Origin: Minutocellus sp. GHC0000111
Taxonomy: Eukaryota
Reading direction: 5' to 3'
Assembly (NCBI GenBank): GCA_977018835.1
Contig: OZ361259.1
Location: 2,604,001-2,668,000, forward strand
DNA: 64,000 nt
Shown: one piece after another, positions 1 through 64,000 of the stretch
Layout of the letters: each line of letters begins with the position of its first letter
Numbering within the stretch: the stretch's first letter is position 1
Translations under genes and position numbers: made by a program
Notes under the pieces: model-generated
Told to the model about the DNA's origin: nothing
What the model saw: the letters and a program-made list of their open reading frames with translations, nothing else
Databases searched by the model: none

Positions 1-470
1 ATGAGGTCCAAGTGCTCGTTCTCACCTCCGTCCTCGTTGAGACTCATCCAGCCGACATTGCCACCCTCCTCTCGCGTTTCGTAGCAATTGCTGATCTGGC
101 CCGCCAGAGTATCGAACTGCATGCCCGCCTTTTTGAGTTCGTTGAGAGACGATTCGGCAAGGTCCTCCGAGGCAAACAGAATGTGATTGATCCGAATTGC
201 CGTCAGGGCACCAGCAGAGGCGGAGCTACCTGCCGCCACAATCTCGCGGCTGTCGACGGTCGTTCCTCGGGCAGTTGGGAACTTGGGAGGGGGCGCTGTG
301 AATTTGGCGTTGCTCTTCTTGCTCGTTGATACGTCCTCACTGGCCGATACCATTGAGAGGGCATCGACATTAGAGTGGCGGCAGGAAGGACAATTGATTG
401 GCAGAGCCGGTTGGAACGCACCACCGCTCGAGGCGATGCACACCAACACAAATATTATTGGCACGAGCAT
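1..470 (-). CDS. Plastid-targeted PpiC/parvulin-type peptidyl-prolyl isomerase-like protein (5' part; runs off window edge)
   Basis: Manual translation from ATG at 470: MLVPIIFVLVCIASSGGAFQP (signal peptide + AF motif) ... INHILFASEDLAESSLNELKKAGMQFDTLAGQISNCYETREEGGNVGWM, matching the rotamase HIL...F..LA...S.C......GG.LGW pattern. Not in the ORF track because there is no stop in the window. Confidence 0.7.
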   Translation of the reverse strand, partial: MLVPIIFVLVCIASSGGAFQPALPINCPSCRHSNVDALSMVSASEDVSTSKKSNAKFTAPPPKFPTARGTTVDSREIVAAGSSASAGALTAIRINHILFASEDLAESSLNELKKAGMQFDTLAGQISNCYETREEGGNVGWMSLNEDGGENEHLDL

Positions 471-915
471 GCTTGGTCAATCGATATATATTTGGTACTC
501 GGTGTGTATCTGCAATGGTTCAAGCTACAATGCCCTGCGAGACAAACTAACTAACGGCACATCCAAACGGCGGCTCGCCTCTGGCGCTGACTGACTGGAT
601 CTCATGGTTGCTGGGTGCGTCATGCAGGGCAGACGGCAAGACCGTCTAAAAAGTATTTTAAGGGGGCAGGACCAAAAATCAAAAAGAGGGAACTTTCCAA
701 CGTTCCCCCATCTAATTTCGACTGAAATCGTGCCAAAAAGAGACCGAGACGGGGCAGGAACTCATGTGTTGTACCTCTGCCGTTGCGATAAAGGAACGCA
801 GACTGCAGCCGAATATCAACACAATAGAGCCCCTTTAATTCTCTTGTTGGTCTGGATCGATTGTGCATCTTTCAGCTGGTCAAAAATCAGAGAGAAAGAG
901 CGAGAGAGAGAGATC

Positions 916-1248
916 ATGACCAACGCGAAGCGAACCATTTTCCTTGCCGTCACTGCCGCGGTTGCCTTGTCGTCCCTCGGCGAGGGGGTTGCCGCCGCTG
1001 CCGGTTCATCAACGACGGCACATGCTGCCTCTCCATTTTTCCACCGTGACCTCCAGAGCAACAATGTGCTGACCGTCTGTCCCGACGCAACGCAGTGCAC
1101 CCGTGGGAGACGATGCTACAAGACCGGCCGGGAGGCGGAGGAATCGGGATTGGACGAGTATGCCTGCGGTGACTGCGAGGACATTGACGACAACAACGGC
1201 CGGTGCGAGTTCGCCGAGGAGGTCTTTTGCGTCGTCAGCGACGACTGA
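916..1248 (+). CDS. Small secreted Cys-rich acidic protein with RXL propeptide motif
   Basis: ATG at 916: MTNAKRTIFLAVTAAVALSSLGEGVAA (signal-like), then HRDLQ (diatom RXL cleavage-like motif), then a ~60 aa segment with 7 Cys and many D/E. Confidence 0.6.
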   Translation: MTNAKRTIFLAVTAAVALSSLGEGVAAAAGSSTTAHAASPFFHRDLQSNNVLTVCPDATQCTRGRRCYKTGREAEESGLDEYACGDCEDIDDNNGRCEFAEEVFCVVSDD

Positions 1249-1409
1249 GGTAGGAGGGGCAAACAATTCTTCGAACCTCAACATCATTCTGTCCCCTCCA
1301 GCTCTTGACTGGCCCGATGCGGTTGTATGTGATCGAATTAGAGTGCGCAAATTTTGGTGCATTCCCACTATCAGTGCTTGAAGAGAAAGTAAGTTTGTAA
1401 AAGCTGGGA

Positions 1410-2658
1410 TCATGAAGTGTCGCTTCTTGGACCGATTCCAATAGCTCTTTTCGAAGAGTTTCGCCACTCGTTCCTTTTTCCACGGAATTCATTGCTCAGA
1501 ATGTGCACGATCACTTTCACGGCATGCTGAGCCGTCTCTCGCGTCTTGGCTCTCATCATGATGCAATTGGGGCTGCCCCAGATCGGCGCAATATCGCCAT
1601 AACGTCTAGTCTGGCCAAGATGCCTTTGGCTTGCCTTCAACTGTCTATGGATCACGTCATACTTGATCCCGAGCTTCGATTCAAGTTTCTTACCTGTGGT
1701 TCCTTTAGTCCCAATCAGTTTTCCAATGATATATAAGAAAGCGACATGTTTGGGAATATCGATTCTTCTTACATGGACTGTATCAGCAGCAGTAGAGGAA
1801 GAGTCGTCATTCTTTTCAGTTTTGACCCTCTTGGCGGTGCGAGGCCGTGCGTCAGATGACAATGATAAGGATGCATCTGCCGACGAAGCTCTCTTCAAAT
1901 TAGGCCGGCCGGCAACGGACATTGTAATTGACGAGCATTCGTCGTCGTCTCTACCAAAGCTGCTTTCGGCAGTAATGGAAGGTAGCTTTGAAGGTGACGT
2001 CGAATTCGAGGCCGAGAGGGATGCCGAGGGCAAGGCCGAATTCGATACGGATACAAAATCCTCTTTGGTCTGAGTCGAAAACTCCACTGCTTTTTTCTTC
2101 TCCTTCTTTTCGTCGACATGACGACATGATACCAAATCCTGAGACACACCATGACGAATTACTGTTTTCTCATCACGGGTGACAACCTCCAAAAAATACA
2201 TCCATCTACTACCCTCATTACTATCCGTGCCGGCTTGAAATGTGGTGCGATACGCCGACATGACCGTGGCCTCCAATCTGTTTCCACCTGCCGATGAAGA
2301 ATCATATCACAAATTCCAGGTACTGAAGAAAGAATGCTGGCAGTGGACGATTTCAGGTATCGGGGCATCCCGGCCCATAGCACAGGCAGGACTCGGTGGC
2401 CACCAAGTCTTTATCCTCTTGTCCATTCGACTCGTTTGATGCATTTGGATTGTCATCTGGAATCACGACGTACTGATTCTCTCTCGACGAAGAGAAAAGG
2501 TCGACAAATATCCTCCCGATAGTTCCACTAACAATGGGCGTATTAATAGTTGCGTCGGGAAAGTGGGCCAGAACACGACACGATGGGGGGAAGGGCGCAA
2601 GCCGTGCCTTATCTTCTGGGATCGTAAGAATGTTCAGGTTCGGCTCGACTGGCGCCAT
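1410..2658 (-). pseudogene. KH-domain RNA-binding protein, disrupted by frameshifts
   Basis: KH signature RIDIP...IIGKLIGTKGTTGKKLE (GxxG loop) in ORF 1410-2276; the N-terminus appears to lie in ORF 2353-2658 with a third frame bridging ~2280-2360. Confidence 0.55.
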
Positions 2659-2961
2659 GTTGAAATTGATATATATATATATGAATGCTCTGCGAACTCT
2701 TCGATGAAATAATATGATTTCAAAGACAAAAGCCTCGGGGAAATTAATTTCCTATCAACGTTTCCACGTTGCTTCTCTCGAGTCAACTTGTGAGAAAGTA
2801 CTTGAACTGATGGGGCTTGCCTCTTATACTACGTACGTAGGCCTACGTAGTATCTTGCCTTGAAGTGAAAGTCGGTTTTCCGTTCGCGAGAGCCTGGCGT
2901 CAAGCAGATGACGTCGATGATACGTCGAATCGAAAGAAGAGACAAAACTGAGCGATGAAGG

Positions 2962-3139
2962 GCATCGGCAAACCTTTGCGACGGCGACGGGCGCATTGGC
3001 CGCATTGTGCGCTTGCTGACCGCTTCCGCCGACCACATACCGGCATAAGTGCATCGGCAAACCTTTGCGACGGCGACGGGCGCATTGGCCGCATTGTGCG
3101 CTTGCTGACCGCTTCCGCCGACCACATACCGGCATAAGT
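2962..3139. repeat. Perfect 89-bp tandem duplication upstream of the MFS gene
   Basis: gcatcggcaaacctttgcg...ccacataccggcataagt at 2962-3050 and again at 3051-3139. Confidence 0.95.
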
Positions 3140-3245
3140 ACAAGTTCGTGGCCTCACATTCAATCCATCGCAGCTGCGCACATGCACCGGTAGCGATATC
3201 ATCGCTTTTATCCGAGGGTGGAAAGCAGGCATTTTACTGCCAAAG

Positions 3246-4823
3246 ATGTCGTCCTCGGCAATCAGCCCAACCGCATTGCTGGCCAAAGTAACGAGCGGTT
3301 TCTCCTCTCTCAAGGGAAGTCCGCCGGAACTGTACAAGGCATACGCCCTTAAGTTTCTGGACTCGTATTCATACTTCAGCTTCTCCATCATATTCACGCT
3401 GTTCTTGAGCGAGGATTTTGGTTACAGCGATGTGGCAGCCGGCGGCATCTATGGCCTTTGGGGGGCTCTCATAACAGTCTGGGGGCTGCTAACGGGTTTC
3501 GTCGTCGATAACATTGGCGTCGCAAAGTCACTTCGACTGGGCTTTGCCGTTTCGTTGGTGGCCAGGATACTGATATTTGCCACCACGTCCAGGTACATGC
3601 TCCTCCTCAACATCTGCGTCACACTGCCGCTCGGTAATTGTCTGGGAATTCCGGTCTTGACCACGGGAATTCGGCGGTATACCAATGAGCATTGCAGAGG
3701 TTTCGCGTTCGGCCTGTTTTATGTCATTATGAATATCGCCGCCTTGCTTTCGGGCCCTGTGGTTGATGCCTTGACTATATGGTACAAGGGCGGTGATGGT
3801 GCGGAAGAGGTGAATGTGGAACAGGCCGACGACGACAACAATGGCAATGATGCAGAATCCCAAGGCATCATCACTGCTTGGTCGCTGACTTCTTATCGGG
3901 CGATCATCCTTTCTGGCATTGTTACCAACGTCATTGCCTGCATCGTTACCACAACTGTCAGAGAAATCAAGGTCGATTCCAAGGCCCCAGCGGCATCTCC
4001 CCCGGCGTCTCTTGACCCGTCGACTCACAGCAGCAACATGAGTCTCGACGACGCGCTGGGTGAGTTGGAATTGGAACCGGAAAGCGGATCGATCCGAGAG
4101 TTTCAACCAACAAAAGGTTCAGCGATGGAGATTTTACGGGAGACACTGGCAACAAAAACATTTTGGCGATTTCTGGCCGTTTGCTTGATTACGCTGAACG
4201 TGAGAATGATCTTCCGTCATCTTGATGCTACTCTTCCGAAATACATGATGCGAGAGTTTGGCGACAATGTACCCAAAGGAACGATATACAGTATCAATCC
4301 AGCACTCATTATCATTCTGGTTCCCATCATATCGGCTGCAACTACCACGGTGGATCCTTTGACCATGATTCACTTTGGTACCTACATCTCTGCGGCATCA
4401 GTATTTTTCCTTGTGGCATCGACCAGCGTTTGGGCAACAATTTGCTTCGTCACTGTCCTTTCTATCGGAGAGGCAATATGGAGCCCTCGCTTGTACGATT
4501 ACACCATGCAAATGTGCAAAGAGGGGAGGGAGGGAACGTACATGGCGCTTAGTTCGGCGCCGCTATTTCTCGCGAAGCTACCCGTGGGCTTTATGAGTGG
4601 CTATCTGCTGCAGAAGTACTGCCCGGAGGAAGGAGAGCGACAGAGCAAAACCATGTGGCTTATCATCGGCGTTACCACAGCGGTCAGTCCTATTTTGTTG
4701 ACATTATGCTGGGGATACATTGCCAAGAAAGATGACGGCGACGAGGATTATCTAGAGCTGCAAGATGTAAGGATCAGGAAGGAACACGCCAGAGACCAAA
4801 GGATTCTTACGAAGTCCTTCTGA
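3246..4823 (+). CDS. Major facilitator superfamily transporter (POT/peptide-transporter-like)
   Basis: 525-aa intronless ORF with about 12 hydrophobic segments; motifs TGFVVDNIG, AFGLFYVIMNIAA, SINPALII, SIGEAIWSPRLYDY, GREGTYM. Confidence 0.85.
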   Translation: MSSSAISPTALLAKVTSGFSSLKGSPPELYKAYALKFLDSYSYFSFSIIFTLFLSEDFGYSDVAAGGIYGLWGALITVWGLLTGFVVDNIGVAKSLRLGFAVSLVARILIFATTSRYMLLLNICVTLPLGNCLGIPVLTTGIRRYTNEHCRGFAFGLFYVIMNIAALLSGPVVDALTIWYKGGDGAEEVNVEQADDDNNGNDAESQGIITAWSLTSYRAIILSGIVTNVIACIVTTTVREIKVDSKAPAASPPASLDPSTHSSNMSLDDALGELELEPESGSIREFQPTKGSAMEILRETLATKTFWRFLAVCLITLNVRMIFRHLDATLPKYMMREFGDNVPKGTIYSINPALIIILVPIISAATTTVDPLTMIHFGTYISAASVFFLVASTSVWATICFVTVLSIGEAIWSPRLYDYTMQMCKEGREGTYMALSSAPLFLAKLPVGFMSGYLLQKYCPEEGERQSKTMWLIIGVTTAVSPILLTLCWGYIAKKDDGDEDYLELQDVRIRKEHARDQRILTKSF

Positions 4824-5162
4824 ATTTGTTGCAGACTCTAACGAGGTTGGTGGCCTTGGAAGACGAAGGGCTGCAGCTTCATTTGCTCCATCACACAGGG
4901 CATCATCGTCCAGTCTGAATAGCATAACTTAAAATCACAACAATACCGGTAGAAGGGCACTGATATTGCACAAGAGCGTCTCTCTAAGAAGACTCAGCAG
5001 CCAATCCTGAAATCACAGAGATGTTTCCGTTTGCGAGCCGGCCGGCCCATGCGGTTTTCACCGCGCGCAGCCACCCGCCACCGCCACCACAACCCAGCAG
5101 ATGTGTATGTTGCCGACAAGGGGCGGGTAATACCAATTGGCAGTAGCATAAAAGAGCCCAAC

Positions 5163-6657
5163 ATGCATGGGCTATTGCGCGTGATTGTCCTCCTAGCACC
5201 CGCCACCATCCTGCCATGCGATTGCTTTGTTTCGATGCCGGTCACATCCAGGCCGATGTCACCTGCCGCAGCTGCCTCTCGACCTCACGATGACGGGGCG
5301 GCATCTTGCGCTACATCAGTAGCCGGCGGCGGCAAACCAATCCTTTGCAAGACGGTAGAAACCTTCAAGCTTGCCGATCTATATCATCTGGAGTTGTCCA
5401 TCAAAGCTTCATTGTGTGGAATGTCTTGCCAGCGATTGGGAATCGACCCTGCCACCGGTTCGTCATTACTTTTGCTATCTGATCGAGCAAGGGATGGCTT
5501 GCATAAAGAGGAACCGAGCGAAAGAGGTACATTTGCGCATACCAAATGCGATCATCTCTTCACCATTAGTAAGAGCCAAAGTGTTGAGTGGATCGGTTTG
5601 GAGCTTGCTAGTGCTGGCGACGCCGAGGGTTTGGTCGGTGAATTGAGAAAGAAAGCGGATGAGGTTGAGATGATGATGCGAGACCAGGCGGGTACGAGTG
5701 TCAATGGCCCTTCAGAAATTACTTGGACATTGGAGTATACTCGAATGGGCAACGTTGGCGGTCACAAGGACAGACCTCGGCATACTTCCAAAACTCTTTG
5801 CTATGGTGTGGCGAATGCATTGAAATTGCCACCAGAATTGGATGCCAAGTCTGACTCTGCTTGTTCACTTGTTATTCTTGACGGCCCAGACAAAATACGA
5901 CTTTGCCTTGCCATGTCTGGGGGCAAGGGCGACACAAAAGGTAAAGGTGCTACAGATATTGTTCAGAAGAAATGGCCAGGAAGACCGTTCCAGTATAGCT
6001 CAGCGATGAATCCAACAGCTGCATCAATCGTTGTGGACATTTTGCTTCGAATGTGCGAAAAGGACAAAATGGATAACACTCCAACACTTCTTGATCCAAC
6101 ATGCGGCAGCGGGACATTTCTAGCATTTGCAGTGGGGAACGGGGCCAATGCAATTGGTTGGGACATCAAAGAGAGCTGCTGCGAGGGTACTAGAAGAAAT
6201 TTGAAGTACCTGACGGAAGCAATTGTGAGCGAGGGCATGGAGCCTTCGTCGGCACAAGTGCGTGCTTATCGGATAGATAATCAAGACGCCGCGCAAGTTT
6301 CCATCGATGCACTGGGAAAAGACGAGGTTGACTGCGCCGTAGCAAACCTGCCATGGGGACAAAATACGCCAACATATTATGAGGAGAACAATAAGATATT
6401 GGACGCGTTGAGAGGTATATTGAGATCTGATGCTGCTGTGCCCGTTGCGATTATAAGCCGAGATTCGAGTGTGCAGAAAGAGCTCGAGCGCATTGGCTTT
6501 CGAGTGCTGGGGGCGGCGAACATTCCACAAAAGTAACTTTCGTTTGCCAAAGGCGTCCAAGAAGAAAAAGAAGAGAAAAGAGGTGGCTGATGACGACGGC
6601 AATGATGCTCAGGACAGGGGCTCAATTTGCATGGTAACAATCGCTGTGACAGATTAG
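5163..6657 (+). CDS. SAM-dependent (RNA m2G-type, Trm11/RlmL-like) methyltransferase, probably plastid-targeted; +1 frameshift near 6530
   Basis: Motif I LLDPTCGSGTFL, WDI, motif IV ANLPWG; N-terminal signal MHGLLRVIVLLAPATILPCDCF; the C-terminus continues in frame 6469-6657 after an extra A in 'cacaaaagtaac'. Confidence 0.7.
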
Positions 6658-6953
6658 AGAAGACGTAATGCTTACATGTAGAACTTAACTTTCTACTTTG
6701 CGGTTTAACACACTGATTCTAAACTTTCTTAGATCCAGCTGGAATCTTCAAGCTCTATTGTAGAGATCTGGCTTGGCCTTCGCTTCTTGGTGGCCTTTTT
6801 ATTTTGCAATTTTCTCATCTCGCGCTCACGCACGCAGTCAAGTTGGTCTGCTCGTCGTCGGGACTTCCGGCATGACCCGTCGACCCTACCCGTCACATCA
6901 TGCCATTTGTGGAAGATACCGGCTCGTGCTCGAGCCCAAAACCAGCCCAAGCC

Positions 6954-9900
6954 ATGCCAAGCTATGACTACGATGCCACCGTATCCTCCATACTTCAGCA
7001 CCGGAGGGAGGCCTATGCCGCCGATGCCGCCGACGAGTCCATCCGGCTCGAACATCTAAACCAATCCGTCGAGCTGTTCACCAACCTGTCGGCCCAGTGC
7101 CCCATGACCCCCCTCCTTTGGATGCAGTACGCCGAGGATGCCGCCGCAGTCGTCGGTGGGCTGTTGTCTGCGGAGGCAGGTGGCGAGGCCGGAGATTCTG
7201 GTGAGGCCGCGACACAAATTGCCGACACCCGTCTCAACATTCTAGAGCTGGCCATTGAGGAGTGGCCTGGATGTGCTCTCTTGAGGCTTCGGCACTTGGA
7301 GGCCGTGATGGCTGCCGCAACGGCCAAAAGTGACAGTGGTGGTGCTAGCGCTTCCAGTGTCGCAGTTCGCAGGGCATTCCATGATGCCATTTTGTTCGTC
7401 GGACGTGGCTCGCATCGGAACGAGGACGGCATTGTGGCCGCCATCTATCGGCTTCACGTACAATATCTCACAGGTTTGGCTTCGGCATTACCATCATCGA
7501 AAGATAAGGAGGCGTCGATGAAAAGCATCGTTGAAGAGATCGGTGCGAGCTATCTATTCAGGGCGGAGTGCCCCATGAAGGAGGAAAATGACACCCTGTC
7601 TAATGAAATATCATCCACCAAGGCCAAGGTTGAGGGGGTGCTATCGTCGGGAGACGATATGGCCAAGATCGATGAGGCTCGAATTCAGGCATCGAGGGCA
7701 CTAGGGAGCTTTGCCAACCTTGAGGACGAGGTCGACATGGCCTTGGCCAATGATTACATAGTGCTGCCTGCAAATGCACTCAATGGTGAGGCCGATTATT
7801 CATCCGTCGTCGATTGGAATGCCCTGTTGAATGGACGAGAGGCAATCGAAGGAACCGCCCGATATCTCATGGGCTACGGCGCTGCCAATACGACAGCTGC
7901 ATTTGCCAAGTATGCCGGCGCACTGTCAAATCGCGCGCGCAAGGCGGCAAGTACGGCCAAAAGTCGGGCTGCGAATGGCAACAAAAGTGCCGAAGCCGAG
8001 GGCAAAGGATGAGATTGAGATGTTCAACTCGCTCGCCATTTCCGTCTATGAGCGAGGTCTATCGGAGTGTCCTACAGTCGAATCTTTGTGGGTTTTATAT
8101 GTGCAACAACTTGCTCGCCTTGTTGATCAAGATCGAAAGGCTTCCGAGGGCAAGGCAATTGGCCAGACTCGATACGTTGCATTGCTCAAGAGCGCATGTG
8201 CACGATCCGTCCGCAATTGTCCATACAGTGCTCTTCTCTTTGGTATGAAGATGAATTCTTTCGCCATCCTTGCACAGGTTGGGGCGGCTGTGTTTGATCC
8301 TGATCAGCTTTCGGCCGTGGCCAAGGAGGCGATAGATGGAGGCTTCATTGCAACGCCCGAGGGCCAACTGGAAGTACATCTGAATGCCATTCGTCACGTC
8401 AATCGTCGAATCCTTGCGCTCTCCTGCACAGCATCCCCAGAAGAAGGAGGTGCACCACCCAAGAGTTACGATGACTTGGAACCCATGGACAAGTCTGGCA
8501 AAAAGAAGAAACGCAAACAAGACGGCGCCGTCGTTGAAATTACAGAGTATGCCGACTTGGATGCTGAAACGGAGCAAGAAATCAGCGATCTGATCGATGA
8601 CGTGCGTGAAATGTACGATGCCACGGACTCCATCTTGAAGAAAAGCCACTCGTCTTGGACGGAGGGGAAAGCAGTGCTGTGGTTAGATCGCGCACGTGCC
8701 GAAGCCAGCATATATCTTCCACTGTTGCGTTCTGTAGGCGGTGACGACGATGAAGAAGATGGTGATCAGATTGGAGGAAATAAGAAGGCTACGGATCAGG
8801 CAGTTCGATGCTATGAAAAGTCGGTCAAGGCTCATCAGCCGCCGCATCCTGACCAATGGTCGGCATACATTCGACATGCGTTGGGACGACATCGCTTTCT
8901 TGGTCAAGAGGAGGAGGGAATGCTTGACCCTGTCGGCGCCAATGCTGCAAAATTTAGAAAGATCAGGGGGCTCTTTCACCGTGCTACATCTCTTGTCAGG
9001 TCGAAACGGGGTGAAACACAAGATGACGATGCACAGAACGGGCAGTCTTCATTTGTTTACTTTGGGCTGAGAGACTATGGATCGGCACTATCGAATCTTT
9101 GCCACGAATTCTTGGATTTTGAACGTGCCTTTGGATCCGACGAGAGTTTTCGTCGAGCGACCAAGATTATCACTGGCAAACTACGATCACTTGGTATCAA
9201 TGGAAGCGAGGCGACTTCATCTGCTCAGAACGGTGGTGCAACCAACGAGGCCGGTGCCATGGAAATTGATACTGCTCGGTCTGCAAAACGCAAGGCCGAG
9301 GAGCTCGATGAGCCCAATCAAACAGGTCCTGTTGAGCCATCTTCCAAAAAGGTTAGGTCAGAGGAGCCTTCTTCTTCTGCACTTGCTGACGCCGACGAAA
9401 GTAACGATGCTGATAAGAAGACCAACCTCAAGATCGAAAAGAAACGCCCTGAGCACACGGTTGTTGTTGGTAAACTTGAGTACCCAGCACATCCCTTCAC
9501 CGTCAACGTAAGCAACTTATCTGCCGAGACCGAAGATGTGGACCTTGTTGATGCATTTGCCAAGTGCGGTGCTATTGTCCATGCTCGAATCCTACGTGAG
9601 AAGCACCATGGCCCTCTTCATATCAAGGCCAAGTCCAAGGGCGTGGGTCTAATCCAATTTGAGGAAAGAGAATCCGCCGAGAAGGCACTGGCGCTCGATG
9701 ATGAGATTGGCCTTCATGAAAAATTGATCAAGGTCCGCCGTTCGCACATGCCCGCCGTCTCCAAGGTGCCTCCAGGAATGCATAGAACGAATCCCAAGGG
9801 AGAAGGGAGAAGCTCCAAGCGCAATCAGAAGCGCCGAGAGGCAAAGGCAAGTGGTACTACTGCCGGTGAAGGTGGGACTGCGACGGGTGATGGCGCTGCA

Positions 9901-10038
9901 AAAGCCGGAGAATCCGTCGCAAAACCAAAGCCTGCGGCGGTGACCGGTGCAAGTTCAAGCAGCAGCCTCGCTTTCATCCCGAGAGGACTCCATGGCAAGA
10001 AGCACCACAAGGTCAAGGTCGATCTCGATAAGAAGTAA
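6954..10038 (+). CDS. SART3: SART3/Prp24-like HAT-repeat + RRM RNA-binding protein; frameshift at ~8005-8012
   Basis: HAT-like motifs CPMTPLLWMQYAED, YERGLSECPTVESLWVLY, RSVRNCPYS, FLDFERAFG; C-terminal RRM (VNVSNL ... KSKGVGLIQF); two overlapping ORFs (6900-8012, 7831-10038) join at 'ggcaaaggatgag'. Confidence 0.7.
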
Positions 10039-10214
10039 AGGGCGATCATTAGCAATTGCACGCGATGGATTAATTAGTTGGTAGTGGTGTTCTCTTAAAC
10101 ATTTATTTACAAGTAAGTATTGCTCGACTCACACGAAACCTTCGAGATATCAGACTCCAATCTCCTCGTTCATTTGTACGAGGAGCTTCCACATTCAATT
10201 AATGCAATGTCTTT

Positions 10215-12422
10215 CTAGCATTCGGCACGATCCTCACCATACTGGCCGTTCAACCAGAGAAGATGGTCAGGGACAAGGCTGCTGTCGCTGGGTTTGCCAC
10301 CTGCGGCGGCGACTGTGAGCACATTCGTTTTGGGGAGACCGTCCGAGAAAACTGATTCAGATTCATTGGAAGGGCTGTAACCGTTGCCGCTGGTTCCACT
10401 CGCAGGATTACCTCCAGTAAAGTTGAACTGAGTGGGCTTCTTGATACCGTAGATGCCGTTGGCGCTCATGGCGACGCTGTCATCAAAAGTGAACTGAGAA
10501 TCGCAGGGTGATTCCAGAGCCTCGTAGCCTCCGGGGCAGCAACAGCATGAGCGCCGAGGTTGCGTCGGGAGGCGGCAACATCCTCCATGTCGGCAGAGGA
10601 AGTCATGGTGAGATTGCCGTTGAGATTGGCCTGAACCTTCTTCATGGTATCCTTGGCGTCCTTTGCCATATTGACTCCGGCGGTGGCACCATCCTTCAGC
10701 ATGGCCTTGACGGGGTTGGGACAGGCGAGGCACTTGAGCATATCAATACCGCGCTGAAGCTTCTTGGGCCGACGTCCTCCTCAAAGGCATCAGTTGGGTA
10801 TCGCTTGCGGAACACGTCGGTGGGGTCAACTCCTGGCATGTTGGTGTCGTCCATAGCCCCAGAGGAAGCAACGGAGCCAGTGGTCTCGCTAATGAGGGAC
10901 CGAGAGCTCTTGTCGTAGGTGATGACGAGGCCGGCCTGCTGGTGCGAAATACCTTCGAGCTTCTGAACGGTACCTGGACCGCCAACCGCAGAGAAGGTGC
11001 TAACAGCCTCCTCGAGGATGTCGTCAACCTTGTCATCATTGGCCTCAACCTTGCTCTCGACGGCGGCACTGCCATCAATGGAGGGCTGTTCCATCTCGGT
11101 ACTATCGTCGTCATCATCATCGGCAACTTCTTCCTCGTCTCCCTTCTCAGAGACCCCATCAATGGAGAGATTCAATGACGCACTCTCATCGAGATCAGCA
11201 GGACCATTCGATGCAAGCGAGATCTCGACAGTACTATCCTCCAGCTCAGACTCGCTGCCAGATTCTGTGCTCGACTCCTCCTCCTCGGGCTGCTCGGCGG
11301 CGGCAGCCTCCTCCATCTTCTTCATTACACTCGACGCTCCCTCCTCCTCTGCAGTGTCTTCCTCATCGGCACTGGCGGTGCGGCTCATCTTCTTGTTGGG
11401 ATGTTTGACGGAATGCTTCTCAATCCGTTCGCGATTCTTCCGCTCAAACTCCAACAGCATATTCTGGGCCTCCGACACATGCATGAGGGGCAGCTCGTCG
11501 CACACGGCCTGATCGGAGATGTGACGGAGGTACGACCGGGCGGTCTTGACGGCCTCCTCCCTCGTCATGCGCTTGGACAGCTCGTTGATGAGCTTGCGTT
11601 CGGCACGTTCGCGCTCGGCTGCCGCGGCGGCGGCCAGAGTACGATTCTTCTTGTCGGTGCCGGGAGCCGACTGCATCAGCCACTGCTTCAGCTCTGACAC
11701 TGGCTCGATGGGACGTTCGTCGGCCTCGGCCTGCTTGGAAATGATGCGTGTGTACTGCGACGACGCCAGGGACGACGTGGAACACGAGGCTGCCGAGGGA
11801 GAAGAAGGGGCTCCTGCTGCAGCTGCAGGTGCAGCAACAGCGGGAGCGACCGCTGAGGTCTGCTTCTTCTCCGTGGTAATCAAGGAGGCTGCAAAATTCA
11901 GTAGCAGGGCGGGGAAGAGAGAGAGTGAAAGTTAGACACAAAAGGCCCAGTGTTGTATCAAGTGTCACCAGGAACACAATATGTGGACCTTTCCAACTTA
12001 CCAAAGTCATCCAGAGCCGATTCCTCGTCGTCGTCATCATCATCATCTTCTTCTTCCTCCTCTTCCTCATCGACAACATCTTCTTCTACGTCCTGCTCCT
12101 CCTGCTTCTTCGTCTCGACAACCTCCTCCACGACTGGCTCCTCCTCCACCTTCTCTTCCTCGACAGCTGGGTCCTCCATCTTCTCCTCTTTCTGCTCCTG
12201 TTGTTGCACCTTCTTGACCTCCCACGGGCGAGGTCCTACCGCCGCCTTCTTCTTCGGCTGATACACGTGCCGCTGGGCCTCCTCCTTGTTCTTCCGCTCA
12301 AAGTCCATCAGAAATCGCTGCATGTCCTTGACGCGGCCCAGAGGCTTCTCGTCCGTCTCGGCCTGGGCCGAGATCTTGCGGACGTATCCGCTGCTGGTGT
12401 TGTCGTTGTTGTTGTCGGCCAT
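10215..12422 (-). CDS. Acidic low-complexity protein with three copies of a ~33-aa motif; one intron and two apparent frameshifts
   Basis: Exon 1 12422-12002, GTAAGT...TTGCAG intron 12001-11889 restores frame to ORF 10696-11883; downstream coding-like sequence continues in two other frames (10466-10741, 10215-10540). Confidence 0.55.
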
Positions 12423-12918
12423 GCTATTGGCTGTAGTTAGAGCAAAGGTAGGTAGGTGGATGGGTTATCGTTAGCGATCAATCGAGCCATACATCGTGCG
12501 TGTCACGCCGGATTCGAATTCAACCTTTTTGAGCAAAAATGACACAAGATGCGTCACGAAAAGAAACCCAAACGTATAACTGCCACCACACTCACCGTTC
12601 TCTTCGCTCATTGCTGCTCTCCTTGGTAGGAATATGCAATCGTATTGTTTGGCTTGATTGTAGTAGGGTTGGTATCGTCTCTCTTTGGGAGATTTGACTT
12701 TGGTTTTGTGCGTGTTCGGGTTTGGCGGGTTCCGCCAACTCGCCGAAAGTCGTTGCATTGATTTGAGTCGAACGAGTCGAGTCCCCTGAGAAACTGGCGA
12801 AAATGGCGGCGATTGCTGTTCTTTACGTAGCGATTGAGTTGGATGGAACCAAGCCGAAAGCACATCGTCCTCTCCTTACTTTCGGCACTTGCCCTTACGT
12901 GTAGCCGTCGCAGCCAAA

Positions 12919-13413
12919 ATGGGCCTTATTGGAAGAAATAGTTCGTCCTCCGACGATTCCAACGCAGCCGAGGAAGGCGAGGTGTCCGGCGCTGCCGTGG
13001 CAGGTGGCATTGCCGCCGCCGCTGTGGCCGGTCCGGTAGTAGGCGTGGCCGCCGCGGGTGTTGCGGCATGTGCCGCCCAAACGAACGACGGGGAGATCGG
13101 CGACGTGGCCCGAGCGGCCGGTGCCGTCGTGGCGCATGCCGGCCAGGAGGCCAAGGAACTCAACCAAAGGCATCACTTCACCGATCGGGCCAGGGTGGCC
13201 GCCTCGGCGGCGCTCGAGACGGCGCGGGATGCCGACGAACGGCATCGCATCGTGGAGCGGGCCAAGACCGCCGGTGCTCAGGCCTACCGGCAGGTGGTCA
13301 AGTTCGAGAACGACCATCACGTGCTGCAGACGTTGCGGCAGCGAACGGTCGATGGGATGAAAATCATTGGCAGCAAGTTGGTCGAATGCAGCAAGAGGGA
13401 TACGACTGTGTGA
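12919..13413 (+). CDS. Hypothetical Ala/Gly-rich protein (glycine-zipper-like hydrophobic hairpin followed by helical region)
   Basis: High-GC3 ORF from ATG 12919; GAAVAGGIAAAAVAGPVVGVAAAGVAA...GEIGDVARAAG. Confidence 0.65.
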   Translation: MGLIGRNSSSSDDSNAAEEGEVSGAAVAGGIAAAAVAGPVVGVAAAGVAACAAQTNDGEIGDVARAAGAVVAHAGQEAKELNQRHHFTDRARVAASAALETARDADERHRIVERAKTAGAQAYRQVVKFENDHHVLQTLRQRTVDGMKIIGSKLVECSKRDTTV

Positions 13414-14342
13414 TGATGAGTTTTGTGTAGTTGAGCCGCATCATCAGCGCAACAATGGGTCTTTTGCGCTCTCGGCATATGCTAGTCCACATACATGTGC
13501 ATTGCAATTCATTTGCAAATGTTTTCGGGGACCCGTACGTACTTACTTGTATGTATCGAACATGTATGTAGAATGAAGACTCATCGAGTGAGCGAACTTC
13601 AGCTTCAGTAAAAGCTAATCTTAACGCCATGACCAATGTTTCTTTATGAGTAGATCTAGCCACGTTTCATACACTGATATGCATTTCATTGCTTTGAGAA
13701 GAGTACACGCGTGCAAAAGTGCAATCGTAGTTGTTACTGATTAAGTGCTTAAAGATAAAAGTTTTTCCAAAGAGGGAAACGGCAAGTGGAAAGAATTGAA
13801 TGAATAGATCTAGTCTAGCTAGTAGTACACACATGGATAACAATTTTCTACAGAGACGTTTACAGGATCGACATAACAGGCGATGAGAAGTAGAAATAGT
13901 AGAACAAGCAAAGCCAGTCGTAAATTATTACTCACAGCACCGTTCAGGTCCACTTCTAAAACCTCTTCACAGATCGTAGTAACCATGTCCTCGACTCGAA
14001 TGACGAGCCGAGAATCCGTCACTCTCATGTACATACACGATAAATGTCTACGTAGATTTTGTTTTATTTATGCATATTGTCCCTACCTCTAGGTACCTCT
14101 TCAAGATAAAAACTCGATAAACCTTTACGTAGATTCTTTTTATATATTTATATCAAATATTTCAATTGTTGTTCGTACGACAGGAGACTGGGGGCGGAGC
14201 CATGAGCTCAATTTTTTGTAAGTAAAAAGGCATCGATGTATCTGGCATCACAGTACTGCTCTGTTACCATACTAGCTAGCATCAGTGCATTCGGAAGAAC
14301 GACGAGAGGGACCTTTCGTGGCACCTCTCGTTCCACTGAGCG

Positions 14343-15098
14343 TCAGGCTGTCGTGGTGATTAAGCCAAGAGCCCAGCGAATAATTTGGTGCATCTTGATC
14401 GTCTTCCTGTTGCTGCTGCAGAGGATTGACTGCGCTGGGGGCGTGAATGCCACCGGCGCCTCTTGAGGGTGTTGGCCTTGTTGATCCTTCCTCGATTGTT
14501 GTAGCAGTGTTGTCAGCAGCAGTATGTGCTTGGCTTGTGCCCAAGTCGATGGCGATCGATTTCTGTAGAACTTCAAGTACTGCTGCTCGGTAAGAGTGTC
14601 AGTGGTAGTGGTTGATTTTCTGTCGGCAAGCACAAAGGCTTCGTCGGAGGCGGCACGCGCGAGGGCGTCCTGCCTGGCCTGCCTGGCGTGGACCATGTAG
14701 ACCTTGGCAATGGCCCGGCCGTCGATGGCCCTTCCCAACGTGGCCTGGCGCTCCTGCTCCCGGAAGACGGCCTCGATGGCGCCATCCTTGAGGTGGACCA
14801 GCTGCTGGAGAACCTCTCGGCTCTGGAGATGCTCGATGCCGCGGAGGGTCGTTTCGTCCTCGTTCGGAGACGGCGGTGGGATGTTGCCGCCATCCCCGTT
14901 GATGAGGATGGCACAAGCGCGAGCTTTCCGAACGTCCTTTTTGATGCCCCGGCGAATTCGATTGTAGTCCTCGTCGGTCAGCCAGCAATTGCTGCTGCTG
15001 CCGTTAGCGGTGCTCTCGCCGTCGACGACGGCGCCATCGCGATGATGGGGGCGCCCAATGGCAGAGTTGGATGGATCGAATCGAACTTGTTTCGCCAT
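14343..15098 (-). CDS. Hypothetical protein of a widespread diatom family (VRF...WL...RGIE...AVF.EQ.RQ...A..D); 3' end uncertain
   Basis: MAKQVRF...CWLTDEDYNRIR...LRGIEHL...AVFREQERQ...IAKVY...ARQDALARAASD; strong GC3 bias in the core. Confidence 0.6.
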   Translation of the reverse strand: MAKQVRFDPSNSAIGRPHHRDGAVVDGESTANGSSSNCWLTDEDYNRIRRGIKKDVRKARACAILINGDGGNIPPPSPNEDETTLRGIEHLQSREVLQQLVHLKDGAIEAVFREQERQATLGRAIDGRAIAKVYMVHARQARQDALARAASDEAFVLADRKSTTTTDTLTEQQYLKFYRNRSPSTWAQAKHILLLTTLLQQSRKDQQGQHPQEAPVAFTPPAQSILCSSNRKTIKMHQIIRWALGLITTTA

Positions 15099-15898
15099 GG
15101 TTCTGGATGGGATTACTACTATGCGATTGTATTATTTATGAGGGTTATGATCAAGCAAGAGAGAACTGATATGATCACTGCTCACACCCTACCCGAGCAC
15201 CCGCAACGCCATTTTCGTTTTTGGAAAGCCTCAATATGAAGGCTTATGTCTTCCTTTTTTATGCTCTATGGCCTGGCTCATGCGCTTTGTGCTGTACGAG
15301 GGCGTCCGATTTTTTTTCAAACGCAATAAAAGTTGTTTTGCGAGACCTTTTCATTCAGATGCCAATCATTCCATTTCATCAGAGATTCATTCAGATGCAA
15401 AGCAATCATTCAGATGCCTTCGAATGTCTGTACACAAAAAGAAAATGGTGTATTTCTGAAGATTTAAAAAGCAAGATGACATAAAGAGGTCTTTGAGGTC
15501 CCACTTTCAGGTTTTCGCTTTTGGCCTTTCCGACTTTCGATTAGCAACGGGTTGTTCCCACCATGCAAGGTCACCCTTTTTGTACCTCCCCGCCAGCTCA
15601 GCACTGCTTCCGGGATACGTACGTACGTACACGTAGGGATTAACATCTCCCGGTCTCCATCCAGCCGTGCCAGCCGTCCAGTCTCCATCCAGCCATCCAG
15701 CCGTTGTCCAGCTCCAGCCGTCGCCACATGATGCCTGCCGCCATACGTGTAGTAAGACCCATCCTGTTCCAGACGTACTAGCACCAACCCAAACCTTTAG
15801 CGACCGAAAGTACCACCCGCAGCAGCCGGCTTGTAGATAAATCTACGTCGCAAAAACACATCAATCCAAAATACCGCACACGCTTCTTTCAATCTGCG

Positions 15899-18800
15899 AT
15901 CGGCCGCGAGACCGCGGCAGGGCAGACGCGAGGGCGGGACGACCACCTGTACCGGCCGTCGTCGTTTGCTCGCTTCCATCGCCACCGCCAACGCGACGGA
16001 GACGGCGAGGGAGGCAGCAGCGGGGGAGACACGTCGTCCGACGACGACATTCAGTTCGTCCAGGGCGGAGGCCGAGGCGGAGGCAGAGCCGGACGACGGG
16101 CCGGGAGGGACAGGAAGGACGAGGCCATCTACGGCGTCTTTGCGTCGGGCGGCGGCGGCGGTGACGACGATGCCGGCTCCGGGCGGAGGAAGAGGAGGCG
16201 GACTGCCGCTACTGGCAGTACTGATGGCGCTGTATCGTTCGTCCGGTCCAGTCAGAGCGAGGGCACGTCCAGTGCCAAGGGAGCAGAAGCAGAGGCTGGA
16301 GATACCGGCAAAGCGACAACAAGTGCTTCAAAGCAACGTCAAGAAGAGGAGGAGGAGGCCGAGCGGAAGCGCCGAAAGGAGGAGATGGAGGCATCCAACG
16401 CCCAATTCCAGGCTTTGTTGGAGCGGGGGCGGCGGCGGAATGTCAAGAACCGTGCACGTGCCTCTTCGTCTGGTAGTGGTATCGGGAAGTCTTCGCGGCA
16501 GCAGCAGCCCGAAGCGGGACAAGGCATGGCAAAGAATCAAGAAAACAATATCACACCGAGTCTTGGTCTGGGTGCTGCTGGTGCTGCGGGTGGCCTCGGC
16601 CTCGGTGCGGCCAGTGCTCCAGAGAGCAATGGCAATGAGGAGGGCACCGCCAGCGGCAATACCGCCGGTGTGCCCTCCCTGTCGTCCTTCATCTCGTCCT
16701 CCTCGTCGGCGGCGGCCGGACTGGGACTTGGCGCAACTTCCTCCACCGCCGCTACCAGCAAGCGAAGGCGCGATCCCAATCTGGGCACGTGGGAGAAGCA
16801 CACCAAGGGCATCGGCATGAAGCTCCTGACCAAGATGGGATACTCCGGCAGCGGTGGACTTGGGGCCAAGAGGGTCCGGAAGAAGGCTGCGGCTGCTTCT
16901 GCGGATACGGCTACGGCTGCCACATCGGCTGCGGCCGCTTCCAACCAAGCACAGCAGCAGCAGCAACAACAACAGACCGCGGCGGCAGTAGACGGAAGCA
17001 ACAACATGGCCACATCTACCGCCGTCCCGGGATCGGAAGAAACCGAGGTGGTCCATCGGAAGGGCATATCCCGCGCCATCGAGGTGGTGGTCCGGCCGCA
17101 GAACTTGGGCCTTGGCTTTGGCAACTTCGTCGAGCAGTCCCAGCTTCGGGTGAACCGCCAAATCGAGGCCGAGGTGCGGGGCATCGACGTCCAGAAGCAG
17201 GAGGAGGAGGAACGGAGGCGCAAACTGGAGAGGGAGGGGATTGTCGGCGGCGGCGGCGGCGGCGCCGATGATGATGATGATTTGGCCGCCATGATGGGCA
17301 TTCCCAAATCGCTCTTGCCCAGCACCCAGGCGCTCATGTCCGAGGGCGGTTGGAGAAAGGGAGGGTCGAGCAGGAACGGCCGTGATCGTCCCGGCAGTGC
17401 CGCTGATAAAAAGAAACGAAAGGAGCGCAAATTTGTTTCGTACCAGGATATTGTCCAAGGCGAGGCAGCAAGAGGAGGAGAGCAAAAGGTCATTGATATG
17501 CGCGGACCAGCAGCTGCTGCGTTGGCGACATCTGTTGGCGGTGCAAGTGGCGGTAGGCCTCCCACTTCCGACGGCGGGAAAGTTCCTCTCGGCGAAGAGC
17601 TGCTGCACAACGTCACTCTTCTTCTCAACACGTACGAAGATAAGGTCCGTTCCGCCTCTCAATTTGTCAAGTCCAATCAGAGAAAAGTGGAATCACTGAA
17701 ATCTGAACTTTCCGAGACCGAGCAGCGGCTAGATGATGCGAAGGCCCGTATTATCAAGTTGGAGAAGGTTTTGGATATTTTTGATCGCATGGAACGACTC
17801 CATAGCGACGAGACGCAAGGCAGTACAGTAGAACAAGCAGCTTCACTGATTGCTGAGTTGAGTCGAAATTTCACCAAAGATGAAAGGCAATCTCTTCGAT
17901 TTTATTCTGATATCATCCCGGCCCTCCTCGCACCTATTGCTGAGAAGAAGCTATCGTCGTGGAAACCCTTGACAAAGAGCACTGCTAGAGAGTCTGAGCT
18001 TATCATGTCATCGGTAGTGGTTGACCTATGTTCCGCAGTGGCCACCGTTTCCGACAGTGAACTTAAAGGCGATAACATCTGGTGTACCAAGCGTGGACTG
18101 TTCACCGCACATATTCTTCCTCGAATCAAGAGGGCGTATCAATCTACAAGGTGGGACCCGATTGGCGACATCGACGATGGCCTTGCACTATACGAAGCTG
18201 TGCTTCGCGTTGCCAAGGATGCGTCACCTCCTACGCAGCTTCCGTCTAATCCTGAAAATGACGAAGACATCTTGCTTGAGCAGCCATTTGCTTCTTTCGG
18301 AGACGATGTTTCAAAGGATTTGGTTTCTGTGGTCAGCGACGGTATCATGCACGACATTATCTTTCCCAAAATATCCCGTTGTCTATCGCAGTACAAGCCG
18401 TCTCCGTCCCTTCTTGACAACGAGACCGGTAAAATCCAGACGATAGCCCCCCATTTCTGGCTGCAGCCCTGGTTGCCTCATCTGGACTACAGATCAATGC
18501 TTTCGACCCTATTGCCGGATATCAGACGGAAGCTACGAAGTATAATGTCATATCTGTCGAAAACTTATGGCCCGGGAAAAGAAGAACTATTTTTCGCAGT
18601 TTCTACCGACATGTTGAGACCCTGGCGGCCTATTTTGGATGTTCAGGTAATGCAGTCGATTTCATCTGATTCATTGTCTCCTCGCCTCGGACGCTACCTG
18701 TCTCGGATTCAGATAGCCACTTCGGTGAAAGATCAGGACTGGAAAGGCATCGAAACTCTTGAGCGTATGCACGATAATGGTTTGCTTTCCGATAGAGACC

Positions 18801-19467
18801 TTTTAAGCCTTGTCGAAGGAGAGGTACTTTATCGTCGTGGGCAGAGTATTTGCACTCGTGGCTGTCTACCAAGGATTGCAACCTGAAGGATGTTGCGTCT
18901 TTCTATGCGGAGTGGAAATGCAAAATATTTTCGTCTTCCTCCAATTCATCGCCTAAGGTTTCTACCAGCAAACCCTCTCCTTCATCTGCAATTGCCGAAG
19001 ACCCCATGATTTGCCGTTACTTTTATGCGGGCTTACGAATGATTGACGCAGTAGTCCGAAAAGATACCGATGCTCTTGAAGATCTCACGCCCCCACCAAG
19101 CATTGAAACTAACTTCCAGTCCGTTCTCGCTCGAAGGGCCAAGGAAGATCGCCTCAGAGCGGAAGCGGCAATGCGCGCCAAGATTGCCGCTGAGCAATCC
19201 GCTCTCTTTCATCATGGAGACCAGCCCTTCGATCACCAGGGTAATGGCGGAGTTGCCACTTTCCGCGAGGTCGTTGAAGACTTTGCAAGGCGGAATGATA
19301 TTGATTTTGCACCTAAATTTGGGGCCAATTCCACCAAGGATGGAAAACAGATATTTTCATTTGGTGGTGTATCTGTATACTTTGACTATAACATTGTCTT
19401 TGCCCAACGTGCTTCCTCGTGGCACCCGACCTCGTTGGAGGACCTCGCTTTGGTTGCCAACTCATAG
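15899..19467 (+). CDS. TFIP11: Tuftelin-interacting protein 11 / Ntr1 (TIP_N + G-patch + GCFC) spliceosome disassembly factor; frameshift at ~18830
   Basis: G-patch WEKHTKGIGMKLLTKMGYSGSGGLG...GI...RPQNLGLG; ELLHNV; HFWLQPWLP; C-terminal FREVVEDFA...DGKQIFSFG in ORF 18850-19467; TIP_N motif EAIYGVF is in frame upstream of the first ATG (16385). Confidence 0.85.
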
Positions 19468-19763
19468 TTTACTGAAATGCCAGTACCAGTACCAGGTACA
19501 TAGCATAGCTAGCTGGGTGGGAACTACGTAGTAACATCGAGTAAATCCTTAGTAGTAGCCAAGGACGCCGAAGAGCTTATGCCAATTTCTTTGTAACAAT
19601 AAACCCACATTTAAAAAAATTGTTATAACATTATTGCTACTACGTCATGCTGCCGCTCGGGGTATACCGTCTACTATTCCTCTACAGTATCAAGACAGGC
19701 TAGATCCACTGCGTAGTAAATGATTCGATGGATAGAGAAGCTGCCGCCAACGCCTTGCACGCG

Positions 19764-21236
19764 TCAATTTTGCTTCGGTTGGATGTTCCTCTCGGCCAAA
19801 GTCTGAAGGAGAAGCGCGATCGCATCGGCATTCGGTGCTCCCTGCACTCCCTGCGGAATATTTTGGATATTTGAGGTGCCCGGAGCGGCGGCGGCATTGG
19901 CAGGAGGCGCTGGGGCCGGTACCGACGGGGGCTGGGGTGGAGAAAGGACACTGGCAACCTGGCGCTGCTGACTCAAAATCGCCTGCACCACCTGCGCACT
20001 TGGCAGAGGGCCGGGTACTTGCCGAGGCATCTGCTGTTGCTGTTGTCCTTGCCGGAGTTGTCCGAGTAAAGTAAGGACAATGCCAGGATCAATGGCAGGC
20101 GGGGCCGCACGCGTGGGTGAAGGAAGGGCGCCGGTACCTTGATATGTAGATGGGGGAGCGCCACCTCCTCCTCCTCCCGTCTGCAAGAGTTGTGCTAGAG
20201 CAGCCGCCTGGAGCTGTTGCTGGGCTAAAAGCGCACGAAGGAGGACGTCGGCATCGGCTGTATTGACCGCATTGAGAGCGGGCAGCTGCGGCTGCTGCAG
20301 TTGGCGCAGCATGTTGTTGTTGCTTGCGACGCTACCGGGGGCACCACCTCCCCCGAGCAAGCTCGAAGCTAATACCGAGAGAAGCTGCTGGTTGTTTGCG
20401 CCTGTAGTATTACCAACGCCGCCAGTAGGTGCGCCCCCTACAAAGGCGGCCTGACGAGGTATACCAGCGGGAGGTGCAATAGCAGTGCCGGGGATTGTTG
20501 CAGCCGAAGAAGGCTGGGCCGGAAGCATTGAGTATCCGCTCGGATTGTGTGATGACTTGAGACGCTTGCGATCATTGTCATCTCCGGATCGCGACGAAGA
20601 AGACGACGAAGACGACGCCGCAGAAGAGGAAGAGGATGACGACGAAGACGAGCGCTTCCGATGATCAGCACCCCTCGGTTCACCACCCTTCTTCTTCTGC
20701 CGAAGTGTCATCTTGATCTTGTCGAGAGTGCGCTTGGTTCCGGCCACCTGCCAATTGCACTGGTCGGTGGAGAAGCCGGCCTTCTAGGCGACGTCGGCAT
20801 CGGCCTGCTCGAGGAATCGTCCCGGCGGTGCGGTCTCCAGTTTAGTAGTGCCAGTACTATCGGTGATAGCCAGAGACGACCCCCTGCCATTAAGGACGGC
20901 GTCGAGGATCTCCTGTGCGATGGCGTTCTTGATCTTGATCTTGCAGCGGCGGCTGTTGTACTCCCGTCGGCGTTCCTTGACGATCTTTCGGAAGCGGACG
21001 TTGCCCTCCCACTGGGCGTGCTGGCTGCCCCGGCCGAGGAGAATGTCGGTAGGCTTAATCTCGTCGTTGGGAATGATAATCGGCATGTCGGTCATGGCTG
21101 TGGTGGTGGTGGTGCCGTGAATGGCGTTTGCAACAGTCGTTTCGCCTCCTCCTCCTCCTTCTGATTCTTTACCAGCTGCAGCAGCATCGGCGGCGGTGGC
21201 GACAGAGGCACCGACGACGATCCCGTCGCGATCCAT
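19764..21236 (-). pseudogene. DUF6824-type protein with Gln/Ala/Pro-rich tail, interrupted by an in-frame TAG (20784-20786)
   Basis: DILLGRG...GNVRFR.IV...Y...K..IA.EI...V...GRFL then VA*KAG...WQVA...DKIKMTLRQ; ORFs 20784-21260 and 19764-20747 are in the same frame. Confidence 0.7.
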
Positions 21237-21649
21237 TGGATTGGTCACAGAGAATAACAACCGGCCTCAGGTTGAAAAACGTGAAAATGAAAAAACAGGC
21301 CATGCCATCCCATCACAAAGCAGAAACGTCAAAAAAGCAAAACGCAAAATTATTGTCCTGTGCACTTTAATGTAAAAGATGGTTCATGAGTGGTAAAATT
21401 TGTCACTTCAATGTGTGACACAGGCTATTTTGACCCCTGTGACGTGGTCGCGGGACCTCATTGAGTTTGGCCGGCCGCCCAAAGGCCACCATTGGTGCGC
21501 CACGCAAAACATCCAGTGCAACGATTTTCTTTCGTTTTTGTCATCTTCCGATTCCGTTTTTTAGGCGTCTGGCCGTCGTCAAATCCCCCTTTTCCTGTTT
21601 CGCGCTTTCGCAGGCGCTCTCCCGCCCGTCGAAAGCTCACTTCCTCCCC

Positions 21650-22785
21650 ATGAGCGCGGAGGAGCTACATCCCTTGGAGCATGGTACGTTGGAAAGCGGC
21701 AGATGGACCGACCGCGGCCGCATTGCCGATGCATGAGCTTATATGCTGGTATGGAGACAGACGGCGCAAACGCTGGAGGGTGGACCCCCACCCCCCGCCG
21801 TTGGCGTTATCGTTTTACTGAGTTTTCCTCCCCAGTTTCCCCCGGATCACGTAGGAATGTACCGGAGGTCCCGTAGGGAAAATCCCCCCAATGACTGAAG
21901 AATGCCGATGCAGGCTGCCGGTGAATGTATTGCCAGTTCCTCTCGACCCTTGCTTCGGGCCGCGCGGCGGGCCATGTATGCTTGCCGCTATTCCTCATAA
22001 TATTTTTCCTTTTTCCTTAGTCTGACCCAGTATCTTCTGCCTTGTTGTTTGCTTTCGTCTCTCTTTTTACCGAAACAAAAACAAATGATAACCGCTTCAT
22101 ATTTTTTGCCTCGTGCTTGACCCTGACCCGGAACATGTTCATTGTTCATTGATTCGGCTGTGCCAATGTGTTGCACAATAACATTTATACCTTGCGGCGA
22201 ATCGATTCCTAAACAGAATGGGTGCTCTGGGAGCACGCCGGCGGGGGCGGCCGAAACCCCAACGCGTGGAAAGAGAACATGAAGGAGCTCTGCGCCTTCA
22301 GCACAGTGGAGGATTTCTGGAGGTACTTCAATCACATTCCCAAGCCGGCCGAGATCTTTTACGACGGAGACACGCACAAGAGGCTCGGCCCGGACAACAA
22401 GAAGGTGGAGGAGTACAGCCTGTTTAAGAAGGGGATCGAGCCGGAGTGGGGAGATCCGGCCAACGCGACGGGAGGGGAGTGGTTCTGCCGCCAGTTCTTC
22501 GAGGGAGAAGTTCTTAACCTTTGCTGGCAGAACCTCGTCCTCGGAGTTGTCGGCGAGACCATCGAGGACGCCGTCGACGGCGGGGACGGACTGAGGAACT
22601 ACATCAACGGCTGCCGTGTCGTGGACAAGGGGAAGAACTTTCCCATGTTCCGCCTCGAGCTGTGGATCAGTACCAAGGATGCTGCGATCAAGGAGAAGAT
22701 CCGTGACCGCATGATGGAGATGGTGACCGAGGGCGTTCCTCCCTCGAAGAAGGGGCCGAAGTTTGATTGGAAGGATCACAGCTAA
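21650..22785 (+). CDS. eIF4E: Eukaryotic translation initiation factor 4E (two exons: 21650-21683, 22217-22785)
   Basis: MSAEELHPLEH|EWVLW joined by a GTACGT...AACAG intron (21684-22216); VEDFW, FKKGIEPEW, GGEW, RLELW motifs. Confidence 0.95.
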
Positions 22786-23065
22786 GGTTCTAACTAAGGA
22801 ACAAATAAATAAACCAAATACACACTTAAGCGAGCGTGATACCGAAATAGTTGTGTTTTGTTACATGTACCGCTATTGTTGGGTTGCGGAACGGTGGCAG
22901 GCACACAGCTGTGCCAATAGACACATACCGATACAGACTCATCATCCATTTCACCCTGAGATATATCGTTCACCTGATGCCCCCTGGATGATGACCGGCG
23001 GTGCAGTTGCATCACTGCTCATGTTGGCACTCCGTGAAAAGGACACCCGGACACTTTCAGATCGA

Positions 23066-23270
23066 AAAGTGGCATCAACGCGATCAAGCAACGCGTCATC
23101 GTCAAAACAGATCTTTGCATCAACCAATCAAAGTACCGGCACCAAAGATACCGGTACTTACTTGCAGTCTTCCACCCAAAGTGGCATCAACGCGTAAAAG
23201 CAAGAAGATCTTGGCATCAACCCATCAAAGCACCGGCATCAAAGATACTTTCTTGAAGTCTTCAACCCGC
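23066..23270. repeat. Degenerate tandem duplication (~110 and ~92 bp units) upstream of the gene at 23284
   Basis: aaagtggcatcaacgcg...agatcttNgcatcaaccNatcaaagNaccggcaNcaaagatac...agtcttc occurs twice. Confidence 0.8.
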
Positions 23271-23283
23271 CCTTCTATTCAAC

Positions 23284-23655
23284 ATGCTGCAGTCAAAGTC
23301 ACTTATCCTCACTTTCTTCATCTCGGCGTCCCAGGCGTTTGTGCCAGCGCCTCGCCTTTCATCGCCCCCTTCCGTTGGTCTTCAATCGACGCATGCTCAC
23401 GCGCCTGAGCTGAATCCCGTCGATGAAATGTGTATGGAGAATGTGGCCGAGTTCTGCCTTCACGAACAGTGCGACGTCGAAGAGTACGAGGCGCTTGTCA
23501 ACCAACTTGAGGATCAACGGGATTATATGATCAATCATTTGGCTAAGGTTGAGACCCTCCTCAGACACCTCAAGGATGCAAATCATCCCGAGCACGATCC
23601 TCAAGAAGTCTCGGAATTATTTGACACCATCAAGACAACTCTTGCCAAGCCCTGA
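23284..23655 (+). CDS. Small plastid-targeted hypothetical protein with three Cys and a coiled-coil
   Basis: Signal peptide + ASQA-FVP cleavage motif + Ser/Pro-rich transit peptide; 123 aa. Confidence 0.75.
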   Translation: MLQSKSLILTFFISASQAFVPAPRLSSPPSVGLQSTHAHAPELNPVDEMCMENVAEFCLHEQCDVEEYEALVNQLEDQRDYMINHLAKVETLLRHLKDANHPEHDPQEVSELFDTIKTTLAKP

Positions 23656-23971
23656 GCGCAAGGGCAACATTTGCTGAGTGCATGATGTTGAGCGCGCTCA
23701 ATTCATTGTTGAATACAGATTCTTGAAAGAGAGAATACCCTCCGAGAGATAATGTACTCGGATTCCATGAGAGGGAGAACAAGATTGCTTTGGGCAAATT
23801 TATGCGATGCACAATGAGCCGTGGCTCGCATGTCTATTATATATTGCGTTCTTCAAGCCAAGTACTCTAAACATCGTTCTCTAAATCTCTTAAATATATT
23901 TTCTATGAAACCAAATGATAATGATTCAACAGGTAGCCTTATCTCCGAATATTATCGAAATGCATCATGAT

Positions 23972-25519
23972 TTAACTCTTTTTAGCCCTTTTTTGTTGGT
24001 CGCCATTGGAAGCGCAGTCTGCCCCTCCTCTCTTTCGATCTCCTTTCCACTTGGTAAAGTTGTCAAGGAGACAATCCCAACACTGAGCATATTCCATCTG
24101 CCGTTGAGGGCAGGTTAACGCATACGAAGAACATTTGAGAGTGAGGCAAGTTTCAAACATAAAGGCAAGACGGCCCTCAAATTTAGTGGGTTTGCTGCAG
24201 TCTGCCTTGACGGCTCGCTCGTATGTGTCGGTATCGGGACCGTGTGGCGTCATGGTGTTATGTAACGACGCTCCTCCGGGGACAAAGCCCTCACGCTTGG
24301 CGTCATACTGGCCATAAATCAAACCCATAAACTCGGCCATGACATTTCGATGGAAACACGGCGGGCGGAAGGTGTTGTCATCGGTAGCCATGATCCTCGG
24401 CGGGAATATTACGAAGTCAGCTAGAGCCGTTCCTGGCTCATCGGACTGGGCTGTCAAAACAGTGTAGATGGACGGGTCTGGATGATCGTACGATACGCTG
24501 TTTATAGCGCAGAACTTATGAAGGTCGTATTTGAAGGGCGCATATGTTCCATGCCACGCAACGACGTTGAATGGACTGTGATCCGTCGTGCGTACGAACA
24601 GTTCATTGCCGAATTTGTTCACGATGTTTGATTTGGTGCAGGTATTACTGCTGTTCTCGTCGTACCAAGCGGTTGGGTAGAGAAAGTCTCTGGGATTGGC
24701 CAGTCCATTCGATCCTATGGGGCCAAGTTCTGGTAGAGCAAAATGGCCCTTGAATATTTCGAGGATGTAACCTCTACTTGCCGGTCCATTTGATGACTCG
24801 GAATCAGTACGATGAATATTGACACTAAAGACGATTCCGCGAGGGATGACGCATATCTCGGCCGGATGGACGACCAGTCTTCCCAGCTCTGTCAGCAAAT
24901 GAAGTGATCCAACCTGAGGGACAATCAATAAGTCCCCATCACTGTTGTACTAGTACATGTGTGTGTTGACGCCATCATCATCGGTCGCTGACATCATATC
25001 CGCATTGAACGAATAAAAGTGGATTCCAAGGCCAGACTTGGAGGCTGGATCTCCAGAACCCATCATTGTTTTCATCCCCTCGAGAAAGTTCACACTTTTC
25101 GTATTTTTGCCATCACTCGCTCCTTGCTCGACGAGAGGCATCGGGCCCCATCGCATCGGGTTGGGATCCAACTTGAGATCGGTCGACCAGTCGCATTGGC
25201 CAAAGTAGCGCACTTTCCCTTCTGCTTCGGAGTTGTACGGAACAAACGAGGAGCTACTTCCAGCCACGCCCGGTTGAATCCGATAGAGCCACGTTTTGCG
25301 ATTGGCCGACCGGGGCGCGGTGAAGGCCGTCCCCGACAGCTGCTCCGTGTACAGGTTGCCCGGGACTCGCTGGGGGTTGTTCCGACCACGGGGCAAAGTA
25401 GATGGCTCGGCCTCGCTCTCGTGATGGTTGTGAAATCCTGTCAGATACGTCAGCCCGTCCTGGGTGACGGTGTTCTGCGACGCAGAGGTAGAAGAGCTGG
25501 GTGGTACAGCGTCTGCCAT
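23972..25519 (-). pseudogene. HGD: Homogentisate 1,2-dioxygenase with an in-frame TAG at 24950-24952
   Basis: YLTGF.NHHESEA, LYTEQLSGTAFTAPR, WLYRI.P, YNSDGDLLIVPQ, LPELGPIGSNGLANPRDF, HPDPSIYTVL, FHRN, GGASLH...HGPD, LAFMFE; the two ORFs are in frame across HMY*YNSD. Confidence 0.9.
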
Positions 25520-25776
25520 CTTGCTCGATATGGCCAAAAGGTATAAGAGGATGGTTCGAAACGAGGGGACAGAATTATCAACAATGATGTGATATGCCAT
25601 CATCAAGAAATTCTCATCGGCTCATTCAGCTTTTCAGCATTCAGCTTTTCCGGGCGAAGGACGAACAGCAAAATTGCTCATTTTGCTTTATTTCGTTCGA
25701 TCCGCCTCAAGTGGTTCGATTGCGGCACGGGACGTGTTGACTTTACATGCATGTACGTCCCCTTCCTTCATTCAAC

Positions 25777-27123
25777 ATGATGCTCGTTCGCCGTGCGCCG
25801 CTGATTCTCTTATTACCCCTCGCCGCAGCATTATCCGGCGATGTAGTAAGTCGACGAGATGCGCTTCGATCGACAGCGGCGACGGTCGCCGCTGGTGGTG
25901 CCGACCTCGTGGCAGGTCCGCAAGCATCTGGTGCCGCTGCCGCTGCACCCGAAACAATCGACATGGATGCCATCAATGCGGCGAGAGCAAGGACTGCAGC
26001 TGCACCAGCATCCTCCTCTGCTGCGTCTGCCATCGCTGGCAAGACTGTTCCGAAGATATCGTGCATAGTGCCCAGTGCAGATCCCTCACCCCTCCTCGCC
26101 ATCCGAGGCGAACGCGGGGGAAAGGGCTCGATCAAAATCCCTCGCGTTGGCCATTCGTTGTACAAAACAGCGCCGGATCAGGCGGCAAGGTGCACCGCCC
26201 TGGCGCTGCGGGCCGGCGTCCGCCATCTCGATCTGGCGGCGCAGTACGCATCCAACGCAGAAGTTGCCAAAACACTCAAATCTTATCTGGATGGTGGACT
26301 GTCTGCCATCAAATTATTTGACAACGAGAAGGACGAGCTTCTCCAGTATTTGGATGCCACGTCGGCAGCGGCAGATGACCACGCTACGAAAACCATTGCA
26401 ACTGGTCTGGCGTTTCGAGCCAAGGCGGCACCGCCACCGGATGGACTGGCTGGGCGAAGAGGACGGCGGGAGGGGCTGTTCCTGTCGCACAAGCTGTCCA
26501 ACGAACAGCAAAGCACGGACGTCGTGGCCGTCCGACGGACGGTGAAGAATGCCATCGCTGAATTGGGAGCACAGTATTTGGATATGGTGTCGATCCACTC
26601 ACCGTTGACTGATCGAAATCGGAGATTGACAACGTATCAAGCGCTAGTGGATTTACGCGATTCTGGGTTCATCAAATCGATTGGCGTGTGCAACTATGGT
26701 CTGGGACCGTTGAGAGAGCTCGAGGAGGAGTTCGACAAAGATCTACCGGCAATCAATCAGCTGGAACTCAGTCCCTTCAATATGCACAAAGACGTGGTGG
26801 GGTGGGGTGGGTTGCATGGTGTGGCCGTTGGATGTGCTGCGTGGTCCAAGTTATCTGGTGTCGACGGACCTGCCGACGGTTGGGCGGTTCTGAGCGACAT
26901 TGCGAAAAGCAAGGGCATGACCAAGGCTCAGGTTCTGGTCCGATGGTCGCTTCAGAAGGGGTACGTCTGTGTACCAAGATCGGCTGCTGCGAGCAAACTG
27001 GAAAGAATGGCCATCGCAGAAAACAGCTACGGTGGGGTCAACCCTGGCGACCTCTTGGCGGAAGGAACATCGTTCAGAGTGATTTCACGAGAGAGCAGAC
27101 ACCCCCTCCGCGATGTTTCGTAA
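25777..27123 (+). CDS. Aldo/keto reductase, signal peptide + twin-arginine-like motif; C-terminus possibly truncated
   Basis: Catalytic tetrad context HLDLAAQY, SHKL, SIHSP; KSIGVCNY, INQLELSP, AQVLVRWSLQKG..CVPRS; N-terminal SRRDAL. Confidence 0.85.
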   Translation: MMLVRRAPLILLLPLAAALSGDVVSRRDALRSTAATVAAGGADLVAGPQASGAAAAAPETIDMDAINAARARTAAAPASSSAASAIAGKTVPKISCIVPSADPSPLLAIRGERGGKGSIKIPRVGHSLYKTAPDQAARCTALALRAGVRHLDLAAQYASNAEVAKTLKSYLDGGLSAIKLFDNEKDELLQYLDATSAAADDHATKTIATGLAFRAKAAPPPDGLAGRRGRREGLFLSHKLSNEQQSTDVVAVRRTVKNAIAELGAQYLDMVSIHSPLTDRNRRLTTYQALVDLRDSGFIKSIGVCNYGLGPLRELEEEFDKDLPAINQLELSPFNMHKDVVGWGGLHGVAVGCAAWSKLSGVDGPADGWAVLSDIAKSKGMTKAQVLVRWSLQKGYVCVPRSAAASKLERMAIAENSYGGVNPGDLLAEGTSFRVISRESRHPLRDVS

Positions 27124-27124
27124 A

Positions 27125-27211
27125 CATTGTACCAACTTCCTTTTATTGATGATCCTTACTCAGAAGGGTATTGTAGACCATAATCAACAATAAAAGGAAG
27201 TTGGTACAATG
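27125..27211. repeat. Inverted repeat: 24-bp perfect stem (29 bp with one mismatch), 29-nt loop
   Basis: cattgtaccaacttccttttattg (27125-27148) is the reverse complement of caataaaaggaagttggtacaatg (27188-27211). Confidence 0.95.
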
Positions 27212-28781
27212 ATCTTGGTGCTCTTTTAGCACATGATATAGATACGGTATTAGAGTGTTTCTTTTGGTACACTATTGTTTGAAAATTTATTTTTATGTCG
27301 TAGAATACACTTGTGCTGTTTCAAGAAAGAAAAAATACATCAAACTTTATAACGAAACAAAACCCATTTCGTTCAACGAATGGGGCCACAACATGTGTCG
27401 CCGACGTGCCTCCCATTGAGAACAATCAAGACTACGGGGCACCATACCCTTGTAATAGCCTTTCACAACACTGTGGTGCAGCAGGAGACTTGCAATTACT
27501 TTTTTGAGCCTCGAAAAATTCGTTCGCGTTAGACCCGATTTTTTCGACAGTTTCCGACGTTCCATCACGACCATGTTCGGCCGATGTACAGCACCACCCC
27601 GGCCATCGCATACACTCTGACCACCTAGATGCCTTCCTGAATATTACTGGAAGGGATTTTTGGGCGATAGCGGTGCGTCGGTGCGTGCCTGTACCGCGAA
27701 ATGTGGCCCAGCGCCATTACCACCCCCATTACACCACCCATCCGAAAGTTGGTCCGGATGCTTTTATGCGGTCCATGCACCACTTCCGTTGCACTGAGCC
27801 GTCGACGCTTCACCCATATATATACCAAGCGCATTTGAGTGGGGGGTGGTGGCATTTCTTGACAATTCATAGAGAAAACTATTCCCAAAGTCCCGTGTCT
27901 GATGTCGGCACCAGATTTCACCTTCATTGCTTCTGCCGCCCGAGAGGAACGAAACCGGAGAAAGCGGCCAAACCAACACGTGAGATCGATGGATGTAATA
28001 TAGAATGAGCATCGTGCGTGCTGATATTGCGTGAAGGAACAGTGGTTGAGGCTTGAAGGGGGTTGTAGTTGGGGATTTGCTACTTTCAGATGTTTTTGCT
28101 TTCCATGGTGACGGCCACAATGATACAAAGATGGGGCCCAATATCGACCCTCTGGCGCAAACTTGCTCCCAATATTACCCAAGTGAAAGTAATGCCGGTC
28201 AGGGAGGATTGAAATGGATGTAGACAAGCATCAGCCATCATTCTTTGCCATTTTGGGGGTAAAAAAATATTGAAAATTTCTGGGCATGAGGAGATGTTGC
28301 TAAAATAGCACATGATGCACGAATGAGTTTGCTTTCAAGTATGCAATACTCACCTAACGCATGTAGTTGGCGTATACATCGGTTGGCTTGGAGTTATTTA
28401 TCGTTATACCATCATTTGGTGGCCTTCTTGTGGAGATGAATTCTCCTTGCTTTCGCCGTGTTGAGAGAGGCCATTTAGTGGGTTCATTTTTGCGCTGCAT
28501 AAAGTATCGCACAAAAAAATTTCCTAGTGCCTTACTATTTACGGCGATTTTGTCGGCGGTCTCGTGGAATCACTCTGTAGCTACTACGTAGTTAAATGGG
28601 TTATATGCGTCGTTCTTTTTTATTTGCGCTTTCGCCAAGGGCTATCGCAAATGATCTCCGGGTTACACACAAGATTCATTTTGCCGCGCGCCGCCCAAAG
28701 ATTTCATTCGAACTTGAGTTTGTGCGACGTTGTCGCGATCGCTTGCTGCCGACCGCTCATTCCCAAGTTCCGACGAAAATC

Positions 28782-31509
28782 ATGAAGTTTCATCTTGCTG
28801 CCCTTACCGCTCTTGCTTCCAGCGCTGCTCTTTCGGCCGTTGCTGCCGAGCCGAAGCTCGTTCTCAAGGCCCGTAACTACTTCTCGTGTGGCTACGAGAA
28901 TGGCGCCACTGAAGGGCTTCCCAATGGCAAGCAGTACAGATTTGGGTTCGCTGGCGCTTTGCTCTTTGTGCGCGGATCGTCCATTCGAATTGAGTCGAAT
29001 CGAATCATTCTCATGCTATCCAACTGTGCTATTCATGTGAAAGCTGATTGTAGCAACGCACACTGTTTCGCTTATTTCTACAATTTGTGCATTGGTTACA
29101 TGTGTCGTTTTCACTTTTTCTACTTTCGAATCTTCCGCTACTTTGCAAGATTCCAGATCTAAAAAAACATATCTTTCTCAAGCTAACAATCGGGTTTCTT
29201 CTTTTACTACTCTTACTTCCACCTTCAGGATGTGCTTATGGAATGGGCGGCCTTGAAAAGATCGCCTACGATTCGAAGGAGAAATTCTTGTGTGGTGTCA
29301 GCGAGCAGGGATTCATTACCATCATTGACTATGCCAACGGACCCGGCCCGGATGCCAAGCAGCTGCCCCACGTCATCAGTAATGAGGACACCTACACCGA
29401 CGTTACTGTGTGTGCCGACAAGGGCCTTCTCTTGGCCACGACTAAGGATGACCCCAACCCTGGAAAGCTCACCATCCTCACCGCGGCGAAGCGCTCGCCT
29501 CAGGCACTTATTGAGGCCACCGACGTCGAAAGTGGCGCCGTCTTGATGAGCAAGCCGCAAGTCCTCCATACCATTGAGGTTGGAGCCGGTCCAGACATGG
29601 TCCTTCCCAATGCAGACTGCTCCATCATCGCCGTTGCCAATGAAGGCGAGGGCGATTACGACGACGCCACTGGTCTGGCCAATCCCGAGGGTAGCGTTAC
29701 CTTGATCAAGATTCCTTCCGACATTGAAAACGAAGCCCCAATGGCCACAACCGTCACCTTCCCCTGGTCTGATGAGGACCTCCTTGCCAAGGGAATCCAC
29801 CTTCCCCTCAGCAAGAATGCTCTCGAATATTGGGATGATCATTCCGCCGTTGCTGATGATCTTGACTTCTCTGCCGCCAGAGCTTCCTACACCACTGCTT
29901 CTGTCCTCGAGCCAGAGTGGCTGGTGTGGTCGGCTGACGAGAAGTATGTTCTTGTCAACCTTCAGGAGAACTCTGCCCTCGTCAAGATCAACGTCGAGGA
30001 CGAAGTCGCCGAGGACATCTACAGTTATGGGCTCAAGAGCTGGGCGGAAACTCCCATCGACGTCGTCGAAGATGGTGGATGTGACAATATGCCCACGGTT
30101 GAGGGTCTTTATTCTGTCCGTACTCCCGACTCCATCACCGCCATCATCGTCGATGGCGAGACCTACATTGCCACCGCCAACGAAGGAGATGATCTTGAGT
30201 ATGGTGATTTCGAAGAGAAGCTTAAGTCCAAGGACATTTTCGACGGAACGACCCTGGGCATGCTCAATGCTGTTGTTGATCCCACCATTTTTGATCCTGC
30301 CGCCCCCATGCAGGGCCTCAGCAAGTATTTCAATGGTGCCTGTGGTGAGGATCCGGAATCGCCCGAGTGGTGCGCCACGTCCATGAGGATGACAGTAGGT
30401 TCCTCTATGGTTGACTACACCGACCCTACTGCTCCTATGATCAAGTCCATGGTTGCCATCGGCGGCCGTGGCATTTCGATCTACAAGCTCACCGACGATG
30501 CTCTTGAATTGATTTGGGATTCTGCCGATGAATTTGAGAAGGAGGGTTGTGCGGCCTTTCCCTGGGCCCACAACGGCATCCAAGATGAAGAATTCTCTGA
30601 CATCAACGGAACCCTCTGGATGGTTGATGAAGGAATCCGCGAGACTCTTATGGAAATGAATGATCCCGAGGAGGATGGCTGCGAAGGTGAGCGATACGTT
30701 ACTCCTCTTATTATTATATTGCTGTTGAATTTGAGGGCGCATTGCGATTGCTACACACACATTGTATTGCCTATCTTTTATCGATCTCACCAAGATGTGT
30801 CTTCTCATCCCATCATCAATCACACTGAATTAACAAGATCGTGGCGACGGTATGCCCGGAGCTTGTGCTCTTGGTGACACAGTCGATGAACGCTCCCTGA
30901 AGGACGGTTATGCCGCCGAAGCTGTGAGATACTTAATTGTGCTTTTTATTGTGCATACAATCGTACCTATTTTTGAATAGCAGTTAATATCTTATCGAAT
31001 TACATCGTCTCGTTTCCTCCAACTCCAAAACTTAGATTGTCACGGGCACTGCTTGTGGCAGACCTTACCTTGCAACCGTTAGCGAGAAGAATTCCGTTGG
31101 CTTCCTTTACGATATCAGTGACATTGCCAGCCCCAAGCTTGCCCAGGTCTTCCACCTCTCTCCAGCCAGTGAGACAAAGAATCCCGTTGTTGCCTACGAA
31201 GACAGAACTCTCGGAGAGATCGATGCCGAGAGCATTCTCTTCTTTGAAGAAGACGAGAGTCCCACCGGCGTTCCCGCTATCCTCTTCGCTGGAGCCTGGT
31301 CGTCCACTACCTCGTACTGGGAATTCGACTGCGACGGTACCATGGACGAAATGGAGCCAGAAATGGCCAAGGACGAAATGGCCGATGTGGAAGATGAGGC
31401 CGAGGAGGACGTTGAGATGATGGCCGATGGCACTACCAGCTCTGCCTCTATTCTCTCGGTATCTGCACTTGCCAGCTTCATTGCTTCTATTGTCGCCTAC
31501 GGTCTCTAA
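28782..31509 (+). CDS. Secreted, probably GPI-anchored choice-of-anchor-I / MSP130 / alkaline-phosphatase-associated beta-propeller protein (4 exons)
   Basis: Signal MKFHLAALTALASSAALSAVAA; motifs VGAGPDMV, VANEGE, NPEGSV, LEPEW, VNLQENSA, ATANEGD, GGRGISI, WDSADEFE, DERSLKDG; exons ~28782-28926, 29229-30686, 30838-30923, 31036-31509; hydrophobic C-terminal tail after SSA. Confidence 0.8.
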
Positions 31510-31542
31510 TTTTCTCACTTAAGTGAACTAGCATTCATTCTT

Positions 31543-31620
31543 ACACATCATTTATTTGTAGCCCACACTGCTAATACATGCACACATAATTTATTTGTAG
31601 CCCATACTGCTAATGCATGA
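31543..31620. repeat. 39-bp tandem duplication between convergent 3' ends
   Basis: acacatNatttatttgtagcccaYactgctaatRcatg at 31543-31581 and 31582-31620. Confidence 0.9.
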
Positions 31621-31685
31621 AGTCCAATGCGCAACGTCTATGTAGCGTTTAGCACCGAATACATCCACAACAGCAAATGCAATAC

Positions 31686-32183
31686 TTAGCATTTCATGTT
31701 CCATGCTCGTCCATAGCCAAGGTCTCGGAACACACTGCAACTTGTAATTTTGCCGGTTTTCATATCGACCGAGGATTTCACTTGGCCGACCATTGTGCCT
31801 CGACCCTCTGACTCGTTCGTTTGGCCGAGGCCAAACGGCAGTGCTTTGGCCATGCGACCCATGCCCCCTTTCTGAAAGCTAGCATTGAACCGAACAGCCA
31901 GCTCGTTTGGCTTGGGACTTCCAAATCCGAGAACGTTGTTTACCTTGGTCAAATTTCCCAACTCGGACTTTGCGCTTCGATCCTTTCTCAAAGCTGCTAC
32001 AACCTTGTCGATGCCGTCTTGGGCTTCCTTTTGAGAAACTTGAGCGGCTAGACTTGTTTTGGCAGCGCGGCATCTCCTTGTGATGCCCGATGATGCCGGC
32101 GCAAATGCGGCACAACTTGCCAGTGCCGATATGGCAATTGTGAAGAGCAGGAAGGTTGTCATCAGTGAATATCTCTTCATCAT
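31686..32183 (-). CDS. Small basic plastid-targeted hypothetical protein
   Basis: Signal peptide + SCAA-FAP motif + Arg/Ser transit peptide, followed by a ~115-aa globular-looking domain. Confidence 0.7.
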   Translation of the reverse strand: MMKRYSLMTTFLLFTIAISALASCAAFAPASSGITRRCRAAKTSLAAQVSQKEAQDGIDKVVAALRKDRSAKSELGNLTKVNNVLGFGSPKPNELAVRFNASFQKGGMGRMAKALPFGLGQTNESEGRGTMVGQVKSSVDMKTGKITSCSVFRDLGYGRAWNMKC

Positions 32184-32541
32184 TCTTCCAAACACGCTTA
32201 CTCGAACAGCAAATGGCGCCATTGATCCATTGATCCATTGATCCATTCATTCCTTTCATCGATCCGCACCCGGCCCGCCCGCTTCAACCGTACCCATAAG
32301 TAGGAGATTGGTATTGTGTTTAACATAATCACGACAATCAAGATAGAGATCGAATAATTTCCGTCCGCAAGATACTAGTACCGGTACTCTAGCTACGTAG
32401 TAATACCGATAAGAGAGCGAAGTCACATACACAACAAGTGTTGTACTATGCTCAAAATACAATTAGATTTTCTATAATACGAAGGAGCGCAGGCCTTGCC
32501 GGTACTGACTGCCGTTTCGTGCAAAAGCTGCCTCTCTAGAT

Positions 32542-33975
32542 CTATGCCCATTCTCCTTGCTCGGCAAGCTCCACGGCGGAAGAGGGGACGGCATGTCCTC
32601 TTGAGTCTCTCCTCTTCGATATTTTCCAACCAATGAAAAGAAATACCACAATACACACCAGTGCAGTGATACCAGCAACGGTGGCGTTTGATAGCTGTCC
32701 ATTGGCAACGCGAGAAAGAACCGATCCACTCTCCTCAGTACCAATCTCGCCGCTCACTTTACCAAAACTCTCCTCGTCGACATCGCCCATGACAAATGCC
32801 TCGCTCTCGGCTATGACCAATTATGACATTGCTTCGCTGCCGCTCTGTCCCCAGCTATCGCGAAGGAGAAACACCTTCCACTTGCCCTCTTCCACATTGA
32901 GAAATTCTAGGCTGCTCTCGCCGCTATCGACGTTGCCGTCGCAATCATGCGACCCGCATAGAAACAACCACTCGACACTAGGGTGGGGCACTCGAACGGT
33001 GTCGGTATCGTAGTCGTGATAGGCGGCATCGAACGGATACAAGCCAACCCAATCACCGGGTAAGAAGGGATCAATCTCAAAGGATACCTTGACAGGCGAC
33101 GATAGGTCGTATGCTGAGGCATCGGTGGATATCATGCCCTTCCCACTAAGGTCTTCGGGAACTTCGATCTCGTTGTCCACCTCCTCTCCAATTTCTTCGG
33201 CAATCTCCTCAGCGATCTCCTGATCAATCTCTTCCTCGGTCATGGCCAAGTCATCTCCCAGCTCGTCCAGTTCCTCTTCAAAGTATTCCAGATCCTCCGC
33301 CTCCTCGTGAAGCTCCTCAAGGATCTCCTCCGGTGATTCGCCCTCTACCTTTGCAATCTCGTCGATCACTTCTAGAGCCTCCTCGGCCGTAGCAGCTTCG
33401 TCATCGCCGCCGTTGGTTGATGAGTCCTCGGCATCGGCTTCACTCGCCTCGCTGTCTTTATCGGCACCGTTATCGGCACCGTTGGTTGAGTCCTCCTCGG
33501 CATCGGCTTCACTCGCCTCGCTGTCTGCTGGTTCCTCGTTTGCATCTGCTGATGCAGTAGGCTCTTCGCCGGTGGGTTCGCTTCCTCCTTCTCCTTCTGC
33601 TTCTGCTTCGCCGGGATCTTCTTCCTCTTGGTGGACTGCTGGACTTTCGTCTTCCGCTGACTCTTGCGCTGCTGGTGGCACATCGGCATCAGGTGCCTCC
33701 TCGACACCAGCATTTTCGGCGTCATCGCCACCATCAGATTTGTCGCCTGCGTCATTTTCTCCGTCTTCAGGTGCAGCGGCAGCAGAATCTTCCTCTACTT
33801 CCGTCGGTGGAGGTTCTTCTTGTTCTGCTTGTTCCTCCATCGTGCTGTCGTTATTGCTATCGCTATCGCCGGCGCTTGCTTCCGGTGCTTCTTGCGTCTG
33901 CTCTTCATCAGTGGGCTTCTCCTCTTCCTCCTCCATCAGTCTCTGATCAGCATGCATATTCAGTGCTATCGGCAT
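32542..33975 (-). pseudogene. Highly acidic membrane protein with a SKICH/Fn3-like beta domain and one TM helix; in-frame TAA at 32821-32823; 5' end unclear
   Basis: Long E/D/A-rich tract with an internal repeat (SEASEADAE..STNG x2), VKVSF...GDWVGLYP...W.FLCG...GKWKVFL, then in the same frame after the stop a TM helix ATVAGITALVCIVVFLFIGW. Confidence 0.6.
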
Positions 33976-34185
33976 GCTGGCTGTTGCTGTGCGTGGTACA
34001 GTACTCTGCCTTCATTCGGTCGTACTACCTCTAGCGCGGCTGAGTTATTCCCGTCTCTAAGACAAGTTAATCCCGATCTTGTCTTAGAAACAAGATAGAC
34101 AGATCTCACAAAACTGTACTGAAATCTACGTAAAGCAGGTAGTTTGACAACATTGAGGTACGCGCATTACTAAATAAAAAAAAAA

Positions 34186-35316
34186 CTATTCTGTTTCCGG
34201 ATCACCAACAACGCTGCAGAGCTTGCAGTTCAAGAAATTAGGGTGCGATTGAATAAAGCAAGAATGCACGGCGGTAACCACAGCCTTTTGCTTCTTTTTT
34301 CTCCCTCCGATTAATGCAACGTACTCTTTTACATCCCGGACGAATCTGCGAATCCGAGGAGAAGTGCTGCTTGCTGCTGCTTCATCCACTTCGCTGCCTC
34401 CACCGTGGCAAACCCAGGAGTGACAGCCGGCACACCACCAATTCGTAACAGCCTTGCACAGCATGCAAGCACCTCGAGCACCAGTCTTTCTGTGATTCAA
34501 ATCCTCCGATACTCGATAGATTGGAATGCCTCGACAAGCCTTGAATCGAAGCGCGGCCTCGTCATCTACGTTGCGAGGATCATCGTATCGTCGCTTGACA
34601 TTCCGCCTGGGAGTAGTGCCGTGGTACTGCAATACGTCAATGCCCACCACCTGCGGTGAAGGAGCCATCGGCACCGACACCTCGTCATCAGACACAGCTA
34701 CAGGACCACTAGCATCCTCCTCAATTCCTCCCAACTCATCTATCATCGCCAGAAGTGCCAGTCGAATCTCTATCAATATTTTCTCCAGCGAGTACCGCTG
34801 ACTCCCGGCATCGCGGTATCCATGGAGGCTGGAGTAGAAGGAGAGATCCTTCTTGGCCGAAGTGAGCTTGGCAAGGGAATGAATGTCAGACAGAATCAGC
34901 ATCAGCATTCGGTCGATAACCTTGCTCTGGCGCGAATCATACGGCAGCACCGCCCGATGACCTTCCGCGGCTTGGGTCTTCTCGTCGGAACCCCACTTGG
35001 TGTAGTTCCAATACTGGCACTGCATCGGTATAATTCGGATGGCTGGATTGAGTAATAAATGAGACGACATGTGATGAAAGTACCGAGTGCGCTGAGCGCA
35101 AAACGAACTCGTCGGTCTTGCCAAGACCGAATCACGAGTTAAATGCCGCTCAAGGAACATCATCGTCGTTCTCGGCTCTGTTCGGTGAAAGGCGACGGCA
35201 TCCGCACGACGGCTTGTGGCCAGCGGTGATGGTTGTGGACGGATGGTGATGTGGTGGCTGTTGCACGGGCAGGTGCGAGCTGCCGCTGCATGCATTGTCG
35301 CCATCGAGGATATCAT
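34186..35316 (-). mobile_element. piggyBac-like transposase remnant (C-terminal part)
   Basis: WNYTKWGSD resembles the piggyBac YNxxKGGVD third-Asp motif; C-terminal Cys-rich CMLC...WWCAGCHSWVC...SCFIQSH zinc-ribbon; no N-terminal catalytic half or TIRs identified. Confidence 0.55.
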
Positions 35317-35731
35317 GGTGGCGGTTGGGCGTACACAGTATGGTACTGGGCGAGGGGTTGGTCCCGGTTACGGAACGACCACGGTGGGAGATCGGAGACG
35401 GCGATTGCGTGGACGACCATGGTGGCATCATAAATGTGTGGTCGGATTGGGCTGTGGGGGTGGTGTTTCTTTTTGACCTGGGAAGTGCGATGCATCAGAC
35501 GTCTAGCTAGTAGTAGTATCTTTGCCACATCTCATTCTTTGTGCGATGCGACGGACGGACCGGTTTTCTCTTTATGTACGATACGAGAAGTCTACGTACG
35601 TCTTCGTACGCACGAAGCGCCTTCAAGATGATGGCACTTTTGCCGCCACCGCCTCTTTGGTACCGTAGCGTTCGCCACCGCCACTTCAGCAGCGCCCAAG
35701 ATACTAGCTAGTACTCTAAATCATCAGTGAT

Positions 35732-36874
35732 ATGAGCAGCAACAAATCCATGCGGCTCACCATCGCTGCCCTTGCGGCCGCAGCGCTCTGCGGCGACAGC
35801 GGCCTCTCGATGGCCTCGGCCTTTGTGCCGAATTCTTTTGTGGGCGTTTCGGCTCCGTCTCATGTCACCACCACCAGCAGTAGCACCTCCCTGCACATGG
35901 CCCTGAGAGTGCTGGCCCGCAAGGCCAAGGAGGCATCGCTCCGCGAATACGTCAAGGCGGGCCTCGAGGACTCGGTCCGGGCCAAGGTCGACGAGCTGAA
36001 GAAGGCGGCGGCGACCGATTCCAACCTCGACCCGCACCCCACCGACGCCGACTGGACGGCCGGTCCGTTCCAGGCCGCCCTCACCAAGCGGAAGGGGACC
36101 ATCACCGTCATCGCCGAGTACAAGCGCAAGATGGACCAGAGCGGTTTCATCGACGAGGTGTTCAATCCCGAGATTCTGTCGCCGAGCTTCCGCGAGTTCG
36201 GTGCCACCGCCGTCGCCGTCATGGCCGACGATCGCATCGGCGGATGCACGTACGAGGACGTGGCCGAATTCGTCAAGGAGCAGCAGGGCGCCAAGGGTGA
36301 GATGCCCGGTCCTCTCCCCGTCATCTCCAGCGACATCGTCGTCGACGAACTGCAGCTGTGCCAGAGTGCCGCGTACGGCGCCGAGGCCGTCGTCCTCATG
36401 GCCGGCGTCGTCGGGATGGACAAGTGCCGGGAGCTGAAGAAGTACGCCGACCTGCTGCAGTTGGAGTGCATCGTGGCCGTGGGGACCAAGGAGGAGGCCC
36501 AGCAGGCCGTGTCGGACGTCGGCGCGACCATCGTCATGGTATCCGGTGTGGAAGGCGGGGCCGACGACAAGTACCAGGTCGTCGACGGGCTCGACGTGCC
36601 GGAGGGGAAGCAGATTTGCACCGTTGCCAACATCCTGGCCCGTGACAACAAGGCCCTGGAGGAGGTCGAGGAGGCCTGGGTGTGCCGAGATCGGGGCTTC
36701 AACGCCGTTTGGCTCAGCGACGCGCTGTACAAGAGCGGTGCCGACCCGCAGGAGCATCCCGGTGCCATCATCTCGGCGTGCAAGGCCAAGAGCAGTGTCA
36801 AGTGGGCCTCCCCCAAGGCACGGAGTGGCAAGGGCGAGGGCGCACGAGAGTACCTCGGTGACTTGTTGATGTAA
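35732..36874 (+). CDS. Plastid-targeted indole-3-glycerol-phosphate-synthase-like TIM-barrel protein (probable pseudoenzyme)
   Basis: Presequence with ASAFVP; VIAEYKRK, GATAVAV, D.VVDELQ, GAEAVVL, GFNAVW follow the TrpC strand order but several catalytic motifs are replaced. Confidence 0.75.
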   Translation: MSSNKSMRLTIAALAAAALCGDSGLSMASAFVPNSFVGVSAPSHVTTTSSSTSLHMALRVLARKAKEASLREYVKAGLEDSVRAKVDELKKAAATDSNLDPHPTDADWTAGPFQAALTKRKGTITVIAEYKRKMDQSGFIDEVFNPEILSPSFREFGATAVAVMADDRIGGCTYEDVAEFVKEQQGAKGEMPGPLPVISSDIVVDELQLCQSAAYGAEAVVLMAGVVGMDKCRELKKYADLLQLECIVAVGTKEEAQQAVSDVGATIVMVSGVEGGADDKYQVVDGLDVPEGKQICTVANILARDNKALEEVEEAWVCRDRGFNAVWLSDALYKSGADPQEHPGAIISACKAKSSVKWASPKARSGKGEGAREYLGDLLM

Positions 36875-37073
36875 CGCATTGATATATTTTGTATATATAA
36901 TAGTGACTTATGTACATTTTTATTTGCATTCTGTGCATTGGCAATCTGTGGCGAATGGTATTTTAATGTCCGAGCTGGATTGAATTGAGTTGACATTATG
37001 TCATGGATCAGCAAGCGACCGGTGAGCCAAGGTTTCAACAGACACATCAGTGGCATAACACCACATGTCATTT

Positions 37074-37697
37074 TCATTCGCTTCCCTCGTCGTCGTCTTC
37101 GTCATTTTGCTTGTAGAATGTGCCTGTACTTTGCATAAGTAGATTGTATTGGCACATCAATCGAATCTCACGCTTGGCCACGAGCGTCAGCTCTCCCGGC
37201 AGCCACGAAAATCCATCGGGATCCGTGGGATCAGCACGAACCTGAATCTCTGCCGCAACCTTCTCTCCAACTCCCGGCCAAGTTTGTGTTTGAAACGTAA
37301 CACAACCTGCGGGTACGTTGGGATCTCCGGTAACTTTGACGGCCTCCAGGGCTGAGGTGGCGCATTCCCCGCGCAAAGTTGTTTTCACATTGACCCACTC
37401 TCTCCCGTGCGAGCCATAGAAATCATCCGAATACCACAGACCCTCCACATCACCCAACTTTTCTGTGATTGAATCAACAAGGACATCGTCTTCGTCTTCG
37501 TCGATGTCTTCCTCGTCGATTGTTGCGATGGGACTGTCCTCTACATTCGACGCCAACTGCTGACTCATCGGTCTGTTCGTTGTCGTCGCCATGGCCGTCA
37601 TGGCCGCGCCTGGTGGTGCCAGTGCACTGCGATGTGTGAACGCATTCCCCGGCGCAGCGCTAGTGGCGAGAAGAAGGAATGTCGACCACAACGGCAT
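37074..37697 (-). CDS. Plastid-targeted protein with DUF3506/EXECUTER-like (cyclin-D1-binding-type) beta domain
   Basis: Signal + GNA-FT motif; GLWYSDDFYGSHGREWV...LEAVKVTGDPNVPAGCVTF. Confidence 0.7.
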   Translation of the reverse strand: MPLWSTFLLLATSAAPGNAFTHRSALAPPGAAMTAMATTTNRPMSQQLASNVEDSPIATIDEEDIDEDEDDVLVDSITEKLGDVEGLWYSDDFYGSHGREWVNVKTTLRGECATSALEAVKVTGDPNVPAGCVTFQTQTWPGVGEKVAAEIQVRADPTDPDGFSWLPGELTLVAKREIRLMCQYNLLMQSTGTFYKQNDEDDDEGSE

Positions 37698-38029
37698 GGG
37701 TTCATTGTTGCGTGTGCGCCACTGCGCAACAGACTTCATGTGGTTTGGTGGTGTGCTGGTTGTGCGGTTGACGCTGCTAACGTCATCTGTGGGTGCTCCC
37801 CAGATTACGCAGGGCGCCGCTAAGTCAGCGCCATCGCCAGTTTTGAAGCAAGGCTCGCCTGGCGGCCATGTGACATCCCCACCGTCTTCGTCATGGGGCG
37901 GAGCCGAGGACCCTGTGGATTGAACACGCAATCACTTCCAACGCAGTTGACCCCCTTTCCATGCCATTTGCAGGACATCTTTCCATCGTCGAGCTGGTGC
38001 TTTTGCGCATGCGATGGGAGGAAGAACTG

Positions 38030-38235
38030 TGCTAAGAGGTCCTAAAGCTAAGCTAGATAGATATAGCTAGTAGAGGTTAATAGGACCTACGTAGATGAGT
38101 AGATGAAAAATGGGCCATGGGAGATGTCGTTGGCCCATGGATCAATGGTCAGGAGAGGGCACTGAGTCAGTGTGGTCTGATCACCGTACGTACCGTACGT
38201 ATGTACACGTACGTACGTATCCCACGGCATCAACA
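38030..38235 (-). repeat. 3' LTR (206 bp)
   Basis: Direct repeat of 44089-44284 with 5 substitutions, an 8-bp duplication (gtagatga) and a 2-bp indel; preceded on the minus strand by purine-rich gcgagggtg (PPT-like). Confidence 0.95.
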
Positions 38236-38294
38236 CACCCTCGCAGATCAATGACTAGTGCCATTGAATCTACATGTAGAGTCCTAATTGGAAT

Positions 38295-41200
38295 CTACAT
38301 GTAAGTAGACTGGTCGCATGTCGACATGGTAGCGGGCGGGATGGTGCTTTGTAAAATAATCGGCCAAATTTTGCGCTCCTTTCCGCCAGTGCACCTGGAA
38401 TTGTCTCTGTCGTTGCTCTGTGCGATCTTGGACCCCCAGCAGAATCTCATGTCCACAGCCTTAGACCGTCTTTGCTTGACGGTTTTATTGGCGATTCCAG
38501 ATGCTGTAGAGTTGTCAACGACGATAGCAGTAGGGGGCTGCGGGTGACCCATTTCTTCTGGTGCTGCCCGGATTGGTGCTGCATCTTTCATGTTGAAAAA
38601 TAATCCTCCCAATTCGGCTTCAGCGGCTGAGGACATTACATGCTTGATGACATTGGCATTGACGAGGATGGCTCCATTCATTGGTGGCATGGGATCACTT
38701 GAGTCAGGCTGGCGGTGCGGGTCCTTAGGTCGGGAGCTTAGGTAGAAGCACCCTCCGAGCTTGCGTCTTGATTTCGGGGCTGACAAGCAGGAGGCAGGCG
38801 TCGCTGTGCACATGCAGGATCATGTCTGACTTGACGTATCGAATGACTGCGTCGGGATGGGTTGCAAGGTAATCTAGAAGCTTCTTGGCATCTTGTCGAG
38901 TGCGCTCGGTAGCTTTGGATTGTTCCGCTGAGATGCCATTGAGCGCCGGTAAAATTGTTGAATCAATTGCTCGACCACAGTGCAAGGAGCTGCCCACCAC
39001 CTGTTGAATTTCGTTGATGCCTTTGGCGTCGAGTGGTGGTGAGTCGTCTTCCGGTTCTGGCAGCTGGGGTCCCGGGCCATGCGTCGGACGATTCCATCGA
39101 CATGGCGCATGCTCGGGCCGTGAGGGGCGGTCGTGTTGGAACTTGTGTGGCGCATCTCCTTGACGTAGTTAGGCATAGATAGATCCACCCATTTGGCCTC
39201 GTAGTTCCACTCGAGTTGAACACCACAATAAAGTTGGCCTTCCCAATCGGTAGTGATCTTATGCTTGGAGTTGAGGGCCTGAATGAGATGGTCTGCATGC
39301 TCTTTCCCGACACACTTTACTCCAAAATCGTCAACGGTTAGGCAAAAGGTAATTGGGCGGGTTTTGTGCCTCCAAAGGCCGGCAGTGCGCTTGCAAGGGA
39401 AATAGCCATGGGGTTTGAGATGCTTGACAAGTTGATCGTAGGCTAGGCGCCCTGCCTGGGGTAATCCATGCATTCCGCCATCGATTCTGACCAATGCTCG
39501 ACCATTCTTTACTTTGTCGTGGAGGTCGTAGGCTTCCATGACTTCGTCGGGGATGAGAGCTACTGGCGCCCACATCCATTCTGGCTCTGGCATGGTGCTA
39601 TTGAGATAGAAGTCACTGACATCAATTCCCATGAAACGAGCGTTGTCTGTAGAGATGACGCTGTTGAAAAGTAACGTTGCAGTCAACATTTCAGCGGTCG
39701 GGGTCGAGACTGTACCAGGGTAATGAATTTTGTCGCCTCCTGCAGTCCATCGAACTCGATTGGGATTTGGTTTATGGGAGCGATAGTCGGCGACAATGCG
39801 GAGGTATGTGGCTTTTTTCCCCCGAGGCAGTTCGGACCAGTGTGGACGAAAGCCATTGTATTGGAGGGAATGCTAGCACTGTTTCCAACTCGGCCGTCCG
39901 TTAGCCGTCCAATTTCATCGATGTTTGCTTGAATGAATTGGTCCCTCATGTTCGTTTTGAGGAGGTCGCGGTGTTCAAGCATTGCACCAGCATCGGGATG
40001 GACGACGGCGTTAGCAAAGTGTTGGAGGTTTGGTAAAGGCGAGAAAGCTGCCATGTTGGCCACGTGGTGGGCACTACGACGAGATGATGGCCGTGGGGGA
40101 GGGTTCCGATGTGGAATGTACCCTCGCTGACGGTGTGATCGTCGTCGAGGTGGTTTGGCGGTCGATGGTTTGGACTTGCTTGTCAATTTTGCTGGAGCTG
40201 GTAATGTTGGAGTGGTGTCGATCGTTGGAGACTTGCGTTTACGTTGCCGACGGGAGGTGGGGGCATTGGAACTTTGATTGGATGTTACGACGGTTGCATC
40301 GTCGTCATGATTGTCATCATCGTCGCCGTTGGGCTCGTCTACTGCAGCCAAAGGATTGCAGTAGTTGGAAGAAACTGACGAGCGAGGTGGCGCGTTGGAT
40401 CGACGTGATCGACGGCTTTTAGTGGTGGCTGCATCACATGTGGAGGATTTTGCCACCCTCGGAGGTTGCTGGGGCTGAGGTAACGGAGCGTTGGGGTTGG
40501 AGACAAGGTGACGGCCTACTTCAGTCTCGTTCATCTCTTCTACATCGTCGTCCTCGTATTTGATTTTGTAGCACTTACACTTCTTGTCAAATGCAACGAC
40601 TCTGCCCTTGTAATTGCGATCTCCAAACACTTTGGCGACGATGGTACCGAGGCGGAATCGTTGGGACTCGTCATCGTTCTCCAGCACCCTCGGAGCTGCG
40701 GTTGTCTGCATCGTCTCATCAGAGGCGGAGGTGGCAGATTCTGCTGGGGTCACGCTGTTGAAAATCTCGGAGAGCTTTTCTAAAGCTTGACGATGCTCGT
40801 CTCGAAGGGGAGCAAGGGGTGCCGCTGGATGTGGATTCTGTAGAGCGTGCAGGAGTTCATGAGCTGCGACTATTGCTGCATCGGCCGACGACGTTTTGGG
40901 TACCGGAATCATTTTGGGGAGCCAGACGAGTGTGTTACCAGTGCGTTCCGCCCGAGTTTCCTCAATCCAAACCTTGTAACACCGGTAGTGTTCCATGGCT
41001 GTACCGACATAGTACCCATCAACGCCATGCGGGGACCAAGAGCCGCGTGCCGAGGGCATCTCGTGAAAGATGACCTTGCATCCGAGGGGGCCGAGAGGCG
41101 TGCGATTGAAATCAAAGCCGCCATTGAGTTGCTCGTACGCTGATAGTCGAGGGTTGACTCGGGATGCTCTCAGGAAATTGAGGGTCATTACCGCCTGCTC

Positions 41201-42498
41201 CAGCAATTTATCCCACAAGATGAGGGGAAAGTCGGGATCGGTGCCACAGAGAATCGCAATGAAATGATTCTTAAAGGTTCGAATGGCTCGTTCGGCCGCA
41301 TTTCGGCGGTGGGAGTGCGTTGGGGTCAATTGAAAATCTACATCCTTTTCTTCCATGAACTCCTTCAGCTCTCGACTCACTTCATTATCCAATCGTTGCA
41401 ATTTTGGGCGAAATCCTCGCTTGGAGAGGTATTCGAAAATAGTTTGGTACGCTCGGCGCATTTCCGTTCCCGATCGGCTTTTCATTGGTTCGGCCAAGAT
41501 GCTGTTGGAGTCATAGTCATAGACGACCATTATGCACTGGTGGCCAGAAATAGACGATGCCAAGAAACGGCCGGGCTGATCTGAGAAGATCTGGCCCGTT
41601 ATGTCATGACAATCAGCAAAGACATAGTTGGTGCGCTGTTGGTGTTGTGCCGGGTGGAGATCCTGCTCGGTTTCGTCCACCCCAGGGAGAGATTTTGGCG
41701 TAGCCATCGACCGTTTGGGCTTGGTCGACCTGATGTTCTTGCGCTGCTGGTCTAAGTGACCTTTAATCATCGGTGACCTTTAATCATCGGTATCGACTGT
41801 GGCATGTGCTTACGTACAAGCTTTGATGTGAGGCCTGGCCAAGATCTATAAAATCCCGCATCGATTGCTTTGCACCAGGTAGATAGCTGAGGACTGCCAG
41901 CGCACCAATGAAAAAAGGCTACACGTTCCGGAACCGTCTCCTGGGCAATTGCGGCGTTGGCAGCATGTTGGATGACGTTGGGGCCGGGGAGCGGCGACAT
42001 GGTGGGCGAGCAATTAAGATCTACCATCCACAATTTCGTTGAGGGGTCTCGTTTACCTTGCAAAATGACGGTGTTGTCCTTGGCGATGACTACCGAATCC
42101 TTGTCGAAAGTGGCAACACATCCATCGTCACACAGCTGCCCAATCGATAGGAGCGATGATGCCATATTATTGAAAACATAGGCCTTGCTAGCCGATGGGG
42201 AAACCCCAGGGAGGCGAAGCGTGGCCTCGTGGGTGTTCGTCATTGTGCTGTTATCCAGAAGGGTGACGCTGATAGGAATTGCTGTCTGTTTGACGTTGAA
42301 AATAGGGCCATCGCACGATAGGTGTTGGGGCTTCTGGACAAAATGTCCCGTCGTTCCAGCATCTGCTGCGAGGACGATTGGCTCTTGAGTTGGAGGTTTG
42401 CTTTTTGACGTAAGAAAAGCTAACGAAGGCGGGGAGGAGGTGGATTCAGATGTGCTATCCTCCATTTTATACTGATTAACATCCACCGTCCCTCCCGC
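38295..42498 (-). pseudogene. pol: Retrotransposon pol (protease, integrase, Tudor-like domain, RT, RNase H), multiply frameshifted
   Basis: PR DAGTTGHF; pre-integrase SP..STW..AI..G...SWPGLT; IN SDQPGRF, RLDNE, NAAERAIRTFKNHF; RT DVSDFYL, GLPQAG, LTVDDFGV; RH SDAS, SSAAEAE, VDNSTA, ADYFTK; a 17-bp tandem duplication at 41756-41789 breaks the frame. Confidence 0.92.
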
Positions 42499-43784
42499 TC
42501 AGTTACGACGCGAGCTACCACCGCAAGGATTGTACTTGGTGGCGTTATCAACGTGGTTGGGCCCTTTGCAAGTGCATTCAAAGCTGGGGTGGTTGGACGA
42601 ATAGCCGCACGTGTGGCAATGGTGGCCTCTGGGGAGGATCGACTGCAGTTCCCGCTTCTCCTGGTGGTTGAGGTTAGGACCTTGGCCTGGGAAGTGGCCG
42701 GCGCCGTTCTGCTGGCCACCGCCGCGGTAGCCTCCACTGCCACCAGCATGGTTGCGTCCCTCACGCAGAACGCGGTTCTCGGCCTTGAGTGAAGCTATTT
42801 CTTGGCGAAGTTTGGCAATGGTATCATCCTTCTCGTTGCTCTTTTTGGCAAGGTTCGCCATCATGGCTTGGTTGGTCTTGAGGGCTTCGGTGGTGTCAGC
42901 CAAAAGGAGATCGGCTCGAGAAAGAAATGGATCGTCCGAGGCCGATGAGGCCAAATTCGCGCCATGATATCCTGCCGCTTCGGTGGTGGTGTTGGCCATC
43001 TTCTTATCATACCAATCGCGGAAGTCCGACTGCATGTTGGCCCACGTGCGTTCGGCCTCCGGTCTGTCGTCCCAGTCCTCGCATGCCTTCTTTGCCAATG
43101 AGAACCTGCGCACGGAGCGGTAGAACTTGGAGACCTTTTGCTTGTTGGTGAAGGGTTCGCCGGCCGTTTCAAACGCCTTGAAGACTTTGTTGAATATGGC
43201 GATGTGGGTGTCGATGGGTCCCCCGTCGTGCTGCTTCTCGAGCTGCTTCTCTAATTCCTCCTTCTGAGTCTCGTTGAATTTCAAGTAGCGATCGGTAATG
43301 CTGTCGATGATTTGGCGGATGGTGACTGGCTGGAAACCGAGCATGTCATCTTCGAGATGATTGATGTAGACGGCGTCGATCGAGTCGAGGAGGAGATTCT
43401 TGAGCGCCGTGTTGACTTGCTCGTACAAGTTGCAGTGGCCCTTTTCGATGTGATGTCCCCGGATTGCACGATCGCGTTGGTCTAGATTGGCCACGGCGGG
43501 AATGGTGGGGCTGGGGCCAGGATTTGCCGGAGGCACATGTGGTCGGCCGTTACTTTTGGTGGTGTGTTCGGCATCGCTGACGACGAGGCCCAAATGGCCG
43601 AGGTTGTGGTCATTGCACCCTGCTGGAATGCTGCTGGCCGCCGCGCTTGTTGAAGTTCCTTGAGCGCTTTGGCAACACGCTCGCGTTGGGGAGGTTGTCC
43701 TGGGTCATTCATACGTGTGATTAACTTGGTGGGGAGAATCGGCGCTGTGCCGAGAGGTTGGCCAAAAACTGCGTCGGGATTCAT
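42499..43784 (-). pseudogene. gag: Retrotransposon gag (frameshift near 43600)
   Basis: GHLGLV motif, TW...F motif, zinc-knuckle-like CHTCGYSSNHPSFEC and terminal NPCGGS. Confidence 0.8.
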
Positions 43785-44088
43785 GCTGGTTTTTCAGTCA
43801 GCGAAGACAGGCAGCACGGACGGCGGTGTTGCTGCTGCGAGACGTGTGATCGACAGAAGGTTCGATCCAGAGAAGTGTGATCGATTGGATGGGTCGATCT
43901 GGTCAGGACTTTCGGGGAAGGGATTGGATCGTCGTTCCAATATTGTCGAAAGAAACGGTCGTTTTGGCCGATTGAAGATGTGTCGGTTTTTCTTGCGTGA
44001 CGAGTGAGAACCCAAGACAAACCGGTGAGGTGCGAACCGAAATGGGGCGAGCACGGGTGGAAAAGATGTGTCACGTAGTAGGTAGGTC

Positions 44089-44284
44089 TGCTAAGAGGTC
44101 CTAAAGCTAAGCTAGATAGATATAGCTAGTAGAGGTTAACAGGACCTACGTAGATGAAAAATGGGCCATCGGAAATGTCGTTGGCCCATGGATCAACGGT
44201 CAGGAGAGGGCACTGAGTCAGTGGTCTGATCACCGTACGTACCGTACGTATGTATACGTACGTACGTATCCCACGGCATCAACA
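44089..44284 (-). repeat. 5' LTR (196 bp)
   Basis: Begins TGTTGA and ends TTAGCA on the minus strand; contains (TACG)n runs and a tgggcca/tggccca hairpin. Confidence 0.95.
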
Positions 44285-44981
44285 AACTGGCTGGCATCGG
44301 CCTTGCCAAGAAGGCACTTGCCTAGGCACACAGTCCAACAGTGACTGCTCCCCGCCAGCCAGTCGGCTGTGGATCTGCAACATCATTGCCGGTTGCTACC
44401 GCCCCGCAGCCGTGAACGACTCACTAAGCTCGCGCCCTCTCGATGAGCCACTGTTGTTCATGGAAGGAGAGACGACACCTACCTCCTCTCCACCTTCTGT
44501 CCCCCGACTTCCCGTCATGCAAGCTGCTTCTTCAAAAAACAAAAGAAGAAGAAATAAAATGGGGGGGAAGTCAAGCCTTTTACTGTCCGGGAGCAACGAT
44601 TGGGGCGGGCGAAAATTCGGTTGAGGAGTGCAAAAAGAGGTGTGCAGAAACCACTAATCAATCAAAATTGTTGTAGTTGTTTGTCAACCAGAGGTCAGGT
44701 TGATCTCGGAGATGGACCAAAGGTAGAGCAGGGACCGGGGAGGCAAAAGAGAGGAGCAGACCCATCGTCGGGAAAGTCATTTTGGCCCTTTTTTTCTGAG
44801 CAGGCATTGGTCTACTTGCTCGGGTCTACTTTGACACGAGTAGACGTCGGAAGTTGAGGCATTCTACTCAGGCGGCAATCAAAGACATGATCATTCAAAT
44901 CCTCTCACAAATCAAGCATTCGACCAAAGAGTAAAGCATCCACTTCCACTAGCATACATTTCCACTAGCATCCCAACCATC

Positions 44982-47900
44982 ATGACAGCCCAACGCCGCC
45001 GCCGCCGCCGCCGATCGTCCTCGTCTGGCCTCGCTGGCACTCCGACCGCCCTCCTCTTCCTTTCCACCTTTCTCCTGATGACCATCGGCACCACCGTCGA
45101 TGCCCACGGCTACCTCATGTCCCCTCGTTCGCGTAACTTCCTGGCCCATTCTTCGCAGGATGGTGTGGGATATGGTGGAACCGCCGCTGATCCCAAGGTC
45201 GATTACGAGGTACGTTTCTTTCGCAGCCTCGTCGATTTCATACACAAATGGATGGACTGGCGTGTAACGTATTGAACCACGTTGGGAAATCAATCATCGA
45301 TCATCCTTCGTATGAATCGCCACACGTTGCCTAATTGCTTGTTTTGCTTTGATATTATCTGAGCAATCTAATCAAGAATTCGTTCGTTCTGCTTCTTCTC
45401 TGCTCATTCATAATATTCTCGACATGGCCAAATAATCGCAGCCACAATCCCTCAACCGTGGAGGTTTATGCGGTGCTCGGTCGGATGTGCAGTATACATT
45501 CCCCGAGAATGCTGTCGGCGGGCCCATGCCCCTCAACATTCAGGCCACATATGAGCAGGGACAAGAAGTCGTCCTCGAGGCGATCCTGACGGCTCATCAC
45601 TGGGGGCACATCGAAGTCAAGGCATGTCCTCTCGCTCAGCATGGCGATGCTCCTACGCAGGAGTGCTTCGATCAGTTCCCACTGCTCTTTGTCGAAGATT
45701 TGATCTATCCTGATTCTCCCAACGATCCGGACTATCCTGGCCGTGCCTACATCCCAGCTCCTGATGCTCCAGGTACTACCACCACCGGTACACCGACCGG
45801 GAAGCTGTTCCGTCAAAAGTTCAAGCTCCCTTCCAACCTCAATGGCCAGATCGTTCTACTTCAGTGGTACTATCGCACCGGTAACTCCTGCTCTAGCCCT
45901 GGGTACGACAAGTACTTTGGTGTGTGGGGATCACCTCCGACAAATCTTCCCTCGTGTCCCAATCCCGTCGATTCTTGTGGAGAAGGCGCTCCTGAGCAAT
46001 TCTGGTGAGTTACAATATTTATCAGCTTGAGATAAAAGATGGTTCCACATATCATATCGTTCATATTTTATATTCGCGCTCAATACTCACATCAATATCT
46101 CCACTTGCCTATTTCTCTATGTAATTCAAATAGGAATTGCGCCGAGATTACCATCACCAATGGTCCTGGCGAGTCTCCGACGCCAACGCCTCCCGCTGGA
46201 CCAGCTGCACTTCCTTGTTCTGGCGAAACTGGCCCTTCAGGTCCTATGAATCCTCCAGGCCCTTCACCGACGACTGCTCCACCGCCTCCTCTACTTTCGC
46301 CACCCGGACCTGTCGACGTACCTTTCCGTTGTGGAACCAGTTGGATGGATGCTCACACCAAGTGTGGTGTCACCTGTGCTACTGGCAATTCAACCCTGTG
46401 TCCTTATGGAGAGTATTGCTACGCCGATTTGGGCGGCGAGGCTTGCACCACACCTGCACCTCCTTCGAGCACCCCAGTACCCCCTACCCCAATCCCACCG
46501 ACGCCCGTTCCTCCTACTATGCAGCCACCGAGTGCCACACCTCCTCCGCCGCCGCCGCCGCCTCCGGGACCAATTTCTCTTGAAGATTCTGAAAATCGAA
46601 TGATTGCCTACCTTGGCAACTGGCAGACGTGCCCCACCGCCAATCAGATCGCGGAATACACCCATATTGTCATCGCATTTGCTGTCACATACACCTGGAA
46701 TCCAACGAAGAATCAGTGCCGCCAGGATTGTTCCATCGGTGCACCAGTTCCCATTTGTGAGAACGCCAACCGGCAAGATTTGGTCGACCAGTGGCGATCA
46801 ATGGGCAAAAAGGTCATACTAAGCTTTGGTGGTGCCGGCATGGGAGGATCATGGGCCGGCGACAACAACGATTGCTGGGAGTACTGCTACGGCAAGCAAC
46901 AGTATGTCGTTGATCAACTCAACACCATCGTTCGAGCTCAGAACTTTGACGGAGTGGATATTGACTACGAATATTTTTACAACACTCAAGCGGCCCAAGA
47001 CTTCCTCCATGACGTCACCGTTGGTCTCAAGACGACTCTTCCTGCCAATCAAAACATCGTCACCCATGCGCCGATGGAGCCTGACTGCGAGCAGGGCACT
47101 GCCTATTACAACATCCTCAAGAATAACGCGGCCTACTTGGACTTTTTGATGCCCCAGTACTACAATGGATTTACTCGCCCCGCCCTCGATGGGCTGAGTA
47201 ATACCAGCGGTAGCTCAAGGCCGAATGCCCTACCCCATTACAATACTCTGGTCAGCGAGATGTTCGGCGGTGATGCCACCAAGGTTATCTTTGGGTTCTG
47301 CGTAAGTCTTTTCAAGTTTGTCAGCCTGTAGAGAGGCAGGATGGTTGTTATCTTTCCTTCTCTTCTTCCTATCGATGTGCTTACTTCTCCATACACAATC
47401 TACATTCTCTTTTCATCAATCCATCTTCAAATCATCCAGATCTCGGATTGTTCCGGTACAGGTTCCAACGCCAGTGGACAGCAAGCCGCATCTGTTATGA
47501 CGCAGCTTCACTCCACGCATTCATGCAACGGAGGAGCCTTCTTTTGGGTGGTCAATCATGATACGAACGGGGCTTGGTCCAACGAGGTCAATGGAGCAAT
47601 TTCGTCGGCCAGTGGTTGTGATGCTGGTCCTCCTACTCCTACCATCGCGCCCCCTCCTTCGCCGACCAACCCCCCTCCGACTAATGCGCCGCCATCCAGT
47701 GCACCCCCGCCGCCTCCTCCACCGCCACCGACCTCGGACGTGGAATTGGTTGCCTCTGGAGGTGCTCGTTGTGGAACTAGTGAGCTCGATGCTCGGGAAA
47801 TGTGTGGCAATAGTTGTACCCACGCAGGCCAGTGTCCCAGTGGTACTGCTTGCTATGCCACCCACCCCAACTACTGCGGTGATCCCAACTTCACTCCATT

Positions 47901-48096
47901 CCAGTGGGTCAATCCTGTCGCTTCGACGTCCTGGGCTCGCTGCGGCAAATCTGAGGTCGACGCCCGAAGCTTCTGCAAACCCATGTGCAACAGCGATGCT
48001 GACTGCCCAGTCTCCGGCGAACGCTGCTACGGTGTTCATCAGAACTACTGTGGATCGCAGGTGGCCGGAGGTAGCAGAATGCTTCGTGGCAATTAG
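44982..48096 (+). CDS. Secreted LPMO (AA15/AA10-like) + Cys-rich chitin-binding modules + GH18 chitinase fusion (4 exons)
   Basis: Signal ending VDA|HGYLMSPRSRN (His1), LTAHHWGH, LLQWYYRTGNSC, EQFWNCAEI; Pro-rich linkers; RCG.SW.DA..KC modules x3; GH18 SFGG and FDGVDIDYE, MPQYYN; exons 44982-45209, 45442-46004, 46134-47301, 47440-48096, all GT-AG and frame-consistent. Confidence 0.9.
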
Positions 48097-48415
48097 TGAA
48101 GATATGGCCCGTACTAAGCCAAGCCAAGGCAGCCTGCGCTGCCTAAAGATATTCTACAGTCGACTCAGAAACGAAAAAATGCAACGACTAGAGGATTTCG
48201 CCCGACCCTTGCTTTAGAGAATAGATCATAATAAAGATACATCGTCATATATCTATCTATTCGATCTACTGCGTAGCTACAAGCTAGGAGATAACCAAAC
48301 CGCTACGCATCCTGGATCGCTATACTGCCTAGTTTTGGCAAAGTCTTATCTCATGGATACAGCCGCAGGGTGGTTTGGTCCGTGTAACCAAGACATGACA
48401 TACATAGTGCTACCC

Positions 48416-49192
48416 TCAAACAAGTACTCCATCGACCCCTTCGTCATCTTCGTCTTCGTCGTTGTTGTCGCCATAGTCATTGACCGTCTGATTAGCATTG
48501 CCGACGCTTTTCTTCTCGGCTACCTTCTCCGTTTCTTCCTCTTCGTCACTGTCCAAAATTTCGAGAACATCGTGACCATTCTCGTGACGAGTAATAACGT
48601 GGACCTCCTCGCCGCTCTTCTTCTTGCCTGAACTAGATAGTCTGGGCTTCTTCGTGCTGAAGTTGTTGGCCCCATTATTGGCAGACTCGTCGGAGGGATC
48701 ATTTTTTGAGCGCTTTTTGGTGATCGCCGTGCCCGTCTCGCTCTTGATGGGAACGCTGCGGTCGTCTGCTTTCTTCTTTGAGCTGGCGGTAGTATCAGGA
48801 CTCGGTGGGGGAGAGTTGGTAATCTCCATTTGTGCAACCTCACCGTTGCCATCGGAGGAGTTAGAGCTTTGGCTCTTCCCCTTCTTTTTACTGCTTGGTG
48901 GCTTACCAGAAGAATTGGCAGCGACGGACGAAGCTGCGACATCCATGGGGTGAGCATCTGCTGCGGCGTCGACAGCGGCCTTGGCAGCGGCATCAGCGGC
49001 CACTACTGCTGCGGCATCCTTCGAATTTTGTGCTTCGTTCTTGTCATCCTGGAGGAGACTCTCGTGGAAGTGATACTTGCTTATCCATGAGGTTACGTGC
49101 TTCTTCTGACCCTTCTTGCTGGAGGTTTGGTGCGAAGAAGTGGACCCGCCCGCGGTGAGGTACGTCGCTATGCACTCCACTTGCATTCTCAC
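48416..49192 (-). CDS. Hypothetical low-complexity Lys/Ser/acidic protein fragment (possibly the 3' part of a disrupted gene)
   Basis: 258-aa ORF without ATG start; NLS-like basic clusters and EVHVI...VLEILDSDEEE (SIM-like). Confidence 0.4.
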   Translation of the reverse strand: MRMQVECIATYLTAGGSTSSHQTSSKKGQKKHVTSWISKYHFHESLLQDDKNEAQNSKDAAAVVAADAAAKAAVDAAADAHPMDVAASSVAANSSGKPPSSKKKGKSQSSNSSDGNGEVAQMEITNSPPPSPDTTASSKKKADDRSVPIKSETGTAITKKRSKNDPSDESANNGANNFSTKKPRLSSSGKKKSGEEVHVITRHENGHDVLEILDSDEEEETEKVAEKKSVGNANQTVNDYGDNNDEDEDDEGVDGVLV

Positions 49193-49502
49193 AAATCACA
49201 AATTCGAAGGTGCATAAATCGAAAATAGTAACTTTGACGACAACATCTTTGCCATTATTATCTACACATTACATTGCCAAAATGTCCTCACCCGCACCCA
49301 ATGAACGCATCGTCAACAAGAATCTCGAAAGTAGCAACATGCGAGGCCACAGAAATAATGTCTCTCTTGCTACTGCCGTCGCTACCACCGCGGAAGCAGT
49401 GACGCCCCAGAGAGCGATGCAAAGTGTGCAGGATGCTTTCATTGGCATCATTGTTGCCGAGAAAGACGAGAGTTCGAAGTCTTACTTCATGGAGCTAATA
49501 AT

Positions 49503-49805
49503 GTGGAAAATGAGCGTCTACGCGTAGAGACCACCAACCTAGAAAACCAGCTCCAGGAAGCCCAAATGGAAATTGAGCGTCCAGGCGAGCTGCTGAATGC
49601 CAAAGACATAAAGACCACCGACCTAGGAAACCAGCTCCAGGAAGCCAAAAAGATCAACAAGGCGCTCGAAAAAACATTCTGGGCGACTGATGCCGAGAAC
49701 CACGTCCTTACGGCCGAGAAAGAAGATCTCATTGTCGAAAACCACACGCTGAAAGATGATAAGGAAGATGTCGTAGCCGAGAAACACGCCTTGAAGCCGA
49801 GATGA
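49503..49805 (+). pseudogene. Degenerate coiled-coil protein with internal repeat
   Basis: accaccRacctagRaaaccagctccaggaagcc repeated (TTNLENQLQEA / TTDLGNQLQEA); flanking frames broken. Confidence 0.35.
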
Positions 49806-50572
49806 AAGACACCAAGGTGACCAATCCTCGCCTTACCAACGCCCGAAAGATGGACAAGAAGGAGATGGTGAAAAAAGACAAGAAGATCAAAACATTTCGA
49901 CACAAAATCAAAACTTTAACTCTTATGCTGGCCCGTGAGGGTGGGCAAGAGTATCGGCTCAGCGAGTACTAGCCAGCTCTGTACCAGGACGTGCGTGATA
50001 CACGAAGGCATGTGTAACGATTCGACATATCTACATGTTGTTTTCCGGCAGGGATGATGATGTGAGATGCACAAGTACATGTATTTATTTCAATATTTAG
50101 CGCATGGAGAGAGAAGCGGATCAATCAATGATCTTTTGACTGTGTCTTTTCTTTATATAAGCATGCACGTGAATGTCTATATTATATTCTCAAATATTTA
50201 TTCAATGAGTTGTCAGACAGATCGAGATGTGCTCTCTTTGGAAATGTCTTACCGGTAGCCAGGAAAGTTGCGATATCGACAACTATTTAATTTATTTAAT
50301 TTGTGTGATTCACTTGAATTTCAGTCACACTTTCCTTAGATTCTCTTTGTGTAATTTCTTCTCTAATGAATTATATGTGATCCGGTAGATAGAGTCTATC
50401 GGTACTCTTTCGTCTCTACAAGTACTACTATTAAATGTGCGTGCAGGTGTTGCGTTGCCTCAATTTTTTCCTATGCATACAGAACATATTTCAACTGTAG
50501 AATGCACCGAACGAAGTAAGGTGCGGTGGCTGATCGACCACAAGATCTACTAGAGTATCTACCGGTAGATCC

Positions 50573-51724
50573 TCACTCGTCCAGGTTCAAACCATGCGAG
50601 GAGGAGAAGTGCATCCCATCCCGGGCAAGGCGGCCGTTGGAAACCTCCCGGGCCAGGATGCTCTGGTCCATCCTGGACAGGACGTTGGGCGCGCCGATGC
50701 TCTCGTTGTAGAAGGATGGGTTCCGCCTCGGGTCGATGTCGTCCTCGTTGTCGCTGATCTCCTGGGAGAGCAGATTGAACAAAACGGAATCGTGACACTC
50801 GAAGGAGATGGCCGAGCTCCGGCGGGAGGAGCTGCCCTCCTCCCTGAGCGGGGCCTCGATGGAAACCTCGTAGTCCGTGGTGGTGGTAGTAGTGGTGGTG
50901 GTTTCAGCGGACGATCGGATGAGGTCGGGAACGCTGGTCGGTGCGGACGAAGGGGAAGATCGGTCGTTGGTGGATATTTCCATGAGGTCGTCAAGAGTCA
51001 TGCTCTTGTCGTCATCGCTGTCGTCATCGTCGTTGTCATCGTCACCAGAGACCATGACGTCGTCCAGCCTCGAGAACGATATCCGACGAGAAGACCGAGG
51101 CTCCTCTGCGATGGCGTCGTTGTTGGTGGCAGCAGCAGCCGGGACCGCCTCAGAGGCCGATGTCATGTCGTTGAGGGTTAGGGAGATTTCTGCCTCAAAA
51201 GGAGGGGTCATTCTTGACGACGACGGCGCCTCCTCCTCCTCCGGTGCGTCCTTGTGCTCTTGGACGAAGGCCCCAAGCTTCTCGAAGACTTGCTCTTTTT
51301 GGGTCTGCTCGTTGGCGGCGTTGTTGGTATCGGTGTCTGCTTCCGAGGAACCGGTACTGGCCTGTCGATATCCGAGAAGTTGTCTCGTGGTAGCGAGGCC
51401 GTCGCTACCGTCTTGGCCGGCGTCGGAATTCGACGAGCATTTGTGCGACGCGGAAGGAGGAGACACTTTCTTGGAGGAAGCGACGTCGACAGAGCCGCTT
51501 ATGGTAGAATTGATCTTGAGGGACTCGATGCCGGCCTTCATATCGTTGAGGTCTGGGTCAGTCTTGAGGTTTTGAGTGGCAGTGGTGGGAGTGTCAAGGG
51601 CAATTTGTGTCTGCGGACGGCAGCCGACTGCGCCGATTGATATGCGGCCGTCTTCGTTTCGTCGGTGTTGCGGTATCATCGTTGAGGAGGCCTGATTGTG
51701 GCGACGATCGGAAGAGAAGTTCAT
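50573..51724 (-). CDS. Hypothetical Ser/Thr/Asp-rich disordered protein
   Basis: 383-aa ORF from ATG with coding-like codon bias; no recognisable domain. Confidence 0.5.
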   Translation of the reverse strand: MNFSSDRRHNQASSTMIPQHRRNEDGRISIGAVGCRPQTQIALDTPTTATQNLKTDPDLNDMKAGIESLKINSTISGSVDVASSKKVSPPSASHKCSSNSDAGQDGSDGLATTRQLLGYRQASTGSSEADTDTNNAANEQTQKEQVFEKLGAFVQEHKDAPEEEEAPSSSRMTPPFEAEISLTLNDMTSASEAVPAAAATNNDAIAEEPRSSRRISFSRLDDVMVSGDDDNDDDDSDDDKSMTLDDLMEISTNDRSSPSSAPTSVPDLIRSSAETTTTTTTTTDYEVSIEAPLREEGSSSRRSSAISFECHDSVLFNLLSQEISDNEDDIDPRRNPSFYNESIGAPNVLSRMDQSILAREVSNGRLARDGMHFSSSHGLNLDE

Positions 51725-52058
51725 CTTGCTCGTCTTTTATGGGTTGGTATCTTTCTTCGATTTGTGAAGGTTTGTTGTGTTCGAGACGTTCCATCTACTT
51801 CCTTCTTTCCTGAGAGACGAGGCCACGAGGCCCTGCTTTGAAGTGAAGAATAAATGCGCCCCTCGTTGTGGTTGGTGAAAATACATGTAGGCCATGTGCT
51901 TGGCCAGAGCAGATTTGTTGTGCGCGAAGTGAGTGCCGCCACGTCAAAGATGCCCTCTAAATCTTGACGGCTATTTTATCCCTTTTCGTAATTTTTGTAT
52001 TTTCGTAGTAGGAAAATTTATCATCGCACAGAAAAAGACAGCCTAGAATTTGTCACTT

Positions 52059-53601
52059 TCAATAAATCTTTCGTCGCCGAGCAGTAGTGTAAAACCACTT
52101 TTCATCAAGATACGCTACAGGAATGTTGGGATCGGTCGTAATGTCCTCCCACTTTTCGATCCAATCAAGTCGCTTCCTACAATGTTCGGGGGTGAGCCTC
52201 GGCTTTTTTCTCGATCGACGACTTCTCCTTACCGCCTTGCTTTTTCCACCAGCGAAAAAGCTGAAGACGATGGAGACTAATTGTCAGCCTGTCTTCATCT
52301 GGAGTAGCTGATTTTGTGCTCATACAGTCAGCTAGCTCCTTAAAGGTTGCCATCGCACCCTTCATCCGAGTAGCATGCCAACACAGCTCGCGGAGACGTC
52401 CTGGCTCCTTCTCCTCGATCATGTCCGTGCATGCCTTCCTTCCACGAACCTCCTTTCTGCCGATGGGATTGCTGATGCCATCAGTAAGGCTTTTGTAGAG
52501 CTGGTCTCTCCACTTGTAAAGCTGAGAACCACCGGTTGACTTGGCATAACCGTGATCGTACGCAACTTGCCGACACGCGGCAGTTGCAATTTGTTGCCGG
52601 TCTTCATGCGTGCGAGTTGGGTCGCCGTGTCCCCACCAATCCGCGAGAGCCACGGCGCTGAACCGCATTCTTTCATTCGCCTGCTTTTCTTTTCTGATTG
52701 GCATTGGTTCGGTGACGGTTGCATTGGGACGAGGAGGACGGAGCATGTCATCGTTGGCCATCCGAACAACAAAGTCGAGGCCGAGAGCGACCTTTACCTG
52801 TTCATCAATGTCACTGGAGGTGGCACAGACAACGGAAGTATCGGCTCCTCCTAAACCTTCATCATTGGGGGAGGCTGCAGCTGCTTCAGTGGCGGAAGTA
52901 TCACCAGTTCCCTTCAGTATGCTGAGGAGACTTGCTGGCATCCAACCCAGTTTCTTGGCCTCGTCGACTAGTGATTTCACTCTTGCTTCGCAATGCGCTG
53001 ACTGTGCCTCCTTTCTGTGAGCTGACAACCTCTCACCTAGCTTAGTAGCTAAGACAGTCGAGCGCCCAGAGAACAGAACTTCATCGGGATTTCTTTTCTC
53101 GTGCACCTTCTGTCCCTCCGGTCCAGAGAATTTCGGGTGGTTGTCCTCCTTCTTTTTACGCAACCTGTGAGCACAAACACAAAGCGCCCTGCGTCTTGTC
53201 TTCCCTCTCGGCCGATGCGTCGACAAGTGCAACTTCAAACTACAATGCTCCTTGAGATGTTGCTGCATATCCTTCCATTTTTCCTCGTTGTACTGTAGCT
53301 CATACTTTCCTCCACCGACGGACTTGGAACGCAACAAGTCGGCCTCGATGAAAGCAGGGAGGACGTCTTCCCATTTCTGCCGAGAACCAACAACACAAAT
53401 GTCATCTTTGCCGCAGGAATCGGGGGTTACTCTCCACCACAGATCCTTACCAGCCCTTCGAATGACATCTGCTGCAAGGAGGAGAAAGGCCATGGGGATA
53501 GGAGGAGGGGCCGTCCTCTTCTTCGCCGACGACGGTGACGGTTTGGCGGGCAAATTTGACCGTGGCCGCTTCTTCGACGACGTGTTTGCGCTCGGCGACA
53601 T
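52059..53601 (-). mobile_element. Tc1/mariner-superfamily transposase remnant, truncated after the first catalytic Asp
   Basis: After a frameshift in an A run near 52205 the reading continues KPRLTPEHCRKRLDWIEKW...VAYLDEKWFY, the KP.LT..H...R..W and DEKWF motifs of mariner (DD39D-like) transposases. Confidence 0.75.
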
Positions 53602-54384
53602 TGTGTTTTCGGCTCAGCTGCCGCCTTTGCCGCCTTCCTGGATGCCTTGGTGTTGCCTCTCTTGCTCCCTGAGAACGAAGTTCTGCTGCGTTTGTATTTT
53701 TTGGGCGTGGTCTGGTTGGTCGTCGTCATCGTCACAAAATTTGCGCGGGTTGCGGTGTTGTGAGGGTGTGCGGGGGACCAAAAAATACATGTGTTCCTGC
53801 CAGAATCTACTGGACCTGCGAATTCAGTGGATACTACTGGTCGGTGGCAACCTACTGAATGAGCAGGTCCAGTAGATATCCACGAACGAGTTGAGGAGCA
53901 TTTGCGTTCCTCCCGAAGAGAACATCGACTAACAAAACACGTGGTGGGAAATGAGAAATGGGTGCAAGAATGACCTTTTTTAGGGGTTATTGGTATACCC
54001 TCTACAAATCCTCTGAAACCGAAAGGTACCCTGTAGGTCCTCTCTACATGTAGAGGAATTCCGGGTCCTAAGCAAGCGTCAGGTGCGAACCTGTAACAAA
54101 AATAGGCACTAAATTTTGCTCGATTAGTGCAATCGGCGCCTCCCAACCAAGCAAGCCAACCGAACCGGCGACCGACCGACGCGACGAGATGGAGACGAAG
54201 CGAAGCCGCGCCGACGTGCATGCAAGTAAGTTGGCATGACTGCACGTACCTAGGTACCACTCCACTGCCTCACCGCCTGACTCTGCTTCTCCATTGCGTC
54301 AAATCTAAGTAAGGCGATCGTAACGTCACGCTCATTGCGAAGCGTCTCCTCTTCGCTCTCTGGTCGCGCCTGCATCATATTATC

Positions 54385-55617
54385 ATGAACACAAACACCG
54401 GCGAGGAGCACGAGCAGAAGCTTCCGCGGGGCTGGTCCAAGGGCTACTCGAAGAGCCAGAAGCGGTGGTACTACAGCCATGCCGAGACGAAGCATACGCA
54501 GTGGCACTTCCCAACGGCCAGTGAGGTTGCCGACCCGGCCAAGGCCAAGAAGCGGGCCGCCGAGAACGTGAGGTTGGAGAAGGAACGCATGGCCAAGCAG
54601 AAGCCGACTTCGTCGTCATCAGCCGCACCTCCGTCCAAGAAGCGACCGGAACCGCAGGCGGCATCGAGCAGCCTTGGTCTGGACGTTGGGCAGATCGTCG
54701 CGACGACCAAGGCGGCAGCCGCTGCTGCCCACAAGGGCGAACCATCCAAAAAGAGGCCCAAGACTCTCATCAGTCCCAACCTGTCCCTGGCCGATACCAC
54801 CTCCGTCGCCGTCATCGTTCCCTACCGCGACCTTCATCCGGCCCAGAATCGAGCCAAGCATCTCTCCCAATTCATCCCACACATGAAGAAATTCCTCCAA
54901 AGACAGGTTGATCTGGGATCCATGTCGGACTATCGCATCTACATCATCGAACAATCCGACGACGGACGCAAGTTCAATCGCGGCAAGCTGCTCAACATTG
55001 GCTTCGACCTGGCCCGGAAGGACAAGGTGGCGGCACCGGACGTGTTCATCTTTCACGACGTCGACCTCCTCCCCGACAACAAGCTAGGGCCGTGGTATGC
55101 CAAGTTCCCCAAGACTCCCGTTCACATCGCGCGGGTTTGGGATCGCTACAGCAACAACCCCAAGTACTTTGGTGGGATCGTCTCCTTCTCCTCGTCGGAC
55201 ATGAAGCGGATCAATGGCTATCCCAACACGTTCTGGGGGTGGGGCGGAGAGGACGACGAGATGCAGAAGCGATGCGAGCGGTTGGGCATCCGCTGGCAGC
55301 ATCCTCCGAAGGATGCCGGGCTCAATATTACCGATCTGGAGGACATGAACCTCAGCGAGAAGCTCGACTTCCTCCGCTCCAACAAGGAGTGGAAGTGCAT
55401 GGTGAAGTGGGAGGCGTTGGAGGAGCACGACAAGACGTGGCGGACCAACGGGCTGGCCGATCTGCGGTACAAGGTCCTCAAGACGGAGGCTCTGGGTGAT
55501 GACGACGAGGAGGCCGGAGAGGTCGCCAGGGCCAAGAAAATCACTGTGGACGTACAGCTGAACGGTAATCACTGGTCCAACGACAAGTGCGGCGTGGACT
55601 ACACGTATTCGAGTTGA
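54385..55617 (+). CDS. WW-domain + GT7 (beta-1,4-galactosyltransferase-like) protein without signal or TM anchor
   Basis: WW: LPRGWSKGYSKSQKRWYYSHAETKHTQWHFP; GT7: VAVIVPYRD, IIEQ, FNRGKLLNIG, FHDVDLLP, INGYPNTFWGWGGEDDE. Confidence 0.9.
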   Translation: MNTNTGEEHEQKLPRGWSKGYSKSQKRWYYSHAETKHTQWHFPTASEVADPAKAKKRAAENVRLEKERMAKQKPTSSSSAAPPSKKRPEPQAASSSLGLDVGQIVATTKAAAAAAHKGEPSKKRPKTLISPNLSLADTTSVAVIVPYRDLHPAQNRAKHLSQFIPHMKKFLQRQVDLGSMSDYRIYIIEQSDDGRKFNRGKLLNIGFDLARKDKVAAPDVFIFHDVDLLPDNKLGPWYAKFPKTPVHIARVWDRYSNNPKYFGGIVSFSSSDMKRINGYPNTFWGWGGEDDEMQKRCERLGIRWQHPPKDAGLNITDLEDMNLSEKLDFLRSNKEWKCMVKWEALEEHDKTWRTNGLADLRYKVLKTEALGDDDEEAGEVARAKKITVDVQLNGNHWSNDKCGVDYTYSS

Positions 55618-55720
55618 TGAAGACCGTGGCCATAGCTAAAGAAGTATCTGAGTAAAAGTGGTGGGAAGATAGTGCGCAGTACGTATTCCTTTTTACATGT
55701 GTGCGCGACAAGTGAACCTT

Positions 55721-56680
55721 TCACTCGTCCATGCATGTGCCTACTTGATAAGACGTAGCTAGCGAGAGGCCGACCTCAAAAAATAGAAGCGCAAAAACTG
55801 CAGGTATGCAGATGCACATGGCCAAGAGAATAGCACAAAGGGCAGTGCCCAATAAGCATCGTCTACAAAAATGCATTGTATTTCTATTAGAAACTACTGG
55901 TCTGTCGTTATACGAGGCGGGAGCTTGTGCGGCATTTGCGTTGGCCTGGGCCTGAGCCATTGCCCCCTTGCCCATCAGATTCAGTACACCACTCTTCAAT
56001 AAGTAAACCGCACCCATCGACGTGCCCTGGTCTACCAGGGCTTGGAACTTTGCCTTTTGCGATGAGCTGCACTTGTAGAAACCGTACAGGTTGGCCCCGC
56101 TGAGTGCGATGGCCAAGCACACCGTGATCAGCCAGCCCAAGTTGAACTTGATGACGCCCAGAAGGAACAGAGCAGACCACAACGCCGGCGTTCCGTACAG
56201 CACCGACCAGAAGATGAAGTTGTCGAATTTGTTCACATTTGTCGTTTCCGCGCTCTCGAACAGCCATTTGTTGGTACCATCCGGCTCGACCTGGCACCAC
56301 CATCGCAATCCAACCAGGAGCCTGCCGGTTACGTTCTTGACTGTCCAAAAGTCGGCAGCCATGAGCAGAATGCACAGGACGGTGACCGTGATGAAGTTCG
56401 CACCCGACACACTGCCATCGACCTTGGAGTCCTTGGAGAACCAACCGCCGAATATGTACAGGAACAGCGCGCCCGCCTTGAAGGCGATATGGAACAGGCA
56501 GGCCATGGGATGGGCGCTGTCGGAAAACATTTGCATTTTGGGCGGACCGGACGGCCGCACTCCTGGTGCTGCCGATCCGACGTTCTGGGCGGCGGCACCG
56601 CCATCCATCGCACCGCTCATCCCGTAGGTCCCCGCGGGAGAAGCGGTCGAGGTTTCGGAGGTGAATTGGAGGTCAGCCAT
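55721..56680 (-). CDS. TVP23: Golgi membrane protein TVP23 (DUF846); true stop may lie near 55908
   Basis: HPMACLFHIAFK, DFWTVKNVTGRLLVGLRWW, WLFES, FW..LY..P..W, ANLYGFYKC. Confidence 0.9.
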   Translation of the reverse strand: MADLQFTSETSTASPAGTYGMSGAMDGGAAAQNVGSAAPGVRPSGPPKMQMFSDSAHPMACLFHIAFKAGALFLYIFGGWFSKDSKVDGSVSGANFITVTVLCILLMAADFWTVKNVTGRLLVGLRWWCQVEPDGTNKWLFESAETTNVNKFDNFIFWSVLYGTPALWSALFLLGVIKFNLGWLITVCLAIALSGANLYGFYKCSSSQKAKFQALVDQGTSMGAVYLLKSGVLNLMGKGAMAQAQANANAAQAPASYNDRPVVSNRNTMHFCRRCLLGTALCAILLAMCICIPAVFALLFFEVGLSLATSYQVGTCMDE

Positions 56681-57058
56681 CGCCTTTCAATGTGGTCGAA
56701 TGAAGCAGCAAGTAGCAGGAAGGGGCCAGAAGCAAGGTCAGGTGCTCAGGAAGGCGGCCGGCCGGTTGGCTCGTAGGAGGAAAATCTACGTACGGCTTTC
56801 GAAATGACCGAATCGAATCCTTCAAAACCACCAACGGTCAAGCATCCGGCAATGACGATAACCAAGCACAGTTTGGACAGTTTGGACGTTTGGAACGGCG
56901 AAGATACGCCTTTGCTTTCTGCTCTGCTGCGCTGGAGAACCAACCGCCGCTGAAAGGAACACCTGACCATATTATCAGGAGTGACTTAACTCTACCTTGA
57001 TCGACCGCGCCCTTTGTGGAATTAGACGAAAAAGTAACACAAGACGGGTTGGACTACA

Positions 57059-59361
57059 ATGGCTTCGCTGCCCAAGTTGTGTGTGGTCGTTTCCGCCTCA
57101 ACTTTCTTGCTTCTGGCCGCTCCTGCCTCGGCCTCGGCCCTGCCGTACTCCTTCTACGACGATTTGCGTCAGTCCAGTACTGCTACATTTACACCTCTTG
57201 TCGGTGGCGGCGACGATTCCACTGCTACTGGTCAGCAGCAACAGCACGTTGGGAGAAACCTCCATGCCGTATCGGACAATGCCGTTGGCGTTGGCGACCT
57301 CACACTGTGCCACGTCCCGACCTTCTTCCGCTGGTCCCAGGCCTCCTCGGATGCAACTGGTGGATACAACGATGTTAGCTCGGAGGCTTATGGTGGAACT
57401 TCGGCGGCCTTGCTCGCCATGCATCACTTCAACAACGGTGATGGGAGAATCGCTCCAGACCTAAAGGGCATCAACGAGCGTTGTCCCGTCCGTCTCACCA
57501 TGGAGACCGTTGATAGTACGTCCAGCGGCATAAAGGCTGTTCAGGAGTTGACGTCGTTGGTAACGCGAAGTCCGACCGATGCCCAGGTGCCCCAGCCCTG
57601 TGCCATCATGGGCAGCAGCTGGTCTGGCACCACCAAGAAGATGGCAACGGTGAGCGGTGTGTACGATCTTCTTCAGGTGACGCCGAGTGCCAGTAGCGTC
57701 TCGCTCGACAACAAGGGAGAGTATCCTCTCTTTACCAGAACTCATCCCTCCGATGCCTCAATGGCGGAGCTATCGGTGGACTACCCGCACAATGTCTTGG
57801 GCGTGAAGTTCTTTGGCCAATTGTATATCGATAACGATTTTGGATCTAGCTATCATACCGCTGTGTTGGACCGAGCCGCTCAGTATGACATGGTGGTTAA
57901 ATCCGTGCCATTCCGACCTGGCGCTGAAGACGATGAAATTATGGATGCTCTGCTGAAGCTTAACGAGACCGAGTACAATTATTTCTTGGGCATCTTCTTT
58001 CGTGGTGATTACGAGAGGATAATGGGCATGGCCGGTGAAATTGGCGTTGCCGGTCCTGGCACTTTGTGGATGTTCAACGGTGCTCTGAGCAGCGCTTTCG
58101 TCAACGGTCAGACTACACTTGAGGCCGAATCAGATACAGCCAAGACCACCTATGGCACAGCAATTATTCATGACGAAGGTGGCCTCCCAGGTCTTCCGAG
58201 GTTTGACAAGTTTCTGAAAGAGTGGCGCAACATCCCCAACAATCCAGAACTGCTTGCCTATATCAATTCGAAACAACCGCTTCCGCCTGCGGGTAGTGGG
58301 CTCAATTTTGAGCGTGATGGCGAATTCTTCCTTCAGACGCCAAGTCATATTGCTGCCTTCAGCTACGATGCCATCGTTGGCCTTGGGCTTTCTGCCTGTC
58401 AGGCGCTGGAGGAAAGCGATGCTGGGGTCTTCACAGGAGCTGAACATCATTCTGTATTCATCAACACAGAATTCAAAGGTGCATCTGGAGATGTTCTCGT
58501 CGATCCTGATACCTCATACTCGCGCACTGCTGAGTCCACTCTTCATGCCATCAGCAATATTCTCCCCGTTGGTGGGGCAGAGAGTATCGCTGCGGATGAG
58601 GATGGCATGATGTCGTTCAAGGCGACTCCTACGTCCTTCTACGACGTCAAAAAGCGTAAGTGGAAGAGATATGGCGCTGAGGACAATTTTTTTGTATTTT
58701 CTGACGGAACAACTACACCCCCATCCGAAATTCCAGCAGCTGAGCATAACTACAACCGCCTTGGCCCTGGGGTTCGTGGGGCTTGTCTCACTCTCAGTGC
58801 CATGGTCAGCCCGCACCACAATTGTTTGTTCTTTCGGCGATCGTTTTCATTATCGTCGTTGCGATGCTTCTACTAATCTTTGTGCCGAAGATACAAATTA
58901 TGAGAAAGCGTGACGAGGGACTTCCACAGAATTATAATCCTCGTGGATCAACGTGGGTGCGGAACTCGGCAGTCATGCTAGGAACTTCTTCGAGGAATAT
59001 TAGTGGACTAAATTCGCAGGCGTCAATGCGTGGATCTGCTCTCATCCGGGATCCTTCGAAAAAGGAGGCATGGGGATCATCCCACGCGTCATCGAAGGAG
59101 GAATCGATGGGCCCTGATGGCAAATCAAGAGTTACGAGAAGCGTTTCATTCAAGCTTGATGATTCTCGAAGCACCATGGAGAACGATTTGGCCAACTATG
59201 GGAATTCGAGTGCGGAGCTGCCGACTTGCGATGAAAATGGCGAAGAGGATAGGGTGGTGGGAACTTCCGGTTCTACAGACGAGAATATCAAAGAGGAGAA
59301 AGCTGTTTCTGAAGCTGCTAGTAATGAAGAGAAGATTGGCGAAGGCGCGGAAGCTGCATGA
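57059..59361 (+). pseudogene. Class-C (GABA-B-like) GPCR with Venus-flytrap domain; most of the 7TM region missing
   Basis: Signal peptide, GRNL, ALLAMHHFN, AIMGSSWS, YPLFTRTHPSD, YDAIVGLGLSAC, FKGASG.V; TM1 start (LGPGVRGACLTL) is joined out of frame at ~58805 to TM7 (LLLIFVPKI). Confidence 0.75.
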
Positions 59362-59604
59362 ATGTGTGAATAATTCAATATAAAGTCAAGTTATGTACAT
59401 TACAATGTACACGTGTCTATGCCGCCTTTGGACTTTGAGGAAGCTCCGACCTCCAGCTGTCATCCTCCGCTTTCAAAAGCCAGGTAACTGTGGACCGTCT
59501 CCTGGGCGACTCGCTGTCGGTACTTAATCCATCTGCACTGGGAAGTGTCCCCAACAGAGGTGTTGAGCCAGCTCCGCCAGTACCAATCATGGACTGATTA
59601 AATA

Positions 59605-62600
59605 TCATTCGATTTTGAGCGTTGACAGAATACGCTCCACTACCCACCATAGATTTTTGGTAAACCCTGTCGGCATAGCTGGAACCTGTTCCTCTCTTGA
59701 GGATGCTTTGATAACGAGACCGAGTTGAGAGTCGGTAAAGTTTCCCGCTTTTGGGTAGAATGAATCTGCCCAGGGTTCCAATTCTTGTTTCGCAGCCTCT
59801 AGCATCGCAGTCCTTGTCATAGACGCCGGCTCAATAGAATTGCGACATCGCTTGACAAAAGCATCACGAGAAGTAGGGCAGCTCGCAAGAAGCCCGTCAA
59901 TAATCTCATAATTGGGCAAATAAGACCAAGGTCGGCCAGCAAGCAACCGGTCATTATACCATGGATAGTTCCAACCACCGATACTAGACAAGAATGCGGC
60001 GGCGTAGTTCATTCCATCAACCGAGCCACGACCAGCAGTGGAATAACGCAATGCGCCCTCAATGATAGTGTCCAGATAACTTTGGAGGATGGGCGAATCA
60101 GCAGTTGGGTTGTGTCTCTTGCAGGCAATATCAGCGCATGTATTGGAAGAGGGGTTGCCACATTTGCTGATGGACTCACCACATATCCATACGTATCCAA
60201 TGCCTTTTGGCACCTCATAGTCGGGATGCATTGGTTCAAAAAACTCTTCGTCGACCAAAAGTAATTCGTATCCCTCTTCTCTGAAACTAAACAGGTCTGA
60301 TGCCTTTTCATAATCCATCTTGTAGAGACACCCTGCAATGTTTGTCGCTCCCTGATCTACCTTCTCAAGACCAAATGCGTTGATACCAACAGCGCCGTGC
60401 CGATAATTCCATACACGACGATATCCGGCTTGTTTCTTGAGCCAGTAGGGGATTATTAGCTTTTTCTGTGTCTCCGTTAGGCCGGCCGGCGGACAATCCG
60501 GAGATATCAAGCTTCCATACCCGAACATCCAGACCTCTCGGCGCACATCGAAATCATATGGTTCTGAAAGGAGTGACATAATTTCCTCTCGATAAGAAGG
60601 AAACCATTGAATGAACTTTTCGGGCCCATAAGGCTTTTCCCAGGGCTTCAAAGGAATATATTGGTCGTAGTGATCTCTCATATATAGCCACTCATCTCTT
60701 GTAGGGAAACAGGTGCCAAGGAAGACAGGTTCCCCCAGAAAGGGAATACCAACAATCTTCCCCCCTTTATCCTTGGTCTTGATGGTAATGCTTTTATCGT
60801 CTCTGCCGACTGCAAGTCTCTTGCGCCTCCATGTTTCGATCCATTCGTCCAGCCGCTCATCCTTCTCTTGCTGCGTAACAACTTTTGGTTACTTCCTGAG
60901 AGCCTTTGGAAATCGGAAGCGAAAGTTGTTGTCATCATAAAGAAGAGCAGGGCTAAGAATTTCTCTGAGTCGAAGTTTCATCTTGTACTCTTTGTTGACA
61001 AAAAAGACAATTATGTTGACAAATGACCCAATTGGTTGAAGGTATGCGTTGAACGCTCCCCAAAACCAGAGCTCGGTGAAAAGCGGAAAGGGTGTCTGCA
61101 GTTTACAACCTTTTTGTGCCTCTGACAGTCCAAAAAAGAGGGCGCCAGCTCCCTCCATGAAGAATGAAACGTAAACACTAATGTACAAATAGAACACGCT
61201 CCAATCAAGAAACGAGCTGGGGGCAGTACTCCCAGTCTTCCACAAATAAAATGGAGCCAAATTGTATGCCACTCCACGGAATGCCCACAGAACTCGACGT
61301 CGCTTGGACTCGACAATCACACCAGGCCAAGTAATCCAGCGTTTCTTGAAGCTTTGATGATCGTTCATAGTGTACGATAGAAAATATCTTGTGCCAATAA
61401 TACTGCGGATGACGATGCAGTATACGCTGAATACCGTCCACACAACGAAACGGGCTTGGATGTTTGCCGTGAATTGATCATTTTCTTCTCCAAAATATTC
61501 AATTTCAGCGTACAAACGAGAATAGTCTGATTTGTTGCCCAAAATATACTTCATCTCATCAATTGCGAAGACCATGAATCTCCAACCAACATAAAAGAAT
61601 ACCAACACGAAGGGGGCAATGAGTTGAAAAGCAAATCTTCCACCGCCGCCTGCAGGACGATGCTGAGTGGGAAGCAACGACCACAAAGAGAAGGTCAAAA
61701 AACGAGTGATACGATGGGTCCACTTTTCGACAAATGATGGGTTCCTTCTAAAGAGGGCCGTCATTGCTTTTCCTTGCTCATCGCTAACAACACCTTGTCG
61801 ATCCAATGTGAAGGCATAGTGGGAGTCTCGAACGAGGATGCATGCAGAGGTGCTCCAGAAAAGAAGCTGAAGAGAAATGTGCAAGCGATTGAATTATACA
61901 CGTGAGTTTCGTCTAAAATAAAAAAAATGAGAGAGACAAACAGCTGAAAAGGAATTGCGCAAAAAGAATACTTACGGAAAGATGTAGCCCCACTGATACA
62001 AGCCACTCTCGTCGTCTTGAAGCTTCCACAAGTGGTCAATTCCCAGAGTCTGTAAAATATTTCCAGCTTCAAGTTGTTGAGTTCGTGTAGCAATCCAAAG
62101 ACCAAGGCACGGATAGAGTGTCATCGCGATGAGAATCGACGCGTTGACTCTTCGATTGATCTCTTTATTTGTCGAGTCTTCACTAGGTATGGCGGTAATC
62201 AAGGTTACGAATATCTGGAAAATGATGAAGCAAGGCAGAGCTATCATGCACCTTGTTGCGCTGCCTTCAGGGGATCGAAGTGCCTCGGGAATCAGGTATG
62301 TGAAGAAAAATATCAGTCCCAGAAAAATGCTCTACCCAAATAGCACTTGAACTCGCTTGGGTATGACCAGAGCTCGCTTGAATCGATCCTGCTTTGACCA
62401 GCTTGGAATTTGAACAGATACACGCTTTCCTGTGGCAGCCTCGACGTAGGACTGTTCAAGGTTGTTCTCCCAGATCAGTACGTCCAGCCGAGTGCTCATC
62501 ATGTCTCGACCAGTCAATGATACTGTTCGTAAATTTGAATCGTCCATTGCTCGACGGCCCTCTTTTCTTCGTCTGGCTGCCATCGATAGCCGAATTCGAC

Positions 62601-63425
62601 CCCCATCGAACGGAAGCGACCTGAACCAATAACTGACTCACTCCCATCGCTGCGATCGCTTCTTGGCGAACAACTGAGATTTGCCTCAATGTCGGCGTGT
62701 GAACTGTCATCGAGGAAGAAGTTTGCACTATCCTTTCGTTTGAATCCAACTCTTTTCTTGCTACTTACGCTGGAATCCATACGAGTGGCACTCGGTGAAT
62801 CAATAGAAGCCAAATTATCGGGCACAGAGTGTCGGGAAAGGTCGAGAGGGTCGCCCTTGTCTTGATAGGATGACGGTGGTCGATCCAAATGTTCATCGCA
62901 AAAATAGTCGTCTTGACTACCGGACCTGCGGTGGCGGATGTCATTGGTCACTTGGCTCTGAAAATCCGCTCCTTCTTCTTCTGGCATGGAGCTCAAACTC
63001 AAAAGAGATGTATTGGAACCATCCATATCAGGCGATCGGGAAGACACCTTCTTTACAACTGCTTTCGGTCTCAGCCCCAATTCAATTTCGCCAGTGTTGC
63101 TCTGCGTCACGCTGGTCCTCGGTGATATCTGTTGTTCCTCTAACTCATTACTAGTAGCTTTTTCGTTATCGTGCTGGGGAACTGAAATCTTGAAGGGATT
63201 ATTTCTTTTCCCAGATCGCTCCATTATTTGTTCTCTCTTACTTTCGTCATTGGAGGAAGTATTGTTTGCTCTCGGTGTTGTGTTCCTCTGCCATTCATCG
63301 GCAATCCGCGAGAAAGGATCGTCAGCGAAAGTGTCATCGTCAATGGTCGAAACGGTGTTTTCGCTAAGATCGTCATTCGCGTGGTATGTGGAAGCCGCCG
63401 GACGACCACCAGCGTTGAGCATCAT
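59605..63425 (-). pseudogene. Large multi-pass membrane protein with a C-terminal gamma-glutamylcyclotransferase (ChaC/GGCT)-like domain; disrupted
   Basis: Ser-rich N-terminus, many TM segments, then VWMFGYGSLIS...GYRRVW...RE.GY...PILQSYLD; intron 61975-61867; in-frame TAG 62332-62334 and TAA 60889-60891, frameshifts near 62585 and 62030. Confidence 0.65.
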
Positions 63426-64000
63426 GCTACTTTGAACCTTTCAAAGCGAGCGAATGTATGTACGTGATGAATCAGCTTGGCACGGAGGCTTCCAAGCCAA
63501 GCGCACTGAGATCAGCGCCGGATGGAATCAAGCAACTTCTTACAAGATATGGAGTCTTCCTGTTTCCTTGTCATGTGTTCCTGCCTTGTGACTGCCAGCG
63601 AAAGTTGCTTGGATGGAAGCATGAAGTCAGTTGCACATCTTGTGCCACTCGCGGTCAGCGAACGACGTACGGACATTTCGCTCGCGAGAGCAGCTCGCTC
63701 TGACTACTGACGATCGAGCGAAGCAGTTCGAAAGCAGATCAGACAAGGAACGTGCCAGTAACCTCATAATATAGCTTCATTTGCACATTATAGCACCCGC
63801 ATAGGAGCTAGTGGAGAGGAAACATCCCAAGGGTGACACAACTGAGACAACGCACATCTATCCAAATCACCGTCCGATGCGACCATCCGCCGCCCGCCAA
63901 CCCATCAACAGGAGGTGTCGTGACGGTCCTGCTAATACTCTTGGCCTGCCACTCCTATCGATTGTGCTTCTCAGCGGTAGTACCATGATCCGATCGGCCT

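Follow-up and report, generated by a model that had tools for sequence, protein, structure and literature searches.

Two multicopy elements in the window

The window, that is, the whole stretch of 64,000 nucleotides analysed here (Minutocellus sp. GHC0000111, contig OZ361259.1), carries two multicopy elements, from unrelated families (Table 1). The first is a Ty1/copia retrotransposon copy, assigned by its TG...CA LTRs, its target site duplication and the position of the integrase ahead of the reverse transcriptase; it is young, with five differences between its LTRs, and dead. Its integrase shares 59% identity with a protein of P. tricornutum, and the named homologs of the element are from diatoms. 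The reverse transcriptase region matches RVT_2 with an E of 9e-6, which is under the curated cut-off, a Pfam search with the gag-like frame gave no gag match, and the label of the protease region draws on a protease-like motif. Membership of the CoDiI/CoDiII copia lineage is defined by placement in a reverse transcriptase tree (PMC2806351).

The second element belongs to a large family, with 275 members in one cluster. Elements of the Tc1/mariner type are defined by DDE/D catalytic motifs and terminal inverted repeats. A protein of the family, P0310, carries LDEKWF, MDNA and PRSPETNVLDLG, which we take to be Tc1/mariner-like motifs; neither Pfam nor PDB supported any name for the family, and no terminal repeats were found around the truncated window copy.

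Table 1. Features of the two elements and positions of former TA steps (T position) in the copia copy
Feature	Position	Strand	Remarks
Ty1/copia LTR retrotransposon copy (gag-PR-INT-RT-RH)	38030..44284	-	frameshifted; one of a multicopy family
5' LTR, 196 bp	44089..44284	-	TG...CA ends; TA>CA at 44140 (n=1)
3' LTR, 206 bp	38030..38235	-	TA>CA at 38206 (n=1); tandem duplications of 8 nt and 2 nt
Target site duplication, left, 5 bp	38025..38029		same sequence as right
Target site duplication, right, 5 bp	44285..44289		identical to left
gag-like frame (stop to stop)	42499..43704	-	labelled by place within the element
Protease region	41767..42498	-	labelled by position and motif
Integrase region	39843..41779	-	includes PTM/DIR17-like Tudor domain at about 40514-40648
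Reverse transcriptase and tether	38821..39842	-	broken by 2-nt insertion at 39144
RNase H region	38295..38819	-	frameshift at 38433
Second multicopy element, 5' part (transposase-like)	52177..53613	-	same TA>TG/CA spectrum
Former TA, now TG/CA, 38-kb part	38390, 38440, 38456, 38559, 38937, 38978, 38981
Former TA, now TG/CA, 39-kb part	39080, 39101, 39221, 39262, 39313, 39469, 39495, 39620
Former TA, now TG/CA, 40-kb part	40072, 40134, 40312, 40359, 40572, 40578, 40603
Former TA, now TG/CA, 41-44 kb	41242, 41535, 41558, 42249, 42360, 42463, 42620, 44069

Loss of TA steps in the two families

At least 30 of the approximately 187 TA steps of the window copia copy have been lost, and the plus strand now reads TG at 15 of these and CA at the other 15; the sites listed extend from 38390 to 44070 and their count is a lower bound. 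An earlier note on this DNA had drawn attention to Cys and His codons where copia motifs normally have Tyr, and to a few comparable non-Tyr changes. The codons that it named are in place (CAT at 39470-68, TGT at 39314-12, CAT at 39263-61, CAC/TGT at 38982-77, GCA at 39497, TGC at 41536, CCA at 38561 and the TGC of DMRFCW from 38453), and at nine of its 12 Tyr sites (MHG, FGVK, KHK, LH, CGRA, HQC, DMRFC, QVH and GGC) sister copies carry Tyr or the other derived residue. For SDASC and LEH, Tyr ancestry comes from distant relatives only, the sister copies seen sharing the change. Both non-Tyr sites held, since other copies read CTA at 38560 and 12 of 15 other copies have Val at the GCA codon.

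Two of the five LTR-LTR substitutions are TA/CA pairs (38081/44140 and 38206/44255), as the earlier note had it, and another is a CG/TG pair; thus, the process works after insertion. The LTRs, although rich in TA, are barely changed (2 of 44 as against 30 of 187; p 0.052), a pattern left unexplained by a defence directed at repeats in themselves. When contig DNA was compared with the window copy, 31 of the 40 differences listed, out of 111, fell at TA sites, and the same variants were found again in contigs from four runs and two studies. At the hottest TA sites the majority of copies already carry the change, His accounting for 663 of a depth of 800 at 39313-14 (X1), although contig depth is distinct from copy count.

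The mutation spectrum of the copia family was established from 35 sister-copy proteins and the window copy; the sister copies, taken to be from the same species partly on their 92-100% identity, are known as proteins, so that non-synonymous changes alone were counted, some of which may be shared by descent. A>G changes after T were found at 68 of 128 testable sites, as against 16 of 696 after the other bases (5/202 after A, 5/229 after C and 6/265 after G; Fisher p 7e-48), bearing out the excess in TA context that the earlier note had predicted. Weighted by copy, the rate is 0.118 after T and 0.002-0.003 after other bases, a gap of tens of times. With the window copy excluded and ancestry drawn solely from distant relatives, 57 of 207 Tyr had changed, compared with 63 of 3124 other residues, and 23 of 24 column-level changes away from Tyr led to Cys or His. 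Since distant relatives have Tyr, Tyr, and hence TA, is the ancestral state, which rules out CG as the ancestor of the TG/CA pairs; both Cys and His occur among sister copies in seven of 19 Tyr columns, each of which requires two independent TA changes. The reverse change, CA>TA or TG>TA, was found at 3 of 179 sites. CpG decay in the same copies is mild (12/192 vs 11/577, p 0.005), and TA change is about 16 times faster in both families (0.118 vs 0.0072 in copia, 0.218 vs 0.0129 in the second).

Tyr, Cys and His segregate within columns, which rules out an alternative genetic code as well as a family-wide Cys/His state, the finding that would have undone the claim of the earlier note, and near-intact copies exist (P0002, P0121 and P0128 with one change each, P0281 with 0 of 45). 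A metagenome scan with the window reverse transcriptase and a search of viral contigs with a 30-nt pattern gave no close DNA relatives, and further searches gave distant loci only, at 35-60% identity. Cys or His stands at 13 of 1679 Tyr positions in 92 such loci and at 5 of 19 in the window element, a comparison uninformative on taxonomic spread because the loci were chosen by intact motifs and best score.

The second family, for which 91 proteins and the window copy were compared over 410 columns, shows A>G at 37 of 52 TA sites, with a rate of 0.218 as against 0.0022 after A, 0.0009 after G and 0.0086 after C. Its two strands are nearly equal (0.223 and 0.213). This symmetric spectrum in a transposase-like family counts against the view that the changes arise in RNA, by ADAR-like editing or by reverse transcriptase error during retrotransposition. 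Copia does pass through RNA, its sense changes are slightly in excess (41 vs 27 antisense) and A-to-I editors are described as preferring U before A (bioRxiv 10.64898/2026.01.13.699255). However, the window copy has 15 changes per strand and TA differences between its LTRs, and TAG, the motif of ADAR, is disfavoured (changed at 7 of 28 sites, compared with 37 of 48 for TAC); an origin in RNA is scarcely credible.

The flanking bases matter in both families, with purine-TA-pyrimidine (RTAY) the preferred context: in copia the rates are 0.287 for RTAY, 0.078 for YTAY, 0.036 for RTAR and 0 for YTAR, and in the second family 0.379, 0.175, 0.072 and 0.005, respectively. RTAY is palindromic as well as the hottest class, which would suit a methyltransferase that marks its A in repeats, the 6mA then being deaminated or misread much as 5mC is at CpG, and CpG decay does run in parallel in the same copies. 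Yet a site that reads YTAY on one strand reads RTAR on the other, and the two differ about two-fold, which points to a single-strand read-out. Known symmetric 6mA in eukaryotes lies at ApT, and A>G stays at background where the preceding base is A, C or G. We hold the 6mA route to be decidedly unlikely.

A translesion polymerase placing G opposite T in TA context, during repair synthesis in heterochromatin, would act on DNA with the strand symmetry observed, and would also cover the short duplications: perfect tandem duplications make up nine of the ten insertions examined in the window copia copy, and the second family has 22 in-frame insertions to 4 deletions. The signature of Pol eta, however, takes in AA as well as TA (WA); here AA is at background (5/202 in copia, 0.0022 vs 0.218 in the second family) and transversions do not rise (0.0011 and 0.0007). 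We find this explanation quite unlikely.

Composition of the elements and of host genes

The copia element has 25 RTAY sites in 5853 bp, where the remainder of the window predicts 69 (p 8e-10), and the second element has 8 where 17 would be expected (p 0.012). Within the window, RTAY loss is confined to these two multicopy elements: the observed/expected ratio is 0.31 and 0.41 within them and 0.75-1.04 outside. Against targeting stand a piggyBac-like stretch (34186-35367) that shows no RTAY depletion (1.02), and some gene kilobases that are equally RTAY-poor, with 4-5 sites per kb (9001, 29001 and 37001). Plain TpA, which the earlier note had proposed as a measure, does not single out the element (0.49, compared with 0.59 for the window and 0.33-0.70 for genes); RTAY alone does so. 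Over the reverse transcriptase and RNase H, the TpA ratio is 0.55, against a median of 0.66 among 88 relatives. In the host gene HGD, none of 11 Tyr columns has Cys or His, compared with seven of the element's 21 (p 0.066), selection also acting to retain Tyr in the gene. A Cys at HGD 24358, considered as a host-gene TA change, proved ambiguous, the six closest homologs having Trp there. The case for targeting draws on composition and on the comparison with this one gene, and the mutation may be confined to mobile DNA.

A genome-wide TA bias, visible in transposons only because selection is absent there, or an assembly artefact, would fit the low TpA ratio of the whole window, in which the element is no outlier. 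Against this stand the contrast in RTAY between the elements and their surroundings, the recurrence of the variants across runs and studies, and the uneven load. Among 30 copia copies the TA load is overdispersed (chi2 75, df 29, p 6e-6), copy age and position varying too, and is uncorrelated with other divergence (rho -0.23, p 0.22). Bias or artefact is highly improbable.

Origin of the changes and related systems

That transposons here undergo TA>TG/CA hypermutation is, in our judgement, nearly certain; its spectrum, direction, strand symmetry, flank rule, action after insertion and uneven load between copies are established. It is likely due to a DNA-editing enzyme, and as its cause we tentatively favour adenine deamination of the TadA/ADAT2 type, acting after insertion in silenced repeat DNA. 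A mobile element would insert, and TA steps in the chromosomal DNA would then become TG or CA on either strand, as the enzyme, presumably guided by the silencing chromatin of copies that also show mild CpG decay, recognised 5'-R-T-A-Y on the strand being edited and deaminated A to hypoxanthine, to be copied as G. Conserved Tyr, Val, Ile, Thr and Leu codons would be lost in this way, and copies disabled without stops.

Because A>G and T>C are complementary, damage to thymine leaves an identical sequence record. A TET/JBP-type enzyme might oxidise the T of TpA in silenced repeats, through 5hmU to 5-formylU, the mutation being a by-product of the silencing mark; 5-formylU can mispair with G, giving T>C. 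Such enzymes are described as producing 5hmU in dinoflagellates (PMC11572971), where 5hmU is enriched on repeats, with a TA/TC preference in early work that, according to the same source, was not recovered in B. minutum (PMC11071213). Here, however, TC sites are at background (6 of 265, read as A>G after G), and our literature search gave no paper on a diatom TET/JBP-type enzyme among the matches listed. A thymine lesion is, on this evidence, unlikely. Of the RIP-like adenine process put forward in the earlier note, the direction of change, its occurrence on both strands, its action after insertion in multicopy mobile DNA and its opposition to RIP and CpG decay all stood; the record does not tell adenine from a thymine lesion, nor does it separate direction by homology or copy number, or defence from a by-product of silencing.

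The process is not undescribed, as TpA hypermutation is reported for integrated viral DNA of Bigelowiella natans (Mettrop et al., bioRxiv 10.64898/2026.01.13.699255), the sole match in our literature search, which found no description of the signature in diatoms. Two further candidates were dismissed, bioRxiv 2026.08.24.746577, where the term is TPase, and PMC12344493, which has no mention of TpA. In B. natans, as here, A:T>G:C changes are restricted to TpA and yield TpG and CpA; there they are localised to foreign DNA, and here they may likewise be confined to mobile DNA, with a load that varies between copies. The preprint gives a rate per generation raised about 1000-fold, not constitutive but uneven between lines, and a candidate ADAT2, an enzyme of this class being likewise proposed as a hypothesis (bioRxiv 10.64898/2026.01.13.699255). 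That system is a rhizarian carrying a silent NCLDV insert in single copy, as well as a virophage region, followed in mutation-accumulation lines, with transposons covered by composition only; ours is a diatom with two multicopy transposon families, in which copy-by-copy polymorphism takes the place of a measured rate, and it adds the RTAY rule together with short tandem duplications, which are frequent, the main text of the preprint giving no trinucleotide rule and no diatom.

Like fungal RIP, the process makes dinucleotide-specific transitions on both strands and degrades repeats after insertion; unlike RIP, which makes C>T changes that create TpA and stops, it destroys TpA and raises GC, and C>T at CpA was found at 3 of 179 sites in copia and 4 of 92 in the second family. 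RIP requires RID/DNMT4 and premeiotic homology pairing. Many diatoms encode DNMT4, a RID-related protein of unknown function (PMC9998398). The CpG decay of diatom transposons that are methylated by DNMT5, as described in that source, also gives TG and CA on transposons, at a low level here; the TA process differs in its ancestral step, fixed as TA by Tyr in relatives, and in its speed. With ADAR and TadA/ADAT2 it shares A>G with a 5' U/T preference, and the preference for TAC resembles the TadA substrate, the targets being given as A in 5'ACG for TadA/ADAT2 and 5'UAG for ADAR (PMC10661471). Their natural substrate is RNA, save for reports cited in the B. natans preprint, whereas here both strands of chromosomal DNA are changed and, in contrast to ADAR hyperediting, the changes are not sense-only and TAG is disfavoured.

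A broader reading, which we regard as rather doubtful, is a diatom mirror image of RIP, in which a natural DNA adenine editor would read RTAY in all classes of silenced transposon and spare their gene-facing ends, its repair intermediates leaving short tandem duplications; if Bigelowiella has it too, the system would be an ancient defence of the genome across SAR, from which a native DNA adenine deaminase could be obtained. What is new is that a signature known from one alga is carried to a diatom and to ordinary transposons, where it is in progress within young families. A process previously described in one preprint on one rhizarian alga is now found in a second supergroup. In diatom genomes, TA mutation biases the dating of transposons, the consensus sequences built from them and estimates of GC. 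The RTAY rule provides a fingerprint for an enzyme hunt; a DNA adenine deaminase of natural origin would be important to base editing, and whether non-fungal eukaryotes possess an analogue of RIP becomes a testable question in culturable diatoms.

Loss of TA dinucleotides from the copia element and its family

The copia element (see the table) has TG...CA-ended LTRs, 206 and 196 bp long, and is flanked on both sides by an identical 5-bp target duplication; small insertions break its gag-PR-INT-RT-RH frames, and this copy is already dead through frameshifts. Its integrase has named homologs in Phaeodactylum, Fragilaria and Attheya, and a neighbouring gene carries DUF6824, which is typically a diatom domain; both point to a diatom as the likely host. 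The family is multicopy: contigs from four runs in two studies stack on the element, and numerous long contigs encode 36 high-identity proteins (mostly 92-100% where the frames align); P0127, a protein identical to the window copy, was excluded from this sister set. Downstream of the integrase core lies a PTM/DIR17-like Tudor domain (40514-40648, minus strand; PF21743, E 9e-13), possibly a chromatin reader that steers insertion, by analogy with the chromodomains that do so in other elements.

Features in the window
Feature	Position	Strand	Description
Complete Ty1/copia copy	38030-44284	-	Paired LTRs, TSD, gag-PR-INT-RT-RH frames
Insertions in the copia copy relative to its family	38091, 38170, 38433, 39144, 39840, 41756, 43634, 43816, 43830, 44075	.	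10 examined
Truncated transposase-like member	52177-53613	-	Large unannotated family; full-length relatives up to 831 aa

The codons named by the earlier note, most of them Cys or His where copia motifs normally have Tyr, were checked and are correctly placed. Among the 40 best-supported of 111 differences from other copies, 23 are TA elsewhere and TG or CA in the window copy, and two are TA in the window copy and TG or CA elsewhere; six fall on the partner base within a TG/CA pair, four are a TG or CA that reads CG elsewhere, three are transversions and two are other transitions. By contig and protein evidence, 30 or more of some 187 internal TA steps are gone from this copy, 15 of them to TG and 15 to CA. 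Two of the five differences between the LTRs are TA/CA, as had been claimed; since the two LTRs are identical at the moment of insertion, these changes arose afterwards, in chromosomal DNA. At 42621-42622 an adjacent double change (TAA in other copies, TGG here) is the only AA change among the differences listed.

The context spectrum was tabulated over 834 codon columns, each with at least three sister copies; every possible non-synonymous change was scored once per site, and ancestral codons came from parsimony with outgroup help. It bears out the predicted excess: A>G was found after T at 68/128 sites (67/126 when contig bases were not used for context), and after A, C and G at 5/202, 5/229 and 6/265. 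C>T was found at 12/192 CpG sites and, before A (the direction of fungal repeat-induced point mutation, RIP), at 3/179; transversions were found at 34/3358. These site counts are the safer figures, because copies may have inherited changes in common. As ancestry was partly parsimony-based, the test was rerun without the window copy and with ancestry from distant relatives alone: Tyr was changed in 57/207 cases, against 63/3124 for other residues, the destinations by column being Cys (14), His (9) and Phe (1), with Cys and His co-occurring in 7 of 19 Tyr columns. The TA load is uneven among copies (p = 6e-6). Two distant copia relatives with RT-RH matches, L047 and L012, show very strong CpG loss (observed/expected 0.07 and 0.27) and intact Tyr.

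A second family and a common flank rule

The transposase-like frame belongs to another large family (21 matches, one cluster with 275 members). Its long members bear motifs that we take to resemble the Tc1/mariner type, which would mean a family without an RNA stage; Pfam and PDB comparison gave no support for this assignment, and there was no Pfam match. Over 91 proteins plus the window copy (410 columns), 37 of 52 TA sites were changed, 34 of them in at least two copies. The A>G rate was 0.218 after T, against 0.0022 after A, 0.0086 after C and 0.0009 after G, and the TA rates on the two strands were 0.223 and 0.213.

On the strand of the A-to-G change in copia, TAY (Y, pyrimidine; R, purine) was changed at 57/76 sites and TAR at 11/52 (p = 1e-9). 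Copy-weighted rates descend from RTAY (0.287) through YTAY (0.078) and RTAR (0.036) to YTAR (0), an order that recurs in the second family, and RTAY accounts for 13 of 23 DNA-level TA events in the window copy. The process acts on DNA, on both strands, after insertion and on TA alone, with RTAY first.

Distribution along the window

Plain TpA observed/expected, suggested by the earlier note for comparing elements with genes, fails to set them apart. RTAY does so: its density is 4.3 (copia) and 5.6 (second family) per kb, against 11.9 across the remaining 55.7 kb (p = 8e-10 and 0.012), with observed/expected of 0.31 and 0.41 against 0.75-1.04 outside. In HGD, a host gene, 9 of 11 conserved Tyr columns are kept and none reads Cys or His, against 7/21 in copia (p = 0.066), a comparison confounded by selection. 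At 24356-24358 (minus strand) HGD has Cys where homologs carry Trp or Tyr, which could be a TA change or TGG>TGT.

The copia LTRs (38030-38235 and 44089-44284) are TA-rich (observed/expected 1.59), with runs of GTAC, and nearly unmutated. TA was changed at 2/44 LTR and 30/187 internal sites (p = 0.052) and RTAY at 1/20 and 19/44 (p = 0.003), the LTR pair being blind to sites altered alike in both; the LTRs seem spared. In the gene adjoining the 3' LTR (37001-38000, cyclin D1-binding domain) TA observed/expected is 0.31, with 4 RTAY per kb, which may reflect spread from the element or codon use. The frame at 34186-35367 (minus strand), with a Cys-rich end and presumably piggyBac-like, had no match in a Pfam search and is not RTAY-depleted (1.02); it is perhaps single-copy or domesticated.

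Candidate mechanisms and known systems

The favoured proposal is that an enzyme of the TadA/ADAT2 type deaminates adenine where chromatin is silenced; the preference for 5' T and 3' pyrimidine and the single-strand read-out agree with it. ADAR, whose preference for UAG is given alongside that of TadA-type enzymes in PMC10661471, disagrees with the flank rule found here. The changes may instead originate in a thymine lesion, 5hmU or 5fU (PMC11572971 and PMC11071213), in a 6mA mark on the adenine, or in an unusual repair polymerase.

Perfect tandem duplications of 2-17 nt make up 9 of the 10 insertions examined in the copia copy (8 from the best 12 of 43 indels, plus 2 LTR insertions). Sister proteins of the second family have 22 in-frame insertions against 4 deletions, a count that leaves out three off-frame cases, the window copy's own insertion and one ambiguous case. 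In mammalian cells such duplications form at staggered breaks (PMC8355091). Tying them to the TA changes is a guess, because they do not coincide with TA sites.

The process works similarly to RIP, but its chemistry is not that of RIP. We infer a role in defence, and put it no more firmly because a TA change, unlike RIP, creates no stops. Diatom DNMT4 is related to fungal RID and without known function (PMC9998398), and the CoDi lineages are described in PMC2806351.

The TA-to-TG/CA pattern that the earlier note saw is real and strong, and mostly as described there; the signature, however, is already reported. Mettrop et al. (bioRxiv 10.64898/2026.01.13.699255) describe TpA>TpG/CpA changes in two viral inserts of B. 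natans, about 1000 times faster than background, and suggest ADAT2 as the enzyme; their supplement may hold a flank rule. The features with a clear outcome here, restriction to TpA and products on both strands, agree with the pattern in our two families. Our literature search, which covered few subscription journals, did not find the process reported for diatoms or transposon families. A signature known from viral inserts in B. natans is now seen in a different supergroup, on transposons.
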